Below are positions 1 through 14,608 of a stretch of DNA of 14,608 bases, piece after piece (within the stretch, counting starts at the first letter, position 1; the number at the start of each line of letters is the position of its first letter). The translations under genes were made by a program, and so were the position numbers. The notes under the pieces are model-generated. The model saw only the letters and a program-made list of their open reading frames with translations, ran no database searches and was not told the DNA's origin. The stretch comes from Candidatus Thorarchaeota archaeon (GTDB taxonomy: Archaea; Asgardarchaeota; Thorarchaeia; Thorarchaeales; Thorarchaeaceae): positions 18,895 through 33,502 of the forward strand of contig JBHLQM010000036.1 in NCBI GenBank assembly GCA_048884785.1. Reading direction: 5' to 3'.

Positions 1-1219
1 GGATGTGCTGCCACTTTGAGTATATATTCGTATCAATGTAGAATGTGAATTCTCCTGGAGAAACATGAGTATAATTAGTAATCTCAATATTATCGACATA
101 TACTCTAACGGTTACGTCTTCCCAAGTAGTTTCAATATTCACTACAAATGCTGTATACCCAATCACAACATCATTTGTGGGGGATATGATATCTATCATT
201 GGAACTCCATGATTGTCTACAATGAAAATCCAGTGTCTTTCCCAAATGTGTCCAAAGCTATCATATGCTATGAAAGTGAAGTTATGTTCACCTTCTGAAT
301 ACAGTGTTGTATTGAGAGTAAAAGATGATATTCCATCAGGCAATGTGATATTGATAACACCAGGTGCAAGGGCACCATCCACATAAGCCGAGAAAGTCAC
401 ATTTTGATAGGGTGTAGTCACTCTAACCTCAATCTCTGCATTTCCCATTATTCTATCATATTGAGTAAATCCTCTGATGTAGAACCTCACATAATCAAGA
501 AAATAGAGTGTCCTTTCTGCGGTATCCTCAAGGCCTTCCTCAGTATAGACTACTACTGTAATATCATGATGTCCGTTCTCATAGCGGCTTCCGTTTATGG
601 TGAAATTATTTGCACCGATGGCAACAAGTGTTGCGTTGAATTCTGGTGTGAGTTCTCCATCCACTGAAATATTAAGATATACTTCCGAATAATCGGCTGT
701 TATGTTGAGATATAGATCATCCAATCCGGTGAAGTTTGTGAGTGGTGCTGGACCCAGAAACTCAACATTTGGCACACCATGGTTATCAATGTTAAATTCA
801 AGGTAGTATGACTCCTTGTCATTGGTCCCGGTGCTGTTGTCTTCAAAGAGAAGAGTGAAGTTCAGATAACCCTCACTTAAGATGGTTGTATCAACAGTGA
901 CATTTTGAATTCCTGTACCGATTTCAGTCCTATTATAATCAGGATATATTTCATCCTCGATGTATAAGGTAAGATTTAGAGGTCCATTGACTGATGTAAT
1001 GGACAAAGTCATATTGAAGGTTCCGACAATCCTGCTACCATTTGCTGGCGATTGAAGTACAATCGTGATGTTTTCCGAATCATATCCTGCAAAGGTTTGA
1101 AGGATGACAGGTGCTTCAGTTGTTTCCAGTGTGGATATTGGTGTTATAGGTTGAGCAAATATTGCCGAAGCAAGAAATGCTGCTACAACCAGAACTGCTA
1201 CAAGACTTGTCTTTCTCAT
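1..1219 (-). CDS. Secreted/surface glycoprotein with tandem Ig-like (beta-sandwich) repeats; 3' end lies outside the window
   Basis: Manual translation from ATG at 1219 stays open for 406 codons to the window edge (not in the ORF track). It begins with a signal peptide, MRKTSLVAVLVVAAFLASAIFAQ. About four beta-rich units of ~95 aa follow, with Ig-like patterns (LQSPANGSRIVG, YVDG, LNTTLYSEGEHNFTFIAYDSFG, VDN). DNHGVP occurs twice, 190 aa apart, and there are about 19 N-x-S/T sequons. Confidence 0.88.
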   Translation of the reverse strand, partial: MRKTSLVAVLVVAAFLASAIFAQPITPISTLETTEAPVILQTFAGYDSENITIVLQSPANGSRIVGTFNMTLSITSVNGPLNLTLYIEDEIYPDYNRTEIGTGIQNVTVDTTILSEGYLNFTLLFEDNSTGTNDKESYYLEFNIDNHGVPNVEFLGPAPLTNFTGLDDLYLNITADYSEVYLNISVDGELTPEFNATLVAIGANNFTINGSRYENGHHDITVVVYTEEGLEDTAERTLYFLDYVRFYIRGFTQYDRIMGNAEIEVRVTTPYQNVTFSAYVDGALAPGVINITLPDGISSFTLNTTLYSEGEHNFTFIAYDSFGHIWERHWIFIVDNHGVPMIDIISPTNDVVIGYTAFVVNIETTWEDVTVRVYVDNIEITNYTHVSPGEFTFYIDTNIYSKWQHI

Positions 1220-1279
1220 GCTGAAGCCTTCCTTGAACCCAATCCTGTTTGAGGTGAGGGGTTGGGGCACAAGAAAATA

Positions 1280-1335
1280 GACTACTTTTAAGGCTAGCGC
1301 CAGTTTCAAAGCTGTACAACAGGAGATATATTAGC
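1280..1335. promoter_or_regulatory. Divergent promoter region with TATA-like elements
   Basis: 153-bp gap between divergent genes. CTTTTAAG near 1286-1293 reads as TATA-like on either strand, and GATATATT lies near 1325-1332. Assignment to individual genes is uncertain. Confidence 0.35.
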
Positions 1336-1372
1336 CATTATTGCACTCTCATCATGCTTACATACATGGGAA

Positions 1373-3778
1373 GTGCGTCCTTTGACAATTGAAGATGTAG
1401 ATGTATCTAGCAAAATCTGGTCTCCCTCTGAAAACCTGCCGCCTCGAATAAGACGTTTGAGAAGTCATTTCTATTCATTTCATGATAGGAAGGAGACAAA
1501 TGAGCCCTATTCTTTTACAACCGGTACAGAATGGGATGAGGTCTATTCCATTCATGATTGGGCTAATGAGCCTGCATTATATCCATTCTTTCCTTCAGTA
1601 AACGCTACCTTGCAAGCCATGGCAGTTCCAGTTGAGATTCCTGATGATTTCTGGAAAAATAGTCTTCCAATGCGTCGTGCAATCTTTTTCCACGAAGTGA
1701 TGACCAAGTATATGCCTATCACAATATTAGAGGACGATTTGATTGTAGGTTTCCATTTCAATACAGCTCTTTCAAGAACCCTGAATAGGCAGGAAACCAA
1801 GGCAAGAAACAAAGATTCAGAGAAATGGTTTGATGAGGCAAAGCGACTCAGCAAAGTTGGAGTGGGCACAGCATCTTCAATTCCTGGTCATGTTATTCCA
1901 AACTATTCGAAGGTCATGAAAATCGGTATGAAAGGACTTGTTGAGGAGTATGAGGAAATTCTAAAAAATGACTTATCTGATAATCATAGGCAATTTGTTG
2001 AATCCCTTATACTTAGTTGCAGGACTGCCAAGGAGTTCAATGAGCGTCAAGCACTGAAAGCTATGGAACTGGCAAAGACTACTTCTGATCCAAAAAGGAA
2101 GAAGGAATTAGAAGAGATTGCTAGAATCTGTTTAAAGGTTCCCTGGGAAGTCCCTCAAACCTTCTGGGAGGCACTTCAGTCTCTTTGGACCGTGCACATG
2201 CTTGTAATGGCAGCCGAATCATATCCTGGCGCAGGTCTTTCCTATGGCCGTTGGGATCAATACATGTATCCTTTCTATAAAAAGAGCATTGAATCTGGTG
2301 ATTTGACGGTTGAGAAGGCAAAAGAGCTATTACAGTGCTACTGGATCAAACACAATTACGTGTATGATTTTCAGGGAAGACTGGGTCTGAACCAAGGCAT
2401 AAACTCAAGCTTTGGACAGCTTATCACTCTTGGTGGATGTGGAGCAAATGGGGAGGACCTTACAAATGATTTGACTTGGCTTGCACTTGATGTCATTGAG
2501 GAGATGAATCTTTTAGAGCCGAAACCCAATGTGAGAATTCACAAGAACACACCTGACAAACTTCTCCTTCGCCTTGCTGAGATGCTATCAAAAGCACAGG
2601 GTTCTCCATTTTTGTTGAACTTTGATGAGCATAGTATAGAGGGACTTGTCTGGCAGGGCATTCCCCGTGAAGATGCATGGGACTATGGAATTGTTGGTTG
2701 CCTAGAAAACACCATGCAGGGAAATGATAGATCTGATACTGTTGATGTGAATATCAATCTCGCGAAGGCTGTGGAATTCGCACTGAATGATGGCAAAGAT
2801 ATGCTTACCTGTGAACAAATGGGTCTCAAAACTGGCAATCCTTTGGGCTTTGATACCTATGAGAGGTTTTTGAGCGCTGTAAAATCTCAGCTTGCAGAGC
2901 TAGTTAGGCTTCTGGTACGATGCGGCAACATGGCTGATACATTGAGGGCTAGATATCAACCTACACCGTATCTGAGCGCATTAATGGATGGGTGCGCGGA
3001 AAGAGGAAAAGACATCAACGAAGGCGGAACAGACTGGAATTTTAATACCATGGAAGGAATGGGAATTGCTACACTTGCCGATTCAGTTGTTGCAGTGAAG
3101 AAGCTGGTATACGAAGAAAAACGGTGTTCGTTGGAAGAACTGCTTCAGGCAATTCGCGATAATTATGAAGGGCATGAGGAACTCCATCAAATGCTCAGGA
3201 CCAAAGCACCCAAGTTTGGAAACGACAATAAGGATGCTGATGACGTAGCCCGTGAATTGTCAACGTTCTGGGCAAACGAAGTGGTCAAGTATGAGAACCC
3301 CTTTACTGAACGAAAGTATCGTGCAGGCTATCTCTCTTGGAATTACTTCATACCATTAGCACCGTTGACAGCAGCAACACCTGATGGAAGGCGGCGTGGA
3401 GAGTTTCTATCTGGCGGAGTGGGTGCCGTTCAAGGAATGGATGCAAAGGGGCCGACTGCTTCAAGTATGTCCGTTGGTAAACTAGGCTTGGAAACAATTC
3501 CTAATGGGGCTTCGCACACTATTACATTAAGTCCGTCAATGGTTCGAACCCCTGAACACATTTCCAAACTAGCCTCGTTTCTGAGAGCCTATAATGAAGT
3601 AGGAGGAACGGCATTACAGATCAATATCATCGATAGTAAAACACTCAGGGATGCTCAAGCGAATCCTGACCGGTACTCTAATCTCCTTGTACGAGTAACA
3701 GGCTACAATGCATTCTTCACACAAATAGGTCGTGAGCTGCAGGAAGAGATTATCTCGAGAACGGAGCATAATCTGTGA
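1373..3778 (+). CDS. Glycyl radical enzyme (PFL2/eliminase-like superfamily, single catalytic Cys), substrate unknown
   Basis: 801 aa, GTG start. C-terminal glycyl-radical motif LLVRVTGY (Gly777). Thiyl loop YGIVGCLEN (Cys443, Glu445). Other GRE hallmarks are PGHVIPNY, P.TFWEALQ, SYGRWDQY, APKFGND, ATPDGRRRGE and LQIN. It is adjacent to an activase. Confidence 0.95.
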   Translation: MRPLTIEDVDVSSKIWSPSENLPPRIRRLRSHFYSFHDRKETNEPYSFTTGTEWDEVYSIHDWANEPALYPFFPSVNATLQAMAVPVEIPDDFWKNSLPMRRAIFFHEVMTKYMPITILEDDLIVGFHFNTALSRTLNRQETKARNKDSEKWFDEAKRLSKVGVGTASSIPGHVIPNYSKVMKIGMKGLVEEYEEILKNDLSDNHRQFVESLILSCRTAKEFNERQALKAMELAKTTSDPKRKKELEEIARICLKVPWEVPQTFWEALQSLWTVHMLVMAAESYPGAGLSYGRWDQYMYPFYKKSIESGDLTVEKAKELLQCYWIKHNYVYDFQGRLGLNQGINSSFGQLITLGGCGANGEDLTNDLTWLALDVIEEMNLLEPKPNVRIHKNTPDKLLLRLAEMLSKAQGSPFLLNFDEHSIEGLVWQGIPREDAWDYGIVGCLENTMQGNDRSDTVDVNINLAKAVEFALNDGKDMLTCEQMGLKTGNPLGFDTYERFLSAVKSQLAELVRLLVRCGNMADTLRARYQPTPYLSALMDGCAERGKDINEGGTDWNFNTMEGMGIATLADSVVAVKKLVYEEKRCSLEELLQAIRDNYEGHEELHQMLRTKAPKFGNDNKDADDVARELSTFWANEVVKYENPFTERKYRAGYLSWNYFIPLAPLTAATPDGRRRGEFLSGGVGAVQGMDAKGPTASSMSVGKLGLETIPNGASHTITLSPSMVRTPEHISKLASFLRAYNEVGGTALQINIIDSKTLRDAQANPDRYSNLLVRVTGYNAFFTQIGRELQEEIISRTEHNL

Positions 3779-4746
3779 TGACAACATCTGGGCTGATCAC
3801 AAACATACAACGCTGCTCGACAGAGGATGGACCTGGCATTAGAACATCCGTATTTCTAAAAGGGTGTCCATTGCATTGTATATGGTGTCATAACATTGAA
3901 ACTATTGACCCTAAACCTCGATTGATATGGCACTCTAGAAAATGCATTGCCGATCAAGCCTGTGTCAAGTCCTGCCCAGAAGAAGCACTCACTCTCACTT
4001 CTGATGGAATGAAGATCGACTTGGAAAAATGCTCTCTATGCGAAATCTGTGAGGATGTATGTCCTTCGGGAGCTCTTGAGATTATGGGAAAGGAATGGGC
4101 TTCCAATGAGTTGGTTGAGGAGTTGCTTCGTGACAGAGTATTCTTTGAGACCTCAAACGGAGGAGTTACAATTACTGGTGGAGAGCCACTATTTCAGCAT
4201 GAATTCGCAACGGAAATCGCTTCAGGACTAAAATTGAATAATATTCATGTCGCACTAGATACGTCAGGCTATTCAAATGAGCATGTTTGGAGAAGTATTT
4301 TGCAACATATCGATCTTCTTCTATTGGACCTGAAAGTCATGGATGGAGATTTGCACATGAAGTATACTGGAGTTCCTCTAGAGAGAATTCTTGAGAATGC
4401 GAAGATTGCGTCAAAGCTAGGAATACCCGTATGGATACGCACTCCAATTATCCCAGACCATACTGATTCTCAGGAGAACATTAGGGCTATCTCCTCTTTC
4501 ATTATGGAGTATCTCCCTACAGTGGAAAGATATGACCTACTCGCGTTCAACAAGATGTGTACTGAGAAATACACTCTCTTTGGTCTTGAGTATCCGCTTA
4601 AGGGACATGATTTAATTGAGAAGGAAAAAATGAAGCGGCTAGCAGATGTTGCGAGAGATGAAGGTGTATCGAATGTTACATGGTCCGGTATGACAAAACG
4701 AGATGCCGGAAAGAGTATCAAGAATGCAAATCACGAGGTGAGTTAA
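3778..4746 (+). CDS. Glycyl-radical activating enzyme (radical SAM) with ferredoxin-like insert
   Basis: DGPGIRTSVFLKGCPLHCIWCHN (CxxxCxxC), GGVTITGGEP, DTSGY and LLDLK motifs. The insert has CIADQACVKSCP and CSLCEICEDVCP. The start overlaps the GRE stop (GTGATG: GTG 3775 or ATG 3778). Confidence 0.95.
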   Translation: MTTSGLITNIQRCSTEDGPGIRTSVFLKGCPLHCIWCHNIETIDPKPRLIWHSRKCIADQACVKSCPEEALTLTSDGMKIDLEKCSLCEICEDVCPSGALEIMGKEWASNELVEELLRDRVFFETSNGGVTITGGEPLFQHEFATEIASGLKLNNIHVALDTSGYSNEHVWRSILQHIDLLLLDLKVMDGDLHMKYTGVPLERILENAKIASKLGIPVWIRTPIIPDHTDSQENIRAISSFIMEYLPTVERYDLLAFNKMCTEKYTLFGLEYPLKGHDLIEKEKMKRLADVARDEGVSNVTWSGMTKRDAGKSIKNANHEVS

Positions 4747-4747
4747 T

Positions 4748-5569
4748 GTGCATAGTATAATTCCCGAAAAACTGTCAAACGCTTTGAATATCTTTGAAAC
4801 ACCTAAGTTCATGATCACTCGGGATGCCAGTGGAGAGCCAAATATAGCTCTTGTCATGACTTGGACAGTCTATGACAAAAATCGTCTGGTGTATGGCGAT
4901 TTCATGACATACAAATCACGCATGAATCTAATAGATGGAAATTCGAAGATGGCACTACTGGTCATGACAACGGATCTCAATAGTTGGCTGATTAAGGCTG
5001 ATTTTGAGTCATATCACAAGAATGATGAGATCTATGAATACATAGCAACGACACCTCTTTTCAAGTATAATCAATACACCAATGCAAGAGGAGCTGGTCT
5101 TGCTGAAGCGAGATGGATAAGCCCTGAGTACTCCATTTCCAAGCTCAATGTTCTCTCAGGGTACCTCAAAGCAAAACTCGCAGCTCGAGGAGTATCCTAC
5201 AATGAAACGGAGGAGGGAAATATGCCTCGTCCAGTCATGGACCGTTTTTCTAAGATGGCTGCAGTCAAAATCCTATCCTTTATCGGTGAAGATGGGTATC
5301 CGGAAGCCTTTCCCGCCTTTGGCATTGTTCCAGCACATAGAAACAGTCTCACTGTAAATCGAACAGAAGAGAACCGCCGAGGATATCACCTAAGTGAGGG
5401 CCAACGCGTTGCAATATCCCTAGTCACCCTTGAGCCAGCTGCATTTCAAGTCAAAGGCGTTTTCAGAGAAGTTAGTTCGAAATCCGGAATAGTAGAGGTT
5501 GACCGAGTATATGCCTGCTCTCTACCAAGACCTGGTGAGCGAATTGACATTCCTCTGGTTAAAACCTGA
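4748..5569 (+). CDS. Tandem pyridoxamine-5'-phosphate-oxidase-like (split beta-barrel, putative flavin-binding) protein
   Basis: Two similar halves, each opening with the split-barrel pattern: KFMITRDASGEPNIA...KSRMNL..NSKMALLV and KILSFIGEDGYPEAFP...GQRVAISLV...FQVKG. The GTG start is 1 nt after the activase stop and is preceded by GAGGTGA (SD-like). Confidence 0.75.
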   Translation: MHSIIPEKLSNALNIFETPKFMITRDASGEPNIALVMTWTVYDKNRLVYGDFMTYKSRMNLIDGNSKMALLVMTTDLNSWLIKADFESYHKNDEIYEYIATTPLFKYNQYTNARGAGLAEARWISPEYSISKLNVLSGYLKAKLAARGVSYNETEEGNMPRPVMDRFSKMAAVKILSFIGEDGYPEAFPAFGIVPAHRNSLTVNRTEENRRGYHLSEGQRVAISLVTLEPAAFQVKGVFREVSSKSGIVEVDRVYACSLPRPGERIDIPLVKT

Positions 5570-5595
5570 ATTCCAATATAATACGAGGCCAAGAA

Positions 5596-6132
5596 TTGAA
5601 CGAATGGGTTTTTGATGCAAAAAATGGAGGCAGAATATCAATACGCCATGCCAAAGTAACTGATGCCTCAGACCTTTATGCAGGATTTTCTCAAGTTGTT
5701 GCAGAGGGAGAATGGCTACCGGCTAATAGTGCAAACTCGAATCGCAATGAATGGGCGGAATGGATACAGCGAACATATGGCAATCGTGAAGTTCTTCTCG
5801 TTGCTCATGTTGATGGAGAGTATGCAGGACATCTGAGCCTTCAACCAGAAGAATGGATGGCATCAAGGCATGTTGCAAAGCTAGGTGTCATTGTCACCAA
5901 GCCCTATCGTGGATTAGGTGTGGGACGCTCACTGATGATAGCAGCTGAGGATGCCGCCAGACAGCAACGATACGAAAAGATAATCCTAAGTACATTCGAT
6001 AACAATTTCATCGCAAAGTCACTATATGATTCTCTTGGATATCGCTTAATTGGCAAGAGGATGCGTCATTTTTTAATGCCGAAGGGCTATATAGATGAGG
6101 TACTTATGGAAAAGACAATAGTCTATGGATAG
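5596..6132 (+). CDS. GNAT family N-acetyltransferase
   Basis: Acetyl-CoA-binding motif A (VTKPYRGLGVGRSLM) and motif B (NNFIAKSLYDSLGY). N-terminal ISIRHA..DA and C-terminal YIDEVLMEK. TTG start. Confidence 0.9.
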   Translation: MNEWVFDAKNGGRISIRHAKVTDASDLYAGFSQVVAEGEWLPANSANSNRNEWAEWIQRTYGNREVLLVAHVDGEYAGHLSLQPEEWMASRHVAKLGVIVTKPYRGLGVGRSLMIAAEDAARQQRYEKIILSTFDNNFIAKSLYDSLGYRLIGKRMRHFLMPKGYIDEVLMEKTIVYG

Positions 6133-6153
6133 TTGCGCTGGAGTTGAATCCCA

Positions 6154-6663
6154 ATGTGGAGGAGAATAGTCGACCATTTTAAAGAATCTCCAAGTAGGCT
6201 TGCAGTTGCACAATCACTAGTGCGGCATGGATTTAGAGTGACCAATCCCGGGGAAATCAAGTGTGGAGAGATTAGAATACCTTTGAAATCAATAGGAGAT
6301 GCCTTGGGATTCGATAGAAGAACTGTTCGGGCAACCACCGAGGACATCTGTTCCAACGATGATCTATACTCTTTCTTCTCGGTACTCCTACCTGCGGGTC
6401 CATCTCTAGAAAAAGTGAGCAAAGTTCTGGGCTACGGTGTTGTCACCATATACGTCGAATCACCTGAGAATCCTGGAATCCTATCACAAGTGACATCGAC
6501 TATCGCAGGGTATAACATTCCAATTCGTCAAGTACTCGCAGAGGATGTGGCGATATATGAGCAACCATGTCTCAAAGTCATCACACAGGAACCTTTACCT
6601 GGAGGAGTTATTGGTGCTCTTACGGGGATTGAAGGAGTCAGTAGAGTTATCATTGACAAGTAG
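6154..6663 (+). CDS. Archaeal ACT-domain putative regulator of amino-acid metabolism (COG2150-like)
   Basis: The N-terminus MW..I...F...PSRL.VA..L..HG, CGEIRIP and IGDALGFDRRTV (HTH-like) is typical of this archaeal family. C-terminal ACT domain PGILSQVTSTIAGYNIPIRQ. Confidence 0.85.
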   Translation: MWRRIVDHFKESPSRLAVAQSLVRHGFRVTNPGEIKCGEIRIPLKSIGDALGFDRRTVRATTEDICSNDDLYSFFSVLLPAGPSLEKVSKVLGYGVVTIYVESPENPGILSQVTSTIAGYNIPIRQVLAEDVAIYEQPCLKVITQEPLPGGVIGALTGIEGVSRVIIDK

Positions 6664-6715
6664 AATTCTTGTCCTTCAACAAGACTGAAAAGGAGCATTC
6701 ATTGCTCGACGGTGA

Positions 6716-8020
6716 GTGTTTCAATCCATGGACCCAGACTTGCACGCTTCAGAACCTGAACAACCTGCGCTGGATGCTGCAACCGCATCAAAGACAGGGA
6801 TGCATCAGGTATGGACATTGGCACTTTCTTTAGCCATACTGCAGGTAGGGTTTGGCATCGTGATCCCAATTTTCCCATATTACATTGTCGCGCTAGGAGC
6901 TTCAGCTCTTGACCTTGGAATGCTGGCGGCGTCTTTTGCATTGACACGGATTGTATTAGCTGGTCCGATGGGTGGCCTTTCGGATAGGATTGGTCGGAAG
7001 CCAGTGATGATATTTGCCTTAGTGGGTTTCTCCATTGCCAATGTAATCTACGCATTTGCCCCCAATGTTTTGGTCATGATTGGAGCTCGAGCACTTGAGG
7101 GAGCGGTTTCTGCAGGATTCTTTCCCGCTGCCAATGCATACGTTTCAGATGTAACATCCATTGAGAACCGAGGGGCCGCAATGGGCTATTTGAGCATGGG
7201 GAGCATGGTTGGCTTTGTGATTGGCCCCGCAATTGGAGGAGTGCTGGCTGAGTATCTAGGAGTGCGTATTCCATTTATTGTTGCAGCAATTGCCACACTT
7301 GGTACACTTGGGGCAGTTCAAATTCTAGTGAAAGAACCTGAGAAGACAGCTCAAAAACAGAAATACTCCCATCTGAGGCAGAAAGTACCTGTAGTCAGTG
7401 TACTGAGGAATAATACCAAGGCCTACTCAGCATTGGGCATTTCCATGTTTGCGAATATGTTTGCTCTTGGAATTCTAGAGGTTGCATTCACTCTTGATGC
7501 TGTTCAGAGATTCGGAATCACACCCATTGAGATTGGTGGATTCTTCGGGGTTCTAGGGGTCGTAACGATATTTGGAAATATTATATTCGGAAAACTTTCA
7601 GACCGACTTGGACGCAAATGGCTGATCGTTTTTGGTTCACTTGTTGGCGCATTATCATTATACTTCTTCATGATAGCATCAGACGTCATAGGCTTCTATC
7701 TAGGTGGAATTACACTTGGAATCGCTATGGCAATGAGAGGTCCTGCAATTCAAGCTCTGACTGCTGACTTGACCGATGAATCAGCATATGGCAGCATCAT
7801 GGGTCTGATGGGCGCAGTTAGCAACAGCGCATATGTTGTCGGACCGCTGATCGGAGGTGCATTGTATGACCGAGATGGTGATTCAATAGCGGCTATCGGA
7901 GTTGCGGTTTTTGTTTCAGTTTCGGGTGCACTAGCGGCTGCTGTTGGGCTTCCCAAGAAAGTCAAACGCTATTCAAGAAACAGCAAGGAAGATGAACTCA
8001 TCTCCGAAGGGAATGAATAA
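6716..8020 (+). CDS. MFS transporter, DHA1/TetA-like efflux type
   Basis: About 12 hydrophobic segments. MFS motif A occurs twice (GGLSDRIGRK, GKLSDRLGRK), along with the antiporter motif GFVIGPAIGG. The true start may be ATG 6728. Confidence 0.9.
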   Translation: MFQSMDPDLHASEPEQPALDAATASKTGMHQVWTLALSLAILQVGFGIVIPIFPYYIVALGASALDLGMLAASFALTRIVLAGPMGGLSDRIGRKPVMIFALVGFSIANVIYAFAPNVLVMIGARALEGAVSAGFFPAANAYVSDVTSIENRGAAMGYLSMGSMVGFVIGPAIGGVLAEYLGVRIPFIVAAIATLGTLGAVQILVKEPEKTAQKQKYSHLRQKVPVVSVLRNNTKAYSALGISMFANMFALGILEVAFTLDAVQRFGITPIEIGGFFGVLGVVTIFGNIIFGKLSDRLGRKWLIVFGSLVGALSLYFFMIASDVIGFYLGGITLGIAMAMRGPAIQALTADLTDESAYGSIMGLMGAVSNSAYVVGPLIGGALYDRDGDSIAAIGVAVFVSVSGALAAAVGLPKKVKRYSRNSKEDELISEGNE

Positions 8021-8026
8021 CCCCAT

Positions 8027-8866
8027 CTATACAAACCCCGCAGCGACATATGCAACTACGCTCTTTCTATCTCCCGTCACATCACCTGACGTAGTGTACT
8101 TGAACAATCTATAGCCTGTTGCTCCAAGTTCTTTGGCAAAGACAAGAGCAGTCGCGATAGGTCCTGCACCACAAATGCTCACCCGGTGTTCCTTTACAAA
8201 GCTCAGGAATCCTTTCGGATCAAGATACTCCAAATACTCCATGGCTTGATTGTCCTTTATCTTTGCATTCTGAGCGCTTTCGAAATGAGTGAAATCCGAA
8301 CTTGCAATCACTAAAATATCCATTTCATCTGAGAGAGAAGCTATCGATTTTCCAAGCGATTCGACAACTTCATACCTATAGTCTCCCAAGCAAATTGGGA
8401 CGAAGCTTACGTTTTCACCAAAGATATACTGAAGGAAGGGGACTTGAACTTCTATGGAATGCTCTGAGCTGTGAGCAATGCAATCTTCATTGGTGTACTT
8501 GTTCTGTTCAATAATGGCTGGTCCCAGTATAGTATCATACTTGGCTACACCGAGGGGCGTCTTCCAGTCTTGGTTACAGACTGCGACAGGCGCACCATAG
8601 CCTGAGTGATTGGGACCTATGATAACGATGTGATCCGGTTTGCCATCTTCATACAGATTGATGTAGCTATGAGCCGCTGGCATTCCTGAATAGACATACC
8701 CCGCATGTGGAGCTACCAGAGCTTTCAAACTTCTGCTACCTCCAGGTTCGCCTTGTGGAAGTCTTCCTGGACCCATTCCCTTGAGAAAACACTCTTCAAT
8801 TCTCTTGACTAGGATGTCTTGCTGCCCTTCATAGAATCTTCCGGCTACAACAGGGAGTCTTGTCAT
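8027..8866 (-). CDS. amrB: MEMO1-family protein (AmmeMemoRadiSam system protein B)
   Basis: Motifs R.PVVAGRFY, APHAGYVYSG, GPNHSG, EHSIEVQVPF, ASSDFTH and SICGAGP. I placed the start at ATG 8866 (MTRLPVVAG), where family similarity begins, rather than 8947. Confidence 0.92.
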   Translation of the reverse strand: MTRLPVVAGRFYEGQQDILVKRIEECFLKGMGPGRLPQGEPGGSRSLKALVAPHAGYVYSGMPAAHSYINLYEDGKPDHIVIIGPNHSGYGAPVAVCNQDWKTPLGVAKYDTILGPAIIEQNKYTNEDCIAHSSEHSIEVQVPFLQYIFGENVSFVPICLGDYRYEVVESLGKSIASLSDEMDILVIASSDFTHFESAQNAKIKDNQAMEYLEYLDPKGFLSFVKEHRVSICGAGPIATALVFAKELGATGYRLFKYTTSGDVTGDRKSVVAYVAAGFV

Positions 8867-8946
8867 GTATGAAACCCAAGAGATGTAATAGCATTCTCTG
8901 AGAAAAGGATTAGGGTCGAAATCAAATCCGAGAGTATGCCGCGACA

Positions 8947-10257
8947 TTATTTCTTTTTGGAGGATTTTAGGAATTTCAGAAGTCCATCTATTTTGACAGC
9001 TGAGGTTTCCTTTGTCTTCATGTCCCTGACACTCACTTCTTTCTTCTGAATGTCCTTAGGTCCAACAATTACCGTGAATCTAGCGCCTTTCTCGTCTGAT
9101 ATTGATAGAAGTTTTGCAAGGGGCCTTCCAAGCAATTCCATCTCGACGGTGAATCCTTCCTTCACAAGCATGCTAGCAAGGCCAGCGGCTTTAGGAACTA
9201 GCTTTTCATTCAGAGGTGCCAAGAAAACATCTATTCCAGTCGACAGATCGATTAGTCCTTTGTTAGCTATTACAATATCAACAAGGCGGTCAATTCCAAG
9301 AGCAACTCCTGTTGCAGGCGTAGGCGGACCACCGAATTTTTCAATCAGATGGTCATATCTACCTCCTCCAAGGATGGAGCCCACTTCTGGTTTGCCAAGA
9401 TATCGTCCCTCAAAAACTGGTCCCGTATAATAGTCGAGACCACGTGCAAGAGCCATATCGAACTCAACCTGATTCTCAACAGATGCCTCCTGAAATACCT
9501 CGGCCATGACCTTCAGTTCGTTTACTCCGTTAATCCCGATATCTGAATCCTTGAGAATATTCTCAAACTCATCAAGTGTTTTTGCACCAGGACCTCGGAT
9601 ATTTAGCGCATCAAGTAGTATTTCACTTGATTTGGCTGAAATTCCACGTGACGACAATTCGTCAGTCACGCCATCTCTGCCAATCTTGTCAAACTTGTCA
9701 ATGGACCGGAAGCATTCATAGGAAAGATTCTCCTTTACTCCGGCTATCTCTACGAGTCCTCGCAAAACCTTGCGATTGTTGATTTTAATAAGATAGTTGT
9801 CTTTTAGGGTGCGTCTGGCGAATTCCAAAGCAACAAGAACAACCTCTGCATCAGCAACTGGGCTGCTTGCTCCAATTATATCTACATCTGCCTGCATGAA
9901 CTCTCTGTACCTTCCAGCCTGAGGACGATCATACCTCCAAGCTTTTCCAATCGCGTACCGCTTGAATGGTTTTGGCAAATGCGGATTCGATGCGACAATT
10001 CTTGCTAGAGGAACTGTCAAGTCGAATCTAAGGCCAACTTCACGTCCCCCTTTATCCTCGAATTTGAATGTTTCAGACTCAACTTCTTCTCCGCCTTTGG
10101 CAGATAGTGTCTCCCATAACTCCATCACCGGAGAATCAAGAGGCTCATAACCAAAGCGCTTGAAGACCTGCGTTGCCTGGTCAACAATGTAGTTTCTAAC
10201 CAACATCTCATTTCCCATCAGGTCTCTCATACCTCTTACTGTACGCATATCACTCAA
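8947..10257 (-). CDS. hisS: Histidine--tRNA ligase
   Basis: Motifs RGMRD, LRFDLTVPLAR, WRYDRPQAGRYREFMQADVD, LARGLDYYTG and GGGRYD, plus a C-terminal anticodon-binding domain. The start is probably TTG 10257, with AAGGAGG at 10272-10266 upstream. ATG 10248 is an alternative. Confidence 0.96.
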   Translation of the reverse strand: MSDMRTVRGMRDLMGNEMLVRNYIVDQATQVFKRFGYEPLDSPVMELWETLSAKGGEEVESETFKFEDKGGREVGLRFDLTVPLARIVASNPHLPKPFKRYAIGKAWRYDRPQAGRYREFMQADVDIIGASSPVADAEVVLVALEFARRTLKDNYLIKINNRKVLRGLVEIAGVKENLSYECFRSIDKFDKIGRDGVTDELSSRGISAKSSEILLDALNIRGPGAKTLDEFENILKDSDIGINGVNELKVMAEVFQEASVENQVEFDMALARGLDYYTGPVFEGRYLGKPEVGSILGGGRYDHLIEKFGGPPTPATGVALGIDRLVDIVIANKGLIDLSTGIDVFLAPLNEKLVPKAAGLASMLVKEGFTVEMELLGRPLAKLLSISDEKGARFTVIVGPKDIQKKEVSVRDMKTKETSAVKIDGLLKFLKSSKKK

Positions 10258-10280
10258 AATGAAGGCCTCCTTATACTTCT

Positions 10281-10366
10281 CCGGCGACAACATGAGATGG
10301 CACATTGCGTTGAATCATTCCAGAAGTAGATGAACAAATCCACCATCTTTCACTATTTGTCACCAG
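10281..10366 (-). ncRNA. Candidate structured 5' leader (long hairpin) of hisS
   Basis: On the minus strand CUGGUGACAA (10366-10357) pairs with UUGUCGCCGG (10290-10281), and AGAUGGUG (10348-10341) pairs with UGCCAUCU (10302-10295). All four non-Watson-Crick positions are G-U on this strand. The hairpin lies between a TATA-like element and the SD. Confidence 0.45.
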
Positions 10367-10386
10367 TCTCTCTGAATTGCCGACTT

Positions 10387-10400
10387 CTTTAAGTGTTTTG
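10387..10400 (-). promoter_or_regulatory. Putative BRE/TATA promoter for hisS
   Basis: The minus strand reads CAAAACACTTAAAG, an A-rich BRE-like stretch followed by CTTAAAG. The spacing predicts a transcription start near 10362-10368. Confidence 0.45.
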
Positions 10401-10416
10401 CTGGAGGTCCTTCAAC

Positions 10417-11754
10417 CTAAAATGATACAAATGTGCCAGATGCAAGTATGATGATATAGATCACGACACCAATGGCCATAATTAACGAATCGCGCAGCAC
10501 AATCTTTGCCAATCTGGTTTCTCTGTCAGCTTGATACACGAAGATGATTTTATTCATAATGGCCATTGTAGTTGAAATGATGACAGCATATACAGCCGTT
10601 CCCAATGTGATACCTCCACCAGCGAATGTTATTGCGGCAGTCGTTACAACTGCACCCGCATTAACAAGCCCTCCAAATATTGCCACAAAGAGGAATCCTG
10701 CGTCATTGGCAATAACTTGAGCCACCAATGAAATATATAGTATTCCTCCAAATACTGCAGCGAATCTCAATGCTGCTCCAAACTCAAAGGGTGAAACAAG
10801 CCCGGTGTCAATCTCATGACGTTCTGTGGTTTCTAATTTCCTCTGCTCATAAACAAGTCTTCCTACTCCCACCAAAATCAGAATTAGAAATGGAATCAGA
10901 TAATACCCAATGATTTGAAAAGTCGGATCTAGGATTACTACAAGAACTCCATTTCTTAGAACCATGGCTAGGTTTGCGAAAATAGTAGCTACTGAATACT
11001 TGCCGGGGCTCTCTCTCCCAGTTTTTACATATGTATCTGTCAGACTAGTTACAGTTGCTTCACTGTTAGCAAACCCACCAAAGAAACCGAAAAAGTACTG
11101 CCCTTTATCCTTGTATTTCTTCACGAGAAGGTAGTTCGCGAAACTGATGGATAGGAGAATAACAATCAGGAGGTATGTTGTGAATATTGGGAATCCATCA
11201 GGCAAACCAGGTACAGGAACTGTTTGAGGAACCAAAGGCCAAAAGAATAGGATAAGCACTCCAAGCTCTGCTGCACTAATCATCTCATCATGACTAATTC
11301 CTGCTATTGCTGCTGCAAGCTCCTGTTTGAATCCCAAAACAAGGAATGTCAAAAATGCAACAGTCATCGCAAGCACTTGGAGTGTACCAATTAGATGTCC
11401 AGGTTGCGGAACATCTAATCCCACGAGGGTTCCAAGAACAAACGACATAGCAAAAACTATAGTAGTGGTCATCCCTCTTCTCATTGATCGTATTATTTTT
11501 TGATAGAGCTGTACTGCCACCAAGAGAACAGATATTGAAGTAGCATAGACCATGATAATAGGATTTCCTGAAACAACGAACGAATAGGATGCAAGCGTAC
11601 CGAATAAGCTGTGTAGGCCAAATGACCTTATACCAAATGCACTGTCTTGTCTGGCTGTTTTTTGCCGTTCGAGACCAATGAGACCACCAACTGCAAAACC
11701 CACTAGTAATCTGAGGACGAGTTCTGCACTTAGGAACTCTACAGCATTTTGCAT
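10417..11754 (-). CDS. MgtC/SapB-family membrane protein with DUF4010 domain
   Basis: The N-terminus RLLVGFAVGGLIGLERQ...FGIRSFGL is an MgtC-like signature. It is followed by LFFWPLVP, SISFANYL, GGFANSEATVTSL and SPFEFGAALRFA, as in DUF4010 proteins. About 13 hydrophobic segments. Confidence 0.88.
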   Translation of the reverse strand: MQNAVEFLSAELVLRLLVGFAVGGLIGLERQKTARQDSAFGIRSFGLHSLFGTLASYSFVVSGNPIIMVYATSISVLLVAVQLYQKIIRSMRRGMTTTIVFAMSFVLGTLVGLDVPQPGHLIGTLQVLAMTVAFLTFLVLGFKQELAAAIAGISHDEMISAAELGVLILFFWPLVPQTVPVPGLPDGFPIFTTYLLIVILLSISFANYLLVKKYKDKGQYFFGFFGGFANSEATVTSLTDTYVKTGRESPGKYSVATIFANLAMVLRNGVLVVILDPTFQIIGYYLIPFLILILVGVGRLVYEQRKLETTERHEIDTGLVSPFEFGAALRFAAVFGGILYISLVAQVIANDAGFLFVAIFGGLVNAGAVVTTAAITFAGGGITLGTAVYAVIISTTMAIMNKIIFVYQADRETRLAKIVLRDSLIMAIGVVIYIIILASGTFVSF

Positions 11755-11824
11755 AATCGCTCACTTGCCGGAATCACATTTAGGTAGTAGAACGCATTTA
11801 AGGCGTACTATTACGTACACATTC

Positions 11825-11840
11825 AAATGAAAAAATGAAG
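11825..11840 (-). terminator. Putative archaeal T-rich terminator downstream of rpo6
   Basis: Minus-strand CTTCATTTTTTCATTT, 16 nt after the rpo6 stop. Confidence 0.45.
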
Positions 11841-11856
11841 ATGTGGTGGACTTATA

Positions 11857-12576
11857 TTAGTCCAGCCACGTATGCTTTAGCAAAACTGAGAGTGGAACAT
11901 CATAGGTTTCGCCAGTAGGCAATGTTCTTCTCAGAGTCATTGGGAGTACTCCAGAAGCCAATTCCAATTCGGCCAATGCAAACAATCCTGAAGGTGCTTT
12001 GCTTGTATCAACAAGAACAGGAGCTCCCATTGATATCTGCAGAGCCCTGGCTCCAACGATTCTTGCTCTTTCGAATTTGGTCAGCCATTTGGGTCCTGCA
12101 TGGATACCCAGATCGGCCTTCTCCTTTTCCAGGCCTGATGAGAGGGACACTCTTTCGAATGCTTGCTCAATCTCCTCTGTTGGAGGCAGTTCGTGTCTCT
12201 CTGGCTCTGGCTCCTGAGTTTTCTTTCTTTTGGATTTCTTTGATTTCCCTACTAAGTCAATAGCCCCTGCTTCGACTGCCTCTAGGAGAGCCTTCGCCTC
12301 CTCAATGATTGCTTCTGCCTTTGACACACTGAACCCTGAAACTGCTCCGGCTAGTTCTTCCGCATTAGCTTCGGCGATCTTGTCAATTGTGTCATATCCC
12401 TTTTCCACCAGTTTGATGGCATTCTTGGGACCAACACCCTGGATATTTGTAAGAATCTCGGATTTTTCAGCGTCCGTAATCTCCTCGGATTCCTCGGATT
12501 CCTCAGATTCCTCGGACTCTTCATCATCCTCTTCTTCCTGTTCTGCGTCGATTGTCTTTTCGGGGTCTTCTGACAT
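11857..12576 (-). CDS. rpoK: DNA-directed RNA polymerase subunit Rpo6 (K; RPB6/omega homolog) with N-terminal acidic tract and HhH domain
   Basis: The C-terminal ~80 aa carry the RPB6 signature LTKFERARIVGARALQISMGAPVLV...ELASGVLPMTLRRTLP.G. The N-terminal part has an HhH motif (LTNIQGVGPKNAIKLVEKGY). Start is ATG 12576 with AGGTG ~9 nt upstream, or GTG 12588. Confidence 0.93.
   Translation of the reverse strand: MSEDPEKTIDAEQEEEDDEESEESEESEESEEITDAEKSEILTNIQGVGPKNAIKLVEKGYDTIDKIAEANAEELAGAVSGFSVSKAEAIIEEAKALLEAVEAGAIDLVGKSKKSKRKKTQEPEPERHELPPTEEIEQAFERVSLSSGLEKEKADLGIHAGPKWLTKFERARIVGARALQISMGAPVLVDTSKAPSGLFALAELELASGVLPMTLRRTLPTGETYDVPLSVLLKHTWLD
12482..12517 (+). repeat. 4 x 9-bp coding tandem repeat (TCCTCGGAT)
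   Basis: tcctcggat-tcctcggat-tcctcagat-tcctcggac. It encodes the (SEE)4 acidic tract of Rpo6 on the minus strand. Confidence 0.9.
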
Positions 12577-12612
12577 TAGTTGCGACACCTTCGATTGTTC
12601 GTATGATTCTTT

Positions 12613-14250
12613 CTAGTCCTCGTCATCCATGCCGCCTTCGCCGCCTGGTGGGCCGCTAGGTCTGCCTGCACTCTTTGAACTGATGACATCATCTATCTTA
12701 AGAATCATCTGGGCTGCTTCAGCAGCTGACATGACAATCTGTTTGTTTACAAGAGCTGGCTCAATTACACGTGCAGATTTCATGTCTCCTGGCTTGCCTT
12801 TTTCTATATCAACTCCATAAGTGGTTTTTCCTTCCGCATGAGCTGACCTTAGACCCACAATAATATCGATTGGATCGATACCTGCATTCTCGGCAAGTAT
12901 GGCTGGTAGGGATTCAACGGCATCTGCAAAGGCATTTACAGCATATTGCTCTCTTCCCTCAAGCTTGGCTGAGAAGTCTCTGAGACTCTTGCAAATCTCA
13001 CAGGCCAACGCTCCACCGCCGTATGTGATTTTTGGATAGATTACGACGTCTCGGACGACATGGAGTGCGTCATTCAAGGCTCTATCAACTTCATCAACAA
13101 TGTGATCTGTTCCCCCCCTGACCAGTATTGTCGCAACTGCAGATTTTGGAGTACCTTCAACAAAGAGCATCTTGTCTTCACCAATCTGTCTTTGTTGGAC
13201 AAGTTTGGCCTTCCCTAAGTCGGAGCTAGTCAGATTCTGGATTTTTGATACAATGGATGCTCCAGTTGCCTTGTGAAGTCTCTCAACATCTGACTTCTTG
13301 ATTCTTCGAACTGCCAGAATTCCGTTCTTTGCTAAATAGTGTTGAGCTACGTCATCAATTCCCTTCTGGGCGATAACAACATTCGCTCCTGATTCCACTA
13401 TTTTGTCTACCATGCTCTTCAGCATTCGCTCCTCTTCATCAAGGAAGCTCTGCATCGCAGCTGGGTTCGTGATTGAAATCTTGGCATCAAACTCGGTCTT
13501 GGTCACTTCTAGAGCAGCCTCGAGAAGTGCAATTTTTGCATTCTCAATCTTTGTGGGCATACCTGGGTGAATCACTTCTTTGTCAAGAACAAGACCTTTG
13601 ACCATCTCTGTTGAGCTAACAGGCAATCCTTTTTGCTTCTGACGTGGGATGTTTTCCATGTCAATATCTTCATCGCCTTCTCTTGCCTTTGCGACGGCGA
13701 GTATTGCATCCACAACAACCTTTGCCAAATGGTCCCGAGAAGTTGAAACGAACTTGCTTGACATTGCTGTCTTGGCGACATCAATGAGAATCTTCCTGAA
13801 TCCTGCATCTTCGGGATCCACGTTCTCAGACATGTCTTCTATTACTTTGAGCGCGTGTTCAGCGGCTTTCCTGTATCCGCTAATGATTGTTGTTGGATGG
13901 ATCTTTTGATCAAGGAGAGTTTCTGCCTCTTTAAGCAGATTCCCTGCAAGCACAGCGGCAGTTGTAGTTCCATCACCAACTTCTGCATCTACTGTCTTGG
14001 ATACTTCAATGATCATCTTTGCAGCAGGGTGGGCTACATCCATCTCTTTCAGAATGGTGGCACCATCATTGCTGACAGTTACATCACCAAAGGAATCCAC
14101 GAGCATCTTGTCCATTCCTTTTGGACCGAGCGCTGATTTGACTGCTTCAGCAATCACAATCGCAGCCATGATGTTGTTTCTCTGCGCATCACGACCACGA
14201 GTTCGCTCAGTGTCCTCTCTCAACACAATTACTGGTACTTGTTGACTCAT
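12613..14250 (-). CDS. Thermosome (group II chaperonin) subunit
   Basis: 545 aa with [33 protein letters not shown] and ILKIDDVI motifs and a Gly-rich acidic tail. GGAGG lies 7 nt upstream of the ATG. I cannot assign alpha versus beta. Confidence 0.97.
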
Positions 14251-14336
14251 CGTTTTTCCTCCACGAATTTTAGATAACTATCTCTAATTCCATGTGGCAA
14301 ATAAAACTGTACATGGACTGCGGCTATGCAAGCCGT

Positions 14337-14398
14337 TAAAAACCTTATCTTAGGACTTGAACGGTAGTGCATCGGGAGCGGATTGGGATAAAAACCTT
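14337..14398 (-). promoter_or_regulatory. Two identical TATA-containing 10-mers (AAGGTTTTTA) upstream of the thermosome gene
   Basis: Plus-strand TAAAAACCTT at 14337-14346 and 14389-14398, 52 bp apart, in the intergenic region. Confidence 0.5.
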
Positions 14399-14433
14399 GT
14401 CAACTAGCCATAAACTGAAACCAACTAGTCAAA

Positions 14434-14608
14434 CTACTGTCTTCTCAAAACAACATTATCTCCCACAGCAGTTCCTAGAACTGCTGCAATATGGGGACAC
14501 TTTGCCCTAATCACGTAGTATGTTTCTATATGAAACTCCTTCTGAAAATCAGGAAAACTCTCTACATTTGCCTGCCCTTTTGATATAACAAGATCTGCAC
14601 TCTTGACC
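14434..14608 (-). CDS. DUF89/ARMT1-like damage-control phosphatase, C-terminal fragment (5' part outside the window)
   Basis: Manual translation gives VKSADLVISKGQANVESF...YVIRAKCPHIAAVLGTAVGDNVVLRRQ*. ADLVISKGQ.N.E and AKC..IA..LG are the family's C-terminal motifs. It is not in the ORF track. Confidence 0.85.
   Translation of the reverse strand, partial: VKSADLVISKGQANVESFPDFQKEFHIETYYVIRAKCPHIAAVLGTAVGDNVVLRRQ

Follow-up and report, generated by a model that had tools for sequence, protein, structure and literature searches.

A split-barrel protein encoded and inherited with an orphan glycyl radical enzyme in Thorarchaeota

In the genome of a Candidatus Thorarchaeota archaeon (assembly GCA_048884785.1), a gene for an oxygen-sensitive glycyl radical enzyme (GRE) is followed by genes for an activase and for a tandem split-barrel protein (SB), which raises the question of what this GRE does and why such a protein is encoded with it. 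We analysed the surrounding 14,608 nucleotides (contig JBHLQM010000036.1, positions 18,895 to 33,502; hereafter the window), for which an earlier note had proposed an undescribed anaerobic GRE pathway in an archaeon. We found no description of the trio in the literature.

Three abutting genes and their neighbours

The features discussed here are listed by position in the window.

2-1309, minus strand: divergently oriented upstream neighbour, a repeat protein of 436 aa without a Pfam match and hydrophobic at its N-terminus; left border of the locus
1373/1382-3778, plus strand: GRE, of 801 aa if read from GTG 1373 and of 798 aa if read from TTG 1382
1889-1891, plus strand: His173, counterpart of glycerol dehydratase His164 (alignment to 1r8w)
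2216-2236, plus strand: ESYPGAG, clade-specific pocket segment (Ala287/Gly288 where glycerol dehydratase has His281/Ser282)
2411-2419, plus strand: FGQ segment (Gly348 where glycerol dehydratase has Tyr339)
2696-2710, plus strand: GCLEN Cys loop with the single catalytic Cys443 and Glu445
3329-3346, plus strand: YLSWNY, clade-invariant strand (Leu654 where glycerol dehydratase has Tyr640)
3692-3706, plus strand: RVTGY glycine loop with Gly777, the predicted radical site; R774, T776, G777 and Y778 invariant
3778-4746, plus strand: GRE-activating radical SAM activase, ATG 3778 (in-frame GTG at 3775)
3865-3888, plus strand: CPLHCIWC, the CX3CX2C radical SAM cluster motif
4735-4741, plus strand: GAGGTGA ribosome-binding site, 6 nt 5′ of GTG 4748
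4748-5569, plus strand: SB, 273 aa, GTG start 4748
4748-5152, plus strand: SB N-terminal barrel, carrying TWTVY, KSRMNL and FKYNQYTNARGAG
5168-5569, plus strand: SB C-terminal barrel, more diverged (AF2 model of this half alone)
5596-6132, plus strand: GNAT acetyltransferase, syntenic neighbouring unit
6154-6663, plus strand: TrpY-family regulator, same unit
6716-8020, plus strand: MFS transporter, same unit

The GRE stop (TGA, 3776-3778) and the activase start (ATG, 3778-3780) have an A in common (TGATG), and one nucleotide separates the activase stop (TAA, 4744-4746) from the SB start. These junctions and the GAGGTGA motif are read directly and bear out the tight coupling described earlier. 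The GRE reading frame at 1373-3778 also stands, but its start is perhaps TTG 1382 rather than GTG 1373, because the database copy has 798 aa and the alignments of homologues in the same genus begin at residue 4. Pfam and NCBIfam searches of the window agree with the earlier note: they returned no shell gene of a bacterial microcompartment (BMC), no gene for an aldehyde dehydrogenase, an alcohol dehydrogenase or P5C reductase, and none for a small Cys-rich subunit, and the three abutting genes leave no intergenic space for such a gene. The activase exceeds the cut-off of TIGR02494 (312.8 against 174.35 bits), and its residues 57-96 hold seven further invariant cysteines, a ferredoxin-like insert. 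The host is an Asgard archaeon of the Thorarchaeota type: thermosome and RpoK are present and homologues are named Thorarchaeota.

Position of the GRE among known enzymes

The protein has the hallmarks of the GRE superfamily, a PFL-like barrel (PF02901, 5.4e-148) and a C-terminal Gly_radical domain (PF01228, 9.7e-24) with the RVxGY loop, and a PFLE_PFLC-type radical SAM activase is encoded alongside. As had been read before, the GCLEN loop contains one catalytic cysteine and no Cys-Cys pair; after it comes the conserved stretch TxQGNDRSGTVDVN, and C443, L444, E445, N446 and T447 are invariant in clade alignment A3. Motifs invariant across the clade are ESYPGxG, GFGQL, GCLENTxQGNDRSGTVD, YLSWNY and RVTGYNAYF, and the N-terminal region bears a conserved insertion of ~55 residues that is missing from paralogues. 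Orthologues across Asgard are 45-79% identical.

The closest PDB match is glycerol dehydratase (1r8w, 3.7e-128 over residues 171-799, 432 bits); propanediol dehydratase scores 389 bits and HypD 368 bits. Propanediol dehydratase (5i2a), HypD (6vxc), CutC (5fau), HpsG/HpfG and IslA (7kq3) occupy the same branch and have a C-x-E loop; these other 1,2-eliminases match the GRE with E-values of 1e-95 to 1e-115, but the window contains nothing of what usually accompanies them, neither a BMC shell nor an aldehyde dehydrogenase, P5C reductase or sulfite reductase. The GRE reaches less than half the cut-off bit score of every NCBIfam equivalog model, including HypD, the best-scoring (469 against a cut-off of 1100), CutC (411/1050), HpsG (455/1000), HpfG (418/1000), and the indoleacetate (306/1100) and 4-hydroxyphenylacetate (260/1150) decarboxylases. 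The PFL2/glycerol dehydratase subfamily model TIGR01774 gives 517.7 bits, under its cut-off of 678.2 and only over residues 169-801; another GRE paralogue of the same genome passes it at 735 bits. The proposal that this GRE lies outside the characterised families is thus upheld, and by these scores it forms an orphan clade of the PFL2/eliminase-like branch.

Glycerol dehydratase of Clostridium butyricum (DhaB1/DhaB2, 1r8w/1r9d) is the nearest solved relative. DhaB1 shares the single Cys-x-Glu loop, the histidine counterpart and the C-terminal Gly loop, and DhaB2 is likewise an activase with a ferredoxin-like insert encoded beside its GRE. Cys443, Glu445 and His173 line up with Cys433, Glu435 and His164 of 1r8w and are invariant or nearly so across the clade (His173 is invariant in alignments A2 and A3). 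Because these residues are kept, the elimination-type mechanism using Glu445 suggested earlier is plausible; this reading draws on three conserved residues and homology, and the GRE may be a decarboxylase or catalyse another type of reaction. In the alignment to 1r8w, the GRE lacks the residues that we take to bind substrate in 1r9d: His281, Ser282, Tyr339 (Phe in propanediol dehydratase), Asp447 and Tyr640 are replaced by Ala287, Gly288, Gly348, Val457 and Leu654. It differs further in its N-terminal 170 residues, which are unrelated to glycerol dehydratase and bear the clade-specific insertion, and, unlike the glycerol dehydratase subfamily, it scores under the PFL2-3 cut-off. Its locus is without a 1,3-propanediol dehydrogenase and has a split-barrel partner, which is missing from the known system.

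Asgard genes of this kind have been given other identities. Single-Cys GREs received the label Ass/Bss on the strength of 29-33% identity to AssA and BssA (PMC8163825), the metabolism of MK-D1 was modelled with '2-oxoacid-formate lyases' (PMC7015854), and databases name the proteins 'pyruvate formate lyase family protein' or 'formate C-acetyltransferase'. That this GRE is an alkyl-/benzylsuccinate synthase engaged in hydrocarbon activation, or a 2-oxoacid/pyruvate formate-lyase, is nevertheless very improbable, and the literature labels do not fit it. MasD (219 bits) and BssA/TutD (204 bits) are much more distant than the eliminases (368-432 bits, glycerol dehydratase the highest), and the locus has neither genes for the small beta/gamma Fe-S subunits of an X-succinate synthase, nor room for them, nor any small Cys-rich ORF. 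PFL requires an adjacent Cys-Cys pair, and the GCLEN loop has one Cys; PFL scores 104 bits in the PDB comparison and the PFL model TIGR01255 100.3 bits against a cut-off of 994.2. A search of five Asgard genomes found no true PFL, while its controls were detected.

Fold, linkage and joint absence of the split-barrel protein

SB itself (P0003) has no Pfam or NCBIfam match; 57 of the 77 aligned members of its family match PF01243 PNPOx_N (best 4.5e-11), and the family profile finds HupZ (2.8e-10) and the FMN-binding protein Swol_0183 (1.4e-8) over the N-half. Residues 4-128 of the whole-protein AF2 model (pLDDT 95.5) match HupZ and FMN-binding proteins at Z 15-17 (HupZ 5esc: Z 17.4, rmsd 2.0, 118 aligned; D. 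vulgaris FMN-bp: Z 15). In Foldseek, a separate model of the C-half (pLDDT 90) matches HupZ, PhdC and FMN-bp (3e-5 to 1e-3), with a TM of about 0.55-0.6 to split-barrel proteins. No sequence similarity was detectable between the halves, and both align to the same single-domain homologues (L045, L046). Since both match split-barrel proteins and the same single-domain homologue, the designation 'double split-barrel' holds, and both halves have the PNPOx-like/FMN-binding fold (PF01243 clan).

From these models SB appears to be a fused pseudo-dimer of two FMN-bp/HupZ-type split barrels. Small FMN-binding proteins of this fold (D. vulgaris FMN-bp, 1axj and 1flm family; Swol_0183, 3in6; COG3576, 2htd; HupZ, 5esc) are dimers of one barrel, an arrangement that SB would mimic, whereas SB joins two diverged barrels in one chain and is encoded in a GRE operon. 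The family consensus conserves a KTxxNL-type segment and a FRYNAYxGxRxAG segment, which presumably resemble the binding residues of FMN-binding proteins, as we take KSRMNL and TWTVY of SB to resemble FMN-bp motifs; their conservation suggests a ligand site rather than a protein interface alone. HupZ, the nearest structural relative, is described in PDB titles as haem-binding, not as a flavoprotein. Its haem binding and the missing Pfam match of P0003 are counted against the flavin-type role considered below.

All 29 Thorarchaeia loci examined have GRE, activase and SB in collinear order. More widely, GRE and SB matches lie at most about 1.2 kb apart in most of some 95 genome pairs, across more than ten Asgard families, and two closed genomes contain the trio. 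Within family f1, SB orthologues are restricted to genomes that have the orthologous GRE, the three apparent exceptions being fragmentary or at contig edges. The split-barrel gene thus accompanies this GRE clade in other genomes, and the module comes through the refutation test that the earlier note had set. The trio also occurs in bacterial-looking contigs (L034, L062); the archaeal host stands, but the module is not confined to archaea.

Exceptions were seen on both sides and are likewise counted against the role favoured below. In two Lokiarchaeia genomes that are nearly complete (G268, G272), a clade-like GRE is present, but even the family profile detected no SB. SB relatives occur with no GRE nearby in a Bacillota conjugative region (L032) and beside an activase only (L035, L047).

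Ten related genomes provide a natural experiment. They keep the upstream neighbour, activase, GNAT, regulator and MFS genes, with the 436-aa repeat protein directly upstream of the activase, and lack both GRE and SB; the two genes flank the activase and are absent from both sides of it. One such locus (L051) retains a 31-aa remnant of the GRE C-terminus. The state without GRE and SB needs 6 changes on the activase tree, where starred branches force at least three independent ones. GRE and SB are therefore gained or lost together while the activase stays. Because they are absent together, SB is tied to this GRE rather than being a general activase helper. The GNAT, regulator and MFS genes, kept beside the activase in these ten genomes, are a separate unit, neighbours outside the GRE module and its pathway.

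Candidate roles for the split-barrel protein

Had SB been a dedicated electron donor to the activase, in place of flavodoxin and via the ferredoxin-like insert, its usual position directly 3′ of the activase, with translational coupling, would make sense, as would the activase-SB pairs away from any GRE at L035 and L047; among its relatives in fold, the FMN-binding protein of D. vulgaris is a small redox protein. The earlier note had included electron supply to the activase among its three options, the part of its interpretation that is now disfavoured, while the orphan GRE, the archaeal host, the SB linkage and a plausible elimination stand. Orthologous activases (55-65% identity) persist at the same locus without SB in at least 10 genomes that have other GRE paralogues, and because these paralogues are still carried, the activase works without SB. 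The source genome has one activase, the only one found in its 91%-complete assembly, for three GREs, and L041, L042 and L044 keep SB directly after the GRE with the activase elsewhere. We regard this role as improbable.

The same three loci, with SB right after the GRE and no activase nearby, would suit a different role, in which SB docks on the GRE as an accessory or regulatory subunit, non-catalytic and with no redox chemistry of its own, playing a part analogous to that of the small subunits of benzylsuccinate synthase and 4-hydroxyphenylacetate decarboxylase. That SB is gained or lost jointly with the GRE suits this role equally well, the ~55-residue insertion of the GRE clade could be a docking surface, and a split-barrel binding partner is among the fold matches (glutamyl-tRNA reductase binding protein, 4n7r). 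BssB/BssC and HpdC resemble SB in being extra proteins inherited with one particular GRE, but they are short Fe-S proteins of unrelated fold, and SB is without a Cys-rich motif. The conserved KTxxNL-type and FRYNAYxGxRxAG segments, which recall FMN-binding residues, also point away from a purely structural part. We hold the docking role to be possible but rather unlikely.

The explanation that we favour, with somewhat better than even confidence, is a self-contained module in which an elimination-type GRE has SB as its specific flavin-type redox partner. By family membership, the activase would use SAM and [4Fe-4S] clusters to place a radical on Gly777, from which it would pass to Cys443. The GRE, with Glu445 serving as the base and His173 as the acid, would most likely catalyse a 1,2-elimination-type reaction, as a dehydratase or lyase. 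Its substrate is probably polar and larger than glycerol, because the small Ala287, Gly288, Gly348 and Leu654 replace His, Ser, Tyr and Tyr. SB would work specifically with this GRE, not with activases in general, most likely acting on its substrate or product or carrying electrons to or from its reaction; service as a tightly bound accessory subunit would come a close second.

The joint absence of GRE and SB with the activase kept is new and indicates that SB serves this GRE rather than the activase generally. A further proposal, which we offer as speculative and on balance doubtful, is that SB is an obligate flavin- or haem-bearing subunit of a two-component GRE that couples radical chemistry to electron transfer. 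If true, this would be a reaction class new among GREs, for example a reductive or oxidative elimination; the two-component enzyme would be widespread in Asgard and would account for genes modelled as formate-lyases or hydrocarbon-activating enzymes.

The locus and its glycyl radical enzyme

Six consecutive genes on the + strand make up the locus, encoding a glycyl radical enzyme (GRE), its radical SAM activator (activase), a tandem split-barrel protein (SB) and three further proteins:

1373 or 1382 to 3778, + strand, GRE
3778-4746, + strand, activase
4748-5569, + strand, SB, 273 aa
5596-6132, + strand, GNAT
6154-6663, + strand, TrpY-family regulator
6716-8020, + strand, MFS transporter

The coupling claimed earlier for the first three genes can be read directly: GRE and activase share a TGATG at 3776-3780, and the activase TAA (4744-4746) is followed after one base by the GTG of SB at 4748, with GAGGTGA at 4735-4741. 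The genome (3.6 Mb, 91% complete) is Asgard, the window encodes a thermosome and RpoK, and the nearest homologues of its proteins bear the name Thorarchaeota.

On the minus strand, a 436-aa protein (2-1309) begins with a hydrophobic stretch, contains internal repeats and matches no Pfam family; its gene lies divergently upstream of the locus, an arrangement kept in related genomes. Downstream, a Memo-like gene and a histidyl-tRNA synthetase gene abut on the minus strand (8027-10305, base 8947 common to both), followed by an MgtC/DUF4010 membrane protein and a thermosome subunit; the 8027-10305 region looks like ordinary housekeeping context. In a 243-aa minus-strand ORF (11857-12588), which could be a genuine fusion or an over-long ORF call, residues 43-121 form a helix-hairpin-helix region resembling the RadA N-terminus and residues 158-239 match RpoK.

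The GRE contains PFL-like and Gly_radical domains (Pfam), a GCLEN loop with a single Cys (Cys443) and Glu445, and an RVTGY glycine loop with Gly777. Using curated family cut-offs and scores against PDB, we found that it falls below the cut-off of every curated family model, in agreement with the earlier placement outside characterised families: 518 bits for the PFL2-3 subfamily (cut-off 678), 469 for HypD (1100), 411 for CutC (1050), 455 for HpsG (1000) and 100 for true PFL (994). The nearest solved structure is B12-independent glycerol dehydratase (432 bits), followed by propanediol dehydratase, A. fulgidus PflD, CutC and HypD, whereas the fumarate-adding enzymes MasD (219 bits) and TutD (204 bits) are far more distant, as is PFL (104 bits). 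Relative to the Clostridium butyricum glycerol dehydratase structure 1r8w, the catalytic Cys, the Glu and His164 (His173 in the GRE) are retained; His281, Ser282, Tyr339, Asp447 and Tyr640 correspond to Ala287, Gly288, Gly348, Val457 and Leu654. The clade has invariant segments of its own (ESYPGxG, GFGQL, GCLENTxQGNDRSGTVD, YLSWNY and RVTGYNAYF) and a conserved N-terminal insertion of ~55 residues, which the two paralogues in the same genome do not have. We read the GRE as a probable eliminase-type enzyme with a wider, differently lined pocket.

Three GREs and only one activase were found in the assembly, with no activase beside the GREs on contigs C24 and C63, the latter carrying the third. 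The C24 enzyme (G000:C24:17402-19726; minus strand of locus L039, 7382-9751) scores 735 bits, above the PFL2-3 cut-off, and lies between a class I/II aminotransferase on one side and a PfkB kinase and KDPG/KHG aldolase on the other, a context that looks like a sugar-acid-type pathway.

The tandem split-barrel protein

SB itself has no match in Pfam or NCBIfam, and phmmer searches of PDB with SB alone returned best E-values of only ~0.3-0.7. Among its aligned relatives, 57 of 77 match PNPOx_N; in the PDB, a profile of the family matches HupZ at 2.8e-10 and a Syntrophomonas FMN-binding protein at 1.4e-8. The AF2 model (pLDDT 95.5) has two barrels. Over residues 4-128 it can be superposed with HupZ at Z 17.4 and with a Desulfovibrio FMN-binding protein at Z 15, and the C-terminal half, modelled separately (pLDDT 90), again matched split-barrel proteins. 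Single-domain homologues in other Asgard genomes align to both halves. Because BLASTP between the N- and C-terminal halves found no similarity, the case for duplication is one of fold and transitive homology. The split-barrel fold normally dimerises around FMN, FAD, F420 or haem. Given the two barrels and the common single-domain homologues, SB is a fused pseudo-dimer of this fold and may bind such a ligand. In a predicted complex of GRE residues 13-748, cut at the glycyl-radical domain, with SB residues 5-268, the score was 0.38, and that of one unrelated control 0.52.

Linkage of the trio and co-loss around a retained activase

Genome neighbourhoods, on which the earlier note had staked the GRE-SB association, bear it out. 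Of 400 Asgard genomes searched, 174 have SB relatives, and the GRE clade occurs in a similar set; the order GRE-activase-SB is collinear in 29/29 fetched Thorarchaeia loci. When match coordinates from the Asgard searches were paired by hand, the two genes lay within ~1.2 kb in most of ~95 genomes from >10 families, usually with the activase between them and sometimes directly adjacent. The trio occurs in two closed Asgard genomes (4.36 and 6.04 Mb) and on contigs with bacterial-type neighbours.

Other arrangements exist: GRE-SB with no activase close by (L041, L042, L044), activase-SB apart from any GRE (L035, L047), a single-barrel SB (L045) and a stand-alone relative in Bacillota (L032). In two near-complete Lokiarchaeia genomes a clade-like GRE is present and SB was not detected. 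On metagenome contig L035 (2161-7855), the activase/split-barrel pair overlaps, at the stop codon, the gene for a 1292-aa PQQ-beta-propeller/Laminin-G protein, with no GRE within 15 kb. No recurring pathway neighbour was found in distant loci, searched by Pfam context (L031, L034, L062, L063) or, in the case of L041-L048, only through a list of ORFs and tblastn with the six proteins from the window.

Within the family in which losses were compared, many genomes without the orthologous GRE and SB still have the orthologous activase (55-65% identity). In all ten such loci fetched, the activase has the divergent upstream neighbour on one side and the GNAT-regulator-MFS block on the other, and both GRE and SB, which flank it elsewhere, are missing; in one of the ten, 31 residues of the GRE C-terminus survive, which points to loss. 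On the activase maximum-likelihood tree this state requires six changes, of which well-supported branches force at least three. This co-loss around a retained activase is a new result of the present analysis. Since two non-adjacent genes come and go together while the activase stays, SB is tied to, and depends on, the GRE of the trio. The same pattern argues against SB as a general activase reductant, and so against the earlier suggestion that it supplies electrons to the activase. It also sets GNAT, regulator and MFS apart as a unit of their own. These three were considered as pointers to an amino-acid-like substrate, a reading rejected on the ground that they remain beside the activase where GRE and SB are missing.

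Two genomes of one genus, G331 (C41, C57) and G334 (C10, C24), carry a divergent second trio (GRE 54-55%, activase 43-46%, SB 28-32% identity) in addition to a vertically inherited activase orthologue (56-57% identity), a combination which suggests that the trio moves as a unit.

Proposed chemistry and significance

By analogy with the family, the activase would generate a radical at Gly777; the conserved residues suggest that Cys443 would then abstract hydrogen, with Glu445 and His173 assisting elimination. SB may act as a bound accessory subunit or, as we prefer to infer, as a flavin redox partner.

Two labels are in use for Asgard GREs in the literature: alkyl- or benzylsuccinate synthases, which enter published metabolic models as succinate synthases that activate hydrocarbons (PMC8163825), and 2-oxoacid formate-lyases, which in such models feed a syntrophic transfer of formate (PMC7015854). 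The GRE matches neither of them in the sequence-based family tests, and a search of five Asgard genomes turned up no true PFL. Across the literature searched, "glycyl radical" and "split barrel" never appear together in one paper, and we found no precedent there for a GRE and a split-barrel protein being inherited as partners.

The trio holds up as a genuine GRE module that is conserved and, in the literature searched, undescribed. GREs perform key anaerobic reactions and, to our knowledge, each assignment of a further clade has brought a new pathway to light. No known archaea are closer to eukaryotes than the Asgard group, and this clade is among its most widespread GREs; if the two closed genomes carrying the trio represent cultured strains, bench testing would be possible.

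Follow-up and report, generated by a model that had tools for sequence, protein, structure and literature searches.

In the Candidatus Thorarchaeota genome studied here, the sole rpoK gene almost certainly encodes a real and conserved fusion, in which a normal core of the RNA polymerase subunit Rpo6 is preceded by a composite N-terminal arm that occurs family-wide. The arm is composed of a variable acidic tail, an (HhH)2 domain of the RadA/Rad51 N-terminal type, a nearly invariant lysine patch and a linker of 36 amino acids. The function that we infer for the arm, a grip on DNA, is a serious possibility that falls a little short of being probable.

The rpoK gene and its Rpo6 core

The window, that is, the whole stretch of 14,608 nt that was analysed, carries an uninterrupted minus-strand ORF at 11857-12588 (243 codons from a GTG, plus a stop). 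Residues are numbered here from this GTG at 12588, which makes the ATG at 12576 M5. We take this ATG to be the true start, giving a protein of 239 amino acids, since 62 homologues show almost no variation at M5 and S6. The GTG, which was the start given by the ORF finder, falls inside the Shine-Dalgarno-like GAAGGTG. The features of the locus are as follows:

12613..14250, minus strand: thermosome gene, directly upstream of rpoK, identified by profile matches
12586..12592, minus strand: Shine-Dalgarno-like GAAGGTG, 9 nt before the ATG, read from the sequence
11857..12576, minus strand: rpoK/Rpo6 gene, 239 codons, ATG at 12576-12574, stop codon TAA at 11859-11857
11830..11835, minus strand: T6 run, 21 nt past the rpoK stop, read from the sequence

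The initial annotation described the ORF as a single gene that joins an HhH domain to Rpo6. This description stands: the frame is unbroken, and the source genome (3.6 Mb, 91% complete) has a single Rpo6 match, the copy number being one per genome across the Thorarchaeota family. The parts that it listed are present where it placed them, with the Pfam HHH_5 match lying at about nt 12459-12292 as against the 12453-12283 given for the HhH domain.

The T6 run is likely to be an archaeal oligo-T terminator. On the other side of rpoK, the TAG stop of the thermosome gene lies 36 nt ahead of the rpoK ATG, and a T-run is absent from the interval. Because of this short gap without a T-run, the two genes are probably co-transcribed. 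They are adjacent, with a gap of 15-40 nt, at 17 of the 18 resolved junctions (the window included) from 11 genera of the family, and adjacency is also found in the sister family, where the gap is about 110 nt. A suspicion of read-through between thermosome and Rpo6 arose from the common frame of the two genes in the window, where one TAG separates them, and from frames of about 785 amino acids in some genomes. A read-through fusion was rejected, since stops are present at every inspected junction, including two in genomes G337 and G342, and since the genes lie in a common frame at only 11 of the 18 junctions.

By both sequence and fold, the core belongs with canonical Rpo6/RpoK, Rpb6 (RPABC2) and bacterial omega. 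NCBIfam RpoK (NF002207) matches aa 158-239 with 91.5 bits against a cutoff of 71, and Pfam RNA_pol_Rpb6 (PF01192) scores 26.2 against a cutoff of 26; among PDB chains, Sulfolobus Rpo6 matches the core with E 2e-20 and eukaryotic RPABC2 with E of about 1e-17. In the AF2 model the core has a pLDDT of about 90. Foldseek aligned it with yeast Rpb6 (45% identity, rmsd 1.8 Å, 73 columns) and with S. acidocaldarius Rpo6 (44% identity, 2.9 Å, 83 columns); the top match, 7zs9_F, belongs to a yeast pre-initiation complex in which the Rpb6 chain is unusually long (118 residues). The mean pairwise identity of the core is 0.77. Its C-terminal end had been likened to that of eukaryotic RPB6, but a eukaryote-specific motif was rejected because the same RRxLPxG is common to Sulfolobus Rpo6 and yeast Rpb6. 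As an Rpo6, the protein would be expected to bridge the Rpo1 halves within RNA polymerase; the subunit adjoins the stalk base in Pol II and in the archaeal enzyme. Solved archaeal Rpo6 chains have 57-95 amino acids and other Asgard frames 90-160, and a folded extra domain occurs in none of them.

Parts and distribution of the arm

The protein is divided into the following parts:

12466..12576, minus strand: acidic disordered N-terminal tail, aa 5-41, net charge -21, pLDDT below 50
12268..12465, minus strand: (HhH)2 domain of the RadA/Rad51 N-terminal type, aa 42-107
12217..12249, minus strand: Lys-rich patch GKSKKSKRKKT, aa 114-124, net charge +7
12109..12216, minus strand: Pro/Glu linker, aa 125-160, with the conserved motif PEPEP-x-R-H-E-L-P-P
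11860..12108, minus strand: Rpo6/Rpb6 core, aa 161-243

The acidic run of the tail spans aa 17-36, and aa 12-23, which include the longest part of it, are an insertion missing from more than 90% of the aligned homologues. The tail has 37 amino acids and a net charge of -21 here, against family medians of 24 amino acids and -7, and its mean pairwise identity is 0.37.

The RadA/Rad51 N-terminal domain is the best match for aa 42-107 in sequence as well as in fold, which bears out what had first been suggested about the type of the added domain. Pfam HHH_5 matches aa 44-99 (E 3e-14, 53.6 bits against a cutoff of 27), the RadA model TIGR02236 matches the domain with E 1e-9, and PDB matches to it include 1pzn (E 1e-10) and Topo V (E 8e-10). 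Foldseek aligned the domain with the RadA N-terminal domain at an rmsd of 1.4-1.5 Å and 40% identity over 60 columns. The model has five helices within aa 39-107, with a pLDDT of 86-91. Both hairpins, G51-V-G-P-K55 and G85-F-S87..K90, are conserved; G53, P54, K59, G85, S87 and K90 are invariant in the 62 homologues, and the mean pairwise identity of the domain is 0.60. Its net charge is -4, both here and as the family median, and a match to the NusA acidic repeat is weak (E 2e-3).

In RadA/Rad51 the (HhH)2 domain is carried by a recombinase, whereas in Thorarchaeota Rpo6 it is carried by a polymerase subunit; the source genome encodes RadA separately, in a normal gene. It also has HHH_5 and Lys-rich linkers fused to Topo VI-A and to ribosomal protein L32e. 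The HhH paralogues in this genome (Topo VI-A, L32e, RadA) are just 33-40% identical, and the most similar copy sits on Topo VI-A. In a search of 1.8 billion proteins, the closest HhH relatives included L32e with four HHH_5 and S25e with two, and the solved chain of H. marismortui L32e matches the HhH region of the arm with E 4e-7. Haloarchaeal L32e (PRK12766; PDB 1s72_Y) resembles the fusion in that the same HHH_5 module is N-terminal, with a charged linker, on a housekeeping subunit of a nucleic-acid machine. The linker of HhH-L32e is long and Lys/Pro/Ala-rich, however, whereas that of Thorarchaeota Rpo6 is a Pro/Glu segment of fixed length.

Within the patch, KSKKSKRKK occupies aa 115-123. 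K120, R121 and K122 are invariant in the 62 homologues, and K115, K118, S119 and K123 are conserved in at least 90% of them; the patch has 10-11 amino acids in all sequences, and aa 108-124 have a mean identity of 0.76. The linker has 36 amino acids in 62 of 62 sequences, with no indels. P129 is invariant in it, E126, P127, L134 and P136 are at least 90% conserved, and the mean pairwise identity is 0.53. The pLDDT of the linker is 51-72, and secondary structure is absent until a helix at 152-160. The fixed length and the conservation of the linker suggest that the arm is partly docked on the enzyme instead of swinging free. The flexible tether of the initial annotation is not borne out as such: with its fixed length and the nearly invariant patch, the tether is not simply floppy.

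The full-length fusion was found in 80 of the 86 genomes of one Asgard family, Thorarchaeota by their source names. The other six are contig-end truncations, observed in two of them, or assembly gaps; in G339, the sole genome without a match that was checked, an Rpo6 gene was not found in the assembly. The homologue search found 238 proteins, and among the 120 listed nearly all have the HhH domain and the Rpo6 core. No relative shows the two as separate genes, and the source genome has no second Rpo6. G323, G378 and G381, the apparent exceptions, were rejected as split genes on account of their truncation at contig ends, and four stand-alone N-modules (P0130, P0131, P0138, P0152) on account of their junk tails. 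In the remaining surveyed Asgard families the Rpo6 frames have 90-160 amino acids, which agrees with the lineage-specific character first proposed for the fusion; in the sister family Rpo6 has a charged tail without an HhH domain. In P0015 and P0016 the unit of HhH domain, patch and PEPxPD..LPP is duplicated as a block.

HhH domains are also found on Rpo6 in a Kariarchaeaceae/Heimdall subclade, where one or two HHH_5 are C-terminal (G049, P0272-P0275, P0129, P0137). The closest relatives of the subclade have short Rpo6, and it is judged to have gained HhH on Rpo6 independently of Thorarchaeota. The Kariarchaeaceae linkers vary: one is basic, another acidic and a third rich in Ser. The Lys patch is therefore not required universally. 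Separately, in one relative Rpo6 lies inside a 525-aa protein, flanked by an ART-like domain and a Cas4/Exo5-like nuclease; the AF2 model of this protein has a mean pLDDT of 44, and a fold was assignable for the C-terminal domain only.

Possible functions of the arm

The HhH domain and the lysine patch may together grip duplex DNA irrespective of its sequence, while being anchored to the polymerase where Rpo6 sits, at the clamp base. Such an arm would keep hold of promoter DNA or downstream DNA while the enzyme is loaded, or would lengthen the residence of the enzyme on DNA. The acidic tail could be an autoinhibitory DNA mimic that competes with DNA, covering the patch or the cleft for as long as DNA is not bound. 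The arm would then be alpha-CTD-like in logic, not in ancestry. Like the arm, the bacterial alpha-CTD is a small HhH-type domain on a flexible tether from a small/assembly subunit, which offers the polymerase one more point at which to touch DNA or factors. This is a functional analogy only: the alpha-CTD is C-terminal on alpha, whereas the Thorarchaeota arm is N-terminal on the omega homologue and of independent origin, and Pfam RNA_pol_A_CTD (PF03118) gave no match to the Rpo6 protein at E<=0.01.

A DNA grip is consistent with selection on the arm (identity 0.60 in the HhH domain, 0.76 in the patch and 0.53 in the linker), with the best sequence and fold matches being the RadA/Rad51 N-terminal domain and the Topo V HhH repeats, and with the placement of HHH_5 and Lys-rich linkers on Topo VI-A and L32e in the same genome. 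The independent Kariarchaeaceae fusion and the block duplication in P0015 and P0016 also argue for it. The hairpin with the invariant G85, S87 and K90 appears to match the one with G65/S67/K70 of human RAD51, an approximate correspondence drawn from coordinate offsets and general knowledge of the domain; a PDB search with aa 66-112 alone gave nothing useful for aligning the second hairpin to human RAD51. In human RAD51, K64 and K70 of the DNA-contact hairpin touch DNA, and mutants bind worse (PMC10990931). The yeast Rpb6 N-tail, and putatively the human one, reaches the DNA cleft of Pol II from the same position (PMC10237034). On the other side, the HhH domain itself is acidic and resembles the protein-binding NusA acidic repeats, the conserved linker of fixed length points to docking, the Lys patch is not universal in that the Kariarchaeaceae linkers differ, and published AF3 models are reported to show Rpo6-Rpo5 and Rpo6-'RID' contacts, not DNA contacts (PMC13257274).

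Some of these points would suit an arm that docks proteins, in which the acidic HhH domain, with or without the tail, recruits or positions a transcription factor, for instance TFE, Spt4/5, TFS or a chromatin protein, or packs on Rpo5/Rpo1. The NusA repeat AR2 binds alpha-CTD, and the net charge of -4 and the weak NusA-AR match are in line with such a role, as is the 36-aa linker, whose fixed length and conserved Pro/Glu motif are suggestive of a docking strand. The acidic tail of human RPB6 is a proven protein binder (PMC8754651), and the reported AF3 contacts of Thorarchaeota Rpo6 are with Rpo5 and 'RID' (PMC13257274). Yet the conserved residues are the canonical hairpin Gly/Ser/Lys of DNA-binding HhH domains, the sequences nearest to the domain belong to the DNA enzymes RadA and Topo V and to the HhH modules of Topo VI-A, and an invariant +7 Lys patch lies beside the domain; we consider protein docking somewhat unlikely. 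It is quite unlikely that the arm instead binds RNA or links transcription with the ribosome, by gripping nascent RNA near the stalk/exit channel or by pairing with the similar HhH modules of L32e and S25e. The presence of these ribosomal proteins among the closest HhH relatives, the HhH-L32e fusion in the source genome, the match to the H. marismortui chain and the textbook position of Rpo6 next to the stalk base would accord with this role, but HhH domains chiefly contact duplex DNA backbones, and Topo VI-A, the bearer of the most similar copy in the genome, is a DNA enzyme.

It is also conceivable, but very unlikely, that the arm has no specific ligand and is a retained accretion that affects the solubility, assembly or abundance of Rpo6, for example from its position behind the thermosome gene. 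Several Asgard Rpo6 proteins do have charged N-terminal tails of varied length without a domain; against this stand the strong and uneven conservation, with an invariant patch, a fixed linker length and invariant hairpin residues, the duplication of the module as a block, and the independent acquisition of HhH by a second lineage. It is hardly credible that the long ORF results from faulty annotation or assembly, or that an internal start yields mostly short Rpo6. The only linker column in which Met recurs, just before the core (aa 160), is Met in 35 of the 62 homologues, and the few stand-alone N-module proteins in databases could be read in the same sense. In the window, however, a CTG puts Leu at this position, and 27 of the 62 homologues have Leu, Ile, Lys or Val. 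The internal start considered in the initial annotation is thus unlikely, and was rejected for the source genome. The stand-alone pieces have junk tails of the sort that frameshifts or contig ends leave behind, independent assemblies of 80 genomes and hundreds of metagenome contigs have the same fusion, and a second, short Rpo6 is present in no genome, save for a 90-aa fragment on a second contig of G327.

Earlier descriptions and the eukaryotic RPB6 tail

The long Rpo6 of Thorarchaeota has been mentioned in one sentence by Shematorova & Shpakovski (Int J Mol Sci 2026;27:4679; PMC13257274), who predicted an extra N-terminal domain for MHA1137641.1 by AlphaFold3 and cited the HhH-fold paper of Shao & Grishin. 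That Rpo6 is of the same protein family and has the same N-terminal extra domain. Since both Pfam domains of the fusion are also visible in public annotation, the novelty of the architecture is limited. The initial annotation allowed that the architecture might already be described and common. It is universal in the family and on record in these two places. The 2026 paper is silent on the RadA-N type, on the invariance of the Lys patch, on the fixed length of the linker (36 aa), on the duplication of the module as a block, on how the fusion is distributed over the family and on the C-terminal fusion that arose independently in Kariarchaeaceae.

Should the arm bind DNA, it would represent an Asgard-specific way to load or hold the polymerase, and experiments on it could reveal the role of the N-terminal Rpo6/RPB6 tails at the clamp base, with a bearing on the origin of the eukaryotic RPB6 tail. 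We know of no cellular RNA polymerase outside bacteria in which a core subunit has a tethered, folded domain that binds DNA or factors.

Thorarchaeota Rpo6 shows the eukaryotic-type arrangement, in which an acidic disordered tail is N-terminal to the same core. The eukaryotic RPB6 tail differs from the arm in having neither an HhH domain nor a Lys patch, and sequence homology between the Thorarchaeota tail, which is of low-complexity composition, and eukaryotic RPB6 tails was not detectable. To our knowledge, archaea do not have TFIIH p62. The acidic tail of human RPB6 binds the PH domain of TFIIH p62 (PMC8754651), and the N-tail of yeast Rpb6, and putatively that of human, lies in the Pol II cleft and must leave upon DNA opening (PMC10237034). 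Okuda et al. noted that the N-terminal tail is absent from most archaeal RpoK (PMC8754651), and several Asgard Rpo6 proteins have charged N-terminal tails of varied length without any domain. If HhH domains were indeed tethered independently in two lineages, at the N-terminus in Thorarchaeota and at the C-terminus in Kariarchaeaceae/Heimdall, then the Rpo6 position would be a selected attachment point on archaeal RNA polymerase for a DNA-contacting arm, an archaeal counterpart of the alpha-CTD, and the Asgard acidic tails would be forerunners of the cleft-occupying, DNA-mimicking RPB6 tail. Taken as a whole, this joint reading is unlikely.

In the PDB search, the yeast RPB6 matches begin at the core, and the alignment with human RPB6 extends only about 19 residues further, as far as aa 142 of the query (residue 31 of the chain) in the linker, over low-complexity sequence.

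The Rpo6 subunit with an HhH arm

The initial annotation had proposed that one continuous ORF joins an HhH domain to Rpo6. This was confirmed: ORF 11857-12588 (-) is single and uninterrupted, with HHH_5 and RpoK matches in the same frame. The Pfam matches are HHH_5 (aa 44-99; E 3e-14) and RNA_pol_Rpb6 (aa 167-195). Those in NCBIfam are RpoK NF002207, covering aa 158-239 with 91.5 bits (cutoff 71), and the RadA N-terminal region TIGR02236 (aa 46-121; E 1e-9). The GTG opening the listed ORF falls within the ribosome-binding motif GAAGGTG, and ATG 12576 comes 9 nt downstream. Since M5 and S6 (counted from GTG 12588) are close to invariant among relatives in the family alignment, the window Rpo6 is assigned 239 aa starting at ATG 12576. 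It is encoded on contig C36 by the only Rpo6 gene in the 3.6-Mb, 91%-complete genome.

Segments of the window Rpo6, with statistics from an alignment of 62 members of its family
Acidic tail: residues 5-41; length 0-124 aa, median 24; net charge median -7, window -21; mean pairwise identity 0.37
HhH domain: residues 42-107; length 59-63 aa (aa 42-104); net charge -4 (aa 42-104); mean pairwise identity 0.60
Lys patch: residues 114-124; length 10-11 aa; net charge +7; mean pairwise identity 0.76 (aa 108-124)
Linker: residues 125-160; exactly 36 aa in 62/62; net charge median -5, window -7; mean pairwise identity 0.53
Rpo6 core: residues 161-243; length 82-84 aa; net charge median +4, window +2; mean pairwise identity 0.77

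In these 62 members, G53, P54, K59, G85, S87 and K90 of the HhH domain and K120, R121 and K122 of the Lys patch are invariant, and the linker retains a PEPEP..HELPP motif. The acidic tail of the window Rpo6 is long because of a 12-residue insertion, which more than 90% of aligned homologues lack. Given its constant length, the linker is more than a floppy spacer, and part of it probably rests on the enzyme surface. In two Thorarchaeota-type Rpo6 proteins (P0015 and P0016; 320 and 325 aa), the block of HhH domain, patch and PEPxPD..LPP is tandemly duplicated ahead of the core, so the block acts as one unit.

AlphaFold2 with the family alignment modelled the HhH domain (pLDDT 86-91) and the core (about 90) confidently; the acidic tail was disordered and the linker of low confidence. 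In Foldseek the core showed 45% identity to yeast Rpb6 (rmsd 1.8 Å) and 44% to S. acidocaldarius Rpo6. The C-terminal end of the core had been called eukaryote-like, a claim that did not hold because RRxLPxG is equally found in Sulfolobus Rpo6. The proposed likeness of the HhH domain to the RadA/Rad51 N-terminal domain is supported by both the TIGR02236 match and Foldseek (40% identity to that of RadA, rmsd 1.4-1.5 Å). By sequence profile, its nearest relatives were P. furiosus Rad51 (E 1e-10), the Topo V HhH repeats (E 8e-10), RadA and the H. marismortui L32e N-domain (E 4e-7); the NusA acidic repeats matched weakly (E 2e-3).

Searching 5.8 billion proteins brought up 238 homologues, 133-426 aa long. 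Among the 120 listed, nearly all carry PF14520 and PF01192, and the named ones are 'RNA polymerase subunit K', mostly from Thorarchaeota. When 400 Asgard genomes were surveyed with the RpoK model, all genomes listed for the window's family had an Rpo6 frame of 220-251 aa; in the other Asgard families it was 90-160 aa, apart from one exception described below. Full-length matches to the whole protein were found in 80 of the family's 86 genomes; the exceptions inspected were contig-end truncations or, in one genome, an assembly in which no Rpo6 gene was found. In the sister family, represented by a single genome, Rpo6 is 153 aa long and lacks the HhH domain, but its charged, disordered tail still measures about 70 aa, so the HhH domain was inserted into an already existing charged tail at the base of the window's family. 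In a profile search over 1.84 billion representative proteins, only three 50%-identity clusters had the N-terminal fusion. As a variant of a known subunit, the window Rpo6 is real, conserved and lineage-specific, and it has already been noted in the literature. Shematorova & Shpakovski described a long N-terminal sequence in Thorarchaeota Rpo6 and proposed that it may stimulate transcription (Int J Mol Sci 2026;27:4679); apart from that paper, our literature search found none linking Rpo6/RpoK with HhH.

HhH modules on other proteins

The profile search of 1.84 billion proteins also revealed Rpo6 proteins in which the core comes first and HHH_5 after it (P0129 with two copies, P0137 with one). 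They belong to a different Asgard family, named Kariarchaeaceae or Heimdallarchaeota at source. The design is common to six protein clusters. Rpo6 with one or two C-terminal HHH_5 (proteins P0272-P0275, P0129 and P0137) is found in a subclade of Kariarchaeaceae/Heimdallarchaeia. Linkers differ by member, being Lys-rich, acidic or Ser-rich; the 190-aa Rpo6 of one genome (G049, contig C41; L012:655-1227 (+)) consists of core, Lys-rich linker and HHH_5. Because the rest of the family has a short Rpo6 (104-137 aa), Rpo6 must have acquired tethered HhH domains on at least two occasions, at different termini. Two independent fusions argue that an HhH domain at the Rpo6 position on the polymerase is useful. 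Shematorova & Shpakovski (PMC13257274) do not mention the C-terminal form.

The window's genome carries related modules on other proteins:
L005:1-1992 (-), Topo VI subunit A, two N-terminal HHH_5 with Lys-rich linkers
L006:1462-2403 (+), ribosomal protein L32e fused to HHH_5 with a Lys-rich linker
L008:13-1695 (+), 561-aa frame with C-terminal HHH_5 and no other Pfam domain
L009:748-1806 (-), RadA, whose own HhH domain is preceded by an acidic tail

Elsewhere, the nearest relatives that the representative search gave for the Rpo6 HhH module include an L32e with four HHH_5 and an S25e with two C-terminal HHH_5 (P0128, P0221). The HHH_5 module is promiscuous, being appended to a range of nucleic-acid machines.

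A separate arrangement was seen in a Kariarchaeaceae-like Asgard genome (G052), whose only Rpo6 match lies inside a 525-aa ORF (P0307; contig C157, L011:294-1871 (+)). Two full-length homologues from independent metagenomes, P0308 and P0309 (L046:861-2438), are 61-62% identical to it, and the three proteins span 512-525 aa. Across the three, the Rpo6 part (about aa 131-223) hardly differs and the flanks diverge. It is preceded by a weak Tox-ART-HYD1 match, at the Pfam cutoff in one of the three, and followed by a C-terminal 200 aa resembling Cas4/Exo5-type PD-(D/E)XK nucleases (VIA-align Z 9.0 against Cas4 in 7mi4; atlas feature scores 0.93), with invariant D377..E391-x-K393 and a four-Cys pattern, C326 plus C-x2-C-x5-C. 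The AF2 model was poor except in the nuclease domain. A downstream HAD-hydrolase neighbour is common to P0307 and at least one homologue.

Possible roles of the arm

In the HhH domain of the window Rpo6, conservation falls on the hairpin Gly/Ser/Lys positions known from HhH domains that bind DNA. The apparent RAD51 counterpart of the G85-x-S87-x-x-K90 hairpin is the one around K64 and K70, two lysines that contact DNA and whose mutation impairs binding (PMC10990931). The invariant +7 patch adjoins the HhH domain. In eukaryotes, the Rpb6 N-tail extends from the same core as the arm here; it is able to enter the DNA cleft and must leave at promoter opening (PMC10237034); the human RPB6 tail also binds TFIIH p62 (PMC8754651). 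Because of the hairpin residues and their RAD51 likeness, the patch and the reach of the Rpb6 N-tail, we favour, at slightly under an even chance, the idea that the HhH arm would grip duplex DNA non-specifically while tethered to the polymerase at the clamp base, the acidic tail acting as a competing DNA mimic.

The net acidic HhH domain, the fixed linker length and the AF3 contacts with Rpo5 that have been reported (PMC13257274) point instead to a protein-docking module, which we consider rather unlikely. Binding of RNA or coupling to the ribosome seems improbable, and an arm without a specific ligand decidedly so. That the long protein is an artefact, or that an internal start yields a short product, is very hard to credit.

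Gene neighbourhood

The upstream thermosome gene stops 36 nt short of rpoK with no T-run in between (12577-12615), and a T6 run lies downstream of rpoK. Of the 18 junctions resolved in the family, the window included (L018-L041), 17 have this adjacency with gaps of 15-40 nt, and 11 genera are represented; in the exception, genome G317, the gap is 197 nt. The sister-family gene likewise sits behind a thermosome gene. rpoK is likely co-transcribed with the thermosome gene. This location is unusual, since rpoK normally lies in the ribosomal-protein/rpoN cluster. A thermosome-Rpo6 read-through fusion was rejected: every junction inspected carries a stop, and the reading frame common to the two genes in the window is not conserved, being shared in only 11 of the 18.

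Other genes in the window are as follows:
1373-5569 (+), glycyl-radical enzyme of 801 aa (PFL-like and Gly_radical), its radical-SAM activase of 323 aa, and the ORF of the next line
4748-5569 (+), 273-aa ORF tightly coupled after the activase, no Pfam match
6154-6663 (+), TrpY-family regulator, 159 bits, below the curated cutoff of 180
10417-11754 (-), 445-aa MgtC/DUF4010 membrane protein, immediately downstream of rpoK
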